DNA of 64,000 nucleotides from assembly GCA_958415625.1 (NCBI GenBank), contig CATYZI010000012.1, positions 1,095-65,094 of the forward strand, in the 5' to 3' direction. This DNA is from an uncultured Collinsella sp. (GTDB lineage Bacteria; Actinomycetota; Coriobacteriia; Coriobacteriales; Coriobacteriaceae). Positions 1 to 64,000 of this stretch are shown here, one piece after another (the stretch's first letter is position 1; each line of letters begins with the position of its first letter). Position numbers and translations under genes: made by a program. The notes under the pieces are model-generated. The model was not told the DNA's origin, ran no database searches, and was given only the letters and a program-made list of their open reading frames with translations.

Positions 1-842
1 TGCTGGCCGGGGGTAAATCGCGTCTGGTCCGCTACACCATGGGCGGCGAGAACTCCGATACCGGCATGATTTGCGGCGGAGCTATCTGCCTGTGCTATCT
101 GCACCTGGACGCGACCAAGGCACCGTTGTTCCAGTCGGTTGCCGACGTCTTGGCCTATCGGCGCATCGGCGACTTCGTCATCGACTTTGAGCCGTTTATC
201 GCAAGCGCGCTCGAGGGCGATGTGGCCGAGTACCATGGCGAGGCATCGCGCCATACCATTGCAGGCTGCCCCGAGCTTTCGCTGGTGGAGGAGGGGAGTA
301 GGGTCACCTACACCAACGCCGCCTCTGAGATTCCTCCCGCGCACATCGAGACGCTCTGCCCCGAGGGCCTGACCTATATCTTTGGCTGCGGACACGTGGG
401 TGCTGCGACGGCGCGGGTGCTCACGGCGGCGGGCTTTGCCGTCGTGGCCTGCGACGATCGCCCGGGCACGTTGACGCCCGAATGGGTGCCCGGTGTCTAC
501 GACCGTCGTCTGGTCGACTACAAGAACCTGAGCAAGCAGTGCCCCATCGGCCCGCGTGACCTAGTGGTCGTCGCCACAGCAGGTCACAAGTCCGATATCG
601 ACGTGGTGATTCAGGCCATGCGTGCCAAGCCTACCTATCTGGGTTGCCTGGGTTCGCGCCGCAAGACGGCCTTTGTGCGCGCCCGCCTGGAGCAGGAGGG
701 CTTTACGCAGGAGCAGATTGACGGACTGCACCTGCCGATCGGTGTCGCCATCGAGGCCGAGGACCCCGAGGAGATCGCCATCTCCATCGCTGCCGAGATG
801 ATTCACCTGCGCCGCACCAAGCTCGTCCCCCGCAAGCGCTAA
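1..842 (+). CDS. XdhC/CoxI-family accessory protein, 5' end outside window
   Basis: The frame is open from base 3. N-terminal ICGGAI motif and Rossmann-like FGCGHVGAATARVLTAAGFAVVACDDRP are typical of XdhC. Confidence 0.75.
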   Translation, partial: LAGGKSRLVRYTMGGENSDTGMICGGAICLCYLHLDATKAPLFQSVADVLAYRRIGDFVIDFEPFIASALEGDVAEYHGEASRHTIAGCPELSLVEEGSRVTYTNAASEIPPAHIETLCPEGLTYIFGCGHVGAATARVLTAAGFAVVACDDRPGTLTPEWVPGVYDRRLVDYKNLSKQCPIGPRDLVVVATAGHKSDIDVVIQAMRAKPTYLGCLGSRRKTAFVRARLEQEGFTQEQIDGLHLPIGVAIEAEDPEEIAISIAAEMIHLRRTKLVPRKR

Positions 843-858
843 TCGCATCCCCACCAAT

Positions 859-925
859 AAGTTGCGGTGAAATACGGATTGTTTAAGCCTGTTAGGCCGC
901 CAAACAGTCCCTATTTCACCGCAAC
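859..925. repeat. Palindromic repeat family A, copy 1 (aagttgcggtgaaata ... tatttcaccgcaac), followed by a T-run
   Basis: 16/14-nt arms plus an inner ggattgttt/aaacagtcc extension. It shares 16 nt with the copy at 54451-54519. ttttt at 928-932 suggests terminator use. Confidence 0.7.
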
Positions 926-987
926 AGCTTTTTGGGACCCATTTGTGCGGGGGAGTTGTGGAGTTGTGCAGGCAGACGAGGTTTTTC

Positions 988-1016
988 TGGAAATACGCTC
1001 CCGATGCGCGTATAGT
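988..1016 (+). promoter_or_regulatory. Possible promoter for rplE operon segment (tggaaa-17 nt-tatagt)
   Basis: Hexamers read by eye, about 135 nt upstream of rplE. Confidence 0.3.
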
Positions 1017-1153
1017 ACCGATTGTTTTGTCGGCTCCTGCTGCGTCGAGTCCAAACCGCAAAATGCCATGAGCGGCGCGGATGCAGCCAGGAGGCACGAG
1101 GACAACCCATCGTGGCCACGCCCCGTGCTTAAAACCCCAAGAAGGAGTGAACA

Positions 1154-1711
1154 ATGGCAGAAGAGAAGTATGTGCCGCGTCTGAAGACCAAGTACAACAA
1201 CGAGGTCAAGCAGCAGCTTCAGGACAAGTTCCAGTACGAGAACGTCATGATGATCCCCAAGTTTGAGAAGATCGTCGTGAACATGGGTGTCGGCGAGGCC
1301 GCTACCGATTCCAAGGCCATCGACGGTGCCGTGCGCGACCTGCGCGCCATCACCGGTCAGCAGCCGATGATCACCCGTGCCCGCAAGTCCATCGCTACCT
1401 TCCGCCTGCGCGCTGGTATGCCGATCGGCTGCAAGGTTACCCTGCGTGGCGACCGTATGTGGGAGTTCTTCGATCGTCTGACCTCCGTCGCGATCCCCCG
1501 TATCCGCGACTTCCGCGGCATCTCCGCCAAGAGCTTCGACGGCCGTGGTAACTTCTCCATGGGCGTCACCGAGCAGCTCATCTTCCCCGAGATCGACTTC
1601 GACTCCGTCGATCACCAGCGTGGTATGGACATCACTTTCGTGACCACCGCCAACACCGATGAGGAGGCCAAGGCCCTTCTGGACGCCTTCGGTTTCCCGT
1701 TCAAGAAATAG
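1154..1711 (+). CDS. rplE: 50S ribosomal protein L5
   Basis: The translation is typical L5 ([11 protein letters not shown]..., [18 protein letters not shown]). SD aaggag lies upstream. Confidence 0.97.
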
Positions 1712-1790
1712 GTTCACCTGCCCTATAAGCGCCGTTCCCACAAGGGGGCGGCGCTTGGGGCGAACAATACTCTATGTGAGGAGGATATAA

Positions 1791-1976
1791 GTGGCTAAGA
1801 CATCGATGATCGTCAAGTGCAATCGCAAGCAGAAGTTCTCTACTCGTGAGTACACGCGCTGCCAGCGCTGCGGCCGTCCGCACTCTGTGTACCGCAAGTT
1901 CGGCCTGTGCCGTGTCTGCTTCCGCGAGCTTGCACTCAAGGGCGAGCTTCCCGGCGTTAAGAAGGCCAGCTGGTAA
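1791..1976 (+). CDS. rpsN: 30S ribosomal protein S14 type Z (zinc form)
   Basis: 61 aa with CQRCGRP...CRVC zinc-ribbon. Position between rplE and rpsH. Confidence 0.95.
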
Positions 1977-2095
1977 GTCACTACCAGCGTTTCAAGCATC
2001 AGTTTGGAACAGGGAAAACGCGCTAAAAAGGCTTTGCCGTTAAGGGCGGCGAAGAACCAAGAGCACGTGTTCATCAAGAACGAAGGAGAATCTGT

Positions 2096-2494
2096 ATGAA
2101 CCTTACAGACCCGATCGCAGATATGCTTACGCGCATCCGTAACGCTAACTCTGTGAACAAGGCCACGGTCTCCATGCCGAGCAGCAAGAAGCTCGTCGAG
2201 ATCGCTCGTGTTCTGCACGAGGAGGGCTACATCGAGGGCTACGATGTCGAGGACACCGTTCCCCAGAAGACTCTGCACATCACGCTTAAGTATGGTCCCA
2301 AGAAGGCTAAGGTCATCAACGGCATCCGCCGCATTTCCAAGCCGGGCCTGCGTAAGTACACCGGCGTTGCCGACATGCCCCGCGTCCGCGGTGGCCTTGG
2401 TACCGCCATTATTTCCACCAGCCATGGCGTCATGACCGACCGCGATGCTCGCAAGCACAACGTCGGCGGCGAGATCATCGCTTACGTCTGGTAA
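2096..2494 (+). CDS. rpsH: 30S ribosomal protein S8
   Basis: [17 protein letters not shown]... is canonical S8. Confidence 0.97.
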
Positions 2495-2527
2495 TTCGCT
2501 CGGTAGGTAGAAGGAAAGGAGATCACC

Positions 2528-3064
2528 GTGTCTCGTATCGGTAATAAGCCTGTCCAGATTCCCGCCGGAGTCGAAGTGGCAGTCAACGGCAACAACGTTG
2601 TCGTCAAGGGCCCCAAGGGCCAGCTCGAGCTCGATGTCTTTGAGAAGCTCGCTATCAACGTCGAGGACAACGTCCTCACCGTTTCCCGTCCCGACGACGA
2701 GCGTGAGACCCGTGCCCGCCACGGCCTCACCCGTGCCCTCATCCACAACATGGTTGTTGGCGTTTCCGAGGGCTTCGAGAAGAAGCTCGAGCTCGCCGGC
2801 GTCGGTTACCGCGTGCAGCAGAAGGGCAAGAACCTCGAGTTCTCCCTGGGCTTCTCGCACCCCGTGATCGTCGAGGCTCCCGAGGGCATCACCTTCGAGG
2901 TTCCCGACAACACCCACGTGAACGTCAAGGGTATCAACAAGCAGCAGGTCGGTCAGATCGCCGCTGAGATCCGCGGCCATCGTCCTCCCGAGCCTTACAA
3001 GGGCAAGGGTATCCACTACGTTGGCGAGCACATCCGCCGCAAGCTGGGTAAGGCCGCCAAGTAG
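2528..3064 (+). CDS. rplF: 50S ribosomal protein L6
   Basis: [17 protein letters not shown]... is canonical L6, with a GTG start. Confidence 0.96.
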
Positions 3065-3139
3065 TCGTAACCGACTCACTCGCATAAGACCAGCACCCCG
3101 TCAGGTGCTGGCAAGATCAACCTTTTTAGGAGTTTACGT

Positions 3140-3508
3140 ATGAACAAGCATAAGGCGAAGCTGGAAGGCCTCAAGCGTCGTCAGCGTCGTGTTCGCGGCA
3201 AGGTCTCGGGTACCTCCGAGCGTCCGCGTCTTCGCGTGACCCGTACTAACGCCAACATCTATGCCCAGATCATCGACGACAGCAAGGGCTCCAGCCTGAC
3301 GCTCGTCTCTGCCTCGACCCTCGAGGCCGAGTTCAAGGGCACCCACACCTCGAACAAGGAGGCTGCGGAGAAGGTCGGTCAGCTCGTTGGCAAGCGCGCC
3401 ATCGAGGCCGGCATCACCAAGGTCGCCTTCGATCGCGGTGGCCGTATCTACCATGGCCGCGTCAAGGCCCTCGCCGACGGTGCTCGTGCCGCCGGTCTCG
3501 AGTTCTAG
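3140..3508 (+). CDS. rplR: 50S ribosomal protein L18
   Basis: Motifs [20 protein letters not shown] and [20 protein letters not shown]. Confidence 0.96.
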
Positions 3509-3522
3509 GAGGTATGTAGCAC

Positions 3523-4047
3523 ATGGCTCGTAATCAGAAGCAGCAGCGCGAGGCCTCCGAGTTCGAGGAGCGCGTCGTTTACATCAACCGCGTGTCGAAG
3601 ACCGTCAAGGGTGGTCGTCGCATGAGCCTCGTCGCTCTCGTCGTCGTTGGCGACGGCAAGGGCAACGTCGGCGTTGGCATGGGCAAGTCCGCTGAGGTGC
3701 CCATGGCCATCTCCAAGGCGTCTCTCGATGCCAAGAAGAACATGTTCCACGTGCCGGTGACCGATCAGGGCACCATCCCGCACGAGGTTCTCGGCCACTT
3801 TGGTGCCGGCCGCATCATCATCAAGCCCGCTGTCGAGGGTACCGGCGTTATCGCCGGCGGCGCTGTGCGTCCCCTCTTCGAGCTTGCTGGCATCAAGAAC
3901 GTCCTGTCCAAGTCCCTCGGTACCGACAACGGCCTCAACATCATCAAGGCTGCCGTCGAGGGCCTCAAGGAGCTCTCCAGCCCTGAGGACGTCGCGGCTC
4001 GCCGTGGCCTGACGGTCTCCGAGATGTTCGTCGGTAAGGAGAACTAA
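3523..4047 (+). CDS. rpsE: 30S ribosomal protein S5
   Basis: Motif [36 protein letters not shown]. Confidence 0.97.
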
Positions 4048-4049
4048 GC

Positions 4050-4232
4050 ATGGCTGACACCATCAAGATCAAGCAGGTCCGCAGCACCAACGGTTGCAAG
4101 CAGGACCAGGTCCGTACTGTCCGTGCCCTCGGTCTCCACAGGATCCGCGAGGTTCGCGAGATTGCTGACAACGAGTCCGTCCGCGGCATGATCTTCAAGG
4201 TCAAGCACCTTGTCGAGATTGTAGAGGAGTAG
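4050..4232 (+). CDS. rpmD: 50S ribosomal protein L30
   Basis: 60 aa, IKIKQVRSTNGCKQDQVRTVRALGL. Confidence 0.95.
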   Translation: MADTIKIKQVRSTNGCKQDQVRTVRALGLHRIREVREIADNESVRGMIFKVKHLVEIVEE

Positions 4233-4235
4233 CAA

Positions 4236-4685
4236 ATGCAGCTTCACGATCTTACTCCCGCGCCCGGTTCCACCAAGAACCGCAAGCGCGTCGGCCGTGG
4301 CAATTCTTCGGGTCACGGCACCACTTCTGGCCGCGGCCAGAAGGGCCAGGGTTCCCGCTCTGGCGGCACCAAGGGTGCCGGCTTCGAGGGTGGCCAGACT
4401 CCGCTGGCTATGCGCCTGCCCAAGCTTCCGGGCTTCCGCAATCCCCGTCGTATCGAGTACACCGCTGTTAACGTTGAGCGTCTCGAGCGTAAGTTCGAGG
4501 ATGGCGCTGTGATCGACGGTGCCGCTCTTAAGGCCGCTCGCATCACCAAGAGCGAGTTCGAGCCCGTCAAGGTGCTCGGCAATGGTGAGCTCACCAAGAA
4601 GTTCACGGTCAAGGTCGACAAGGTCAGCGCTTCTGCGCAGGCCAAGATCGAGGCCGCCGGCGGAAAGGTCGAGCTGCCGTGCTAA
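4236..4685 (+). CDS. rplO: 50S ribosomal protein L15
   Basis: Motif [21 protein letters not shown]. Confidence 0.96.
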
Positions 4686-5965
4686 ATGGTCTTAAGAATG
4701 CTTTCCGCATCAAAGAATTGCGCGAAAAGATTCTTTTTACCATAGCTATGCTCGTCGTGTACCGCATTGGTGCGCACGTTCCTGTGCCCGGCATTCCCTT
4801 CCAGGGGATGCTGGGCCTTTTCTCGACCGATAACAATTCGGTCGCCGCAGGTGCTATGGCCCTCCTGAATCTTTTCTCTGGCGGCGCGTTGAGCTATGTG
4901 TCGGTGTTTTCGCTGGGCATCATGCCTTACATCACCAGCTCGATCATCCTCCAGATGCTCCAGGCCGTTGTGCCTTCCCTGCATGAGCTTGCCCGCGAGG
5001 GCGAGGTCGGTCAGACCAAGATTACGCAGTATTCGCGTTATCTCACCCTGGCTCTGGCAATCCTCAACTCCGTGGGTTACCTCTTCCTCTTTAAGAGCTT
5101 CGGCATCAGCTTCAATGGCGCCGGCGCTCCCGAGATCATCTTCGACCTCATGATCGTCGGCACGCTCACCGCGGGCGCCATGCTGATCATGTGGATTGGT
5201 GAGCTCATCACCCAGCGCGGTATCGGCAATGGCATGTCGCTGATCATCTTTGCGAACATCATGGCCGGTCTGCCGCAGGCGATCTTCTCCAGCACCGAGG
5301 GCAATGCCGGTGGCATCATCACCATGGTGATCATCTGCGCCATCATCTTGCTGGTTATCCCGCTGATTGTTTTCCTTGAGCGCGGCCAGCGCCGCATCCC
5401 GGTCTCCTACGCTAAGCGCGTCGTGGGCCGTCGCATGATGGGTGGCCAGACCACCTACCTGCCCATCAAGGTCAACACCGCGGGTGTCGTGCCGATCATC
5501 TTCGCTTCGGCGCTGCTGTACTTCCCGGCTCAGATTGCCGTGTTCTTCCCCGGCATCGGCTGGATTCAGGCAGTTGCCTCCGCGCTTTCGACCGGTTGGC
5601 TCAACTGGGTGCTTAACGTTGTCCTCATCGTGTTCTTCGCGTACTTCTACACCTCCATGGTGTTCAACCCCGATGACACGGCCGATAACCTTAAGAAGCA
5701 GGGCGGCTTTATTCCGGGCGTCCGTCCGGGTAGGGCTACCGCGGCCTACATCAAGAACGCGCTCAACAAGATCACGCTTCCCAGCGCTGTCTTTTTGGCG
5801 CTCATCGCCATCGTGCCTTCGATCATCTTCTCCTTCACGGGTAACCATCTGATCCAGGCATTTGGCGGCACGTCCATCCTCATCATGGTCGGCGTCGTGC
5901 TCGACACGGTCGATAAGCTCGAAGGCCAGATCAAGATGTATGATTACGATGGATTCTTTAAATAG
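4679..5965 (+). CDS. secY: Preprotein translocase subunit SecY
   Basis: 428-aa polytopic protein in the canonical spc position, with [13 protein letters not shown] and [15 protein letters not shown]. Confidence 0.97.
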
Positions 5966-5983
5966 GCTAGAGGAGGATTGCTC

Positions 5984-6610
5984 ATGAACCTCGTATTGCT
6001 CGGAGCTCCGGGTGCCGGTAAGGGCACCGTCGCACAGGAGCTCGTCGCCGAGTTTGGCGTCGCCCATATTTCCACGGGCGACCTGCTGCGTGCTGCCGTC
6101 AAGGGTGGCACCGAGCTTGGTATTCAGGCTAAGAAGTACATGGACGCTGGCGAGCTCGTTCCCGACCAGCTCGTGATCGACCTTGTCAAGGAGCGCCTTG
6201 CCGCCGATGACGCCCAACAGGGCTTCATCCTCGACGGCTTCCCGCGCAACACCGCCCAGGCTGTGACGCTCGATTCCGAGCTTTCCGCCATGGGTCGCGA
6301 GATCGACTGTGCCCTTCTGGTCGATGTAGCCCCCGAGGTCATTATCGATCGTCTGTCTTCGCGTCGCACCTGCCGCGCCTGCGGTTACACCGGCACCGCT
6401 GCCGATGCTACCTGCCCCAAGTGCGCCGGCGAGATGTATCAGCGCGACGACGACAAGCCCGAGACCATCAAGAACCGTCTCGACGTCTACGAGAAGTCCA
6501 CGAGCCCGCTCGTCGACTACTATCGTGGTCAGGGTCTGCTCAAGTCGGTCAACGGTGACCAGGCTCGCGAGACCGTGTACGGGGATGTCAAAGAGGCTCT
6601 CGGTCTATGA
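5984..6610 (+). CDS. adk: Adenylate kinase (zinc-lid type)
   Basis: GAPGAGKGT P-loop and a CRAC...CPKC lid. ATG at 5984 lies 8 nt after aggagg; the ORF track starts at TTG 5978. Confidence 0.95.
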   Translation: MNLVLLGAPGAGKGTVAQELVAEFGVAHISTGDLLRAAVKGGTELGIQAKKYMDAGELVPDQLVIDLVKERLAADDAQQGFILDGFPRNTAQAVTLDSELSAMGREIDCALLVDVAPEVIIDRLSSRRTCRACGYTGTAADATCPKCAGEMYQRDDDKPETIKNRLDVYEKSTSPLVDYYRGQGLLKSVNGDQARETVYGDVKEALGL

Positions 6611-7395
6611 TCAAGATTAAGTCTGCAACGCAAATCGAGCAGATGAAGAAGGCAGGAGCGCTATCTAAGATGGCGCTCCGCCACGTTGGAGCCATGGTGC
6701 GCCCCGGCGTTTCGACTTTTGAGCTCGATCAGCTCGCGGAGCAGATTATCCGCATGCATGGCGGCACCCCGGCCTTTAAGGGTTACGGCGGGTTCCCGGG
6801 GACCATCTGCGCATCGATCAACGATGCCGTGGTCCACGGTATTCCCAACCCCGACATGATCCTGCGCGATGGCGATATCATCTCCATCGATACGGGAGCC
6901 GTTGTCGACGGTTGGGTCGGCGATAATGCTTGGACGTTTTTCGTCGGCACCCCCACGCCCGAAGCCAAGGCTTTGTGCGAGGTCACGCGTGATTGCCTTA
7001 AGGCTGCCATCGAGCAGGCTGTTCCCGGTAACCATATCGGGGACGTCGGTTATGCCGTTCAGTCCCTCGCCGAGTCTCACGGTTACGGCGTGCTTCGTGA
7101 TTATGTGGGCCATGGCATTGGCCGCGTGATGCACGAGGACCCCAACGTTCCTAACTATGGAAAGAAGGGGAGGGGCGTTCGCCTCCAGGCCGGCATGGTC
7201 ATTGCCATCGAGCCGATGGTTACGATGGGTTCCAACCATGTGAGCACGGGCTCCGACGGTTGGATCGTCACGACCAACGACCACCTGCCCGCCGCGCACT
7301 ACGAGAACACCGTCGCCATTACCAATGACGGTCCGGTGATTCTGACCACGGATGCCCAAGGTGCTTGGTGTTCGCTCCAAGGCGGAGAAATGTAA
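6607..7395 (+). CDS. map: Type I methionine aminopeptidase
   Basis: Motifs VVHGIPN, DTGAVVDGWVGDNA and HGIGRVMHEDP. ATGA overlap with the adk stop. Confidence 0.96.
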   Translation: MIKIKSATQIEQMKKAGALSKMALRHVGAMVRPGVSTFELDQLAEQIIRMHGGTPAFKGYGGFPGTICASINDAVVHGIPNPDMILRDGDIISIDTGAVVDGWVGDNAWTFFVGTPTPEAKALCEVTRDCLKAAIEQAVPGNHIGDVGYAVQSLAESHGYGVLRDYVGHGIGRVMHEDPNVPNYGKKGRGVRLQAGMVIAIEPMVTMGSNHVSTGSDGWIVTTNDHLPAAHYENTVAITNDGPVILTTDAQGAWCSLQGGEM

Positions 7396-7493
7396 CAAGT
7401 TCCACTTAGTTGTGGAGCCATTACGAAGTTATTACGATGCGTGCATACGTGTTGTAGAATACTCAATCGCTGTCGTTTTCTAGAGAAAGATGA

Positions 7494-7718
7494 TTGCTTG
7501 TGAAGAAGGAAGACGCAATTGAGCTCGAGGGTACGGTAAAGGAACCGCTGCCCAATGCCATGTTTAAGGTCGAGCTCGAGAACGGTCATTCGGTTCTGTG
7601 CAACATTTCTGGCAAGATCCGAATGAATTACATCCGTATTCTCCCCGGTGACAGGGTTGTCGTGGAGCTTTCCCCGTACGACCTGACCCGCGGCCGCATC
7701 ACCTATCGCTACAAATAG
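7494..7718 (+). CDS. infA: Translation initiation factor IF-1
   Basis: Motif [11 protein letters not shown]...[27 protein letters not shown]. The start could be TTG 7494 or GTG 7500. Confidence 0.95.
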
Positions 7719-7868
7719 CGGCACGCATACACGCACTCCATTTCCGACTGCAGGCTTAGCTCAACCTACGGTCGGATTGTGTGTGAAGACCAGCCATAGT
7801 TTTAAACGCCTGCGGCTGGGCGAGTAGATAGTAGGGAAGTAGTTTGAGCGCTACCGAAAGGAAGAACG

Positions 7869-7982
7869 ATGAAGGTACGTCCTTCGGTCAAGAAGATGTG
7901 CGATAAGTGCAAAATCATTAGGCGCCATGGCAAGGTCCTCGTCATTTGCGAGAACCCCCGTCATAAGCAGCGTCAGGGTTAA
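7869..7982 (+). CDS. rpmJ: 50S ribosomal protein L36
   Basis: My own translation gives [37 protein letters not shown] (37 aa). It is too short for the ORF track. Confidence 0.93.
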
Positions 7983-7996
7983 GAGAGGAGACTACG

Positions 7997-8371
7997 TTGG
8001 CCCGTATTAATGGTGTCGACCTCCCGCGTGAGAAGCGCGTTGAGATCGGTCTGACCTACATTTACGGCATCGGCCGCACCACTGCGACGAAGATTTGCGT
8101 CGAGTGCAACGTTAACGTGGATACGCGCGTTAAGGACCTCACCGAGGATGAGGTTAACGCCATCCGCGATTATATCGATAAGAACCAGATCATGGTTGAG
8201 GGCGACCTCCGCCGTGAGCGCAACCAGAACGTCAAGCGCCTTATGGACATCGGCTGCAACCGCGGCCTTCGTCACCGCAAGGGCCTCCCGGTCCGCGGTC
8301 AGCGCACCCACACTAACGCTCGTACCCGCAAGGGCCCGAAGCGTCAGATCGGTGCTAAGAAGAAGAAATAA
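7997..8371 (+). CDS. rpsM: 30S ribosomal protein S13
   Basis: [26 protein letters not shown], with a TTG start. Confidence 0.96.
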
Positions 8372-8385
8372 GGAGCGCTAGATAG

Positions 8386-8790
8386 ATGGCTACTGCTAAG
8401 AAGAACGTTCGCGCTGCCCGTCTGAAGCGCGCGGACCGTAAGAACATTTCCGTGGGCCAGGCTCACATTCGTTCTACGTTCAACAACACGATCGTTTCGA
8501 TCACCGATCCCCAGGGCAACGTCATTTCCTGGAAGTCGGCTGGCCAGGTGGGCTTCAAGGGCTCCCGTAAGTCCACGCCGTTCGCTGCCCAGATGGCTGC
8601 CGAGGCTGCTGCCAAGCAGGCCATGGAGCACGGTATGAAGAAGGTTTCCGTCTTCGTCAAGGGCCCCGGCTCCGGTCGTGAGACCGCCATCCGCTCCCTC
8701 CAGGCTGCTGGCCTCGAGGTCTCGAGCATCCAGGACAAGACCCCCATTCCGCACAACGGCTGCCGCCCCAAGAAGCGTCGCCGCGTGTAA
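8386..8790 (+). CDS. rpsK: 30S ribosomal protein S11
   Basis: Motifs [20 protein letters not shown] and [13 protein letters not shown]. Confidence 0.96.
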
Positions 8791-8809
8791 CTGAAAGGAT
8801 CGTATCAAT

Positions 8810-9406
8810 ATGGCAATCGACAGGACTCCTGTTCTTAAGCGCTGCCGTCAGCTCGGGATCGATCCCGCTGAGCTCGGTTACAGCAGCAAGAAGGAATCTA
8901 TCCGTCAGCCCAAGCGCCGTCGCAAGGAATCTGAGTACGGCATGCAGCTGCGCGAGAAGCAGAAGGTCAAGTTCATCTATGGCGTTCTGGAGAAGCAGTT
9001 CCACGGCTACTTCAACAAGGCCCGCAAGATGAACGGCGTCACCGGTGAGAACCTCATGATCATCCTTGAGTCTCGCCTCGACAACGTCGTCTTCCGTCTT
9101 GGCTTCGCCCGCACCCGCAAAGAGGCTCGTCAGTCCGTCCGTCATGGTCACTTCACCGTGAACGGCAAGCGCGTGGACATCCCGTCCTACCGCGTCAAGG
9201 CCGGCGACGTCGTCGCTGTCGGCGAGAAGTTCCGTGACCTCCTCCCCATCAAGGAGGCCCTGATTTCCTCCGAGCGCTTTGAGGTTCCTGGCTGGCTCGA
9301 GGTCGATATCGAGAAGCTGTCTGGTAACGTGCTCGCTCTGCCGACGCGTGAGCAGATCAGCGGTGATATCAACGAGCAGCTCATCGTCGAGCTCTACTCT
9401 AAGTAG
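8810..9406 (+). CDS. rpsD: 30S ribosomal protein S4
   Basis: Motif LESRLDNVVFRLGFARTRKEARQSVRHGHFTVNGKRVDIPSYRV. Confidence 0.96.
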   Translation: MAIDRTPVLKRCRQLGIDPAELGYSSKKESIRQPKRRRKESEYGMQLREKQKVKFIYGVLEKQFHGYFNKARKMNGVTGENLMIILESRLDNVVFRLGFARTRKEARQSVRHGHFTVNGKRVDIPSYRVKAGDVVAVGEKFRDLLPIKEALISSERFEVPGWLEVDIEKLSGNVLALPTREQISGDINEQLIVELYSK

Positions 9407-9438
9407 TCCATCCGGGCTGCTGAGGCTGGAGGTAATAC

Positions 9439-10380
9439 ATGTCAGAATTCATTAGGCCTCAGGTTCAGGTCGAAGAGATCAACGAGACGTCTGCTCGTGT
9501 CTCCGTCGAGCCGCTCGAGCGTGGTTACGGCGATACGCTGGGTAACTCCCTTCGTCGCGTTCTTCTGTCCTCGCTCGAGGGTGCCGCTGTCGAGGCTATT
9601 CAGATCGATGGTGCGCAGCACGAGTTCATGACCATCCCTAACATGGTCGAGGATGTCACCGACATCGTCCTGAATGTCAAGGGTCTTGTCTTCAGGGCTC
9701 TCGGCACGACCGACGAGGCGACCGCCACCATCTCGGTTGACGGCCCCTGCGAGGTCACCGGTGCGGACTTCTTTATTCCGTCCGAGTTTGAGCTGGTCAA
9801 CCCCGAGCAGCACATCGCTACGCTCACCGAGGGTGGCCATCTCACCATGAGCATGCGCATCGGCTATGGCCGCGGCTATGTTTCTGGCGAGGCCAACAAG
9901 CGCGATAACGATCCCATCGGTGTGATCCATGTCGACTCGCTGTACTCACCGGTTTCCCGTTGCGCCAAGCTCGTTGAGGCTTGTCGTGTCGGTCAGCACA
10001 CCGACTACGACCGCCTTGTCCTCGAGATCGAGACCAACGGCTCCATCGCCCCGCGCGACGCCGTGGTCCAGGCTGCCAATATCATCAACCAGCATATGGC
10101 CGCCTTTATGAACCTTGCCGAGACCCCCGAGGTCGAGGAGGAGGCTTCGATCTTCGCTCCCGAGGTCACCAACGACAACGCCGAGCTGGACAAGCAGATC
10201 GAGGATCTGGACCTTTCCGTCCGTTCCTACAACTGCCTTAAGCGCGCCAGCATTCACTCGGTCCGTCAGCTCGTTGAGTTCTCGGAGAACGATCTGCTCA
10301 ACATCCGTAACTTCGGTGTTAAGTCGATCGAGGAAGTGAAGGACAAGCTTGAGTCCATGGGCCTGAGCCTGAAGGCTTAA
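9439..10380 (+). CDS. rpoA: DNA-directed RNA polymerase subunit alpha
   Basis: 313 aa with GNSLRRVLLSS and a C-terminal LSVRSYNCLKRA domain. Confidence 0.97.
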   Translation: MSEFIRPQVQVEEINETSARVSVEPLERGYGDTLGNSLRRVLLSSLEGAAVEAIQIDGAQHEFMTIPNMVEDVTDIVLNVKGLVFRALGTTDEATATISVDGPCEVTGADFFIPSEFELVNPEQHIATLTEGGHLTMSMRIGYGRGYVSGEANKRDNDPIGVIHVDSLYSPVSRCAKLVEACRVGQHTDYDRLVLEIETNGSIAPRDAVVQAANIINQHMAAFMNLAETPEVEEEASIFAPEVTNDNAELDKQIEDLDLSVRSYNCLKRASIHSVRQLVEFSENDLLNIRNFGVKSIEEVKDKLESMGLSLKA

Positions 10381-10410
10381 TGCTTCGCATATTTGAGGAG
10401 AAACTAGACC

Positions 10411-10878
10411 ATGCGTCACAACGTTAAGAAGGGCCTGAAGCTCGGCACCGATGCGAGCCACACCAAGGCCATGAAGAAGAGCCTTGCTAAGGCCCTCTTC
10501 GAGAACGACCGCATCAAGACCACCGAGACCCGCGCTAAGGCGCTGCGTTCGGTCGTCGACCCGATCATCACTTGGGCCAAGAAGGGCGACCTGCACTCTC
10601 GTCGTCTGGCTATCGCCAAGCTCGGCGATAAGCAGCTCGTTGCCGAGATCTTCGACAAGGCTGCCCAGGGCATGTGGCAGGACCGCAACGGCGGTTACAC
10701 CCGCATCATGAAGCTCGGTAACCGTAAGGGCGACAACGCTCCCATCGTTATCATGGAGCTCGTCACCGAGCCTTGCACGCCTAAGGCCAAGAAGGCTGCT
10801 CCGGCCCCCAAGAAGGCCGCTGCTCCCAAGAAGGTCGAGGCTGTCGAGGAGGCTCCTGCTGAGGAGACCGCTGAGTAG
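10411..10878 (+). CDS. rplQ: 50S ribosomal protein L17 with Ala/Lys/Pro-rich C-terminal tail
   Basis: Canonical L17 core (GGYTRIMKLGNRKGD) plus a 35-aa tail, PKAKKAAPAPKKAAAPKK... Confidence 0.95.
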   Translation: MRHNVKKGLKLGTDASHTKAMKKSLAKALFENDRIKTTETRAKALRSVVDPIITWAKKGDLHSRRLAIAKLGDKQLVAEIFDKAAQGMWQDRNGGYTRIMKLGNRKGDNAPIVIMELVTEPCTPKAKKAAPAPKKAAAPKKVEAVEEAPAEETAE

Positions 10879-10904
10879 ACATTCCGTCTGCATAGGCTAT
10901 ATTC

Positions 10905-10935
10905 GAGGGGTACGTTCGCGTACCCCTCTTTTTTT
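10905..10935 (+). terminator. Rho-independent terminator after rplQ
   Basis: Perfect 10-bp stem gaggggtacg/cgtacccctc, UUCG loop, T7 run. Confidence 0.85.
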
Positions 10936-10955
10936 GTCGCGATACCGTTACTTGT

Positions 10956-11795
10956 TTGTTGGGAGCGCCCATGACTGCGCCGTCTGATTTCAATTCGATT
11001 TCCGAGCTTGACGCCACGCTCGTATTTCGCGTGGCCTATGATGGCTCGTCGTATAGCGGATTTGCCGAGCAGCCGGGACAGACGACGGTTGCGGGTGAGC
11101 TGCGTCGAGCCATCGAGACGCTGCTTCGCCGTCCGATCGATCTGACGTGCGCAGGTCGTACCGATGCCGGCGTGCATGCCGTGGCTCAGTACATCAGCGT
11201 GCCCGTAACGGACGCTGAGCTCGCCCTTACGCGCCGTAGGTGGCTGCGGGCTATGGATGCCCTGCTGCCTAAAGATATCGCCATAAACGAGGTCTACAGG
11301 GCCCGTAAGGGCTTTTCTGCACGCTTTGACGCGCGTTCCCGTACGTATACGTACCGTATTGCCGATCGCGATGCGCGCCCCGTGCTGTCCCGTGGTGCCG
11401 TGTGGTGGCATCGCTATCCCTTGGACGTCGAGGCCATGTCTGCTGCCTGCCCCGCACTGCTGGGCGAGCAGGACTTTAAAAGCTTTTGCAAGGTCGCTTC
11501 GGCCGTTGGCAAGCCCACGCATCGCTGCGTGATGCGTGCAGAATTTGGCCATGAGGTTGCGTTTGGCGAGGACATCCTGACGTTTACCATCGAGGGCAAT
11601 GCGTTTCTGCATTCGATGGTCCGTACGATCGTGGGCACGCTTGTCGAGATTGGCATGCATCGCCGTGAACCCGAGTGGATGCGTGAGGTTATCGATGCTT
11701 GCGACCGCACCGCTGCGGGCCCCACGGCTCCTGCCTGCGGCCTTACGTTTATGGGCGTGGATTACGATCCCGCCGAGCTTGTCGTGCTCGACTAG
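10956..11795 (+). CDS. truA: tRNA pseudouridine(38-40) synthase TruA
   Basis: Motifs YDGSSYSGFAEQPG and CAGRTDAGVHAV. The start could be TTG 10956 or ATG 10971. Confidence 0.92.
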   Translation: MLGAPMTAPSDFNSISELDATLVFRVAYDGSSYSGFAEQPGQTTVAGELRRAIETLLRRPIDLTCAGRTDAGVHAVAQYISVPVTDAELALTRRRWLRAMDALLPKDIAINEVYRARKGFSARFDARSRTYTYRIADRDARPVLSRGAVWWHRYPLDVEAMSAACPALLGEQDFKSFCKVASAVGKPTHRCVMRAEFGHEVAFGEDILTFTIEGNAFLHSMVRTIVGTLVEIGMHRREPEWMREVIDACDRTAAGPTAPACGLTFMGVDYDPAELVVLD

Positions 11796-11956
11796 GGGAG
11801 GGCTCGACGTGTCGTGTGTCGACACCTGTCATCTGTGGGCTGCGCGTGTGCAACATCTGTTCTTGGCGTGCAATGCAACCGGTGTCTCATCGCTTTTATT
11901 GCCGGGGTGTACCATGAACCACGGTTTGATTCATTGCTGTCGAGAGGACGGATAAT

Positions 11957-12997
11957 TTGGTTCGACGTGGCTCGCATCCGCGACTTTCGGTGATCCTTGT
12001 GGTAGAAGGTTCGCCCAGCTATGCGATGCGTGCGCTCGAGAGTATCCAGAACCAAGACCTCTACGATTTGCAGATTGTCGTTGTCTGTCGCGATACTGCG
12101 CCCGGTGTGCGCCATTCGCTTCAAGTTGCTGCCGACAGGGACATCCATATTGATTTGATTGACGTCGAGGACGCGACGCGCGGCGCGTGTCTTCGTGCCG
12201 GTTTTGCTGCCTCGCGCGGCTCTCAAATCATCGCCATGAACGCCGATGAGTGGTTTGCTCCGCAATCCCTTTCCAAGATGGTCGATATCGCGTGCGATAC
12301 TGCGGCAGACATAGTGTTCCCCGCGGTGTCGCTCGACCGCTATGATGCACATCGAGAGCGCCATTCGCGCGTCTTGGATGCTACTCATATTTCCATTGAT
12401 AGCAAATCTTCGATGGTGGCCGGGCTGCCTCAGTTGATTCTAGGCGGCTTGGTTGCTCAAGTCTCTGGCGTGATGTATAGCCGTCCGCTGTTTGAGGCAT
12501 GCCTTTTGTGCGACAAGGCGTTTCGCACAGTTGGGTTTATGGCGTGCGCGCTCTCGCAGGCGCAGCGCGTCTCCGGATGCGGCGACGCTTGTTTCCACGC
12601 GGTGGCGCCTAAGCTTACAGATGCCTTTGATCCCACCATGTATGCTAGGGTAGCCGATGACACCCGAGCGCTCGACGAGCTTGCGGACTCACTCTCGGAA
12701 GCAGATAGCGGTGGTCGGCTCAAGCTGGCAAGCCAAAAGTTCTACTTTGCCGGACTGGTCGCCTGCATCGAGAATTTGTGTCTGAGCCCGCATGGGGTGT
12801 CGTCAATCGAGCGTTCCGCCCGCATGCGTGATATGCTCGAGGCGCCTCGAACCCGTCAGATGGTCGCCGCGCTCAAGGATAACCATCGGGGACTCGGTCT
12901 GTTGTTTGGGCCGATCGCCAGCGCCAAGCCCGCGCGCTGCGTGATGTGTACGCATCTGGCAGCTTTTCTTAACCGGACGGGCGCAAAAACCGCCTAA
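11957..12997 (+). CDS. Glycosyltransferase family 2-like protein
   Basis: The N-terminal LSVILVVEGSPSYAMRALESIQNQDLYDLQIVVVCRD pattern is typical of GT2. The rest is not recognisable. Confidence 0.6.
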   Translation: MVRRGSHPRLSVILVVEGSPSYAMRALESIQNQDLYDLQIVVVCRDTAPGVRHSLQVAADRDIHIDLIDVEDATRGACLRAGFAASRGSQIIAMNADEWFAPQSLSKMVDIACDTAADIVFPAVSLDRYDAHRERHSRVLDATHISIDSKSSMVAGLPQLILGGLVAQVSGVMYSRPLFEACLLCDKAFRTVGFMACALSQAQRVSGCGDACFHAVAPKLTDAFDPTMYARVADDTRALDELADSLSEADSGGRLKLASQKFYFAGLVACIENLCLSPHGVSSIERSARMRDMLEAPRTRQMVAALKDNHRGLGLLFGPIASAKPARCVMCTHLAAFLNRTGAKTA

Positions 12998-13130
12998 ACG
13001 GCTCATTACGAAACAAACTTGCATAGAATTGTTTCGAAATGCGTTCTTATACACAAAAGCCTTCAAATAGCGTTAAACTATTCAATCACTGATTGATTGT
13101 CTCCGCCATCTTTTGGAGAGAGGGTTTGTA

Positions 13131-13567
13131 TGGCTAAAAAACGCAATGGGCGCCAGGATGCCATTAGAGATATTGTGCGCAATAAGGATGTCCGCACGCA
13201 GCGCGTGCTGGTCGATGAGCTCCGTGCTATGGGCTTTGATTGCACGCAGGCGACTGTCTCTCGCGATATTGCCGATATGGGGCTGCGTAAGCTCCCTGAG
13301 GGCATCTATGTTCTGGCAGAGGACCTGCACCTGCAGCGTATGGTTTCCGAGCTCGTAACGGGCGTTCTGCGTACTGATAATCTGGTTATGATCAAGGCTC
13401 AGCCTGGCACGGCTTCCGGCATCGCCGCCGCCGTTGATGCGGCAGAGTTACCCGATGTGCTTGGCTCGCTTGCCGGCAACGATACGATTTTGGTTATTGC
13501 CCAGACGGCCGAGGACGGCGAGCGTCTCGAGGCGCTGATCAATAAGTTGAGCAATTCTCGCAAGTAG
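13131..13567 (+). CDS. argR: Arginine repressor ArgR
   Basis: Motifs RQDAIRDIVRNKDVRTQRVLVDELRAMGFDCTQATVSRDIADMGL and a C-terminal GSLAGNDTILVIA. Confidence 0.9.
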
Positions 13568-13692
13568 GTGTGCGGGTCGTGCGCTCGGCATTGTGTGCGC
13601 TGACATAGTGGCTTGTAAGGGGCATCGACGTTGGTCGGTACCCCTTTTTGTTTGCCGGTATAAAGACCGCCCACCAGGTCGCTTCAAACTAA

Positions 13693-13729
13693 AAGGCCCC
13701 GAGCAGTTCAATAAGCTGCTCGGGGCCTT
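13693..13729. terminator. Bidirectional hairpin between convergent argR and PBP gene
   Basis: Perfect 14-bp stem aaggccccgagcag/ctgctcggggcctt. An A-run lies on the + side (T-run on the - strand). Confidence 0.7.
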
Positions 13730-13751
13730 GTTGGCTTTAGTCGCGTACTTC

Positions 13752-15950
13752 TTAGCCGACCGTATCGTCAGGCGTGGGCGAGGGGTCGGGAGTGGGCGTA
13801 GGCGTAGGCGTAGGCGTGCCGCCATCGCCGCCGGTCGAACCACCAGTGGAGCCACCCGTCGAGCCACCGGTCGTACCGGTGCCGCCGGTGGTGTCGCCGC
13901 CCGTGGTCTCGGTGGTCGTGGTCGTCGTGGTAGTCGTTGTGGTGGTTTCCTCTTCCTCTTCGTCCTTGTCCTTGTCGTCGTTCTCCGACTTCTTGGTGTT
14001 GTTGGTGCCGTAGAACTTCCAGACGCTGTTGTTCTTGTAGGTGGGCGCCGTTCCGGTCGCAAACTCCTCGCGCTCGGTACCGGTCAGAACGGTGTTCATA
14101 AACCGCTTAAAGACAGGCAGGTTGGTGCTGTCGCCCAGCAGGTCCGTGCCGTACTTTTGGATGGGGATCTCGCCCGCGGAATAGCCGGTCCACAGGGCGC
14201 ACGCCAGCTGCGGGGTATAGCCGCAGAACCACAGGTTGGTGGTGTTGTCGGTGGTGCCCGTCTTGCCGGCATAGGGCTGGTTGACACTCAGAGCGCCGGC
14301 AGCACCCGTACCGCTGCCCTTCATGACGCCGGACAGAACATCGGTGACCGCGGCGGCCTCGCCCTCGGTAAGCACCTGTGAGGGATTGTCGGTGTGCTGG
14401 TACAGCACCGAACCGGTACGAGAGTCAATCTCGGTGATGGCGATCGGCTGGCGATAGTAGCCGCCGTTGGCAAACGTCGCGTAGGCGGCGGCCATCTCGA
14501 GCGGCGAGATCGAGCCGGTGCCGAGGGTCATGACGGGAACGTCCTCGATGTTATCCTTGGCGGGGTCGATGCCGAGCTTTTTGACGAGCGAGATGATCTT
14601 GCTGTTACCGACGGCTTCCGCCACCTGGATGTAGCCGGTGTTGGAGGAGTATGCCGTCGCCTGCTTAAGCGTGATGTTGCCATAGCTCTGGTTGGCGTAA
14701 TTTTGGACCTCGGTCGTGGTGCCCTTGGCCTTGAGCGGCGAGTTGCAGTTGAGGGTGACGTTGGGGTTCATGCCGTTTTGGATGGCAGTTGCCAGCGTAA
14801 AGGCCTTAAAGGTGGAGCCGACGGGGCGCTTGGCCGTGGCATGGTTTACGTGGTTCTCGTCGGCGTTGTAGTCGTAGCCGCCCACCATGCACTTGATGTA
14901 GCCGGTCTTGGGGTCGACGACGACCATGCCCATGTCCAGGCCGTCGAGCGAGAGCGTGTCGAGCTGCTCGCGGACGGCATTCTCTGCCACCTGCTGCATC
15001 GTGGGGTCGATGGTGGTCTTGACGGTCAGACCGCCCTTAAAGAGCACGTCGGTCGAGAACTCCTGCTCCAGCAGCTGCTTGACGTAGGAGACAAAGTAGG
15101 GCTGCGAGTAAACGTCGACGCCGCTGCCCGAGATTTCGGTCACATTGAGGGTGATGGGCTCGGCCTGTGCGGCATCGTGCTCCTCCTGGGTGATGTGGCC
15201 CAGGCGCAGCATGTTGTCGAGAACCTTGTTGCGGCGAGACAGTGCCAGATCGGGATTGACCGTGGGGTCGTACTGCGAGGGCGAGTTGGGAAGGCCGATG
15301 AGCAGCGCGGCCTCGCTGAGGGTGAGGTCGGCGGCGCTCTTGGACAGATAGGTCTCGGCTGCGGCCTCGATGCCGTAGGCGCCATGGCCGTAATAGATGG
15401 TGTTGAGGTACATCATGAGGATCTCGTCTTTGGAGTACATGTCCTCCATCTTGATGGCGATGTAGGCCTCGCGCACCTTACGCTCAATGGTCGAGTCGAA
15501 CTGCTCCTCCTGCAGGATGGTGTTGCGCACAAGCTGCTGGGTGATAGTCGAGGCGCCTTCGTGCCCGCCGCCGAGGGTTGCCACCGCAGCACGCGCGATA
15601 CCCCACAGGTCGATGCCGCCGTGCTCGTAGAAGCGCTCGTCCTCGACGTCAACGGTGCCTTGCAGCACGTAGGGGGAGACCTCGTCCTTGGTGATGGACT
15701 TGCGGTTTTGCGTGTAGAAGCTCGCGATCTTGTTGCCGTTGCAGTCGACGATCTCGGTGGGCTCGCTCACCAGATACGCGTTGGCGTCGGTGTAGTCGGG
15801 CAGATCGGACAGCCAGCGGTTGACGTTGCCGACCATGCCGATGCCAAACGCCACGCCCGCAATCAGCAGAAAGCCCAAAAACGAGAGCAGGATTATGGGC
15901 AGGGCGTGCGTCTTTGAACGGCTGTGTCCCTGTCGTTGGCGAGGACCCAT
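13752..15950 (-). CDS. Class A penicillin-binding protein (PBP1A family transglycosylase/transpeptidase) with Thr/Gly/Pro-rich tail
   Basis: Motifs EDERFYEHGGID, STFK, SSN and KTGT. The start is placed at ATG 15950, 7 nt after GGAGG; the ORF track extends to 16073. Confidence 0.92.
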   Translation of the reverse strand: MGPRQRQGHSRSKTHALPIILLSFLGFLLIAGVAFGIGMVGNVNRWLSDLPDYTDANAYLVSEPTEIVDCNGNKIASFYTQNRKSITKDEVSPYVLQGTVDVEDERFYEHGGIDLWGIARAAVATLGGGHEGASTITQQLVRNTILQEEQFDSTIERKVREAYIAIKMEDMYSKDEILMMYLNTIYYGHGAYGIEAAAETYLSKSAADLTLSEAALLIGLPNSPSQYDPTVNPDLALSRRNKVLDNMLRLGHITQEEHDAAQAEPITLNVTEISGSGVDVYSQPYFVSYVKQLLEQEFSTDVLFKGGLTVKTTIDPTMQQVAENAVREQLDTLSLDGLDMGMVVVDPKTGYIKCMVGGYDYNADENHVNHATAKRPVGSTFKAFTLATAIQNGMNPNVTLNCNSPLKAKGTTTEVQNYANQSYGNITLKQATAYSSNTGYIQVAEAVGNSKIISLVKKLGIDPAKDNIEDVPVMTLGTGSISPLEMAAAYATFANGGYYRQPIAITEIDSRTGSVLYQHTDNPSQVLTEGEAAAVTDVLSGVMKGSGTGAAGALSVNQPYAGKTGTTDNTTNLWFCGYTPQLACALWTGYSAGEIPIQKYGTDLLGDSTNLPVFKRFMNTVLTGTEREEFATGTAPTYKNNSVWKFYGTNNTKKSENDDKDKDEEEEETTTTTTTTTTTTETTGGDTTGGTGTTGGSTGGSTGGSTGGDGGTPTPTPTPTPDPSPTPDDTVG
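13770..13990. repeat. Short tandem/low-complexity coding repeats inside the PBP tail
   Basis: (ggcgta)n encodes TPTPTP. Reiterated ggtcga/ggtgga/ggtcgt units encode GGST and poly-Thr. A gaagag run encodes EEEEE. Confidence 0.8.
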
Positions 15951-16112
15951 ATATTGACCTCCAGGTATGTCGTGCCGGACGGTGGATGTGCCGTCGGGGC
16001 AGGATGGACATAAGTTATTACACGATAAACCAAACGGGGCGCGCGAGGCCTCGTGTATGCTGGAAGACGGCATTTTTCAGAGTGAATGCATACCTTGGTA
16101 AGGAGTTTGCCG

Positions 16113-18071
16113 ATGGCGATTCGGGCGATGGGGCCGAGCGGACAATACGAGACTGGATTGGATGCTGCCGGTGCGGCGCTGCCCGAGTTGCTGGCGCCGG
16201 CGGGCGGACTCGACCAGATGCTTGCGGCCATCGCCGCGGGCGCCGATGCCATCTATGCGGGGTTGGGCGGCTTTAACGCCCGTGTGAGTGCACACGGTTT
16301 TACCGACGACGAGTTTGCGCGCGGCTGCGCCGTGGCGCATACCCATGGCGTGCGTGTGTACGTGACGCTCAACGTGTTCGTGTTTGACGATGAGTTGTCC
16401 GACGCGGTGGCGTTGGGAGCTCATGCACTGGAGCTGGGCGCCGATGCTCTGATTGTGGCCGATGCCGGGTTGGCCTGCGCGCTGCGCGCGGCGATTCCCG
16501 GGGTCGAGATTCACCTGTCCACGCAGGCGGGCGCTCATAGCGAGGGTGCCGTGCGACTTGCCGCCGATGAGCTGGGGGTCGAGCGCGTGACGACGGCACG
16601 CGAGCTGACGGTCGACGAGATTGCGGCGCTATGTGCCACTGGCGTGCCCATCGAGGTATTCTGCCACGGTGCGATTTGCATCGGCTATTCGGGGGCGTGC
16701 GAGTTCTCGGCCCTGCGGCGTGGGCGCTCGGCGATGCGCGGCGACTGCACGCAGCCGTGCCGTCTGGCGTACGACCTGGTGGACGAGGCGGGACAGAGCG
16801 TTGTCGCCGTCGAGGGAGATCGCCTGCTGTGCCCGCGCGACTATCTGGGTATTGCACATCTGCCTGAGCTTGTAGATGCCGGCGTGGCGTCGCTCAAGAT
16901 CGAGGGGCGCATGAAGAACCCCGATTACGTATTCAACGTGGTGCGGGTGTGGCGCCGGGCACTCGATATGCTGTGCGACGGCGCGTGGGACTCCGGTGCC
17001 GTGGAAGAGCTTGAGCGCGAGCTGGGAAGGTCGTTTAACCGTGGGTTTACCGATGCGTACCTGCGAGGGCGTTCGGGTGCCGAGCTGATGAGCTTTGAGC
17101 GTGCGATTAACCAGGGCGTGCGCGTGGGGCGCTTGGTCGCTGTGGGCCACGAAGAGGTGACCGTTGAGCTCGACGCCGCCGTGGCGGCGGGTGACACGCT
17201 CGAGATTCGGTTTTATCCGGGTGTCGACGCGCGTCCCGATGTGCCTAAGCGCTGGCCGCAGGTGCCCTGCCCGGTGGATGCCGCAGCGGGGAAGCGCGTC
17301 GTCGTGCATTGCAAGCGTAAGGTGGACACGGGCTGCGAGGTATACCTGATTCGCAGCGCCGGCGTGTTGGATCAGACGGCGGCGGTGTTGGAGCGCATGC
17401 GGGCCGAGGCGGATGCGATTGCGCCCGTTGCACGTGCCGTTGAGGCACTGCCCTTTGAGGACGTTGCGGTGGATGGCGGTGCGTCGACGGAGTTGGTGGA
17501 GTGCGCGGTTCCCACTCGCATGGTTTTTGCTTGGCAACTGATGGATGCCGACCCGCGCGGAGAACTCGATTTGTCCGACGCCGTTGTGGTGCTTGACGAG
17601 GTGTGCCGCACGGGTGACGCTGACCGGACCTGCTCACTGATGCAGCGTGCCGGGCGCGTCGTCTGCCGCAACCTGGGACAGGTGGTGATCGCTCGCGAGC
17701 TGGGCGTGACGTTTGACGTGGCGGCGCCGGTGTTCTGCGCGAATCGGGCAACGCTTACCTGGCTGCGCGGACTTGGTGCGGGGCGGGTGTACTTGCCGGC
17801 CGAGTTGCTCGGCAATGATGCGGAGCGTATTGCCGAACTGGCTGCTTGTCCCGGTGTCTTGGGGCCTGTCGATGCCGACCGTCCCGAGCTTATGGTGTGC
17901 GAGCACTGCTTGCTGACTGCCGAGGGCGCCTGCGCCACGGATGCAACGGGGCAGATCCGTTGTCGTGACTGCTCGCGCCGTCAGCGGGCGCGCTTTTTGG
18001 TCGAACGTGACGGCACGCGTTTGCCGGTCGTTATCGACGCGTGCGGCAGGACGAGGATTTTCCTGTCGTAG
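16113..18071 (+). CDS. Peptidase U32-family protein (long form)
   Basis: Motifs PELLAPAGG...AGADAIYAGL and CHGAICIGYSGACEFSALRRGRSAMRGDCTQPC (Cys cluster). ATG 16113 lies 7 nt after aaggag. Confidence 0.85.
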   Translation: MAIRAMGPSGQYETGLDAAGAALPELLAPAGGLDQMLAAIAAGADAIYAGLGGFNARVSAHGFTDDEFARGCAVAHTHGVRVYVTLNVFVFDDELSDAVALGAHALELGADALIVADAGLACALRAAIPGVEIHLSTQAGAHSEGAVRLAADELGVERVTTARELTVDEIAALCATGVPIEVFCHGAICIGYSGACEFSALRRGRSAMRGDCTQPCRLAYDLVDEAGQSVVAVEGDRLLCPRDYLGIAHLPELVDAGVASLKIEGRMKNPDYVFNVVRVWRRALDMLCDGAWDSGAVEELERELGRSFNRGFTDAYLRGRSGAELMSFERAINQGVRVGRLVAVGHEEVTVELDAAVAAGDTLEIRFYPGVDARPDVPKRWPQVPCPVDAAAGKRVVVHCKRKVDTGCEVYLIRSAGVLDQTAAVLERMRAEADAIAPVARAVEALPFEDVAVDGGASTELVECAVPTRMVFAWQLMDADPRGELDLSDAVVVLDEVCRTGDADRTCSLMQRAGRVVCRNLGQVVIARELGVTFDVAAPVFCANRATLTWLRGLGAGRVYLPAELLGNDAERIAELAACPGVLGPVDADRPELMVCEHCLLTAEGACATDATGQIRCRDCSRRQRARFLVERDGTRLPVVIDACGRTRIFLS

Positions 18072-18168
18072 GTGTTCGGCCGCGCCGTTTTGGTTATCAT
18101 AAGAGAGTTTATGAACTTCCAGCACCGCCGTATCCGGTGAGGGTGCTATAGCAAAAGGAGGATACCCA

Positions 18169-19380
18169 ATGCTGTCTGTTGACGAGCAAATGCGTATCAT
18201 CACCTCGGGTGCAGCGCAGATCGTCCCCGAGGCCGACCTTCGCAAGAAGCTTGAGAAGGGCGAGCCCCTCAACATCAAGCTCGGCGTCGATCCCACCAGC
18301 CCCGACCTGCACCTGGGCCATGCCGTGCCCCTGCGCAAGATGCGTCAGTTCCAGGACCTGGGCCACAACGTCACCCTCATCATCGGCAACGGCACCGCGC
18401 TGATCGGCGACCCCTCGGGCAAGAACTCCACGCGTCCGCAGCTTTCGCAGGAGCAGATCGAGGCCAACGCCGAGACCTACGTGAGCCAGGCCATGAAGAT
18501 CCTGGATCCCGAGAAGACCACCATCGTGCACAACGGCGACTGGATCCTTTCGATGGACCTGGCCGGCCTGCTGCAGGTGTGCTCCAAGTTCACCGTCGCT
18601 CGCATCCTTGAGCGCGACGACTTTACCAAGCGCTACCAGTCCCAGACGCCGATCGCCCTGCACGAGTTTCTGTACCCCGTGATGCAGGCCTTCGACTCCG
18701 TTCAGATCAAGGCCGACGTCGAGATGGGCGGCACCGACCAGCTCTTCAACCTGCTCGCCGGCCGCGAGCTCATGGAGAAGATGGGCATGGAGCCGCAGAT
18801 TGCGCTCACCATGCCGCTGCTCGAGGGCACCGACGGCGTGCGCAAGATGTCCAAGTCCTATGGCAACTACATCGGCCTGACCGACGCTCCCAAGGATATG
18901 TTCGGCAAGACCATGTCCATCCCCGACGAGATGATCGGCAAGTACTATCGTCTGGCCAGCTCGCTCGCCCCGGCCGAGGTCGACAAGATCGACGCCGCCC
19001 TGGCCGACGGTTCTGCCGACCCCTACGAGCTCAAGCGCGCGCTGGGCCGCGACCTGTGCGATACCTACCACGGCGCCGGCGCCGGCGACGAGGCCCAGGC
19101 CGAGTTCGACCGTGTGTTCAAGGAGGGCCAGCTCGCCGACTTCCCCGAGAAGCACGTTGAGCTGACTGTTAACGACGAGGGCCAGATCTACCTCGCCGGC
19201 CTGCTCAAGGACTTGGGTCTTTCGGCGAGCGCCGGCCAGGCTCGTCGCGATATCGACGGCGGCGGTGTCAAGATCAACGGCAAGGCCGTGGCTCCCAAGA
19301 GCTATAACATCGATCCCAGCGCCCTCAAGCTGGGCGACACCCTCTCCGTGGGCAAGCGCAAGGGCTTCAAGTTGGTCTAA
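18169..19380 (+). CDS. tyrS: Tyrosine--tRNA ligase
   Basis: HLGH (PDLHLGHAV), KMSKS, and a C-terminal S4-like domain. Confidence 0.95.
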   Translation: MLSVDEQMRIITSGAAQIVPEADLRKKLEKGEPLNIKLGVDPTSPDLHLGHAVPLRKMRQFQDLGHNVTLIIGNGTALIGDPSGKNSTRPQLSQEQIEANAETYVSQAMKILDPEKTTIVHNGDWILSMDLAGLLQVCSKFTVARILERDDFTKRYQSQTPIALHEFLYPVMQAFDSVQIKADVEMGGTDQLFNLLAGRELMEKMGMEPQIALTMPLLEGTDGVRKMSKSYGNYIGLTDAPKDMFGKTMSIPDEMIGKYYRLASSLAPAEVDKIDAALADGSADPYELKRALGRDLCDTYHGAGAGDEAQAEFDRVFKEGQLADFPEKHVELTVNDEGQIYLAGLLKDLGLSASAGQARRDIDGGGVKINGKAVAPKSYNIDPSALKLGDTLSVGKRKGFKLV

Positions 19381-19409
19381 CGAGCGAGTTGACCTCACAA
19401 GTGCAAAAA

Positions 19410-19443
19410 GGCCGCAGCCGGGAATCCCGACTGCGGCCTTTTT
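19410..19443 (+). terminator. Rho-independent terminator after tyrS
   Basis: 8-bp stem ggccgcag/ctgcggcc followed by ttttt. Confidence 0.8.
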
Positions 19444-19452
19444 GGTTACGAC

Positions 19453-19481
19453 GATCCCTTGGGGACGGAGGGATCATTTGG
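19453..19481. repeat. Short copy of palindromic repeat family B (gatcccttggggacggagggatcatttgg)
   Basis: It shares gatccctNggggacgga and agggatcatttg with 43186-43297. Confidence 0.6.
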
Positions 19482-19601
19482 CGGTGCCGTTAAGCGGAGA
19501 GGCGTATTGTTGACCCATCGTTTGGGCATACAATGGCTGTTGGCTTGCTGCGGTGAAGGCTCGTCCGCTCCGCAGTTATTTCTACAGTTAAAGGAGTATG
19601 T

Positions 19602-21422
19602 ATGTCCGTTGAGGTCATGAGGACTGTGATCGAGGCCGCCGAGGGCCGCGTGCCCGTCGACACGCTGTTTACCAATGCGCAGATCGTCGACGTGTATGGC
19701 CAGCGTGTGGCGCCCGGTAGCGTTGCCGTCAAGGACGGTGTGATCGTCGGCGTGCTCTACGATGGTCGCGACGATGCCGCTGGCACCTACGAGGCAACTG
19801 AGGTCATCGACTGCCAGGGTCGCTATCTCGCTCCCGGTTTTATTGACGGGCATTTGCACATTGAGTCCTCGAACATCCGCCCCGCCGAGTATGCGCGCAT
19901 GGCGGCGACGCGCGGTACCACCACCGCTATTGCTGACAGCCACGAGATTGCCAATGTTGCCGGTCTCGACGGCTTGCGCTTTATGATCGAGGACGGCCGC
20001 CGCGCACCCATCTCCATCAAGTACATGATGCCTTCGTGCGTGCCCGCACTGCCCGACGAGCAGGCCGGTGCCGTTATTTCGGCTGCCGATATGCAGGCGT
20101 TTTTTGCCGAGCATCCAGGCGATGTCTTTGGTCTGGGCGAAATGATGAATCTGCCGGGCGTCTTTATGGCCGACCCCGAGACCTGTGCTCGCATCGATGC
20201 TGCCAACCAGACGCCGTCCAAGCAGGTTGACGGCCACGCGCCGCTCGTTGCCGGTAAGGACCTCAACGCATATGCCGCAGCGGGCATTGTCGCCGACCAC
20301 GAGTCGACGATTCCCGAGGAAGCACTCGACAAGCTGTCCCGCGGCATGTATGTGATGCTGCGTGAGGGCACGTGCAGCCACGACCTGGCCAACCTGTCTC
20401 CGATGCTGTTGGAGAATCCTTCCCGTGCCCGCCGCTGCTGCTTTGCGACCGACGACCGCGCTCCCTCCGATGCGCTTTCGACCGGTATGATCGACAATGC
20501 CTGCCGCGTGGCTATCGAGGCCGGTATCGACCCCGTGGTCGCCATCTCCATGGCGTCCCTTTCCACGGCTGAGGCATTTGGCCTGGACCACGGCTTTCGC
20601 GACCCGCATGAGCTGCGTGGCGCCATCGCCCCGGGCAAGCGTGCCGACCTGCTGGTACTCAACGACCTGACGTTTGCCACGGCTCCGCATCGCGTATATG
20701 CCGCCGGTGCCCTGGTGGCGCAGGACGGCACCTTTGTGGGCGAGATTGCACCCGAGATGGCCGAGGTTGCGGCCCTTGCCGATGAGCTGCGTGCTTCCGT
20801 TAAGCTGCCGAAGCTTTCGCTCGACGTGTTCGACTATGCCTTTAAGCCGGGCGAGGCCGTGATCGACGTGGTGCCGGGTAAGGCCATCACGGGTATGGCT
20901 CGCCCCGAGAACGCCGAGGGCCTGCGTCGCATTATGCTGATTGAGCGCCACGGCCGCGGCGTGTCACTGCAGGCCGAGGGCGCCGACGGCGATGGTCCTG
21001 CGGGCCTGGGTCTTGTTGGCAAGCACATCGGTCGCGGCTGGGTGCGCGGCTTTACCATCACGGGCGGCGCTATCGCTTCGACGATCGGCCACGACTCGCA
21101 CAACGTGTGCGTGGTGGGCGATAACGCGGCCGATATGATGGCGGCCGTCGAGGCTGTGGGCCAGGGCGGCCACGTGCTGGTGCGCAACGGCGAGGTCGTG
21201 GCGCTTATTCCGCTGGCGCTCGGCGGCCTGATGAGCGAAGGCACTGCCGAAGACGTCGCGGCGCAGCACGACGACTTTATGGCCAAGGCGCGCGCCATGG
21301 GTATTGAGCCGCCGCTCGACCCCATCATGGGCATCATCTTCCTGCCCCTGCCGGTCATCCCGACGCTCCGCATCCGCCCCGAGGGCATGTTCGACGTTAC
21401 AACCTTCACCTACGCCGACTAG
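19602..21422 (+). CDS. ade: Adenine deaminase
   Basis: 606 aa with FIDGHLHIESS and the overall amidohydrolase layout. The stop TAG lies inside the terminal repeat of the following cassette. Confidence 0.9.
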   Translation: MSVEVMRTVIEAAEGRVPVDTLFTNAQIVDVYGQRVAPGSVAVKDGVIVGVLYDGRDDAAGTYEATEVIDCQGRYLAPGFIDGHLHIESSNIRPAEYARMAATRGTTTAIADSHEIANVAGLDGLRFMIEDGRRAPISIKYMMPSCVPALPDEQAGAVISAADMQAFFAEHPGDVFGLGEMMNLPGVFMADPETCARIDAANQTPSKQVDGHAPLVAGKDLNAYAAAGIVADHESTIPEEALDKLSRGMYVMLREGTCSHDLANLSPMLLENPSRARRCCFATDDRAPSDALSTGMIDNACRVAIEAGIDPVVAISMASLSTAEAFGLDHGFRDPHELRGAIAPGKRADLLVLNDLTFATAPHRVYAAGALVAQDGTFVGEIAPEMAEVAALADELRASVKLPKLSLDVFDYAFKPGEAVIDVVPGKAITGMARPENAEGLRRIMLIERHGRGVSLQAEGADGDGPAGLGLVGKHIGRGWVRGFTITGGAIASTIGHDSHNVCVVGDNAADMMAAVEAVGQGGHVLVRNGEVVALIPLALGGLMSEGTAEDVAAQHDDFMAKARAMGIEPPLDPIMGIIFLPLPVIPTLRIRPEGMFDVTTFTYAD

Positions 21423-21561
21423 TCATCGGGGACGTTCTTAAACGACTAGTCGTTGGGGACACTCTTTGGCGTGTCGCCTGACGCTGCGATTGTGGGACCT
21501 CTGGCATGTGTGAGCTATTTGCCAGGTCCTTGTAACGTTTACGCCCGCGGAGTCTTATTTG

Positions 21562-21623
21562 AGCTCCCTTTGGGTACGTTGGAATCGGATACACGTTCGA
21601 TTCCAACAAGCCCGAAGGGAGCT
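21562..21623 (+). promoter_or_regulatory. Nested 5'-UTR stem-loop sequestering the HAD gene SD
   Basis: Outer 13-bp stem agctccctttggg/cccgaagggagct (1 G.U). Inner 9-bp stem ttggaatcg/cgattccaa. The SD gaaggga lies in the 3' arm, and the ATG is at 21629. Confidence 0.5.
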
Positions 21624-21628
21624 TTTCT

Positions 21629-22423
21629 ATGTTTAAACTGATTGCATCCGATATGGACGGCACGCTGCTTGACGAAAACGGCCAGGTGCCTCCCGAGACC
21701 TACGAACTGATTTTGGCGCTACGCGAGCATGGCGTGCATTTTGCCGCGTCGTCAGGCCGCCGCTACGATCGCCTGTGCGAGTTCTTTGCGCCCGTTCGCG
21801 ACAAGATGGACTTTGTCGCAGCTAACGGTGCCCAGGTCTTCGCCGACGGCAAAATGGTAGACCGCGAGGTATATTCGCACCTGGCGATTCGAAAGCTCGC
21901 CCAGGCCGTCGCGACGTTTCCCAATCTGCATCTTGCACTCTTCGACCGAACCAAGTCCTTTTTGCTCGATGACGAGTGCAAGTTCGTGCGCGAGGTCGAT
22001 AAGGACCTTCCCAATGCCGAGCGCATTTGGGAGCTGCCCGATCCCAGCGTAAATATCATCAAAGCGAGTATCTTCTGCGACGACGGTGCCGTTATGGACA
22101 GTGCGTACGTGCTGCAGCGCGAACTCGGTCAGCTCTTTACTTTTGCGCCTTCGGGCAACGCGTGGATCGATGCCATGCAGCCTGGTGTGTCGAAGGCCTC
22201 GGGTATCGCACAGCTCGCGGAGCATTATGGCATTGGGCGCGATGAGGTTATGGCGTTTGGCGACTCGATGAACGACTACGAGATCATTCGCTTTGTGGGC
22301 ACGGGCTGCGCGATGGAAAATGCACGTCCCGCGCTCAAGGCCGTTGCCGATCGCGTGGTGGGACGCAACCGCGACCACGCCGTCCAGCAGGAGCTCCGCC
22401 GTGTTCTGGAGAGTCTCGCCTAA
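21629..22423 (+). CDS. Cof-type HAD-IIB family hydrolase
   Basis: Motifs DMDGTLL, SGRRY and FGDSMND. Confidence 0.9.
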   Translation: MFKLIASDMDGTLLDENGQVPPETYELILALREHGVHFAASSGRRYDRLCEFFAPVRDKMDFVAANGAQVFADGKMVDREVYSHLAIRKLAQAVATFPNLHLALFDRTKSFLLDDECKFVREVDKDLPNAERIWELPDPSVNIIKASIFCDDGAVMDSAYVLQRELGQLFTFAPSGNAWIDAMQPGVSKASGIAQLAEHYGIGRDEVMAFGDSMNDYEIIRFVGTGCAMENARPALKAVADRVVGRNRDHAVQQELRRVLESLA

Positions 22424-22542
22424 TCCGGCAGATGGGGACGTTCCCGTTCTGCCGGCAGGGGGGGGGCAGTCCTTGCAGCTTTTCGCGAAGAGTGTCCCCA
22501 ACGACTAGTCATTTAAGAACGTCCCCAATGACTAGCCGATGA

Positions 22543-23385
22543 CTAGGAGAGGGCAGCCATGATGGCGCGGGCGACGCCGTCGTGGTCGTTATCGTATTCG
22601 GTGATGGCGTCGGCGGCGTCGCGGTCCTCGGGCTCGGCGTTGATCATGGCCATGCCATGGCCCGCTGCCTGCAGCATGGGGATGTCGTTGATGTTGTCGC
22701 CGAAGGCCCAGGCGTCGGCAAGACGCTCGCCCAGATGCTCGCACAGCCACGTGAGGGCCGTTCCCTTGGTGGCGCCCTCGCCCATGACCTCGATATTCAT
22801 GGCGTACGAACGCGTGACCTCAATGCCTCCGAGCGTGTCGAGCTCCGCCGCGATGGCGTCGCGATCGGCCGGGTCGTGCCAGTACATGGCGATGCGTTCG
22901 AGCGTCTCGACCTCGTCGATCTTGCTGTCGATATCCAAGTCGATCGGTGTTCGTGTGCGCTTGAGCGAAGCCGCGATGTGGGGGTCGCCGCCGCAGAATT
23001 CGTTCAGGCGCGTGTAGAGCGAGCGGGGGAGGAAGCACTGCCCGTCAGCGAAGATGTCGAAGGTGACGTCATGGCCGGCGGCAATGCTATGGACGCGGTG
23101 GGCGATGGTGCGGTCGAGCGGTCGGCTCAAAATGCGCGTAGCACGTGAGGCATCGGCGGGCGTGCCGTCGTCGAGCTGCCAGACGCTGGCACCGTTGGCG
23201 CAGACCGCGTAGTGTACGGCAGGATGGGCGAGGATGGGCTCAAAGATGCCCGACAGCGGACGTCCCGTGCACGGTACAAACTCAATGCCGCGACGTGCGA
23301 GCTCGTCGAGCATCGACCAGGTGGCGTCGCTCATCAGTTTGTCGCTCGTCAACAGCGTCCCATCCATATCGGAAAAAACAATCAT
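22543..23385 (-). CDS. Cof-type HAD-IIB family hydrolase (second, convergent)
   Basis: Motifs FSDMDGTLL, CTGRP and FGDNINDIPML. Confidence 0.9.
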   Translation of the reverse strand: MIVFSDMDGTLLTSDKLMSDATWSMLDELARRGIEFVPCTGRPLSGIFEPILAHPAVHYAVCANGASVWQLDDGTPADASRATRILSRPLDRTIAHRVHSIAAGHDVTFDIFADGQCFLPRSLYTRLNEFCGGDPHIAASLKRTRTPIDLDIDSKIDEVETLERIAMYWHDPADRDAIAAELDTLGGIEVTRSYAMNIEVMGEGATKGTALTWLCEHLGERLADAWAFGDNINDIPMLQAAGHGMAMINAEPEDRDAADAITEYDNDHDGVARAIMAALS

Positions 23386-23410
23386 TCGATGCAGCCCTTT
23401 CTGCTGGCAT

Positions 23411-23449
23411 AAAAAGCGTGGCCGAGGGCGGTGATGCCCTGGCCACGCT
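23411..23449 (-). terminator. Rho-independent terminator after citrate synthase
   Basis: Stem agcgtggcc(g)agggc/gccctggccacgct, with a T-run on the minus strand (aaaaa on +). Confidence 0.75.
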
Positions 23450-23472
23450 CGAGTTCTATAACGGTCCGTGTC

Positions 23473-24891
23473 CTAGCGGTCGGCGAGCGGCTTGTACTCC
23501 AGCGGTTCGATCACCGGGCGGTAGGCGGGTCGGATGATGCGGTGCGCGCAGAAGAGCTCTTCCATGCGGTGCGCCGACCAGCCTGCCATGCGGGCGACGG
23601 CGAACAGCGGCGTAAAGAGCGTCTCGGGCACACCGAGCATCTTGTAGATAAAGCCCGTGTACAGGTCGATGTTGGCGCAGATGGGCTTGGTCATGCCGTG
23701 GTCGCGCATGACCTGGGGTGCCAGGCGCTCAATGCGCTCGATGAGTGCGAACTCTTCGCCCAAGTCCTTCTTGGCTGCCAGCGAGCGCGCGTAACGGCGG
23801 CATACCTCGGCGCGTGGGTCGCTCAGCGTGTAGACGGCGTGGCCCATACCGTAGATGAGGCCCGTGCCGTCGAAGGCCTGCTTGTCGAGGATCTTGCCCA
23901 GGTAGGCCGCGACCTCGTCCTCGTCCTCCCAGTTGGAAACATGCGCGCGGATGTCCTCGTGCATAGACACGACCTTGGCATTGGCACCGCCGTGGCGCGG
24001 GCCCTTGAGCGAGCCGATAGCCGCGGCGTAGGCGGAATACGGGTCGGTGGCCGAAGACGACAGCACGCGGCAAGCGAAGGTGGAGTTGTTGCCGCCGCCG
24101 TGCTCGGCATGCAGCATGAGCATCACGTCGAGCAGCATCGCCTCATCGCGGGTGAACGCCATGCCGCCGCGCAGGACCTGTAGGATGGTCTCGGCGGTGG
24201 AGAGACCGGGCGTGGGGTGCGGCACGTGAACCTCGGAGCCGCGAAGCTTGGCGATCGAGGCCATGTGTGCGAAGGCGGCGATGCGCGGGAGACGTGCGAG
24301 CATGGAAATGGCGACGTCGATTTCGTGCTCGGGCGTGATCACGTCTGGTTCGGCATCGAAGGCGTAGAGCAGCAGCACAGCGCGCTGGAGCACGTTCATG
24401 ATGCTCGACGACACCGTGGTCATGGGGAACTCTTTGACGTACTCGTCGCTCAGATGTCTAAAGGCACCTAGGCGCTCGCAGAAGCCGTCGAGCTCTTCTT
24501 TGTTGGGTAGCGAACCCGTGATAAGCAGATAGGCGACTTCTTCGTAGCCGTAGCGATTCTCGGCCTGGGCATTGTTGACCAGATCCTCGATGCTGTAGCC
24601 GCGAAGCGTGAGCTTGCCCTGATCGGGCACGACCTTTCCGTCGACCTTGTTGTAGCCGTGCACATCCGAGATACGAGTGAGGCCCGCGACCACGCCCGAG
24701 CCGTCGGCATTGCGCAGGCCGCGCTTGACATTGTGCTCGACAAACAGGCCCTCGTCATAAGGGTCGGTCGGAAGGCCGTGGTAGAGGTTTTCGCTCTCAG
24801 GCGAAATCTGGCGGCTTGCTTCGTAATCCAGAACCAGGCGGCTCAAGTGGTCATCGAAGCGGTAATAGATTTTCTTGGCGTCGTAGGCCAT
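23473..24891 (-). CDS. Citrate (or 2-methylcitrate) synthase
   Basis: Motifs HAEHGGGNNSTF, GPRHGGAN and GHAVY. Confidence 0.9.
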   Translation of the reverse strand: MAYDAKKIYYRFDDHLSRLVLDYEASRQISPESENLYHGLPTDPYDEGLFVEHNVKRGLRNADGSGVVAGLTRISDVHGYNKVDGKVVPDQGKLTLRGYSIEDLVNNAQAENRYGYEEVAYLLITGSLPNKEELDGFCERLGAFRHLSDEYVKEFPMTTVSSSIMNVLQRAVLLLYAFDAEPDVITPEHEIDVAISMLARLPRIAAFAHMASIAKLRGSEVHVPHPTPGLSTAETILQVLRGGMAFTRDEAMLLDVMLMLHAEHGGGNNSTFACRVLSSSATDPYSAYAAAIGSLKGPRHGGANAKVVSMHEDIRAHVSNWEDEDEVAAYLGKILDKQAFDGTGLIYGMGHAVYTLSDPRAEVCRRYARSLAAKKDLGEEFALIERIERLAPQVMRDHGMTKPICANIDLYTGFIYKMLGVPETLFTPLFAVARMAGWSAHRMEELFCAHRIIRPAYRPVIEPLEYKPLADR

Positions 24892-24968
24892 GCGCGCTCC
24901 TCTCCGGGCCGCATCGGGGTGACTTGCATGGGCATGCGCGCGTCAGGCTATCCCCAGCGGCCTGTTCG

Positions 24969-25256
24969 CTACAGGCGGTACATAAAGTTAAAGACGTCCT
25001 CGCGCTGAATGGACACGTTGACGCCCGAAAGCTCGCCGGCCTCGGCCAGGGCCTTCTGCAGCTCGGCGAAGTCGAGCTTGGACTCGGCGGTGTCGGCCAG
25101 CATGGTCATGGTGAAGATGTCCTCGATAATGGACTGCGTAATGTCGCGGATGTCGACATTGGCTTCGCCCAGGACACGGGTGACGCCGGCGACGATGCCG
25201 GGGCGGTTCTTGCCAAGGACGGTGATGACGATACGGGAGGACGAGATCTCGGCCAT
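24969..25256 (-). CDS. ACT domain-containing protein (UPF0237-like)
   Basis: 95 aa, VITVLGKNRPGIVAGVTRVLGEANVDIRDITQ. Confidence 0.8.
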   Translation of the reverse strand: MAEISSSRIVITVLGKNRPGIVAGVTRVLGEANVDIRDITQSIIEDIFTMTMLADTAESKLDFAELQKALAEAGELSGVNVSIQREDVFNFMYRL

Positions 25257-25651
25257 GGGAAACCCTTTCGCGTGTTGGCGGCGCGCGACGGCGCTCCGCT
25301 ACGGTACAGTGTTCATCATTGTACCTGTCTGGCGCAAAAAAGGCGCGCTCGCTGCGGCGTTACATGCCTGCAACATGAGCGTAAGGGGGAAGGCCGCACG
25401 GGGAAGAGCCGTCTGGCGCGTGTCCGGCTCGTGTTGGGTTGATTTCCGATCTCAGCCGAACACATTGAGCGGACAGGCCGTTCCCGCAGTCAGTCGAACG
25501 CCTCCGACGGCTGATTCCGAACTGGAAGCGGAGGGCATCCCCGCCCTTCGGTAGGGGATACCGCTCCGCGGCGCATGCCGCGGGCGGCGCCCCTATCGGA
25601 CCACCGTGACCTCAGTTGGGATGGGCCCAGCACTGCCGCGTACTCGGTGAG

Positions 25652-26368
25652 CTAGAGCCAACTGTTCGTCTTCACGTCGCGTATGGCGATATTTCGGTCG
25701 TCCGGCTCGGTGATGCCGTAGCCGAACGCCTGGAGCGTCTCGATGGACTCCTGGATCCTCTGTTGGAACATGGGACCCGGATCGACCCTCGGCCCGAGGT
25801 GCCCGCGCCAAAGGCACGGCGTGGCGCGCAGCATGTTATGGATTTTGGAGATGGGCTCGATGTCGGCGTAGACGTTGAGCGTCGCCATGGCGTCCTTGTG
25901 GCCGAGGATCGATTGGAGCGCCTTGATATCGCCGCCTTGGCGGATCCACTGCGTTGCGAACGTGTGGCGAAGGCCGTGGAACGTGATCAGCTCGTCGTTG
26001 GTGCCCATGAGGCCGTTGGTCTCCGAGAACGTCTTGAACGCCCTGCGGATATAGCTTGTCGTCGCGAAGGTCGCGCCCGGCTCCGACAGGATGTAGCAGT
26101 CCCCGATCTCGACCGCCCCGGTAAGGCCGCGCAAGCGCAGCTTTCCGCAGTCGATCTCGTGGGTCTCCTTCAGGAAGGGGAGTAGGCCGACCGGGTCGAT
26201 GGGAATGGCCCTGGAATCATGGGTCTTGGTGTCCTTGATGAAGGAACCCATCCCCTTCGTGTGCGCCACCGAGTGCCTGACCGAGATCAGGCCCGTCTCG
26301 AAATCCACGCCGCACCACCTAAGGCCGAAGACCTCGCCGATTCGCATCCCCGTGTTCAGGGCGAGCAA
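25652..26368 (-). pseudogene. Tyrosine recombinase/phage integrase, catalytic domain only (N-terminally truncated)
   Basis: It has the R (LNTGMRIGE), HxxR (HGLRHTF) and H...Y (LGHKDAMATLNVYAD) motifs but lacks about 100-150 N-terminal residues. The upstream space is occupied by the HTH gene. Confidence 0.75.
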
Positions 26369-26377
26369 GACCGCCCT

Positions 26378-26629
26378 CTAATCCTCGGCGGACCAATCGA
26401 GTCCGAACTCTTTTCTGGCATCCTCTTCGCTCATGACTTCGAGAAGGTCTCCAGGTTGGCAACGAAGGGCGAGGCATAGCTGCTCGAGTGTGTTGAAGCG
26501 AATGCCGCGAATATGCCCTTTTTTAATACGGGACAGGTTCACGGGCGTGGTTCCAATCCTTTCGGCAAGTTCGTTCGAGGAAATCTTTCGCTCGGCCATG
26601 ATCTTGTCGAGGCGAACAATTACGGGCAT
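26378..26629 (-). CDS. YozG-like XRE-family HTH transcriptional regulator
   Basis: 83 aa, IVRLDKIMAERKISSNELAERIGTTPVNLSRIKKG..IRFNTLEQLCLALRCQPGDLLE. Paired with a DUF2975 gene. Confidence 0.85.
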   Translation of the reverse strand: MPVIVRLDKIMAERKISSNELAERIGTTPVNLSRIKKGHIRGIRFNTLEQLCLALRCQPGDLLEVMSEEDARKEFGLDWSAED

Positions 26630-26638
26630 GGCGTTTCC

Positions 26639-27151
26639 TTACGCAATCTCGTCGGAGTCGAGGTACAGCTCTCGGGCGTACAAGAAGAGCTGGGAAAGCA
26701 TGAACAGGACGATGCCGAGAACCAGAGAGGTCCAATCGAATGATGAAGCGATCTCTTGGGCGCCGACGGCCCCCTCGCCGCCAAACATCGAAACGGAGGT
26801 TTTGAGTGAGCCGGCGTAGAGGCTGGTGGCAGCTTGAACAACGAAGAGAATGCCGAGCACCTTCAAGCATGTCGCAGACCCTTTCTTGAAGGGGTCTCCG
26901 CTCTTGATCGTCCACACGAGAACGGCGCTGAGGATGGTCGTAGCGATACCGATGACGGCAGGGACCAATGTCGAGATCGCAAGGGCTGGATACGCGGGGG
27001 AGTCTACAATCACAGGGTTGTCGAGCACTTCGATTGCTGGCTTTAAGGAGAACGCCACTTGTGCGATGGCGGTGACGCAAAGGGCCGCAGAGGCTATCGC
27101 ACATGCGATGCGGAAGGAATGAAGCCGGGGAGTGCGATTGTCGGAACTCAT
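26639..27151 (-). CDS. DUF2975-like membrane protein
   Basis: 170 aa with 4 TM segments. It shows the usual partnership with a YozG-like HTH located 10 nt downstream. Confidence 0.7.
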   Translation of the reverse strand: MSSDNRTPRLHSFRIACAIASAALCVTAIAQVAFSLKPAIEVLDNPVIVDSPAYPALAISTLVPAVIGIATTILSAVLVWTIKSGDPFKKGSATCLKVLGILFVVQAATSLYAGSLKTSVSMFGGEGAVGAQEIASSFDWTSLVLGIVLFMLSQLFLYARELYLDSDEIA

Positions 27152-27207
27152 AATAACCTCCGAAGAATTTAAAAAACTCAGGTTACTTTTTAACAGTTTA
27201 TGTTAAA

Positions 27208-27236
27208 TTGACTTTGCCGGCAAGTAATCACAGTAT
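27208..27236 (+). promoter_or_regulatory. Possible promoter of the secreted-protein gene (TTGACT-17 nt-cagtat)
   Basis: Good -35 and weak -10, in an AT-rich divergent spacer. Confidence 0.3.
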
Positions 27237-27271
27237 GCTGCAACCGAAACCCCTCTAGATTGGAGAGGATT

Positions 27272-27637
27272 ATGTTCAGTACTGTTAAGTCGTGTAAGCT
27301 CTTGGTTTTCCTCGGCCTCGCTCTTTGTCTGTTGCTGCCGGGAGCCCCCGCTTTTGCGGATACCCCGATGCCTCCTTCCCAGGAGAGCAGCCAGTGTGCC
27401 CTCGTTGAGCCCCTCGGGTATACGGACGACGTCGTCGATACCTACTGGAGCTACAGCTGTCCTCGCGGCGTAAGCGGGCACAGCATCTCGATGTTCAACA
27501 TCTCTTACAAGACGATCTCCTACCGAAATGGCTATCGCCGATCCGCGCATCATAGGGAATCCCGCCTCGCTGCAATGTGTTCCTGTGGTGTTCTTGGCAC
27601 AACTGATAAATGGCAATTTGTCTATAGCACCTACTAG
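27272..27637 (+). CDS. Small secreted Cys-containing protein, unknown family (candidate bacteriocin-like product)
   Basis: Sec signal MFSTVKSCKLLVFLGLALCLLLPGAPAFA|DT. The mature protein is 92 aa with 4 Cys and is Ser/Tyr-rich. SD ggagagg precedes ATG 27272. Confidence 0.65.
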   Translation: MFSTVKSCKLLVFLGLALCLLLPGAPAFADTPMPPSQESSQCALVEPLGYTDDVVDTYWSYSCPRGVSGHSISMFNISYKTISYRNGYRRSAHHRESRLAAMCSCGVLGTTDKWQFVYSTY

Positions 27638-27644
27638 ATGCGAG

Positions 27645-27673
27645 GAGGGGCCGAGCATTTTGTTCGGCCCCTC
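27645..27673 (+). promoter_or_regulatory. Intercistronic GC hairpin directly after the small gene
   Basis: Perfect 10-bp stem gaggggccga/tcggcccctc with a 9-nt loop, starting 8 nt after the stop. There is no U-run. Confidence 0.6.
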
Positions 27674-27703
27674 TGTTCCGACTGGATGAGGTTAAGGTTG
27701 GCG

Positions 27704-29926
27704 ATGAATATGCTCAAAATCTCGAAGGCAATCTTTAGGTCGCTCCTCTCCTCCAGGTCACTCTGTGTTGCCGTTGTTGCGTTGATGGTTCTTTGTGCTT
27801 TGCCCGTCTTCAGGAGCGCGGCTGGCATCGACGGACGGGTTGAATACCTCGAGTCGGGAATAACCCGTGTTGAGCAGGAATTGTCAGCATCCTATGCGGA
27901 TGCGCTTGTGAATGCGGGGGAGGAGGGCGTCTATACCTCTTCATCAAGCATGCCCGCGCTTCTGTACCCTCTTGCCGCGGGGCGTCTTGTCTTGGCGCCG
28001 CTCTCTCCTCTGCTTCCGTTTCTGCAGGTATCGGATGGAGCGTACTCCTTTTATGACGGATCGAAGGAGTACTTGCTATGGGCCGCAACGGCCGTTGCCG
28101 TCTCGTTCCTTGCCGCGCGTCTTAACAAACGTGAAAAACTCATCATCCAGGCACCGATGGGTGAGCTGGGCAGGCTTGTTGCATCGAGCGTATGGGCGAG
28201 TGTTTTTGCGATGCTTGCCGTCTTCGCCGTCAATCTTCCAGGGATAATCGCCGCACTTGTGAAGAATGGCCCGGGCTCGCTGTTTTATCCGATAGGCTAC
28301 GTTCAATATGCGACTCCGGTTATCAAACCGGCTTGGCTGGTGTTCGCACAGACGGCCATCTTGCAATTCTTGGTGGCGGCGTTCATCTCGCTCGTCGTTC
28401 ACCTTGCCGTGAAGATTGCCAATAACCCTACGCTTGGAATCGTGTTCGTATGTGCCCTGATGGGGGCGACGATGGTTCCCGGGTATTACGGAAGATCCAT
28501 CGCTTTACGTGAGTTCGCCCTGTTGAATCCCCTTACGTATGCGAACACTGAGTTGACCGTCGGCGCCTATAGCCCGTACCCGACAACGCAGATAGTGAAT
28601 CTGCCTGGACTTTGCTTCGAGCGTGGCGCGATTACCCTCGTATGCGCAATCGGGATCGAGGTGCTGGCAATTAGCCTGCTTTGCGTTGCTGGAAAGAGCG
28701 GCTGCGCGCCCCCGATGTCCCCGATTTGTCTTGAGAGAGGTTCCTTCACCGCATCGAGAACGACAGCCCGTTCGAGCGCTTGTGCCTCCGCCGTTGCATA
28801 CGTAAGAACGATGGGGAAGCTGCTCCTGCATTCTCCTGCCCTCGCCGTATGCGCGATTGCAATGTCGACGGCGATGCTGGCCCCGGCTCTGGTCGAGGTG
28901 TTTCCTGACGCTGGTGACGTTTCCGCTGTTCGGTATAGGGATGGGGAGCTCCGTTCAATAGATCGGTATCTAGAGCAGGACGCTGCGAATATAGACGTCG
29001 AGGGCAAAGCGGCCCTGGAAGGCATGCGAGATGCTCTTTCGGGTTTCGTATACGCGCCCACGCCTGCGGAGGGGTTTCGAAGCCTTGCGACGTACGAGCG
29101 CGCTCGAGGCGAGCTGGGCGCGGCAGATGCGACCCTCCTGCAATCGATCGGAATCGAGCCGGAGACTCCTTCTCGTGCGGAGGCGCGCGCCCTTCTGCTC
29201 GAGTCGATCGCGAGCTTGCCGGACCCCAAGGTTTACGAGTTAAGTGCGAAGATGCCCCCATTAATCCTCCTTTCCTATCTCCAGGCAGCGCTTCCTTCCT
29301 TGTTTTGGCTGTTGCCCGTGGTTGTCACATCGCTTGCGTGCACCTACCTGCGGTGCCGTTCCCTTCTGGTTTTCCAAGTCCCCGCAACAGCGCATGTGCG
29401 TTTTCTGACGGCTGTTGCGCTGGCTCTCCTGCTTGGCTTGGTGCTGCTTTTGGTGTCGATGGTTCCCGCTGCGGTTGTGTCCTTGATTAAGAACGGTGCG
29501 GGTGGATCGGAGTATCCCGTCGCTCTCATTCGGGCGGGAGCTTCGACAACGTCCATGGTGGGGGAGGCGGTGTTGTGCAGTATTCCGTTGCTGGTCATGG
29601 CATACGGCGTGATTTCCGTCGTCGCTGCGTTGACAGCAGCGATTAGCCGCAACCCCGTTGTCACCGGAGTGGTTTGCGCGGTTCTCCTGGTGTTGGGTTC
29701 GTTGAGCGCTCATGTTGAAAGCGCGGGCATGGGCGTCGCGCTGCTGGCTCCATTCGCCTCGTTTGATCCCGCTTCCCAGGTGGGGACGATTGGGTTCCTT
29801 GGGCGAGGGACGAACGCGATGCCTTTTGGAGAGGTCGTCGGCGCATCGGGCGCTCTGCTGGTGGTCTTGGGCGCCGTATCTCCGTTGATGGTGCGCCTGA
29901 GTGTTCCAAAGATCGAAAGGGGATGA
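27704..29926 (+). CDS. Large polytopic membrane protein, internal tandem duplication of an ABC-2-like permease module
   Basis: About 740 aa. It has two blocks of TM1, a soluble roughly 150-190 aa domain, then a TM bundle. Each block carries an NGxGxxxYP motif. The start is chosen at ATG 27704; the ORF track gives 27638. Confidence 0.75.
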   Translation: MNMLKISKAIFRSLLSSRSLCVAVVALMVLCALPVFRSAAGIDGRVEYLESGITRVEQELSASYADALVNAGEEGVYTSSSSMPALLYPLAAGRLVLAPLSPLLPFLQVSDGAYSFYDGSKEYLLWAATAVAVSFLAARLNKREKLIIQAPMGELGRLVASSVWASVFAMLAVFAVNLPGIIAALVKNGPGSLFYPIGYVQYATPVIKPAWLVFAQTAILQFLVAAFISLVVHLAVKIANNPTLGIVFVCALMGATMVPGYYGRSIALREFALLNPLTYANTELTVGAYSPYPTTQIVNLPGLCFERGAITLVCAIGIEVLAISLLCVAGKSGCAPPMSPICLERGSFTASRTTARSSACASAVAYVRTMGKLLLHSPALAVCAIAMSTAMLAPALVEVFPDAGDVSAVRYRDGELRSIDRYLEQDAANIDVEGKAALEGMRDALSGFVYAPTPAEGFRSLATYERARGELGAADATLLQSIGIEPETPSRAEARALLLESIASLPDPKVYELSAKMPPLILLSYLQAALPSLFWLLPVVVTSLACTYLRCRSLLVFQVPATAHVRFLTAVALALLLGLVLLLVSMVPAAVVSLIKNGAGGSEYPVALIRAGASTTSMVGEAVLCSIPLLVMAYGVISVVAALTAAISRNPVVTGVVCAVLLVLGSLSAHVESAGMGVALLAPFASFDPASQVGTIGFLGRGTNAMPFGEVVGASGALLVVLGAVSPLMVRLSVPKIERG

Positions 29927-30672
29927 TCTCGATGATTGACCTTCAAACGCTGACGATCTCTTATGGAAAGAAGGTGCTCGTAGATTCGGTGAACGCTGAG
30001 TTTGCCCCGGGTACGGTCTACGGTCTCGTCGCTCCGAACGGGCATGGAAAGACGACGTTGCTGCGTGCGATGGCAGGTTTGCCGGGTCCTCGCGTGGACG
30101 GGAGCATCGTTCTGGATGAGGTGCAGGGTACGGGTGCGAGAGAGGTCCGTTCTATGATCTTCTATGCACCTGGTGAGGGGACGCTGCTGTATCCCGGATT
30201 GCGTGCGGAAGATCACCTCAAGATGGTTTGCGATATGTGGCCGCACGCTCGCGATATCGAAGAGATAGTGGAACAAACGCAGATAGGCGAGTTCGCGAAG
30301 ATGAGGATCCGCACTCTGAGCCAGGGCATGAAGCAGCAGCTTACCCTGGCGATTGCGTATGCGACGGGCGCGCGGTACCTTCTATTAGATGAGCCCATGA
30401 ACGCGCTCGACCCCAGCAGGGTGGACTTGCATTCCGAGATTCTCAGGAAGCTGGCCGATTCTGGTACGTGCATCATCATGTCATCCCACATCTTGGATTC
30501 GGTCGATAGGCTGTGCGATGAGATTCTGTTTTTGAAGGATGGGAGGCTCATTAGAAGCATTCCGCAAGATGATGCTGCGCCGAAGTCTCCTGGATCCCAT
30601 TTCGCAAAGCCTGCCGGACGCGCCGAGGGTGCGCTAAGCACGTATCGGCGACTCTACGAAAAGGGCGGGTAG
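29923..30672 (+). CDS. ABC transporter ATP-binding protein (BcrA/LanF-like signature)
   Basis: Walker A APNGHGKTT, signature LSQGMKQQ, Walker B LLLDEP, H-loop SSH. ATGA overlap with the upstream stop. An alternative start is ATG 29932. Confidence 0.9.
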   Translation: MISMIDLQTLTISYGKKVLVDSVNAEFAPGTVYGLVAPNGHGKTTLLRAMAGLPGPRVDGSIVLDEVQGTGAREVRSMIFYAPGEGTLLYPGLRAEDHLKMVCDMWPHARDIEEIVEQTQIGEFAKMRIRTLSQGMKQQLTLAIAYATGARYLLLDEPMNALDPSRVDLHSEILRKLADSGTCIIMSSHILDSVDRLCDEILFLKDGRLIRSIPQDDAAPKSPGSHFAKPAGRAEGALSTYRRLYEKGG

Positions 30673-30825
30673 AAATGCAAGTTAAAAATCTATGTGGTCA
30701 ATATGATGCCGTTGAACCCGCGTATCGATACCGCTCAGCCATTCGCCTCGCCCCCATCGCACGCATCTTCATTCGGTCTGTTACTTTTAATCTAACGATT
30801 CTTTGAGGAATGCAGGTGCTTCTGA

Positions 30826-32634
30826 ATGTACTGTCGACTTCTTCTCAAACTAATCCTAAGAGACAAGGCCGTATGGATTTCCACGCTCGTTCTTGCTGCA
30901 GCCTTTTCCGTCCCCATTGCGTTCAATTCACCCATCTACGGCCCCTTCTTTATGAAGCAGGGCATGCAGGGCTTTGTCGACGCATTCAATACGCGCGCGC
31001 CCCAGGCCAGCGGCACAGACCTATCGCCAGAGCAGCAAGATGACGCTGAGCTTGCAAGATACGCGAACGCCGCCCTCGCCGCTCAAACCGACGCCGCCTT
31101 TCTCGACTCTGCCGAGAGCTACTACGCGCTCATGGACGAGGGCTTCCAATCCGGGTCCATCGTGGGGGACCAGGAGACCAATGACGCAGAGCTCGCATAT
31201 TGCCGCGCTCTGAGCAGCTCCGGCATCGCGGATATCCCGGCCTCCGCAAACGACCTGCCGTTCCTCTCCTTCCTGCCCTACGCCATTGCCCAGGCGCCGT
31301 CCTTCCTTCCCTTCATCCCCTTCCTTCTCTCGTCGATACTCGTGCTCGGCGCCACAAGGCCCGGGACCCTGGCGGCAAAGGCGCCCGTGCCCAAATTCCG
31401 GCGCCTTATCCAAACCGTGTTTTCGATAATTGGCGCGGGGACCGCGATGCTCCTCGCCGGCCTTGCGCCCGGGAGTATTTACGCCTTGGCCCTAAACGGC
31501 TTCGGGCAGATCGGGTACCCGATCGCCTTCTTCCATAACGGCGCGCTCACTACCACGACCGCGGGAGACGTCTTCACGACCATACTTCTCGCGCTGCTCG
31601 CGGGTGGAACCTTGATATCCGTTTGTTCCGTCGTCCTATCGACCGCAACGAGGCGCGTCTTCGCGGGCCCCCTTACCTCCGCGTTGCTTGTCGCGGCCCC
31701 GGCATTCCCGTTATTGTCCGATTCGGCACTGGGGCATAATGCCGCGCTCGAGCTCCTGCCGCTGGCCGTGTTCTCGCCTATCGAGGCAACGGGTTACGTA
31801 GGATGCTTCCCAACAGAATTCATTGACTCCGGTTCAAGCGGTGCATCGATGCTTGCCGTGGCCCTGATATACGTCGCGGTCTTTTTTGCGGTCGGCGCCG
31901 TTGCGACACGTTCGCCCAAACAGTCTGAACCCGCGAAAAAGCGCCATGGGCTCGAGCTTCTGGACGTGAGCGTGGGATACGGAAGCACGACGATACTTTC
32001 AATCGGATCGCTTTTCTTGAGCCCGGGAACGGCGGCGGGCCTCATTGCTCCCAACGGCTCGGGGAAAACCACCTTTCTTGAAGCGCTGTCGGGCCAATTT
32101 CCCACCCGTATCCACTCGGGAAGCCTGGTGGCAGACGGAATCAGCCAACGTCAATCAGCCGAATTTGCAGAACTCGTCTACCTGAGCTCTTCAGGCGGCA
32201 CGGATCTTTACCCCACGCTATCAGCCCTCGAGCACCTTGCTTTCGTTAGGGATGCGTGGAAATCGGCCGCCGACATCGACTCGCTCTGCAGCTCCCTCGG
32301 AATCTCCCCATATCTCGACAAGCCGGCCCGTAAACTCTCGACGGGAATGAAGCAGCAGGTAAAGCTTGCCATGGCGATAGCGACCGATTGCCCGTACCTC
32401 ATCCTCGATGAACCGCTGAACGGCCTCGATCCGGGAAAGCGGAAAACCTCCTGCGACGCGATGCGCAGCGAGGTGGCGCGGGGACGCAGCGTGCTCATTT
32501 CAAGCCATCTGCTCGACGACCTGGCAGACCTCACCGACTCGTTCTACTTCATCGAGGCCGGCACGCTCGTGGAAAAGATCAAGTCGTCCTCGCAGACGCT
32601 CAAGCAGGAATACCTCGATACATACGAAGGATGA
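30826..32634 (+). CDS. Fused permease-ATPase ABC protein (N-terminal membrane module, C-terminal NBD)
   Basis: Residues 1 to about 375 form a TM module with NGFGQIGYP. The C-terminal part has APNGSGKTT, LSTGMKQQ and LILDEP. Confidence 0.85.
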   Translation: MYCRLLLKLILRDKAVWISTLVLAAAFSVPIAFNSPIYGPFFMKQGMQGFVDAFNTRAPQASGTDLSPEQQDDAELARYANAALAAQTDAAFLDSAESYYALMDEGFQSGSIVGDQETNDAELAYCRALSSSGIADIPASANDLPFLSFLPYAIAQAPSFLPFIPFLLSSILVLGATRPGTLAAKAPVPKFRRLIQTVFSIIGAGTAMLLAGLAPGSIYALALNGFGQIGYPIAFFHNGALTTTTAGDVFTTILLALLAGGTLISVCSVVLSTATRRVFAGPLTSALLVAAPAFPLLSDSALGHNAALELLPLAVFSPIEATGYVGCFPTEFIDSGSSGASMLAVALIYVAVFFAVGAVATRSPKQSEPAKKRHGLELLDVSVGYGSTTILSIGSLFLSPGTAAGLIAPNGSGKTTFLEALSGQFPTRIHSGSLVADGISQRQSAEFAELVYLSSSGGTDLYPTLSALEHLAFVRDAWKSAADIDSLCSSLGISPYLDKPARKLSTGMKQQVKLAMAIATDCPYLILDEPLNGLDPGKRKTSCDAMRSEVARGRSVLISSHLLDDLADLTDSFYFIEAGTLVEKIKSSSQTLKQEYLDTYEG

Positions 32635-32821
32635 ATGTGGGGGAGTGTTCGGATGATAGTTGATATTCAAGGGCCAGCTCGTGTCGTGCCGAAAAGACCG
32701 TGAACCTTTTGTGGGACATGCGGCGCCGTGGTACCATAGCCGAGTTTGTTGTCTTGGTCGGAAACCAAGACGCCTTATGCGCTGATCGGTAACCAGCGCC
32801 TGACCAATAAGGAGTCCTACC

Positions 32822-33247
32822 ATGAAGCAGGGTATCCATCCCCAGTATGTCGAGTGCACGGTGACGTGCTCCTGCGGCAACACCTTCAAGACGCACGCTA
32901 CCGTGTCCGAGATGAAGGTCGAGCTTTGCAACGAGTGCCACCCGTTCTACACCGGCCAGCAGAAGTTCGTCGACACCGGTGGACGCGTCCAGCGCTTCGC
33001 CGACAAGTTCGGTGGCGCCGCTGCCGCCCAGCTCAAGAAGGCTGAGGAGGCCAAGGCTGCCAAGGCCGCCAAGGCTGCTGAGGCCGAGGCCGCTCGCAAG
33101 GCCGCCGCTGAGGCTAAGGCTGCCGAGAAGGCCAAGCGTGCTGCTAAGTTTGCCGAGGAGGCTGCCAAGCAGGCCGCCGAGGCTCCCGCAGAGGCTCCCG
33201 TCGAGGAGGCCGCTGCCGAGGCCGAGACCACCGAGGCTGCTGAGTAA
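32822..33247 (+). CDS. rpmE: 50S ribosomal protein L31 (zinc type A) with a 75-aa Ala/Lys/Glu-rich tail
   Basis: [20 protein letters not shown]...[12 protein letters not shown], followed by [34 protein letters not shown]... Confidence 0.93.
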
Positions 33248-33284
33248 ATAGCTCGCCGCGGAATCACTCGCATTCATGGCATGA

Positions 33285-33325
33285 GGGCCGTGCATCCATT
33301 TGGGTGCGCGGCCCTTTTCTTTTTA
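33285..33325 (+). terminator. Rho-independent terminator after rpmE
   Basis: Stem gggccgtgcatcc/gggtgcgcggccc (2 G.U), followed by ttttcttttt. Confidence 0.8.
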
Positions 33326-33554
33326 TTGGTGCAAGCTAACCTGTCCCCGTGGCACCAAATGGCAGAGAGACGGCGTTTGCTCAGATAAAACCTGCCAAAA
33401 TAAACCCGTTCCATTGCGGCAGGTTGGTCATAGTTATTACGTGGCGGTCGAGCTCGACCGTATAGGCCGCGCCTTGTTTGGCTAAAGTACAATCATCTGT
33501 GTTTAACTCGCCCGCAGCTGCACGGCGTGGGCGATGGCCAAAAAGGAAAACCAC

Positions 33555-36361
<2,807 letters not shown>

Positions 36362-36362
<1 letters not shown>

Positions 36363-37510
36363 TGGCTGAGGCTTTAGAGGTAACGCCCGCCGAGCTGGAC
36401 GCGTTTGCGGACCGGCTCGGCGAGGTCGAGTCGTATCTCCACTTGGACGAAAAGCGCACGCGCGTGACCGAGCTCGAGGCCAAAAGCGTGGCCCTCGGCT
36501 TTTGGGATGACGCCGACGCCGCCCGTGCCACCATGGAGGAAATCGCGCGCACCAAGGAAGATATCGCTGCCGTGGACAACGCGCGCGGCGAGCTTTCCGA
36601 TGCCCGCGCCGCGCTGGAGCTTGCCGAGGAGATGGGGGATGACCCCGATGCCGCCGCCCTTCGCGAGGAGGCTACAGCCACGGCTGAGCGCCTGGCCCGT
36701 GCCATCGATGAGTTTGAGCTTTCGAGCTGGTTTACCGGTGAGTTCGATCACGGCGATGCCATTGTGACCATCAAGCCCGGACAGGGTGGTCTGGAGGCCC
36801 AGGACTGGACCTTCATGCTCTTTAAGATGTACATGAAGTACTGCCAGCGTCGCGGCTGGAAGGTCACGATTAACGACTGCCCCGCTGCTGAGGTCATCGG
36901 CATCGACCGCGCGACCTTTACCGTCGAGGGCAAGGACGCATTTGGCATGCTGCGCGCCGAGGCCGGCGTCCACCGCTTGGTTCGCATTAGCCCCACCGAC
37001 GACAAGAAGCGCCGCCAGACCACGTTTGCCGGCGTCGAGGTCATCCCCGTGCTACCCGATGATATCGACATCGAGATCAGTCCCGATGACATCCGCGTGG
37101 ACGTGTACCACGCGAGCGGCCCGGGCGGTCAGGGCGTTAACACCACCGACTCCGCCGTGCGCGTGACGCATTTCCCCAGCGGCATTGTGGTCACCTGCCA
37201 AAACGAGCGCAGCCAGATCCAGAACAAGGCCGCGTGCATGCAGATCCTCAAGGCTCGCCTGTACGAGATTGAGCTCGAGAAGCGCGCCGAGGCCCTGGAT
37301 GAGATTCGCGGACCCAAAACCACGATTGGTTTTGGCAACCAGATCCGCAGCTACGTGCTCTACCCGTATCAGATGGTTAAGGACCTACGCACGGGCGTTG
37401 AGACCAGCAATGTCGAGGCCGTTCTTGACGATGGCGACCTGGACCCGTTTGTTATTGGCTACCATCGCTGGGCCACTGGCAACGCTGACGCGGAGATCCC
37501 ATCTGCATAA
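36362..37510 (+). CDS. prfB: Peptide chain release factor 2 (single uninterrupted ORF, SPT instead of SPF)
   Basis: Motifs GGQ (SGPGGQGVNTTDSAVR), RSYVLYPYQMVKDLRT and HRLVRISPTDDKKRRQT. TAATG overlap with secA. Confidence 0.93.
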
Positions 37511-37636
37511 ACCGCCCGGTTTATGTGGAAATGGATAAAACCCTCCGAGCAGGGTGGTTTTGTATCCAAAGCAAACCCTGCGCAGGGGTGGTTTTTGTTC
37601 GGCGAATCGGTAGAATCGAATACAGCAAGAAGTTCG

Positions 37637-37664
37637 AAGCGCATCCGTTTGGGTGCGCTTTTTT
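37637..37664 (+). terminator. Rho-independent terminator between prfB and yitT
   Basis: Stem aagcgcatcc/gggtgcgctt, GUUU loop, T6 run. The core is 17/18 identical to the rpmE terminator. Confidence 0.75.
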
Positions 37665-37676
37665 GAGGGAGGTAGC

Positions 37677-38567
37677 ATGGCATATCGTCTGGACATCAAG
37701 CGCATTCTATCGATGAACTTCTTTCACGACCTGCCCCAGATTATGTTGGGGTGCGCTCTGGCCGCTATTGCGACCGACCTGTTTTTGATTCCCAACGGCC
37801 TTGCTGCCGGTGGTGTTACGGGCCTTGCCACCATTATCCAGGCGGTCGGCGCATCGCGCGGCATATCGCTTCCCGTTGGTATTCAGACGATCGTGATGAA
37901 CGCCTTGCTGTTGCTGGTCGTTATGCGCGAGGGCGGCATGTTCTACGTGGTGCAGACCGCGACGGGCTTTGTGCTGCTGGGCTTCTTTACCGATCTGTTC
38001 GCCCCGTTTGTAGCACCTCTGGCGGATGCGGACCTGATGCTCCCTGCCATGTGGGGCGGCATTATTACAGGCATCGGTTACGGCATGGTGCTGCGCGCCG
38101 GCGCCAACACCGGCGGCTCGGACACGATTGGCCAAATCATCTCGCGTAATACCTCGCTGCCCGTGGGCTCGACCGTCATGGCGATCGATGTTGCCGTATG
38201 CGCGCTGTCGGCTCCGGTCTTTTCAATCGAAAATGCACTATATGCAGGCCTTTCGATGGTCATTAGCGGCTACGTGATCGATGCCGTGGTCGATGGTGGC
38301 AACAAACGCCGTATGGTACTCATCATCTCGGACAAGTTCCCTGATATCGCTGCCGATATCATGTATGGCCTGGGTCGTGGTTGTACCAAGTTTAAGGCGA
38401 CTGGCATGTATTCGGGTGCCGAGAAGCCGGTGATCATGGTCATCGTGAACCGTCGAGAGCTCAATACCCTCAAGACGATCGTGCGCGAGCGCGATCCTCA
38501 CGCCATTGTGACGGTCGCCGACGTTACGGAAGCTTTCGGCGAGGGATTCAAGGACATTAGCGCGTAG
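37677..38567 (+). CDS. YitT-family membrane protein (DUF2179 C-terminal domain)
   Basis: The TM region has LIPNGLAAGGVTGLA and GANTGGSDTIGQII. The C-terminal part is soluble, with VIMVIVNRRELNTLKTIV. Confidence 0.8.
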   Translation: MAYRLDIKRILSMNFFHDLPQIMLGCALAAIATDLFLIPNGLAAGGVTGLATIIQAVGASRGISLPVGIQTIVMNALLLLVVMREGGMFYVVQTATGFVLLGFFTDLFAPFVAPLADADLMLPAMWGGIITGIGYGMVLRAGANTGGSDTIGQIISRNTSLPVGSTVMAIDVAVCALSAPVFSIENALYAGLSMVISGYVIDAVVDGGNKRRMVLIISDKFPDIAADIMYGLGRGCTKFKATGMYSGAEKPVIMVIVNRRELNTLKTIVRERDPHAIVTVADVTEAFGEGFKDISA

Positions 38568-38774
38568 GGCCGACCGCGTCCCATCCAAAAGACGTTCACA
38601 TTGATAAACCGTTTCATCAGCGGTTCTGCCTGCTAAATTGTTCAAATAATGATAAAAACTCTGGTAAAGCCATCAGTTTCCAGCATAATGAATGACGTAC
38701 GTGCATTGCGGCTGTGTTGGGATTACCTTCGGTGCCGTGCGCATTTTGTCTAATGAGGATGAAAGGAAGGCACA

Positions 38775-39605
38775 ATGAGCGACGAAGAGCTCAAAAAGGT
38801 TGCCAACGAGGTAAGGAAGGGCATCGTCACCGGCGTGCACGCTGCCAAGTCCGGCCATCCGGGCGGTTCGCTCGGCGCTGCCGACATCATGACCTATCTG
38901 TACTTTGAGGAAATGAACGTCGACCCGGCCCATCCCCGCAAGGCCGACCGCGATCGCTTTGTGCTTTCCAAGGGCCACTGTGCACCTGGTCTGTACGCTG
39001 TGCTCGCCGAGCGTGGGTTCTTCCCCAAGGAGGATCTTGAGACGCTGCGCCACATCGGCAGCCACCTGCAGGGTCATCCCAACATGAACGACACTCCGGG
39101 CGTTGACATGTCCACCGGTTCGCTCGGCCAGGGCATCTCCGCCGCCGTGGGCATGGCCGTTGCCGCCAAGCACTGGGGCGATACTTATCGCACGTACGCC
39201 CTGCTGGGCGATGGCGAGAGCGAGGAGGGCCAGGTCTGGGAGGCCGCCATGTTTGCCGGCAACCAGCAGCTCGATAACCTCTGTGTGATCGTCGACCACA
39301 ACGGCCTGCAGATCGACGGTCCCGTCGAGGAGGTCAACGACCCCATGCCGCTCGCCGACAAGTTCCGCGCCTTTAAGTTCCACGTGGTGGAGCTTGCCGA
39401 CGGCAACGATTTCGATCAGATCCGCGCCGCCTTTGCCGAGGCTCGCGCCACCAAGGGCCAGCCGACCGCCATTATCGCCGAGACCCTGAAGGGCAAGGGC
39501 GTGTCCTTTATGGAGAACCAGGTTGGTTGGCACGGCAAGGCCCCCAATGATGAACAGTTTGAGCAGGCCATGGCAGAGCTCACGGCCGCCGGAGAGGAGC
39601 TCTAG
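38775..39605 (+). CDS. Transketolase, N-terminal subunit
   Basis: Motifs SGHPGGSLGAADIMTYLYF and GDGESEEGQVWEA. Confidence 0.92.
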   Translation: MSDEELKKVANEVRKGIVTGVHAAKSGHPGGSLGAADIMTYLYFEEMNVDPAHPRKADRDRFVLSKGHCAPGLYAVLAERGFFPKEDLETLRHIGSHLQGHPNMNDTPGVDMSTGSLGQGISAAVGMAVAAKHWGDTYRTYALLGDGESEEGQVWEAAMFAGNQQLDNLCVIVDHNGLQIDGPVEEVNDPMPLADKFRAFKFHVVELADGNDFDQIRAAFAEARATKGQPTAIIAETLKGKGVSFMENQVGWHGKAPNDEQFEQAMAELTAAGEEL

Positions 39606-39606
39606 G

Positions 39607-40548
39607 ATGGCAGACGTCAAGAAAATCGCCACGCGCGTAAGCTACGGCGAGGCCCTCGTCGAGCTCGCCAACGAGCACGATGACTTTGTGGTCCTCGACG
39701 CCGACCTGGCCGCCGCCACGCAGACCGGTAAGTTTAAGGCCGCCTGCCCCGACCGTTTCTTCGATGTGGGTATCGCCGAGAGCAACCTGATGGGTGTTGC
39801 CGCCGGTATCGCAACCACCGGTCGCGTTGCCTTCGCGAGCACCTTTGCCATGTTCGCCGCCGGCCGCGCCTTTGAGCAGGTCCGTAACTCCATCGGCTAC
39901 CCGCACCTCAACGTTAAGATCGGTGCCACGCACGCCGGTATCTCGGTGGGCGAGGACGGTGCTACGCATCAGTGCTGCGAGGATATCGCCCTGATGCGCG
40001 TCATCCCCGGCATGACCGTTATCGTTCCGGCCGACGATGTCGAGGCCCGCGCCGTGACGCGCGCCGCCTACGAGTGCGACGGCCCCGTGTACATGCGCTT
40101 TGCCCGTCTGGCCTCGCCGGTTATCAACGACCCCGAGACCTACAAGTTCGAGTTGGGTAAGGGCATTGTCATGCGCGAGGGCGCCGATGTGACCATCATC
40201 GCCTGCGGCCTGATGGTCGGCGAGGCTCTCGAGGCCGCCGAGCAGCTTGCTGCCGAGGGCATCGATGCCGAGGTCATCAACATGCACACCATCAAGCCCA
40301 TCGATGCCGACCTGATCGTCAAGAGCGCCACCAAGACCGGCCACGTCGTGACCGTCGAGGAGCACTCTGTGATCGGTGGCCTGGGCAGCGCCGTTGCCGA
40401 CGTCCTGTGCGAGCAGTGCCCGACGCCGCTCAAGAAGATCGGTGTCAACGACACCTTCGGCGAGTCCGGCCCGGGTGCCGAGCTCCTGCACAAGTACGGC
40501 CTGGACGCCGCCAACATCGTGGCGACCACCAAGGAGTTCTTGGCATAA
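39607..40548 (+). CDS. Transketolase, C-terminal subunit
   Basis: Motifs RVSYGEALVEL, DVGIAESNLMGVAAG and THQCCEDIALMR. ATG 39607 comes after ggagaggagc. Confidence 0.92.
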   Translation: MADVKKIATRVSYGEALVELANEHDDFVVLDADLAAATQTGKFKAACPDRFFDVGIAESNLMGVAAGIATTGRVAFASTFAMFAAGRAFEQVRNSIGYPHLNVKIGATHAGISVGEDGATHQCCEDIALMRVIPGMTVIVPADDVEARAVTRAAYECDGPVYMRFARLASPVINDPETYKFELGKGIVMREGADVTIIACGLMVGEALEAAEQLAAEGIDAEVINMHTIKPIDADLIVKSATKTGHVVTVEEHSVIGGLGSAVADVLCEQCPTPLKKIGVNDTFGESGPGAELLHKYGLDAANIVATTKEFLA

Positions 40549-40594
40549 GGCAAGACGAGGCAAAGTATCGTCTCAACAACCACATCCAAGCCAG

Positions 40595-40630
40595 AACAGG
40601 GGTATCCCCAAAGAGGGCGCCCCTGTTTTT
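40595..40630 (+). terminator. Rho-independent terminator after transketolase
   Basis: Stem aacagggg/cccctgtt followed by ttt(g)tt. Confidence 0.7.
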
Positions 40631-40769
40631 GTTGAATTTAAATTAGAGTCCTGCCAAGCAAAGGTCCCATGGGGAAACGGGCCCATCCCAACAAAGTGCA
40701 ATTCAGACCCTTCCAACTTTGTATGCGCAGCATCTCAAGTTGGTGCGTCGGCCCCATAGTAGCCGCAGG

Positions 40770-40894
40770 CCGGGCGCAGGGTTACCTCCCAAATCTTTCC
40801 GCAGCGCATGGCCGGCGTTTGTCCGCAGCTCCGCAGGAGCAGGACAAATGCCGGCCATGCGCGAGGACGATTTGGGAGGTAACCCTGCGCCCGG
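40770..40894. repeat. 125-nt near-perfect long palindrome (extended hairpin)
   Basis: Paired segments of 26 bp, 21 bp and 5 bp, checked base by base. ccgcag is reiterated 4 times. Confidence 0.85.
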
Positions 40895-40999
40895 TCGGTG
40901 AGACCCAAACCCCGCCATGCTTCTTATGTGCAGCAAAGCTAATGCTGCTAAAATACAAAGCGCTCATGTAGTTTAAACGCACGACGATAAGGAGCACCA

Positions 41000-42220
41000 G
41001 TGGGTAACCACTTCCGTACCTCCGGTGCGGGCGATGATGCCCCCAAGACGCAGACAGGCGTCCAGGGCAGTCGTTTCGCCACTCCGGATTCAGAGGGCCA
41101 GCCTGTTGCTCAGGCCCCCGCTCAGCCGGCAGATCAGGCACAGCCGGCATCCGATCCCTTTGCCTACAATCCCACCAGCGATGTCGCGCTTTCCGGCACG
41201 GCGGGTTTTGAGCCCGTTCAGGCCGTGACCGCTCGCGTGGAGCAGCCTCAGGCTGGCGCCGCCACGCCGCAGCCTACCATGGCCGGCATTCCCGACCCCA
41301 TGGCCCCTGCGACGCCGGTTCCTCAGCCTGCGCAGTCCGGTCTCTTTGCCGCTATTCCCGATCCCACGCAGCCTGCTGCCCCGGTGGTCGAGAGCGATCA
41401 GGCCGCCGAGGTCGCAAGCCTCGATAACGCGCTCAACAACCCCGATTTTACGTCGGTGTTTGCGCCCATCGATCCGCAAGCCAGCCGCAAGAAGATGGCC
41501 AAGCAGGCCGGTGTCGAGCCCGTCATCCTTATGGAGCATGTCACCAAGATCTATCCGGCACAGCCCAACAAGCCTGCACTCGACGACATCAACATCGAGA
41601 TCTATCCGGGCGAGTTCGTCTTCCTGGTCGGTCATTCCGGCTCGGGTAAGACCACGCTGCTGTCGACGCTCAACCGCGACGTCAAGCCGACGAGCGGCCG
41701 CATCTTGGTTGCCGGTCAGGACCTCATGAAGATCAAGAACCGCAAGGTTCCGTTCCTGCGCCGTCAGATTGGCGCCGTGTTCCAGGACTTTAAGCTTCTG
41801 CCTCAAAAATCCGCCTACGAAAACGTGGCGTTTGCCCTGCAGTGCATCGGCAAGCCCAAGGGTGTCATTCGCAGCCAGGTTCCCGAGGTGCTGCGTCTGG
41901 TCGGCCTGGCCGATCAGATGGACTCGCTGCCCGATCAGCTTTCCGGTGGCGAGCAGCAGCGCGTTGCCGTTGCCCGCGCCATGGTCAACCGCCCGCCGCT
42001 GCTTATCTGCGACGAGCCCACGGGCAACCTCGACCCGGCGATCTCGCTGGGCATCATGAAGCTGCTCGAGCGCATTAACCGCACCGGCACCACCGTGATC
42101 GTGGCTACACACGACCGCGAGATGGTCGATAGCATGCACCGTCGCGTGATCGCCCTCGAGGGCGGCCACGTTATCCGCGACCAGGAGAGGGGAGGTTACG
42201 GCAACTATGGCACCAACTAA
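41000..42220 (+). CDS. ftsE: Cell division ATP-binding protein FtsE with a 175-aa Pro/Gln/Ala-rich N-terminal extension
   Basis: C-terminal 230 aa are canonical FtsE (GHSGSGKTTLL, LSGGEQQRVAVARA, LICDEPTGNLD). GTG 41000 follows taaggag. Confidence 0.88.
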   Translation: MGNHFRTSGAGDDAPKTQTGVQGSRFATPDSEGQPVAQAPAQPADQAQPASDPFAYNPTSDVALSGTAGFEPVQAVTARVEQPQAGAATPQPTMAGIPDPMAPATPVPQPAQSGLFAAIPDPTQPAAPVVESDQAAEVASLDNALNNPDFTSVFAPIDPQASRKKMAKQAGVEPVILMEHVTKIYPAQPNKPALDDINIEIYPGEFVFLVGHSGSGKTTLLSTLNRDVKPTSGRILVAGQDLMKIKNRKVPFLRRQIGAVFQDFKLLPQKSAYENVAFALQCIGKPKGVIRSQVPEVLRLVGLADQMDSLPDQLSGGEQQRVAVARAMVNRPPLLICDEPTGNLDPAISLGIMKLLERINRTGTTVIVATHDREMVDSMHRRVIALEGGHVIRDQERGGYGNYGTN

Positions 42221-43127
42221 CGTGGGCTACTCCTTCAAGGAGGCAATCAGCCACTTCTTCCGTAACTGGACCACCTCGCTCGGCGCCGTCATCACGATTT
42301 TCCTTTCGCTGTTTATCATCGGCTTGTTCATTATGGGCTCCGCGATGCTGAACTCCGTGATCGGCACCGTCGAGGATCAGGTTGTCATCAACGCGTTCAT
42401 TAGCGATGACGCCGATCAGGCCGATGTTCAGGCTTTTGAGGCCGAGCTTAAGACGTGGAGCAACGTCAAGTCCGTGACCTACAAGGACAAGGATGACGCG
42501 CTGGCCGAGTATACGAGCAAGATGTCGGGCAACGCCGACGCTACCATGAGCGCGCTCGACGGTCAGAATCCGCTGCCGGCATCGTTTGCGATCGAGATGG
42601 ACGATCCGTCCAAGGTCGAGAGCACGGCCGAGAAGCTCAAGGAGAACGCCGATTTCCAGAAGATCGCGGATGATGGCGATGTCAACGCGAGCGTACTGTA
42701 CGGCCAGGAGGAAGTGAGCCGCCTGTTCCAGGTGACCAACTACATCCGCATTGCCGCCGTGGTACTCGTCGGCCTGCTGACCTTTATCGCGTTCATCTTT
42801 ATCAACAACACGATTCGCCTGTCCATCACGGCACGTCGTCGCGAGATCGCGATCATGCGTCTAGTCGGCGCCAGCAACGGTTTCATTCGTGGCCCGTTTA
42901 TCACCGAGGGCGTGCTGCAGGCCATTTTGGGCTCGCTGCTTTCCATCGGCGTGCTGGAGCTGCTGCGCAACCTGATGATTCCGCGTCTGCAGGAGAGCAT
43001 CGGCTGGATGTCGTTTACCTTGCCGATGCAGTACTACCTGGTGACCTATGCTGCGCTGATTTTGGTCGGCGTGATTATCGGTCTCTTTGGTTCTGCCATT
43101 GCCATGCGCCGCTACCTGCGCGTGTAG
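42207..43127 (+). CDS. ftsX: Cell division permease-like protein FtsX
   Basis: 306 aa with 4 TM segments and a periplasmic domain. It overlaps the ftsE stop and has the FIRGPFITEG motif. Confidence 0.9.
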   Translation: MAPTNVGYSFKEAISHFFRNWTTSLGAVITIFLSLFIIGLFIMGSAMLNSVIGTVEDQVVINAFISDDADQADVQAFEAELKTWSNVKSVTYKDKDDALAEYTSKMSGNADATMSALDGQNPLPASFAIEMDDPSKVESTAEKLKENADFQKIADDGDVNASVLYGQEEVSRLFQVTNYIRIAAVVLVGLLTFIAFIFINNTIRLSITARRREIAIMRLVGASNGFIRGPFITEGVLQAILGSLLSIGVLELLRNLMIPRLQESIGWMSFTLPMQYYLVTYAALILVGVIIGLFGSAIAMRRYLRV

Positions 43128-43185
43128 GCATGCCTGGAATTCATTTCTTCCAACGGGTCGTCTCTTATGGGGCGGCCCGTTATTT

Positions 43186-43270
43186 TGATCCCTCGGGGAC
43201 GGAGGAAAACGGATCACTCAGGGGGTCAGTCCGACCAAGTGATCCGTTTTCCTCCGTCCCCGAGGGATCA
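43186..43270. repeat. Palindromic repeat family B, 85-bp MITE-like element with perfect 33-bp inverted repeats
   Basis: Arms tgatccctcggggacggaggaaaacggatcact and agtgatccgttttcctccgtccccgagggatca. A further partial arm lies at 43275-43297. Confidence 0.8.
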
Positions 43271-43340
43271 TTTGCTTCCGTCCCATAGGGATCATTTGGG
43301 TAGACTCTTTGGAGTATGCAATCGATAGTTAGGAGGCGCC

Positions 43341-45476
43341 ATGGGGCGCAACAACAAGCATAAGCGCGGTGCCCGCAACAAGCGTGGACCGGTGCGCAGC
43401 GAGCGCCGCCCGAGTCTGACCGGACGCGTGCAGCTCCATGAGCACAGCGCCTATGTCATAACCGAGAACGGCGACTATAAAGTCATGGGCCGCGGTAAGC
43501 GCGAGATCATGGATGGCGATATCGTCGCCGTGAGCATTAAGAACAGTCCGCACGGCGAGCGCCGCGCCGTGATTGAGGGCGTCGTCGAGCGCGCCGCCAT
43601 TAGTGTGGTGGGCACGTACCAGACCGCCGGTCCGCTCGGTGTGATCGAGCCGCTCGATTCGCGTCTCAAGGCCGATTTCTTCATTTTGCCCGAGGATACC
43701 TCGGCCGAGCGCTTGGGCGTTCATCCCGGTGACGCTGTGGTCGCACACATTCTGACCTACCCGACGCGTTTGGAATCGGGAACGGTGACGATTGAGCGCC
43801 GCATTGGCGGCGATGACGCGCCCGACCTGGGCGTTCAATACGTAATGGCGCGTTATGGCTATACCGACAGCTATCCCGAGGCAGCGCTGGCCGAGGCCGA
43901 GGGGCTTTCGCTCGATGTGGCCGCGGCGCTCAAAGATCCGCTCCGGCGCGATCTGCGCGACCGTTTTGTCATCACGATCGACCCGGTCGACGCGCGCGAC
44001 TTTGACGATGCCATTTCGCTGGAGCGTACGCCCGATGGCGGTTACAAGCTGGGCGTGCATATCGCCGACGTTTCACACTACGTGGCCTGGGACGGGCATA
44101 TCGATCTTGAGGCGCGTCATCGCACGACATCGGTGTATCTGGCCGATCGCGTACTCCCCATGCTGCCCGAGCGCTTGTCGAACGACCTGTGCTCGCTTCG
44201 TCCCGACGAGGACCGTCTGGCGTTTACCGTCGATATTGAACTCGATGCGCAGGGCCACGTTCGCCACTACGATCCCTATCCCAGCGTGATTCGCTCGCGC
44301 GTACGCATGGACTACGACGGTGCCGAGGCGCTGCTGGTGCGTGCCGGCGCGGTGGAATATGGGGCGCTGGAGGGTGCCGCCGAGGATGTTGCGGCTGTAG
44401 AGACTTCGCGTGAGGAAGCGCTCGAGCGTGGGCTTGCGTGCGAGGAAACTGCTCGCGGCTATAACGTCGATCTGGGTGATTTTCTCGTCGCTGCGAACGA
44501 ACTCGCCGAGCTTCGCCGCCACATTCGCCGTGCACGCGGTTCGGTCGACTTCGATACGGCTGAGATTCGCGCTCTGCTGGACGAGGACGGCGTGCCCGTG
44601 CAGATTGTGGCGCGCGAGCGTTCGTGTGCCACGTCGCTGATCGAGGAAGCCATGCTGCTCGCCAACGAGTGCGTGGCCGAGTGGCTGGCCGACCGTGATA
44701 TCGAGGCCTGCTACCGCGTGCATGAAGACCCCAGCCCCGACAGCCTTCACGGTGCCGCCGTGGCACTGGCCCAGCTGGGTATTATCGACGACCGCCGTGC
44801 AGCCGGCATTGCCCTGGGAAGCCCCGATGAGCTGCAGGCCGCAGTTGATGCTGCCGCCGGTACGGCCAGCGCGCCGCTCGTCAACACACTGCTTCTGCGC
44901 AGCATGCAGCGCGCGCTGTATAAGCCTCGCAACGAGGGTCACTTTGCGCTCGCCGCGCCGTGCTACTGCCACTTTACGAGCCCCATCCGTCGCTACCCCG
45001 ATCTGGTGGTGCACCGCGTGCTCAAGCTACAGTTGGCTTACGAGCGGCTGGGCGGCAAGGACGCCCTGGTCCGTACGCCGCGTCTGATCGGTAAGGGGCG
45101 CGAGTCGCTGCCGCGCATCCTGCCCCAGATCTGTCGCGCCTGCAGCGATGCCGAGCGCGCGGCCGACGCCGCCAGCCATGCGACGCAAAAGATCAAGATC
45201 GCCCAGTACTACGAGGATCGTCTGGGCGAGCGCTATACCGGAACCATCTCGTGGGTCAGCAGCATGGGTCTTTTTGTCCGCTTGGATCTGACGCAGGTCG
45301 AGGGCCTGGTCTCGATTAAAAGCCTGGGCAACGAGTGGTTCGAGTTCGACGAGGACGCGCTTACACTGACGGGCGCCGACACGGGGACTCGTTACGAGCT
45401 GGGCCAGCGCGTGATTATCGAGGTCTCGCGCGTCAATACCACGCGCGGACACTTGGACTTTAAGCTTATCCATTAG
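43341..45476 (+). CDS. rnr: Ribonuclease R
   Basis: RNB motif ITIDPVDARDFDDAISLE and a C-terminal S1 domain. Confidence 0.93.
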   Translation: MGRNNKHKRGARNKRGPVRSERRPSLTGRVQLHEHSAYVITENGDYKVMGRGKREIMDGDIVAVSIKNSPHGERRAVIEGVVERAAISVVGTYQTAGPLGVIEPLDSRLKADFFILPEDTSAERLGVHPGDAVVAHILTYPTRLESGTVTIERRIGGDDAPDLGVQYVMARYGYTDSYPEAALAEAEGLSLDVAAALKDPLRRDLRDRFVITIDPVDARDFDDAISLERTPDGGYKLGVHIADVSHYVAWDGHIDLEARHRTTSVYLADRVLPMLPERLSNDLCSLRPDEDRLAFTVDIELDAQGHVRHYDPYPSVIRSRVRMDYDGAEALLVRAGAVEYGALEGAAEDVAAVETSREEALERGLACEETARGYNVDLGDFLVAANELAELRRHIRRARGSVDFDTAEIRALLDEDGVPVQIVARERSCATSLIEEAMLLANECVAEWLADRDIEACYRVHEDPSPDSLHGAAVALAQLGIIDDRRAAGIALGSPDELQAAVDAAAGTASAPLVNTLLLRSMQRALYKPRNEGHFALAAPCYCHFTSPIRRYPDLVVHRVLKLQLAYERLGGKDALVRTPRLIGKGRESLPRILPQICRACSDAERAADAASHATQKIKIAQYYEDRLGERYTGTISWVSSMGLFVRLDLTQVEGLVSIKSLGNEWFEFDEDALTLTGADTGTRYELGQRVIIEVSRVNTTRGHLDFKLIH

Positions 45477-45648
45477 CCGAATCCCGACCGTACGGGAGTG
45501 AGGGCGGTCTTTCGGGGCCGTCCTCCGCATTTGAATCACGGCCGCGTCGCCGCCTTCTCGGCCGCCTATCCGCCTGCTATTTGGGAGGTAAAACCTATCA
45601 AAATAAACCTGTCCCTTTTTGGCGGGTTTACAAGAAAGCGGGGATGAG

Positions 45649-46254
45649 ATGGCGACTGTGTACGGCTATGCGCGCGTGAGTTCGCGTGATCAGAACCTGA
45701 ATCGGCAGTTTGATGCGCTGATCGCCTATGGGGTGGAGTCGGCGAATATTTATGCTGACCGTGCGAGCGGCAAGGACTTCGACCGTCCACGTTATCGCGA
45801 TCTGCTGCGCGTGCTGGGGGATGGGGACGTGCTGGTGGTGTTGTCCATCGATCGCCTGGGTCGTAACTACAGCGAGATACTCGAGGAATGGCGGCTTATT
45901 ACAAAAGAGCGCGGGACGGCCATCGTGGTGCTGGATATGCCGTTGCTCGACACGCGCGCAAAGGATGGAGAAGCGCCGGACGTGACGAGTACGCTGATTG
46001 CCGACATTGTGCTGCAGCTGTTGAGCTACGTGGCGCAGGTGGAGCGCGAGAACATCCATCAGCGTCAGGCGGAGGGGATTGCGGCGGCGCGGGCGCGAGG
46101 GGTGCGGTTTGGCCGGCCTCGCAAGCCATGCCCTCCGCAGTTTGAACTGGTGCGCGATAGTTATGAAGCGGGCGATATCACCCGTAGCCAGGCGGCAAAG
46201 CGCCTGGGTGTGTGCGTGGGGACGTTCGATCGCTGGATGCGCGAGGCGGGTTAG
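45649..46254 (+). CDS. Small serine recombinase (resolvase/invertase family)
   Basis: Motifs YGYARVSSRDQNLNRQ and VLSIDRLGRN, with a C-terminal HTH (ITRSQAAKRLGVCVGTFDRW). 201 aa from ATG 45649. Confidence 0.9.
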   Translation: MATVYGYARVSSRDQNLNRQFDALIAYGVESANIYADRASGKDFDRPRYRDLLRVLGDGDVLVVLSIDRLGRNYSEILEEWRLITKERGTAIVVLDMPLLDTRAKDGEAPDVTSTLIADIVLQLLSYVAQVERENIHQRQAEGIAAARARGVRFGRPRKPCPPQFELVRDSYEAGDITRSQAAKRLGVCVGTFDRWMREAG

Positions 46255-46357
46255 GAGACAGCAGCTCTGTTGCTTCTTGTTGCGATTCAAATTTTGCTAC
46301 AACGAGACTGCTATTTAGACTACACTCGCTCATATTTAAAAAGACGGAGGTTGGCCA

Positions 46358-46939
46358 TTGGCGCACGCGAAGAAAATAATCGGGTGGACCGCGATCGTTC
46401 TGTTCGCCGCAACGCTGGTGGGCATCTGGGTGCTGACGGAGCAAAACACGGTGCAGACGTCGCTGCTGAGCGAGTCCACCGCGCGTGTGGTGGAGGGTCA
46501 GGCTGCGAACGTTCAAGCTGCCGACATTACGGGTGAAGCTCAGGCGGGGGACGGCATGGCTGAGGGCACCGATTCGGCTGCTTCGACTGCCCGGTCTGGC
46601 CGACTTGCTTCCATTCGCATGTGGGTAGGCGCAAACGTCCGTCGCGTCGCCCATACCGTAGAGTTTTTCTTCGTCGGAATGTTCGCTTCGGTGATCGTGG
46701 TTTGCTTTTCCAGGCGTCCGTGGAGCGTATGCTCCCGTTGCGTGCCTGTATTGCTCTTTTGCGCCGCCTGCTCCGTTGGCGATCAGGTACATAAGATCTT
46801 TGTTCCCGGCAGGCATTTCGACGTTATCGATTTAGGATTCGATGCTGCGGGCTATGTCACCGCCATGCTGTTGGTATTGCTGGCGGCGGCGTTAGTGCGC
46901 CATGCGACTCGGCCGATCGGCGCCCATGCGAGGCGCTAG
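46358..46939 (+). CDS. VanZ-like family membrane protein
   Basis: GDQVHKIFVPGRHFDVIDLGFDAAGY matches the VanZ DE.HQ.F.PGR...D motif. TTG start follows gacggagg. Confidence 0.7.
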   Translation: MAHAKKIIGWTAIVLFAATLVGIWVLTEQNTVQTSLLSESTARVVEGQAANVQAADITGEAQAGDGMAEGTDSAASTARSGRLASIRMWVGANVRRVAHTVEFFFVGMFASVIVVCFSRRPWSVCSRCVPVLLFCAACSVGDQVHKIFVPGRHFDVIDLGFDAAGYVTAMLLVLLAAALVRHATRPIGAHARR

Positions 46940-47143
46940 CCGGTAACAAACCCGTTTCTGATCATGCGACCTTGTTGAATTATTTTGTGTCGCGCGTATT
47001 TCCGAGCGGTCGGATTTGAGGGGCGAGCGGTAGAACGCTCGCCCTTTGTGCGCCACGATGCGGCACAATGTACCGCAAAAGCTGTTTGTATCCGGTACGA
47101 ATCGTTCGTTGGTCTTTAATTCTTCTCAACGGAGGTGTTTGAG

Positions 47144-47995
47144 ATGGCAAACGGATTGCTTTTGCGGCTTCGCGAGCGTGAGCTCAGCGCGAGCCCGGCG
47201 GAACGCAATGTCATCGCATATGTAAGCGCTCATCCGCACGAGGTGGTCGGGCTGTCCGTCCGCGGTCTTGCCGATGTCACGTTCTCCTCGCCCTCGAGCA
47301 TTTTGCGCTTTTGCAAGCGTTTGGGTTTTGCGGGCTACAAGGAGTTCCAGCGCGAACTGATTGCCGAGCTGGCGCTCTTAGGTGACAAGAAAGACATAGC
47401 CCTCGAGGACATCTCCATGGATGACAGCGTCGAACGTATCGTGGGGAAGGTGATGAAAAGCAACGTGCGCACAATCGAGGCGACGGCGCGAACGCTCGAT
47501 TACACCGTCTTGGAGCGATGCGCGGCCCGTCTTAAGCGGGCACGCGCGGTCAATCTGTTCGGTATTGGTGCCTCTCGTTTGGTCGCGCACGACCTGGCGC
47601 AAAAGCTCATGCGTGTCGACAAAGAGTGCCATCTGTACGACGACTGGCATGATCAGCTCTTATGTGCCAAGAACATGCATGAGGGCGATATGGCAATCGC
47701 CTTTAGCTACTCGGGCTTGACGCAAGAGGTGCTGGACTGCACCGCCGAGGCTCAACGCCACAACTGTCCCGTTGTGGCCGTTACCAAAGTAGATGGATCA
47801 TCCAAGCTTGCCACCATGGCCGATGCCGTGCTCGGCGTCGCTGCGAGTGAACCCTTGGTCCGCAGCGGTGCCATGGCTTCGCGTATGGCCCAGCTTATGG
47901 TTGTCGATGCCCTGTACGCTGCTTACGTTGCCAGCGACTACGAACGGGCGACGCATGTCATTAAGCAAAACTACATCGAGAAACAGGAAAGATGA
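47144..47995 (+). CDS. murR: MurR/RpiR-family transcriptional regulator
   Basis: N-terminal HTH_6 (VRGLADVTFSSPSSILRFCKRLGFAGYKEF) plus a SIS domain. Confidence 0.85.
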   Translation: MANGLLLRLRERELSASPAERNVIAYVSAHPHEVVGLSVRGLADVTFSSPSSILRFCKRLGFAGYKEFQRELIAELALLGDKKDIALEDISMDDSVERIVGKVMKSNVRTIEATARTLDYTVLERCAARLKRARAVNLFGIGASRLVAHDLAQKLMRVDKECHLYDDWHDQLLCAKNMHEGDMAIAFSYSGLTQEVLDCTAEAQRHNCPVVAVTKVDGSSKLATMADAVLGVAASEPLVRSGAMASRMAQLMVVDALYAAYVASDYERATHVIKQNYIEKQER

Positions 47996-48005
47996 GGTGA
48001 ATGAA

Positions 48006-48929
48006 ATGCTCGATTTAACAAAATTCACGACCGAACAGCGTAATCAAAGGTCAATGGACCTCGATACGATGACATCGCTGCAGATCGTCACGACGATGAA
48101 CGATGAGGATCTTCGTGCCGTCCAGTCGGTCACGAAAGTGTTGCCCCAGGTTGCCATGGCAATCGACTGGGCTGCTGAGGCACTCGAGCGCGGCGGGCGC
48201 GTCTTTTACATGGGCGCAGGCACCAGCGGTCGTCTGGGCGTACTCGACGCTTCGGAGTGTCCGCCCACGTTTGGCGTGTCACCCGATCTGATTGTCGGGC
48301 TCATTGCCGGAGGCGAGACGGCGTTTATCAAGGCTGTCGAAGGTGCCGAAGACAGCGAGGAGCTTGGCGCGAGCGACCTGCGGGAGCGTGGACTCTCGGA
48401 CAAGGATCTTGTCGTTGGCCTGGCGGCAAGCGGTCGTACTCCCTATGTGGTGGGCGGCCTTGCGTGCGCCAAGGCAACTGGGTGCAAGACCATTGCAATT
48501 GCCTGCAACCAAGGGTCGAAGATCGGGGAGAGCGCAGATCTTGCCATTGAGCCCGTGCCCGGTCCCGAGGTGCTGACCGGCTCAACGAGGCTCAAGGCGG
48601 GAACGGTTCAAAAGCTCATTCTCAACATGATTTCGACCGGTGCCATGGTCAAGATCGGCAAGGTATACCAAAATCTGATGGTCGATGTGCAGCAGACGAA
48701 CGAGAAGTTGGTGGTGCGCGGCCAGAATATCGTGATGGAGGCGACCGGCTGCACGCGCGAGCGCGCTGTTCAGGCGCTTGCAGATGCCGGCGGCCACGTA
48801 AAAACCGCTATTGTCTCGGTACTGCTGGACTGCGATGCCGAGCAGGCTGCGGTGGCTCTTGAGCGGGCGCGAGGCCATGTCCGTGCTGCGGTGAGTGGCC
48901 ATGAGAAGAGCAATGCCGACGCCCAATAG
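48006..48929 (+). CDS. murQ: N-acetylmuramic acid 6-phosphate etherase
   Basis: Motifs TEQRNQRSMDLD and GAGTSGRLGVLDASECPPTFG. The ORF-track N-terminal extension from 47793 is rejected. Confidence 0.92.
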   Translation: MLDLTKFTTEQRNQRSMDLDTMTSLQIVTTMNDEDLRAVQSVTKVLPQVAMAIDWAAEALERGGRVFYMGAGTSGRLGVLDASECPPTFGVSPDLIVGLIAGGETAFIKAVEGAEDSEELGASDLRERGLSDKDLVVGLAASGRTPYVVGGLACAKATGCKTIAIACNQGSKIGESADLAIEPVPGPEVLTGSTRLKAGTVQKLILNMISTGAMVKIGKVYQNLMVDVQQTNEKLVVRGQNIVMEATGCTRERAVQALADAGGHVKTAIVSVLLDCDAEQAAVALERARGHVRAAVSGHEKSNADAQ

Positions 48930-48986
48930 GTGCGCGGCGTGAGCTGATATGACATCCAGATGAGATACCCAATACAAGGAGGAGTT

Positions 48987-50417
48987 ATGACGAACAAAGA
49001 GCTGGCCCAAAAGCTGTTGGACCTTTTGGGCGGTAAAGATAACGTGCTCGCAAACGCGGCGTGCATGACGCGCCTGCGCGTGACTGTCAAAGACACGGGC
49101 AACGTCGACACGGAGGGTATTAAGGCACTCGACGGCGTGATGGGCCTGGTCGAGGACGACACGATGCAGGTCGTGCTGGGTCCGGGCAAGGTGAATAAGG
49201 TGCTCGAGGAGTTCTCCAAGCTCACCGGCCTTGCGAAAGGCGTTGCTGACGAGAGCGTGGTTGACGCTGCGGCCACAAACAAGGCCGCGCAGAAGGCCAA
49301 GTACGAGTCCAAGCCGGTTCAGGCCTTCCTCAAGAAGATTTCCAATGTCTTCGTCGCCCTGCTTCCTGGCATCATTGCGGCTGGCCTCATCAACGGTATC
49401 TGCAACGTCATTAACGTCTCGACGGCAGGCGCGCTTGCAGGCGAGTGGTGGTACCAGGGTATTCGTTCCATGGGCTGGGCCCTGTTTGCCTATCTGCCCA
49501 TCTTGGTGGGCTATAACGCGGCACGTGAGTTTGGTGGCTCCGCTGCGCTGGGCGGCATCGCCGGCATGATGTGTATCGCCAACAGTGCCATGCCCCTGCT
49601 TGCGCCTGGCGCGGCTGATCCTGCCACTGCCATTCTGCTGCCGCTCACCAATGCGCAGTACAACCCCGCAGCGGGCGGCATGATCGCGGCTCTCATCGCT
49701 GGCGCATTTTTTGCCTGGATGGAGCGTCAGATTCGCAAGGTTATGCCCAACGCACTCGACACGTTCTTGTCCCCGCTGCTGGTGCTCATCATCGGCGCCT
49801 TTGCTCTGATGCTCGTCATCCAGCCGGTAGGCGCATGGCTGACGACTGCCATCTTTAGCGTTTTGACCTTTATCTTCGAGAAGCTGGGCGTCCTGGGCGG
49901 CTATATCCTGTCGGCAGGCTTCTTGCCGCTGGTGTCCGTCGGCCTGCATCAGGCGCTCACGCCGATCCACGCTATGCTCAACGATCCCGACGGCGCTACC
50001 AAGGGTATCAATTACCTGCTTCCCATCCTTATGATGGCTGGCGGCGGCCAGGTCGGTGCCGGTTTGGCGCTGTACTTTAAGACCAAGAACGCCAAGCTCA
50101 AGAAGTACGTCGCAGAGTCCATTCCCGTTGGAATCCTGGGTGTGGGCGAGCCTCTGATGTATGCTGTTACGCTGCCGCTCGTTCGTCCGTTTGTGACGGC
50201 CTGTCTGGGTGCCGGATTTGGCGGCGCGCTCGCGGCGCTGCTTCACATCGGCACGGTTTCTCAGGGCGTTTCCGGTCTGTTTGGCCTGCTGATCGTCGTT
50301 CCTGGCCAGCAGCTCGGCTACGTTGCCGCTATGCTGCTTGCCTATGCCGCCGGCTTTGTCCTGACGTGGTTCTTCGGTGTCGACGAGCAGAAGATCAACG
50401 AGTTCTTTGGCGAGTAG
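48987..50417 (+). CDS. murP: PTS EIIBC component, MurNAc-type
   Basis: EIIB Cys motif NAACMTRLRVTV plus an EIIC membrane domain. ATG 48987 follows aaggagg. Confidence 0.85.
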   Translation: MTNKELAQKLLDLLGGKDNVLANAACMTRLRVTVKDTGNVDTEGIKALDGVMGLVEDDTMQVVLGPGKVNKVLEEFSKLTGLAKGVADESVVDAAATNKAAQKAKYESKPVQAFLKKISNVFVALLPGIIAAGLINGICNVINVSTAGALAGEWWYQGIRSMGWALFAYLPILVGYNAAREFGGSAALGGIAGMMCIANSAMPLLAPGAADPATAILLPLTNAQYNPAAGGMIAALIAGAFFAWMERQIRKVMPNALDTFLSPLLVLIIGAFALMLVIQPVGAWLTTAIFSVLTFIFEKLGVLGGYILSAGFLPLVSVGLHQALTPIHAMLNDPDGATKGINYLLPILMMAGGGQVGAGLALYFKTKNAKLKKYVAESIPVGILGVGEPLMYAVTLPLVRPFVTACLGAGFGGALAALLHIGTVSQGVSGLFGLLIVVPGQQLGYVAAMLLAYAAGFVLTWFFGVDEQKINEFFGE

Positions 50418-50534
50418 TTTGATATCGCGAGCCGTGTTGCTCGGGGCTCGCGGCGCGCGGCAGATTTCTTGATGCTATGGTTGTGCCGGCGGGGCTAACT
50501 GCTCCGCCGGCCTTTTTTAAAGGAGCGTTGAAGC

Positions 50535-51587
50535 GTGAAAACGGGTATTTCGATTTATCTTTCCAGCCCTCTGCAGGATATTGAGCGGACGATTGAGCGT
50601 GGTGCCGCGGCGGGTGCGCGCTATGCGTTCACCTCGCTGCATATTCCCGAGGATGGGGGAGCGGCGTATGCCGATAAGGTCCGTCATGTGCTGTCGCTGC
50701 TTTCCGCCCGCGGCATTGCGCTCATTGCCGATGTGGGGCCTCGCACGTGCGATTTGCTCGGGCTTGAGCGCATCGAGGACCTGCGCGATCTGGGGTTGGA
50801 ATACCTTCGTTTGGACTATGGCTTTAGCGCCCAACGGGTCGCGGAGCTGTCCGGTGTATTTCGCATTGTGGTCAATGCATCGACGGTGAGTTCTGATGAA
50901 ATCGCATCGTGGCGTGAGGCCGGTGCCGATGTGACTCGTTTTGCCGCCTGCCACAATTATTACCCCAAGCCTTATACCGGTTTAGCTCTGGAGGACATTG
51001 CTCGGGTGAATCTTCGTCTTGCGGCGCTTGGATTCGAAATCATGGCTTTTGTGCCGGGTGATGCTAACGTTCGCGGGCCGGTATTCGAGGGACTGCCGAC
51101 GGTCGAGGCGCAGCGCGGTCGCGCGTCAAAGGTTGCTCTCAATATGCTTGAGCTTGCACATGGCGCCGATTGCGACATTGTGTTGGTCGGCGACCCCGAT
51201 CTTTCCGATGCGGGCTGGGCGCAGTTTGCTCAAGTTTCCGCCGGATGCATGGATCTGCAATGCGAGCTTGAGCCCGGTTATGCCTATGTGCGCGGGCAGA
51301 TTCATCACGACCGGCCCGACTCGAGCGTCCTCATCTTTAGGTCTCAGGAGTCACGCACGACGCTTAAGCCTGATTCCGTGCCGACGGATGCCGGAGCTGG
51401 ACTGTTTCGAAAGGCGGGGTCGATCGCTGTGAGTAATAGCGGATATGGGCGCTACGAAGGCGAGCTTGAGATTGCGCGGGTCGATCTTCCCGGTGACGAG
51501 CGCATGAACGTTGCGGGCCATATCACGCCCGAGGCAATGGAGCTGCTGCCGTTCATCAAACGCGGATTCGGGGTACGGTTCGTTTAG
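50535..51587 (+). CDS. mupG: DUF871/MupG-family 6-phospho-N-acetylmuramidase
   Basis: MKTGISIYLSS N-terminus, 350 aa, and its context next to murQ-murP. Confidence 0.75.
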   Translation: MKTGISIYLSSPLQDIERTIERGAAAGARYAFTSLHIPEDGGAAYADKVRHVLSLLSARGIALIADVGPRTCDLLGLERIEDLRDLGLEYLRLDYGFSAQRVAELSGVFRIVVNASTVSSDEIASWREAGADVTRFAACHNYYPKPYTGLALEDIARVNLRLAALGFEIMAFVPGDANVRGPVFEGLPTVEAQRGRASKVALNMLELAHGADCDIVLVGDPDLSDAGWAQFAQVSAGCMDLQCELEPGYAYVRGQIHHDRPDSSVLIFRSQESRTTLKPDSVPTDAGAGLFRKAGSIAVSNSGYGRYEGELEIARVDLPGDERMNVAGHITPEAMELLPFIKRGFGVRFV

Positions 51588-51679
51588 CGTGTGACCCGTG
51601 GGCTACAATTGGCCCATCATACGAAGGCGCCTCGTGTGGCGTGTGCCTGCGTTGGCCGATCTATATTCGGAGGATTCCC

Positions 51680-52039
51680 ATGACCGTACTGTTTGTTGAA
51701 TATCCCAAGTGCTCGACCTGTAAGAAGGCCAAGGCATGGCTGGACGAACATGGGGTTGAGTATATCGACCGCGATATCGTTTTGGACAATCCCACGGCTG
51801 ATGAGTTTGCGACCTGGATTGCTCGTTCGGGGCTGCCGGTGCGGCGTTTCTTTAATTCGTCGGGCATGAAATATCGAGAGCTGGGCCTGAAGGCGCGTCT
51901 GGATGCGGGCATGACGGATCGGGAGTGCTACGAGCTGCTGGCGACCGACGGCATGCTGGTCAAGCGTCCGCTGCTGGTGGGCGACGACTTTGCGATTCCC
52001 GGCTTTAGGGAAGCGGCTTGGGCCGAGGCGTTACTGTAG
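51680..52039 (+). CDS. ArsC/Spx-family protein
   Basis: Motifs YPKCSTCKKAKAWLDEHGVEYIDRDI and MLVKRPLL. Confidence 0.8.
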   Translation: MTVLFVEYPKCSTCKKAKAWLDEHGVEYIDRDIVLDNPTADEFATWIARSGLPVRRFFNSSGMKYRELGLKARLDAGMTDRECYELLATDGMLVKRPLLVGDDFAIPGFREAAWAEALL

Positions 52040-52111
52040 CGGCTGCGGAAAGTGCGACCCGTTTTGAGTGCTCAGGGTGGGACGCACTTTCCGCCGGCGG
52101 GCCTGCCTCAG

Positions 52112-52522
52112 TCAGTCCGCCAGCTGTGCCCATTCGTGCGGATCGTAGACCTTTACGTGCTTGTTGGGCTTGCCGCTCCAGTACTCCTCGTCCATAAAGG
52201 GCAGATATGCTTGAACGCCAGGGCAGATAAAGGGAATCCGCTGCTGTTGCAGTCGCTCGCGCTGACGCTGCTCCAGGTGCGCCTCGGATATGACGGTCGG
52301 CATGCCGGACAGCTCGACGAGACTTGCCTGGATTCGCTTAAGGTCGGGGAGTCCCGCATGCCATGACGTCCGCATGATCAAAAATGAGGCACGGCGGTAG
52401 TTTGCCTGCATCACCGTGATGGCGGGGCGCAGTGCGGGATGGATTTTGTTCCGTTCGGGCCAAGGGCCAGCAGTGATCTCGAGGCCCAGGGTCTCCCATA
52501 GGTAATCAAGCTCTTCGTCCAT
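52112..52522 (-). CDS. Hypothetical protein
   Basis: 136-aa ORF with an SD (gagg) 5 nt upstream and coding-like codon usage. No recognisable motif. Confidence 0.5.
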   Translation of the reverse strand: MDEELDYLWETLGLEITAGPWPERNKIHPALRPAITVMQANYRRASFLIMRTSWHAGLPDLKRIQASLVELSGMPTVISEAHLEQRQRERLQQQRIPFICPGVQAYLPFMDEEYWSGKPNKHVKVYDPHEWAQLAD

Positions 52523-52725
52523 GGCGCCTCGATATCTACGCGATCATTGATACTTCGATTGTGTTGCCTGGTGCTATCGTTTTCGCGGTAGAATCTGCCA
52601 ACGGTTGACGGCTACCGCTCGCGGCGTTTTGCCCTTCGTGTACAGCGGTCGGCTTCACAGGTCCTTCACGGGTTGGACGAAATTAGGCCAATTTGGCCGA
52701 ATTTCAAAAAAGTCAAAATTGGGGC

Positions 52726-52754
52726 TTGCGTCATGGCGTGACTTCCCGTATATT
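52726..52754 (+). promoter_or_regulatory. Promoter of the tRNA-Gln/Glu pair (TTGCGT-17 nt-TATATT)
   Basis: Hexamers with exact 17-nt spacing, about 45 nt upstream of tRNA-Gln. Confidence 0.55.
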
Positions 52755-52798
52755 TCTTTCTTGCGCAAAGGCACAGCCGAGCGCAGCGATGCAGTCAT

Positions 52799-52872
52799 TG
52801 GGATGTCGTCTAATGGCAGGACAGCGGATTCTGGTTCCGTCAATGGGGGTTCGACTCCCTCCATCCCAGCCA
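52799..52872 (+). tRNA. tRNA-Gln (anticodon CTG), CCA encoded
   Basis: Folded by hand. Acceptor tgggatg/catccca, anticodon loop ttCTGgt, T-arm ggggg-ttcgact-ccctc. Confidence 0.9.
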
Positions 52873-52889
52873 TTGCATTTGCTACATAT

Positions 52890-52963
52890 GGCCCGTTCGT
52901 CTAGCGGTTTAGGACGCCGCCCTCTCAAGGCGGAGATCACCAGTTCGAATCTGGTACGGGCTA
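52890..52963 (+). tRNA. tRNA-Glu (anticodon CTC)
   Basis: Folded by hand. Acceptor ggcccgt/acgggct, anticodon arm ccgcc-ctCTCaa-ggcgg, T-arm accag-ttcgaat-ctggt. Confidence 0.9.
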
Positions 52964-52977
52964 CCCACAAAAGAATG

Positions 52978-53005
52978 CCCGGGCCTCGCAAGAGACCCGG
53001 GTTTT
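52978..53005 (+). terminator. Terminator after tRNA-Glu
   Basis: Stem cccgggcctc/gagacccggg (1 mismatch), GCAA loop, tttt. Confidence 0.75.
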
Positions 53006-53061
53006 GTGTATCGACCGTTTATACGGCGCCTGCCGTGTTTCGCTCAGATCGAGGAGTAGCC

Positions 53062-53979
53062 ATGGATCTGCCCATCAGCTTGCAAGACATCACGTATGCC
53101 GAGAACTATCTGGCGCAGGGCGACCTGGCTACGGCGACGCCGCTGTTGGAGCGCCTGGTGGAGCTCGCCGAGGAGTATATCGACGCCGAGTGCAAGACGG
53201 AGGAGAAGCGCCAATACTTTAGCTTCGACAGCAAGTTTGAGCGCTTGGCCTATCGCCGCGTGGAGAAGGATCCGCGCGAGCTCGTGCAGGTCGAGGTTCC
53301 CTTTGACCGCCTGTACTCTGATATGGCGTTTGCCTACATTCGCCAGCAGGATTATGTGAGCGCTCGTAATGCCCTGATGCAGGCTGTGCGCTGGGACCCC
53401 ATGAACTGCAACTATCGCTTGGACCTGGCCGAGCTGTTCCGCGCACTCGAGGACAAGCAGGAATGGGCATCGCTCTCGTTTTCGGTGCTGGAGCGTGCGA
53501 GCGACGGCAAGTGCGCCGCCCGCGCCTATTCCAACCTGGGCCAGTACTTCTTGGAGCCCGAGACCGAGAATGTCTCGGCCGCCGTGGGTTGCGCGCGTCT
53601 GGCACTGCGCTTAGCGCCCAACGATGCACACACGACGCGCCTGCTCAACAAGATCCATACCACCTATCCGGATGCCGCCGAGGAGAGCGACGAGCACGTG
53701 ATGGGTGAACTGGCCCTGCAAGGCGTGCCGACCTCGCCTTCGGCCGAGATTGCCATCTGCCTGATTATGTGCGCGACAGATGCTGCAAGCGACGGCGACA
53801 AGCAGGAGGCCACGCGCCTGACGGTGCGTGCTCGCGACTTGGTGGGCGAGGAGGCCTGCGCGGCGATTATCAAACTGGTGCGCGAGAGCGACGCTGAGCT
53901 CAATGCTGAGCGCAAGGCAAAGCGCGATGCCGCGGGCTCAAACGCCGATGGAGCCAAGGAGGCCGGCGATGCCCAGTAA
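53062..53979 (+). CDS. Hypothetical protein, TPR-like helical repeats
   Basis: ATG 53062 follows gaggag. The ORF-track start 52693 runs across both tRNAs and is rejected. Confidence 0.6.
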   Translation: MDLPISLQDITYAENYLAQGDLATATPLLERLVELAEEYIDAECKTEEKRQYFSFDSKFERLAYRRVEKDPRELVQVEVPFDRLYSDMAFAYIRQQDYVSARNALMQAVRWDPMNCNYRLDLAELFRALEDKQEWASLSFSVLERASDGKCAARAYSNLGQYFLEPETENVSAAVGCARLALRLAPNDAHTTRLLNKIHTTYPDAAEESDEHVMGELALQGVPTSPSAEIAICLIMCATDAASDGDKQEATRLTVRARDLVGEEACAAIIKLVRESDAELNAERKAKRDAAGSNADGAKEAGDAQ

Positions 53980-54439
53980 GCGCGAGCGCAAGCTCATCTC
54001 CAAGAATCGCTCGGCACACCACGAGTACTTTATCGATGAGACCTTTGAGTGCGGCATTGAGCTGAGTGGCACCGAGGTTAAGTCGATTCGCGAGCGCGCG
54101 TGCCAGATCACCGACACCTTTGCACTGATTCGTGGCGGCGAGTGCTGGCTCGTGGGGCTGCATATTCATCCTTATAGCCATGGTGGCGTGTGGAACCGCG
54201 ACCCTGATCGCCGTCGTCGTCTGCTGCTGCACCGCAAGGAGATTGACTTTCTCGACGGTAAGCTACGTAATCGCGGCTATGCCCTGGTGCCGCTGGAGCT
54301 GTATTTTAATACCGACGGCCGCGTAAAGCTGCTGCTGGGCCTAGGCCGCGGCAAGAAGCTTTACGACAAGCGCGAGGATATGGCCAAGCGCGACGTTCAG
54401 CGCGAGATTGACCGCGCCCTCAAGGAGCGCAACCGTTAG
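53969..54439 (+). CDS. smpB: SsrA-binding protein SmpB
   Basis: Motifs ISKNRSAHHEYFIDETFECGIELSGTEVKSIR and LLLHRKEI. Confidence 0.93.
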   Translation: MPSKRERKLISKNRSAHHEYFIDETFECGIELSGTEVKSIRERACQITDTFALIRGGECWLVGLHIHPYSHGGVWNRDPDRRRRLLLHRKEIDFLDGKLRNRGYALVPLELYFNTDGRVKLLLGLGRGKKLYDKREDMAKRDVQREIDRALKERNR

Positions 54440-54450
54440 GCACTCTGTAT

Positions 54451-54519
54451 AAGTTGCGGTGGAATAGTTCCTGTTTGAGGCCAAATAGCCGACAAGCAGG
54501 AACTATTTCACCGCAACTT
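54451..54519. repeat. Palindromic repeat family A, copy 2
   Basis: 23-bp arms aagttgcggtggaatagttcctg/caggaactatttcaccgcaactt (1 mismatch) with a 23-nt loop. Confidence 0.75.
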
Positions 54520-54647
54520 GGTGGAGAGACTTGGCTGACCTGCAATCTTGGCACATATATGTATAGGGCGGTGTCCGTTACGGGCGCCGTCTTTTTGTGG
54601 GTACATACATCCATAAGGTACCAACCCGGGTTAGGGGAGTGATCGTT

Positions 54648-55151
54648 ATGGACAAAACTGCGTTCTTTACCATGCCGAGCGGTCTGTACGTGGTGAGCGC
54701 CGCGGCAGACGGGCTGCGCGCCGGCTGCGTCATCAACACGGCGGTGCAGGTGACGTCCGCACCGCCGCGCATTTCGGTTGCCGTGAACAAGGACAACGTT
54801 ACCTCGGGCGTCATCGCATCGGCCAAAGCGTTCGCGCTGACCGTGATCGATCAGACCGCCGACATGCTCTACATCGGTAACTTTGGGTTCCGCACCAGCA
54901 GCGATTATGACAAGTTTGCCAAATACGAGACCCGCGAGACGGCTCTGGGCATGCCCTATGTGCCCGAGCACGCGGCAGCGCTGTTTAGCTGCCGTTTGAT
55001 CGACACTGTGGATGTGGGCACGCATCTGCTGTTTATCGGCGAGGTCGAGGGTGCCGAGCGCCTGAGCGACGAGACGCCGCTGACGTACGACTACTATCAC
55101 AAGGTTCTGAAGGGCAAGACGCCTCCGAAGGCCTCGTCCTATCAAGGCTAG
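54648..55151 (+). CDS. Flavin reductase-like domain protein
   Basis: Motifs PSGLYVVSAAADGLRAGCVINTAVQVTSAPPRISVAVNK and HLLFIGEV. Confidence 0.8.
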   Translation: MDKTAFFTMPSGLYVVSAAADGLRAGCVINTAVQVTSAPPRISVAVNKDNVTSGVIASAKAFALTVIDQTADMLYIGNFGFRTSSDYDKFAKYETRETALGMPYVPEHAAALFSCRLIDTVDVGTHLLFIGEVEGAERLSDETPLTYDYYHKVLKGKTPPKASSYQG

Positions 55152-55240
55152 AATTGTTGTAAAAACACTTGCATTATTTTATTGAGAACATATACTAATA
55201 AGCGAAGTACATCACCAGTCGCGTTCGAGAGGAGAACATC

Positions 55241-55384
55241 ATGGCTGAGGAGAAGAAGACGTATAAGTTTGTGTGCGTCGTTTGCGGTTACGAAGTTGAG
55301 GTCGATACGCCCGAGCTGCCCGAGGACTACGTGTGCCCGGTGTGCGGCGTCGGTCCCGATCAGTTTGAGCTCGTCGAGGAGTAA
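55241..55384 (+). CDS. Rubredoxin-like protein (47 aa)
   Basis: My own translation gives [47 protein letters not shown]. It has two CxxCG knuckles and an SD gagaggag. Confidence 0.8.
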
Positions 55385-55425
55385 CTCGCAGGCACACGGC
55401 GAAAGCCGAACATAGCTCTGTCCAA

Positions 55426-55460
55426 GGGTCCCGGCTGGATATTCCGGCTGGGACCCTTTT
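55426..55460. terminator. Hairpin terminator between convergent rubredoxin and mntH
   Basis: 13-bp stem gggtcccggctgg/ccggctgggaccc (2 G.U), followed by tttt. Confidence 0.7.
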
Positions 55461-55491
55461 GATTTATCTGACGGTTTAAAACGGCCTTACG

Positions 55492-55507
55492 TGTTACAGA
55501 TTGAGAC
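55492..55507. repeat. Solo arm of repeat family D (tgttacagattgagac)
   Basis: Identical to the right arms of the array at 57781-58000. Confidence 0.6.
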
Positions 55508-55536
55508 GTTATATCTGGACAGCCACGCTATCCCAA

Positions 55537-56793
55537 TTACATCCCCGTTAGCAGCACGATGTCGAGAATCGTCACGATGACGCCGATCCCTACGAGCAGC
55601 GCGTTGAGCGGGCGCGAGTTGGCGTATTTGCCCATAACGCGGGGCGAACTGGTGAGTCGTATGAGCACAAAGACCGTAATCGGCAACTGAAGCGACAACA
55701 ATGCCTGACTCCAGATGAGACCCTCAAAAGGATTCGGGACGATCAGGCACGCCGCCACTGCGCCGACGAAACAGACCGCCACTCCAATCGATGAGTGCCG
55801 GTCGTGGATGTCGTATTCCTCGTCGAACATGCCCGCGGTGATGGTTCCCGCCGCCATGCCCGCTGTCACGCTGCTCGATAGTCCCGCGAACAGCAGCGCT
55901 ACCGCAAAGATGGTCGAGCTCGCCGGGCCCAAGATGGGGGAGAGCGTGGCCGCTGCGACGGCGAGGTCGTCTACGACAATGCCGTGCGCAAAGAAGGTCG
56001 TTGCGGCCAGGATGACCATGGCCGAGTTGATCGCCCAGCCCACGCCCATCGAAAAGAGCGTGTCGAAGAGCTCATAGCGCAGACGCTCTTCGATAACCTG
56101 CTCGCCTTGGCCTTCGAAGTGCATGGATTGGATGACCTCGGAGTGCAGGAAGAGGTTGTGGGGCATAACGACCGCGCCTAGGACACTTACGATAATCGCG
56201 GCCGAGCCGGTGGGCATACGGGGTGTGATCCAGCTTGTGGCGGCTTGCGGCCAGTCGACGTTGACTAGTGCAAGCTCGGCCAAAAACGAAAGTCCTACCA
56301 CGCCCACGAAGGCGATGATCCATCGCTCGGCGCGTTTGTAGGAGCTTGTCATGAGCATGGCAATCGATGCCGCCGCGACGATGACGCAGCCGGCGCGTAC
56401 GGGCAGGCCAAAGAGCATTTGAAGCGCGATCGCACCGCCCAGGACTTCGGCCATGGCGGTGGCGATGGTCGCGAGGTAGGCGCTGGCGAGCACCGTGCGC
56501 CCAACGAAGCGGGGGAGAAAGCGGGTCGTGGCCTCGGCAAGGCAGGCGCCCGTGGCGATGCCCAGGTGCGCCGCGTTGTGCTGCAAGACGATCAGCATAA
56601 TCGTGGACAGCGTGACGATCCACAGCAGCGCGTAGCCAAACTGCGAGCCCGCGGCCATATTGGAGGCCCAGTTGCCCGGGTCGATAAAGCCGACGGTCAC
56701 GAGCAGCCCGGGGCCGATATGCCGCGCAATGTCTAGGCCTCCGTGACCACCGGTGCGTCGGGAGCCAAAGTGTTGTTTGAGATGGTTGAGCAT
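55537..56793 (-). CDS. mntH: Nramp-family divalent metal transporter MntH
   Basis: Motif GPGLLVTVGFIDPGNWASNMAAGSQFGYALLW. The start could be ATG 56793 or 56829. Confidence 0.9.
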   Translation of the reverse strand: MLNHLKQHFGSRRTGGHGGLDIARHIGPGLLVTVGFIDPGNWASNMAAGSQFGYALLWIVTLSTIMLIVLQHNAAHLGIATGACLAEATTRFLPRFVGRTVLASAYLATIATAMAEVLGGAIALQMLFGLPVRAGCVIVAAASIAMLMTSSYKRAERWIIAFVGVVGLSFLAELALVNVDWPQAATSWITPRMPTGSAAIIVSVLGAVVMPHNLFLHSEVIQSMHFEGQGEQVIEERLRYELFDTLFSMGVGWAINSAMVILAATTFFAHGIVVDDLAVAAATLSPILGPASSTIFAVALLFAGLSSSVTAGMAAGTITAGMFDEEYDIHDRHSSIGVAVCFVGAVAACLIVPNPFEGLIWSQALLSLQLPITVFVLIRLTSSPRVMGKYANSRPLNALLVGIGVIVTILDIVLLTGM

Positions 56794-56868
56794 GGTGCGC
56801 TCCTGCGTATGGGCGGCGTGACGTCGCATCTGGGTCGTGCGGCGCCACGCGTCGGATTTGGGTTGGGG

Positions 56869-57642
56869 CTACTTGTGCGCTTTGCCCTGATTGGCCACGG
56901 CGTCGATCTTGGCGGCGATGGTCGCCGGGTCGCCGATGTAGCGCTTGTCGAGGACATTGAAATCGGTATCGAAGGTGTAGACGAGCGGCACGCCGGTGGG
57001 GATGTTGACCTTGAGGATCTCCTCGGGCGTGAGGTGCTCGAGCTTCATGACGAGTGAGCGCAGGGAGTTGCCGTGTGCGGCGATGAGTACGCGCTTGCCG
57101 GCGAGCATCTGGGGGCGAATCTCGTCTTCGAAATAAGGCCAGGCGCGGGCGATCGTGTCCTTGAGGCACTCGGTATAGGGCAGCTGATCGGGCGCGACAT
57201 CACGGTATTGCTCCTGGGTGTGGGGATCGCGCGCGTCGTCCGGCTCGAGTGCCGGCGGGCAGACATCGAAGGAGCGGCGCCAGATGAGCACCTGCTCGTC
57301 GCCGTGCTCCGCTGCGGCATCGGCCTTGTTGAGACCCTGCAACGCTCCGTAGTGGCGCTCGTTGAGCTTCCAGGATTTGATGACGGGCAACCACTCGCGA
57401 TCCATTTGGCCGAGCACGATGTCGAGGGTGTGAATTGCGCGCTTGAGACGCGAGGTGTAGCAGACGTCGAAGTCGAAGCCCGCTTCTTTGAGGGCTCGAC
57501 CGCCTGCTGCGGCTTCTTCGCGGCCCGTGTCGGTGAGCTCAACATCGGTCCAGCCGGTGAACAGGTTGAGCTTGTTCCACTCGGACTCTCCGTGACGGAT
57601 AAGGACGAGTTGCATCGTCTGCTGGTCTGCTTGGTGCGCCAT
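56869..57642 (-). CDS. gpmA: 2,3-bisphosphoglycerate-dependent phosphoglycerate mutase
   Basis: Motifs LIRHGESEWNKLNLFTGWTD and AAHGNSLR. Confidence 0.95.
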   Translation of the reverse strand: MAHQADQQTMQLVLIRHGESEWNKLNLFTGWTDVELTDTGREEAAAGGRALKEAGFDFDVCYTSRLKRAIHTLDIVLGQMDREWLPVIKSWKLNERHYGALQGLNKADAAAEHGDEQVLIWRRSFDVCPPALEPDDARDPHTQEQYRDVAPDQLPYTECLKDTIARAWPYFEDEIRPQMLAGKRVLIAAHGNSLRSLVMKLEHLTPEEILKVNIPTGVPLVYTFDTDFNVLDKRYIGDPATIAAKIDAVANQGKAHK

Positions 57643-57780
57643 AGGGGCCTCCTTGATCTGGCACGGTGTGCGTGCCGTTTGCTTGACGCCGCAAAGGATA
57701 CCCGTTTTAAGCTTAAAAGTTAACCAAGACTAACAAAATTGTTGTATTTGAATGGGATGGTGAAAGGGGGCTGCCGAAAT

Positions 57781-58000
57781 GTCTCGATCTGTAACAACTA
57801 GGGATGGAAATTGGGCCTAGGTGTTACAGATCGAGACAGGAAGAAATGGTCCTATGGAAAATCTCGATCTGTAACAGTTAGCTGCAAAAACCGGCCCTTC
57901 ATGTTACAGATTGAGACATTCGGAACCGTCTCTCGAAAACATCTCAATCTGTAACAGTTAGTCGTCGTAATTGGGTCTTACTGTTACAGATTGAGATGTT
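57781..58000. repeat. Array of three tandem about 79-bp units, each an internal hairpin (repeat family D)
   Basis: Stems of 22 bp (1 mismatch), 15 bp (1 G.U) and 20 bp (perfect), built on gtctcgatctgtaaca/tgttacagatcgagac. Confidence 0.85.
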
Positions 58001-58181
58001 TGAAGAGGTGAGTTTGCAGGCCGAACTTGGGGCCTATGTTTTCGCCCTTGAGGTCGGCGGTGCCCACTCGTAAGGTGTGCGTTACGCGATTGTTTCGAAA
58101 CGGGCGGGAAACACAACGGGCCGGCGATGCTCCTACTATGCCTATTCAACTGACTGTCTAAATATCTAGGGGAGGATCGCG

Positions 58182-61100
58182 ATGCAGGCAGATTCCGCTC
58201 AGCAGCAGGGCCTTTATCGCCCCGAATTCGACCACGATGCATGTGGCATCGGCGCGCTTGCCGATATCAACGGTGAGCGCCATCACCAGATTCTGGACGA
58301 TGCGCTGTCCATTCTGGTCAACTTGGAGCACCGCGGAGGCACGGGACTCGAGAAGAACACCGGCGACGGCGCCGGTATCCTGTTCCAAGTCCCGCATCAC
58401 TTTTTCCGAAAAGAGGCTCAAAAATGCGGCCAGATTCTGCCGGCAGAGGGCGACTATGGCGTGGCCATGCTGTTCTTCCCGCAGGACGACAAGGGCGTAG
58501 AGGATGCCCGCCGCGTGTTTGAGGAGGGCTGCGCCGAGGCCGGCGTACCGCTGCTCTTTTGGCGCGAGGTGCCGGTCGACCCGCACGACCTGGGCGAGAC
58601 GGCCCGCGCCTGCATGCCCACTATCCTGCAGGCCTTCCTGGGCCGCCCCGACGATACGCCGGCGGGTGACGCCTTCGAGCGCCGCCTGTACGTGTGCCGT
58701 CGCACTATCGAGAAGAAGGCCGATGCCGAGTTTGCCCTGCGCGACAAGATCTTCTACGTGTGCTCCATGAGCTCGCGCACCATCGTGTACAAGGGCATGC
58801 TGGTCGCCACGCAGATGCGCCGCTTCTTCATCGACCTCAACGATGCCGCCGTCAAAACGGCCGTGGCGCTCGTCCACTCGCGCTACTCCACCAACACCAC
58901 GCCCAGCTGGGAGCGTGCGCACCCCAACCGCTTTATCATCCACAACGGCGAGATTAACACCCTCAAGGGCAACGTCAACTGGATCCGCGCCCGCGAGCCC
59001 AACCTGTACAGCCCCGTGCTGCAGCACGATCTTGAGCGCGTGATGCCCATCATCAACCGCGAGGGCTCCGATTCCGCGATTCTGGACAACGTGCTTGAGT
59101 TCCTAGTCATGAACGGCCGTCCGCTCACGCGTGCCGCGTCTATGTTGCTGCCCGAGCCATGGGACCACAACGACAACCTGGGTGAGGAACGCCGCGCCTA
59201 CGACGCTTACCAGTCCATGCTCATGGAGCCGTGGGACGGTCCTGCCGCTATCGCCTTTACCGATGGCCGTACCCTGGGCGCCGCCCTCGACCGTAACGGC
59301 CTGCGTCCCGCCCGCTATTATGTGACGCGCGACGGTCGTTTTATGCTGGCAAGCGAGGTGGGCACCATCGAGGTGAGCCCCGAGAACATCCTGACGAGCG
59401 GCTGCTTGGGACCGGGCCAGATGCTCGAGGTCGATTTTGCTCGCGGCCGCGTAATCTACAACGACGAGCTGCGCGCCCGCTATGCCAAGGAAAAGCCCTA
59501 CCGCGACTGGATTGCCGAGGAGACGCTGACTATCGACGCGCTCGATGAGCCCGCCGCGCCCGCGCCCGCCGAGGATGCCGAGGTGCCCGCCGCCGTGCGC
59601 ATGGCCAAGCTCGGCTATCACTGGGATGATGCTGACGAGGTCGTGCGCCCCATGGCCCAGCAGGGCAAGGCCCCGCTCGCCTCGATGGGTATCGATGCGC
59701 CGTTGGCCTGCCTGTCCAAGAAGACGCGTTCGTTCTTTGACTACTTCTATCAGCTGTTCGCTCAGGTCACGAATCCTCCGATCGATGCCCTGCGCGAGCA
59801 CATGGTGACTTCGACCACGCTCTACCTGGGCAACCACGGCAACCTGCTCGAGGATTCCCGCACGGCCTGTCAGCTGGTGCGCTTGGAGCGCCCATTGCTC
59901 AACGAGGAAGAGTTCGAGCATATCTGTGCCATCGACCGTGTTGGCTTTAAGACCCGTCGTTTCCGTGCCGTCTACCGCCGCGATGCCGGCGAGGGCGCGC
60001 TGCAGGCTGCGCTCAAACAGCTTGCCGAGGACGTTGAGGCTGCGGTCCGCGACGGCGTGAACATTGTGGTGTTGAGCGATCGTGCCGCTGCGGGCGAGGT
60101 GCCCGTGCCGTCGCTGCTCGCCGTGGGCTGCGTGCACAACCACCTGATCCGCGCCGGCGTTCGTACTTTTGCCGACATCGTGGTGGAGTGCGGTGACGCC
60201 GTGTCCCCGCACGACTTTGCGGCACTGGTGGGCTACTCCGCGAGCGGCATCTATCCGTACAACGCACATGCGTGCATCCGCGATCTGGCGGCACGCGGCG
60301 ACCTGGACGTGACGGCCGAGCAGGGCATCGCCAACTACAACAAGGCTGCGACCGCCGGCATCGTCTCCATCATGTCCAAGATGGGCATCTCCACGGTGCA
60401 GAGCTACCATTCGGCGCAGATCTTCGAAGCCGTGGGCTTTACGCCGGAGTTCGTCAACGCGTACTTTGCCGGCACGGTGAGCCGTGTGGGCGGTATGGGT
60501 GTCGAGGACGTTGAACGCGAGCAAAACGAGCGCTACGACGCCGCGCTCGCTATCCTTAAGAGCCCGGCTCCCGATCAGCTGCCCACGCTGGGCCTGACCA
60601 AGTGGCGCCCGCTCGGCGGCGAGGAACACCTCATCGACCCCCAGACCGTCTACCTGCTGCAGACCGCCTGCCGTGAGGACAGCTACGACACCTTTAAGGA
60701 GTACAGCGCCCGCCTGCACCGCACCGGCCGTGCCGTGCGTCTGCGCGACTTGCTCGACTTTGATGCCAGCGGCCGCACGCCGGTTTCGCTCGACGAGGTC
60801 GAGCCCGCGCTCAACATCGTCCGCCGCTTTAACACCGGCGCCATGTCGTACGGCTCCATCAGCAAGGAAGCACACGAGTGCATGGCCATCGCCATGAACC
60901 GCCTGCACGGCCGTTCCAACTCGGGCGAGGGCGGTGAGGATCCGCGTCGCGAGACCCCGCTGGCTAACGGTGATTCCAAGAACTCCGCGATCAAGCAGGT
61001 GGCAAGTGCGCGCTTTGGCGTGACGAGCCGCTACCTGTGCAGCGCCTTCGAGATTCAGATCAAGATGGCCCAGGGCGCCAAGCCCGGCGAGGGTGGCCAC

Positions 61101-62879
61101 CTGCCCGGCAAGAAGGTCTACCCCTGGATTGCCGAGGTCCGTCAGTCCACGCCCGGCATCGGCCTGATCTCGCCTCCGCCGCATCACGACATCTACTCCA
61201 TCGAAGACCTGGCCGAGCTGATCTTCGACCTTAAGAACGCCAACCCCGGTGCGCGCGTGTCGGTCAAGCTGGTCAGCGAGGCCGGCGTCGGTACCATCGC
61301 CACCGGTGTGGCCAAGGGTGCCGCCGACAAGATTTTGATCAGCGGACACAATGGCGGCTCGGGTGCCGCGGCGCGCGATTCCATTTGGCACGCCGGCCTG
61401 CCGCTGGAGCTTGGCCTTGCCGAGGCCCAGCAGACGCTGCTGCAAAACGGCCTGCGCTCGCGCGTGGTGCTCGAGGCCGACGGTAAGCTCATGGACGGCA
61501 CCGACGTCGCCGTCGCCTGCCTGCTGGGTGCCGAGGAGTTTGGCTTTGCGACCATGCCGCTCATCTCGATGGGTTGCCTCATGCAACGCGACTGCCAGCA
61601 GGATACCTGCCCGGCCGGCATCGCTACGCAAAACTGCCGCCTGCGTCGCGGCTTCCGCGGCAAGCCCGAGCACGTCGAGCACTTTTTGCTCTTTGTTGCC
61701 GAGCAGTTGCGCGAGGTCATGGCGAGCCTGGGCTTCCGCACCGTCGACGAGATGGTCGGCCATCCCGAGTGCTTACGCCAGATCGAGGTCCCGGGTAACC
61801 GCAAGGCAAATCTGCTCGATCTGTCGCCGGTGCTGGCGAGCGCGACCTGCGAGTTCGGTGCCCATATTCCGGGCGCCGACGGTCGCCACTTCCTGCCGCA
61901 GATGGCCGCGGACAGCGAGCTCGACAAGACGCTCGACTCCACGTTGTTTGTGCCCTATACGGCCGACGCCCGTGCGCATCTGCGTCCGATTCGCTTCCGC
62001 GCCGATATCGCCAACGTCAACCGTTGCGTGGGCACCATCCTGGGTAACGCGGTGACCAAGGCACATCCCGAGGGCCTGCCCGCCGGCTCCATCACCATCG
62101 ATTGCGATGGATCGGCCGGTCAGAGCTTTGGCGCCTTCCTGCCGCGCGGCATTACGCTCAACGTGTGCGGCGACGCCAACGACTACTTTGGCAAGGGCCT
62201 TTCGGGCGGCGAGGTGTCGGTGCGCCCCAACCCGCATGCGACCTATAAGTTCGACGAAAACATCATCGTGGGCAACGTTGCGTTCTTTGGCGCCACGAGC
62301 GGCCGTGGCTTCATCAACGGCCTGGCCGGCCAGCGCTTTGGCGTACGCAACTCCGGTGCCACCGTGGTGGTCGAGGGTTGCGGCAACCACGGTTGCGAGT
62401 ACATGACGGGTGGCCTGGCGCTCATCCTGGGCGAGGTCGGGCAGAACTTCGCTGCCGGCATGACGGGTGGCGCGGCTTATGTCTTTGACCAGTACGGCAC
62501 GCTCGATGCCCGCGTGAACCACGAGAGCGTTGAGCTCAAGGCCCCGACTGCCGGCGAGCTGGCGCAGATTCGCGAGCTCATCCAGGAGCACGTGGACGCG
62601 ACGCAGAGCCCGCGCGGCATCAAGCTGCTCTACAGCTTTGAGACGATGAGCAAGCACTTTGTGAAGGTCATTCCGACCGAGTACGAGCGTGTGCTGGCGA
62701 TTGTCGCTGCGAGCGAGGCTGCCGGCAAGACACATGCGCAGGCAGAGGAACTGGCGTTTGACATTGTGACCGGTCGCGCGAGCGCCGCGGATGTCGCTCG
62801 CTTCGATATTGCGGGCGGTGCTGCGGGTGCTGCGTCCGCGGCCGCCAGCTCTGTTGCTTCGACCAAGAAGGAGGCGTAA
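58182..62879 (+). CDS. gltB: Glutamate synthase large subunit
   Basis: 1565 aa with an N-terminal Ntn Cys (HDACGIGAL), an FMN domain and a C-terminal GXGXG domain. Confidence 0.96.
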   Translation: MQADSAQQQGLYRPEFDHDACGIGALADINGERHHQILDDALSILVNLEHRGGTGLEKNTGDGAGILFQVPHHFFRKEAQKCGQILPAEGDYGVAMLFFPQDDKGVEDARRVFEEGCAEAGVPLLFWREVPVDPHDLGETARACMPTILQAFLGRPDDTPAGDAFERRLYVCRRTIEKKADAEFALRDKIFYVCSMSSRTIVYKGMLVATQMRRFFIDLNDAAVKTAVALVHSRYSTNTTPSWERAHPNRFIIHNGEINTLKGNVNWIRAREPNLYSPVLQHDLERVMPIINREGSDSAILDNVLEFLVMNGRPLTRAASMLLPEPWDHNDNLGEERRAYDAYQSMLMEPWDGPAAIAFTDGRTLGAALDRNGLRPARYYVTRDGRFMLASEVGTIEVSPENILTSGCLGPGQMLEVDFARGRVIYNDELRARYAKEKPYRDWIAEETLTIDALDEPAAPAPAEDAEVPAAVRMAKLGYHWDDADEVVRPMAQQGKAPLASMGIDAPLACLSKKTRSFFDYFYQLFAQVTNPPIDALREHMVTSTTLYLGNHGNLLEDSRTACQLVRLERPLLNEEEFEHICAIDRVGFKTRRFRAVYRRDAGEGALQAALKQLAEDVEAAVRDGVNIVVLSDRAAAGEVPVPSLLAVGCVHNHLIRAGVRTFADIVVECGDAVSPHDFAALVGYSASGIYPYNAHACIRDLAARGDLDVTAEQGIANYNKAATAGIVSIMSKMGISTVQSYHSAQIFEAVGFTPEFVNAYFAGTVSRVGGMGVEDVEREQNERYDAALAILKSPAPDQLPTLGLTKWRPLGGEEHLIDPQTVYLLQTACREDSYDTFKEYSARLHRTGRAVRLRDLLDFDASGRTPVSLDEVEPALNIVRRFNTGAMSYGSISKEAHECMAIAMNRLHGRSNSGEGGEDPRRETPLANGDSKNSAIKQVASARFGVTSRYLCSAFEIQIKMAQGAKPGEGGHLPGKKVYPWIAEVRQSTPGIGLISPPPHHDIYSIEDLAELIFDLKNANPGARVSVKLVSEAGVGTIATGVAKGAADKILISGHNGGSGAAARDSIWHAGLPLELGLAEAQQTLLQNGLRSRVVLEADGKLMDGTDVAVACLLGAEEFGFATMPLISMGCLMQRDCQQDTCPAGIATQNCRLRRGFRGKPEHVEHFLLFVAEQLREVMASLGFRTVDEMVGHPECLRQIEVPGNRKANLLDLSPVLASATCEFGAHIPGADGRHFLPQMAADSELDKTLDSTLFVPYTADARAHLRPIRFRADIANVNRCVGTILGNAVTKAHPEGLPAGSITIDCDGSAGQSFGAFLPRGITLNVCGDANDYFGKGLSGGEVSVRPNPHATYKFDENIIVGNVAFFGATSGRGFINGLAGQRFGVRNSGATVVVEGCGNHGCEYMTGGLALILGEVGQNFAAGMTGGAAYVFDQYGTLDARVNHESVELKAPTAGELAQIRELIQEHVDATQSPRGIKLLYSFETMSKHFVKVIPTEYERVLAIVAASEAAGKTHAQAEELAFDIVTGRASAADVARFDIAGGAAGAASAAASSVASTKKEA

Positions 62880-62884
62880 GTGCC

Positions 62885-64000
<1,116 letters not shown>

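Follow-up and report, generated by a model that had tools for sequence, protein, structure and literature searches.

We analyzed the locus of a small secreted-protein gene in an uncultured Collinsella genome and found it to belong to a recurrent module. In this module, the small gene is accompanied by a divergent gene pair for a YozG-like HTH regulator and a YoaS/DUF2975-like four-TM protein and, in several lineages, by an ABC exporter that combines a permease with a large first loop and a LanF/DrrA/NodI-like ATPase. The conservation pattern indicates that the small ORF is a true accessory gene whose presence varies among strains, and its sequence identifies the product as a Sec-type exported protein of a previously unannotated family. 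The features of the locus are given below, with positions counted in the window, that is, the whole 64-kb stretch of DNA that was analyzed.

25652-26368, minus strand: tyrosine recombinase remnant of 238 aa, left edge of the island (PF00589, 75 bits, profile positions 29-168 of 172)
26378-26629, minus strand: YozG-like Cro/C1 HTH regulator of 83 aa (PF13443 HTH_26, 75.2 bits against a cut-off of 22)
26639-27151, minus strand: YoaS/DUF2975-like membrane protein of 170 aa, divergent from the small ORF (about four TM segments by hydropathy scan)
27152-27271, no strand: AT-rich divergent control region (36.7% GC)
27229-27645 (end approximate), plus strand: presence/absence segment with the small ORF (present in 40 of 83 Collinsella loci)
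27272-27637, plus strand: small secreted protein gene, 121 aa (signal peptide 27272-27358, mature part 27359-27634)
27645-27673, plus strand: GC-rich hairpin, assigned to the ABC operon leader (81-nt region folding at -33.6 kcal/mol, z = -3.5)
27704-29926, plus strand: tandem-duplicated ABC permease of 740 aa (hydropathy and cross similarity)
29923-30672, plus strand: ABC ATPase of 249 aa (PF00005, 77.7 bits)
30826-32634, plus strand: permease-ATPase fusion of 602 aa (ABC_tran at residues 395-532)
32635-32821, no strand: empty 3' cargo slot (gap sizes of 186-2066 bp among strains)

The initial annotation had placed the locus on a lower-GC island beside an integrase remnant. The remnant is confirmed, with only the catalytic domain of PF00589 present and about 97% nucleotide identity across Collinsella loci; the GC content is indeed lower, although the difference is modest (57.8% in the island and 60.5% in the 64-kb window).

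A Small Secreted Protein Gene

Translation of the plus-strand ORF at 27272-27637 gave a 121-aa precursor with the N-terminus MFSTVKSCKLLVFLGLALCLLLPGAPAFA|DT, bearing out the signal peptide and AFA|DT site read there initially. The 92-aa mature part agrees equally with its earlier description as Ser/Tyr-rich with an acidic N-half and a basic C-half: it contains 14 Ser, 8 Tyr and 4 Cys, and the net charges of the two halves are -5 and +5. As half of the loci lack the ORF and frameshifted versions are numerous in metagenome assemblies, we considered a chance ORF within a long leader, with no functional gene. The variation among 40 Collinsella genomes, however, comprised 15 synonymous and 8 nonsynonymous variant sites (pN/pS 0.16; binomial p = 1.8e-5), the common variants were all synonymous, and the ORF was intact in 37 of 39 loci. 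A Shine-Dalgarno sequence, GGAG, is placed 6 nt 5' of the ATG, the motifs and the signal peptide are conserved in distant homologues, and the core is confidently modeled by AlphaFold2. The conservation pattern thus contradicts a chance ORF, and we consider that reading almost certainly wrong.

HMMER searches of 1.8 billion representatives recovered a family of about 25 clusters of secreted proteins, 106-130 aa in length, with distant homologues at 28-53% identity. In full-length members, a signal peptide with an AxA-type site is followed by a variable linker, about 20 aa long, and a Tyr/Trp-rich core of 67-73 aa with a conserved Cys...CxC pattern; in the window protein, the conserved core starts at around residue 52 (DDVVDTYW...). 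The cores are at most mildly cationic and some are acidic (pI 4.4-6.3). Using an alignment of seven sequences, AlphaFold2 produced a model with pLDDT of 76.8 and four long beta strands, and the core of the family is accordingly predicted to be all-beta. Consistent with the initial statement that the protein belonged to no nameable family, we found no match for the family in Pfam, NCBIfam or PDB sequences. Comparison of the model against PDB with Foldseek gave nothing at E <= 0.001 and a best TM-score of approximately 0.3, and no homology to a known bacteriocin, immunity protein or toxin was found in the profile, PDB-profile and fold searches.

Relation to Lactococcin 972

The gene order had initially been likened to that of the lactococcin 972 operon, and descent from the Lcn972 lineage would make the locus a bacteriocin operon whose structural gene is followed by the genes of a large membrane protein for immunity and of an ABC ATPase. 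The mode of action in the Lcn972 family is the binding of lipid II with inhibition of septum formation. The resemblance is real in outline: both systems place a gene for a small, Sec-exported and, by our prediction, unmodified protein before genes for a large polytopic membrane protein and an ABC ATPase, and in both the core is beta-rich (here by prediction), about 66-70 aa long and closed by an aromatic residue. Bacteriocins of the Lcn972 family are found in commensals of the human gut (PMC12345188). The Sec signal, the AFA|DT site and a core close to the 66 residues of the earlier proposal were thus recovered, but as a likeness to Lcn972 these are unspecific.

Every test that we ran contradicted the kinship. 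PF09683 and TIGR01653 did not match the window protein (Pfam and NCBIfam, E <= 1), and in Pfam the 22 family members that were searched gave no PF09683 match when the limit was relaxed to E <= 10. The hhalign comparison of the family profile A3 with the Lcn972 precursor, whose sequence we checked to be identical to 2LGN_A, gave a probability of 0.9% over 6 columns; the PDB profile search retrieved neither 2LGN nor 9HKJ. The structure 2LGN was also missing from the top 50 Foldseek matches, although this test is not absolute because the model is of moderate confidence. Among the downstream proteins, the 740-aa permease had no match to TIGR01654 (NCBIfam, E <= 1), and TIGR03608 was not among the best 25 NCBIfam matches of the ATPase. 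A true member of the Lcn972 family, in comparison, is still annotated as such at 18% identity and has a matching predicted fold (PMC12345188). The two systems thus differ in sequence, profile and predicted fold; the Collinsella locus has the conserved Cys...CxC pattern in the core, a tandem ABC-type permease in place of the TIGR01654 protein and, in addition, a second permease-ATPase fusion and the divergent regulator pair. Common descent with Lcn972 appears hardly credible.

The ABC Exporter Operon

The downstream genes described initially, a membrane protein of roughly 740 aa, an ATPase overlapping it and a permease-ATPase fusion, are all present. The 740-aa permease consists of two copies of a unit with one TM segment, a loop of 110-120 aa and about five TM segments, each containing the motif NGxGxxxYP (hydropathy scan). 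It is similar internally, to the fused permease and to a 394-aa permease of the distant locus L090 (E 1e-9), and 35% identical to an 868-aa homologue (P0054), while it has no match in Pfam or NCBIfam (NCBIfam E <= 1). In related contigs, gene callers place its start at 27704, not at the mechanical ATG at 27638. The 249-aa ATPase is translationally coupled to the permease, its ATG overlapping the permease stop (ATGA), and shows 44-58% identity to the ATPases of L090 and L003. In the fusion, the N-terminal half shares 26% identity with the second half of the 740-aa permease.

Both ATPases match the generic ABC_tran model (77.7 and 70 bits) and carry the signature motifs reported for them, LSQGMKQQ and LSTGMKQQ. 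Their best matches are to lantibiotic-protection, NodI and DrrA models, which supports their placement in a LanF/DrrA/NodI-like group. TIGR03740 (lantibiotic protection) is the best NCBIfam match of the 249-aa ATPase, but its curated cut-off of 309.75 is not reached by either protein (124 and 83 bits). In comparison with LanFEG/BcrAB/DrrAB-type ABC-2 exporters, the scores of the Collinsella proteins are all far below the family cut-offs, the permeases match no family, and the architecture is unusual in combining a tandem permease with both a separate ATPase and a fusion of permease and ATPase.

Between the small gene and the permease, the arms at 27645-27654 and 27664-27673 form a perfect 10-bp stem starting at the 8th nucleotide after the small-ORF stop; additional pairs lengthen it to 14 bp. 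The hairpin lacks a T run and does not resemble a terminator. While it is exactly where the initial annotation had seen it, its assignment to the small gene is not supported: the hairpin persists in alleles from which the ORF has been deleted (below), and its distribution identifies it as part of the ABC leader.

At its 3' end, the operon is followed by a slot that is empty in the window. In other strains, the slot holds either a 114-aa paralog of the small protein, with a canonical terminator behind it, or other genes for membrane proteins, including unrelated ones of 141 aa and 207 aa. The paralog was detected by the family HMM at E ~1e-8, and in many strains it closes the Collinsella ABC operon; it begins 1 nt after the stop of the fused gene, a spacing indicating translational coupling to the last ABC gene.

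Loss of the Small Gene among Strains

The 83 near-identical Collinsella loci fall into four alleles of the leader region: A (475 bp; 40 loci), B (88 bp; 10 loci), C (58 bp; 20 loci) and D (60-61 bp; 13 loci). The regulators and the ABC genes are always kept, whereas 43 of the loci lack the small ORF; two of the alleles without it are clean deletions and the third is an alternative leader. Allele B lacks positions 27247-27632, and allele C has a gap between 27228 and approximately 27645; the two deletions are independent and retain the A-specific hairpin and leader. The hairpin is thus found in alleles A, B and C and is missing in D, and in allele B it shows one compensatory change from A-T to C-G and one mismatch. 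A polymorphism of this kind is typical of toxin/immunity loci.

The initial annotation had called the ABC apparatus dedicated to the small protein and had itself named its occurrence without the ABC genes as evidence against this. Across genomes, the co-occurrence of the two indeed counts against the claim, with the ABC genes retained in the 43 ORF-less loci and distant family members found near rapZ or an ECF sigma factor gene without any ABC gene. Among the 30 Collinsella loci that were readable at both ends, 11 have the ABC operon without any family member, and the ABC system must therefore have a role independent of the protein.

These patterns would also be expected if the small protein were an unrelated passenger, a nonantagonistic secreted or envelope protein occupying cargo slots of an ABC operon for resistance to, for example, drugs or host peptides. 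The unrelated membrane proteins in the 3' slot, the family members beside rapZ or the ECF sigma factor and the lack of toxin-diagnostic features in the sequence all fit this explanation. It does not, however, account well for the coupling of the 3' paralog or for the repeated synteny with homologous permease and ATPase genes, seen at either end of the Collinsella operon and, with protein identities of 26-34%, in separate lineages. We regard a passenger as somewhat unlikely.

Family Members in Distant Lineages

In the distant locus type L090-93, the small gene precedes the 394-aa permease related to the 740-aa protein and an ATPase of 44% identity, and an HTH gene (58% identity) and a YoaS-like gene are divergent from the family member. 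In L100-102, two paralogs flank the YoaS-like gene, with an HTH gene of 71% identity and then a permease-like fragment; multi-paralog loci thus exist within the family. The comparisons support the recurrence of the family beside homologous ABC permease and ATPase genes in Collinsella and L090-93, and it probably extends to L100-102. A functional link between the small-protein family and the ABC genes is likely: in two further distant locus types, family members lie ahead of homologous permease/ATPase genes, and the 3' paralog is part of the Collinsella operon. Two distant contexts, the one beside rapZ and the one beside an ECF sigma factor, have no ABC genes.

In L090-93, the YoaS-like gene and the family member are separated by a gene for a radical SAM/SPASM enzyme (70 bits to Radical_SAM and 35 bits to SPASM) that is transcribed divergently from the family member. 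Its position could suggest a RiPP-like precursor whose Cys...CxC core is cross-linked by the enzyme before export. Such a gene is found in just one of six locus types, however, and in none of the island from the integrase remnant to the L31 gene, and the length of the protein and its predicted unaided folding also speak against this; cross-linking is very improbable.

The Divergent Gene Pair

The most constant neighbor of the family is the divergent pair of the YozG-like HTH and the YoaS/DUF2975-like membrane protein, found in five of the six distinct loci and even in those with no ABC genes (L087 and L094). The YozG-like protein is 56-71% identical to the HTH genes near distant family members in L090, L094 and L100, and the YoaS-like protein is 30% identical (E 1e-13) to its 174-aa counterpart in L100. 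The latter aligns with positions 18-127 of 130 of PF11188 (DUF2975) at 22.6 bits, below the cut-off of 27, and its homologues in the other loci reach 10-15 bits or give no match. The YoaS-like proteins have about four TM segments and share an acidic C-terminal tail (...DSDEIA, DSEEIA or DSDSFI).

The control region is AT-rich, as initially noted, and contains the inverted repeat TTTAAC-N7-GTTAAA at 27189-27207, abutting the TTGACT at 27208-27213 that had been read as a -35 box. As no acceptable -10 follows TTGACT, the consensus scan called no sigma-70-like promoter on the plus strand and does not support the proposed promoter. A small hairpin at 27252-27268 includes the Shine-Dalgarno sequence of the small ORF (GGAGAGG). 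AT-rich spacers with inverted repeats of diverse sequence were found in all related loci.

YoaS-YozG operons, consisting of a DUF2975 membrane protein and a Cro/C1-like repressor, are widespread and functionally uncharacterized, and their upstream regions have been described as AT-rich with an inverted repeat (bioRxiv 10.64898/2026.09.15.751765). The Collinsella pair has the same gene order, a similar upstream region and an HTH_26 domain above the cut-off. It differs in that the membrane partner reaches DUF2975 only below the threshold and in being linked to a secreted small-protein family and ABC exporters, a link not described for those operons.

The layout also resembles that of SdpC/SdpI/SdpR in Bacillus subtilis, where a gene for a secreted Cys-containing protein adjoins an operon of a polytopic membrane protein and a small HTH autorepressor (PMC2910880) and where immunity genes can occur without the toxin gene. 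By analogy, the small protein could serve chiefly as an extracellular ligand sensed by the YoaS-like protein, which would sequester or release the YozG-like repressor and thereby switch on the ABC operon. The constancy of the pair, including in the ABC-less loci, and the operator-like repeat abutting the rightward -35 box are in line with such a circuit. The resemblance is in layout only, however, and no homology was detected: the Collinsella regulator is a Cro/C1 HTH_26 protein, the membrane partner is YoaS/DUF2975-like, its sole Pfam match at E <= 1 being the subthreshold DUF2975 and none being to the SdpI family, and the ABC exporter is an addition. Furthermore, YoaS-YozG operons are widespread without the small-protein family, and the pair is therefore not dependent on a small-protein ligand. 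We consider a circuit of the Sdp kind unlikely.

A Possible Function

We tentatively favor, at somewhat less than an even chance, a strain-variable secreted protein that is antagonistic or serves in signaling, with protection based on the ABC exporter, the YoaS-like protein or both. Such a protein would be secreted via Sec, with its conserved cysteines probably forming a disulfide, and would act outside the cell on neighboring bacteria as a bacteriocin-like antagonist or a signal. The ABC exporter, the YoaS-like membrane protein or both would protect the producer and also the many gene-loss strains. The YozG-like repressor may bind the inverted repeat abutting TTGACT and jointly control its own operon and the rightward operon of the small gene and the ABC genes. 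The GC hairpin would be ancestral to the ABC leader and, in ORF-bearing strains, might also set the ratio of small-gene to ABC transcripts. Several results weigh against this reading: the low or negative charge of the family cores, the lack of homology to known bacteriocins, immunity proteins or toxins, the two ABC-less contexts, the 11 loci with the ABC operon but no family member, the promoter scan and the subthreshold DUF2975 scores.

A more specific form appears doubtful, namely a three-protein circuit in which the small beta-rich protein is the toxin or signal, the YoaS/DUF2975-like protein the receptor or immunity protein and the YozG-like protein the repressor, the ABC exporter providing add-on protection. 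If true, Coriobacteriia would have a new family of antagonistic proteins that depend on Sec, and the widespread YoaS-YozG (DUF2975) operons would gain a first functional handle. The partnership of the family with the YozG-like/YoaS-like pair had been overlooked in the initial annotation.

Gene and Genomic Setting

The small ORF is a real gene and, judged by comparison with its relatives, founds a new family of predicted secreted proteins of the Sec type. Its surroundings in the window are as follows.

Features around the small ORF
Minus strand, upstream: recombinase remnant, catalytic domain only
Minus strand, upstream: 83-aa Cro/C1 HTH_26 regulator (YozG-like), 75 bits
Minus strand, upstream: 170-aa protein with about four transmembrane (TM) segments (YoaS-like), DUF2975 match of 22.6 bits, below the cut-off of 27
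27189–27207: inverted repeat TTTAAC-N7-GTTAAA, abutting the next feature
27208–27213: TTGACT box
27272–27637, plus strand: small ORF, 121 aa
27645–27654/27664–27673: hairpin stem
27704–29926, plus strand: 740-aa polytopic membrane protein (tandem permease)
29923–30672, plus strand: 249-aa ABC ATPase
30826–32634, plus strand: 602-aa permease–ATPase fusion
32635–32821: 3' slot, empty in the window
32779–32814, plus strand: L31-Coriobacteria ribosomal protein leader (RF03128)
32822–33247: L31 gene

As the initial annotation had described, the ORF begins with a classical signal peptide (MFSTVKSCKLLVFLGLALCLLLPGAPAFA followed by DT), evident in both the ORF list and the raw sequence, and the 92-aa mature protein contains 14 Ser, 8 Tyr and 4 Cys, with net charges of –5 in the N-terminal and +5 in the C-terminal half. 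A Shine–Dalgarno sequence, GGAG, lies 6 nt 5' of the ATG. The TTGACT box does lie in an AT-rich divergent spacer (36.7% GC), but a consensus scan called no plus-strand sigma-70 promoter at it. The three downstream genes were recovered as proposed, the ATPase start overlapping the stop of the 740-aa protein as ATGA, and both ATPase signature motifs, LSQGMKQQ and LSTGMKQQ, were found.

The perfect 10-bp GC stem starts at the eighth nucleotide past the stop, and the 81-nt hairpin region has a folding energy of –33.6 kcal/mol (z = –3.5); because it has no T run, it was not called an intrinsic terminator, and the likeness to one does not hold. An Rfam search placed the hairpin in no family, its sole match being the leader just 5' of the L31 gene (35.1 bits, gathering score 33, with a weaker partial match at 32751–32771). 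A mechanically called permease ORF would start with an ATG at 27638, right behind the small-ORF stop, and translate the hairpin as part of 27638–27703; the true start is at 27704, both according to gene callers on related contigs and from aligned homologues. The island is of lower GC, but the dip is small (57.8% against 60.5% for the window). No tRNA attachment site was found in 24500–33500.

A Family of Small Secreted Proteins

The 40 ORF-bearing genomes vary at 15 synonymous and 8 non-synonymous sites, with a single nonsense change among the latter, and the variants present in more than two genomes were all synonymous. Given 83 possible synonymous and 280 possible non-synonymous sites, pN/pS is 0.16 (binomial p = 1.8e-5). 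The ORF was intact in 37 of 39 loci, and its disruption in isolate and MAG genomes was not unusually frequent (2/39 versus 1–2/82 for the neighboring genes). A word-indexed search returned the ORF itself only as near-identical copies, plus frameshifted versions in metagenome assemblies. At least 12 different versions of the latter kind were seen (variants P0005–P0024), some recurring in clusters of 11–24 member sequences; one NCBI variant (P0013) carries an in-frame 40-aa deletion.

Exhaustive HMMER searches of 1.8 billion representatives extended the family to about 25 distant clusters of 106–130 aa and 28–53% identity. In full-length members, a signal peptide with an AxA-type site and a variable linker (about 20 aa) precede a core of 67–73 aa with the pattern V-x-D-T-Y-x-x-Y-x-C-P ... 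H ... Y-K-x-I-x-F-x-N-G-Y ... C-x-C-x-x-G ... Y-x-Y-x-T-W. The start of the 66-residue segment singled out in the initial annotation coincides exactly with the start of this core. Cys63 is invariant in the family and Cys103 nearly so, mostly as CxC, while Cys42, the fourth cysteine of the window protein, is not conserved.

The view that the family bears no known name was borne out: no member matched Pfam, including PF09683, even at E ≤ 10, the small protein matched nothing in NCBIfam, and sequence and profile searches of the PDB found no match for the family. We found nothing in the literature on the family or on Collinsella bacteriocins of such a type. An origin in phages or defense systems was rejected, as PHROGs and PADLOC gave generic P-loop and HTH matches only and BFVD nothing specific. 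Given that Pfam, NCBIfam, PHROGs, PADLOC and the PDB hold no match, annotation tools using these libraries would miss the family.

Kinship with lactococcin 972 (Lcn972) had been raised as a possibility from gene order and segment length, and the HMM, profile–profile and fold searches all spoke against it. After checking that the Lcn972 precursor sequence was identical to 2LGN_A, we aligned it to the family profile with hhalign and obtained a probability of 0.9%. AlphaFold2 performed poorly on the single sequence (pLDDT 49.7) and reached a pLDDT of 76.8, with 80–90 in the core, from a seven-sequence alignment; this model has four long strands at mature residues 21–33, 49–55, 59–71 and 80–91. 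A Foldseek search with it against the PDB and BFVD returned nothing at E ≤ 0.001, the best TM-score being ~0.3, and 2LGN was outside the top 50. By comparison, mediterrocin of Mediterraneibacter gnavus has only 18% identity to Lcn972, yet is annotated as a family member with a matching predicted fold (PMC12345188). We consider an Lcn972 homologue highly improbable.

Predicted Transporters

The 740-aa protein matched neither the Lcn972-associated model TIGR01654, against which the initial annotation would have it checked, nor any other in Pfam and NCBIfam. It is a tandem duplication, each unit consisting of a TM segment, a loop of 110–120 aa, about five TM segments and an NGxGxxxYP motif; one such unit also makes up the N-terminal half of the fusion protein, and another the 394-aa permease of a related locus, L090. 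The best model for the ATPases was the lantibiotic-protection subfamily TIGR03740, with NodI and DrrA next, and every score fell far short of its cut-off. These nearest models suggest an ABC-2-type exporter like those for resistance to peptides or drugs, and the separate ATPase and the permease–ATPase fusion could form two exporters.

Leader Alleles and Apparent Loss of the Small ORF

A search with the 740-aa protein found near-identical loci in Collinsella of the aerofaciens group; from a collection with one genome per species, the best 80 of 558 matching stretches were kept. We compared 83 loci from the promoter region (..GCAAGTAAT, 27228) to the permease ATG at 27704 and distinguished four leader alleles.

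Leader alleles
A: 475 bp, with the small ORF; 40 loci, the window among them
B: 88 bp, without 27247–27632; 10 loci
C: 58 bp, starting at the hairpin; 20 loci
D: 60–61 bp, about 24 nt in common with A and then 36 unrelated nt, no hairpin; 13 loci

Allele B retains the first 18 nt of the compared stretch, the last 5 nt of the ORF, including the stop codon, and the hairpin, whose stem carries one compensatory A–T to C–G change. The hairpin and leader of A are kept in B and C and absent in D. The simplest explanation of B and C is that an ancestor resembling A lost the ORF in two independent deletions. Rather than an appendage of the small gene, the hairpin is thus a piece of the ABC leader. ORF-positive strains include Collinsella aerofaciens TM10-22 and CC01028. 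The regulators and ABC genes are kept in all alleles, nearly always intact.

Nucleotide identity with the window, by region
Citrate synthase gene in the flank: 94%
Integrase remnant: 97%
HTH, YoaS-like, permease and ATPase genes: 98–99%
Small ORF: 99.6%
Fused permease–ATPase: 95%, the exception within the island

Between the integrase remnant and the ABC ATPase, both included, identity was 97–99.6% (window 23473–33247 against L007–L086, the loci of Collinsella species representatives). The greater uniformity of the island than of the flanking chromosome suggests that it has recently spread by recombination between Collinsella lineages. Linkage of leader alleles to flanking variation was uninformative, identity within types being about that between types, and the left-flank values in this comparison were distorted by its ungapped alignment.

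Gene Neighborhoods of the Family

Our survey of contexts covered six readable locus types; a wide metagenome scan for further loci of the family yielded just two short contigs.

Locus types (// marks the divergent spacer)
(i) Window: HTH ← YoaS-like ← // → small → tandem permease → ATPase → permease–ATPase; ABC present
(ii) L090–L093: HTH (58% identity) ← YoaS-like ← radical SAM/SPASM ← // → small (34% identity) → permease → ATPase; ABC present
(iii) L100–L103: HTH (71% identity), two paralogs flanking YoaS-like, then a permease-like fragment; ABC probably present
(iv) L087–L089, L094: HTH (called in L094 only) ← 162-aa membrane protein ← // → small → rapZ; no ABC
(v) L098: 154-aa membrane protein ← // → small, then contig end
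(vi) L095–L097: small → ECF sigma → 413-aa protein; no ABC

In type (ii), the 394-aa permease matches both halves of the 740-aa protein (E = 1e-9) and the ATPase is 44% identical; in type (iii), the YoaS-like protein has 174 aa (30% identity, E = 1e-13) and the fragment is weakly similar to the permease N terminus. The most constant partner across the types is the divergent membrane-protein/HTH pair: the regulator pair, left uninterpreted in the initial annotation together with the recombinase remnant and missed as a partner, is the most conserved associate of the family. The divergent spacers of all related loci are AT-rich and contain sequence-diverse inverted repeats. YoaS–YozG operons likewise have AT-rich upstream regions with inverted repeats, read as operators of the HTH repressor (bioRxiv 10.64898/2026.09.15.751765).

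The radical SAM/SPASM gene of type (ii) (L090 5236–6414; also L091–L093) lies between the YoaS-like gene and the family member, raising the possibility that some members are modified at the conserved cysteines. The paralog pairs astride the YoaS-like gene (L100 647–1000 and 1721–2098; L102 639–983 and 1723–2100) could be two-component pairs; the copy between HTH and YoaS-like has an acidic core in both loci (pI 4.4 in L100, 6.0 in L102), and the L100 copy adjoining the permease is near neutral (pI 6.0).

Where Collinsella loci are readable at the 3' end of the ABC operon, about half have a second, Cys-poor paralog of 114 aa there. It begins 1 nt past the fusion-gene stop, has a canonical terminator behind it, and is detected by a family HMM built without it (E ~1e-8). 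Across the window and loci L029, L071, L072, L077 and L082, the 3' slot is variable, being empty (186–191 bp) or holding the 114-aa paralog or unrelated cargo. The latter is a 141-aa protein with an N-terminal TM segment, followed in the ~2.06-kb inserts of L029, L072 and L082 by a 207–209-aa polytopic membrane protein.

Among the Collinsella loci readable at both ends, 11 of 30 lacked any family member. On the sequence evidence, the ABC link is recurrent and optional in both directions: with contexts lacking ABC genes and ABC operons lacking the family, the genes are not dedicated to the small ORF. The small protein might be an unrelated passenger, which we think rather unlikely; its synteny with the YozG-like/YoaS-like pair and with genes for predicted homologous ABC exporters is shown by these comparisons to recur.

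Possible Role of the Locus

Overall, the sequence observation behind the initial annotation is confirmed and its interpretation is partly supported: a secreted protein of an unnamed family with an ABC link stands, and the Lcn972 kinship, the dedicated ABC genes and the role given to the hairpin fall. The family is new, the kind of locus known, and the finding would gain in interest if the YoaS–YozG link proves functional. The leaders show presence/absence polymorphism with at least two apparently independent clean losses, the partners being kept. In typical bacteriocin/immunity islands, protection genes outlast the loss of the secreted protein, and multi-paralog loci and variable cargo slots occur; the kept partners, multi-paralog loci and cargo slots give the present locus the same appearance.

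The small protein may act as an extracellular antagonist or signal, with the ABC exporter, the YoaS-like protein or both protecting the cell. The HTH repressor would bind the repeat by the –35 box and co-regulate both divergent operons, and the hairpin might fix the ratio of small-gene to ABC transcripts in ORF-bearing strains. Antagonism with protection is a reading that we favor tentatively, at somewhat below an even chance. Several points speak against a toxin: the protein has no homology to any known one, the cores are mildly cationic at most and some acidic, the ABC genes are absent in some family contexts, and about one-third of the ABC operons are without a family member. Alternatively, the secreted protein could be a signal. 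The layout resembles that of SdpC/SdpI/SdpR, with a small protein, a membrane protein and an HTH repressor here; in that system, the immunity protein in the membrane senses the secreted toxin and sequesters the autorepressor (PMC2910880). We regard this signaling variant as unlikely.

The genus Collinsella is prevalent in the human gut. With a small ORF present in about half of the lineages and cleanly deleted in the rest, and putative protection genes in all, the distribution is what one would expect of a competition factor that shapes the coexistence of gut strains. The constant pairing with YoaS-like/YozG-like genes gives a concrete idea to test for a two-gene module that is widespread but functionally uncharacterized. 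If not antagonistic, the protein would still represent a new small secreted family at a variable position in an ABC operon, of modest importance.

Outlying Loci

Three MAGs labeled as the unrelated taxa Acutalibacteraceae, Treponemataceae and Ruminococcus (L040, L042 and L045) carry the Collinsella locus with 97% protein identity and Collinsella-like synteny; bin contamination or mislabeling is likely. Many MAG contigs among L007–L086 end within or just past the fusion gene, 27 of 58 matches to which were partial, a pattern that fits strain heterogeneity or variable cargo upsetting the assembly. For the tandem permease, a single distant homologue was found, at L003 (2650–7126), with 868 aa and 35% identity, beside a 58%-identical ATPase. 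That locus lacks both the small-protein family and a YoaS/YozG pair; it contains a 300-aa putative secreted or lipoprotein-like protein and is flanked by glycyl-radical enzyme genes and molybdenum cofactor genes.
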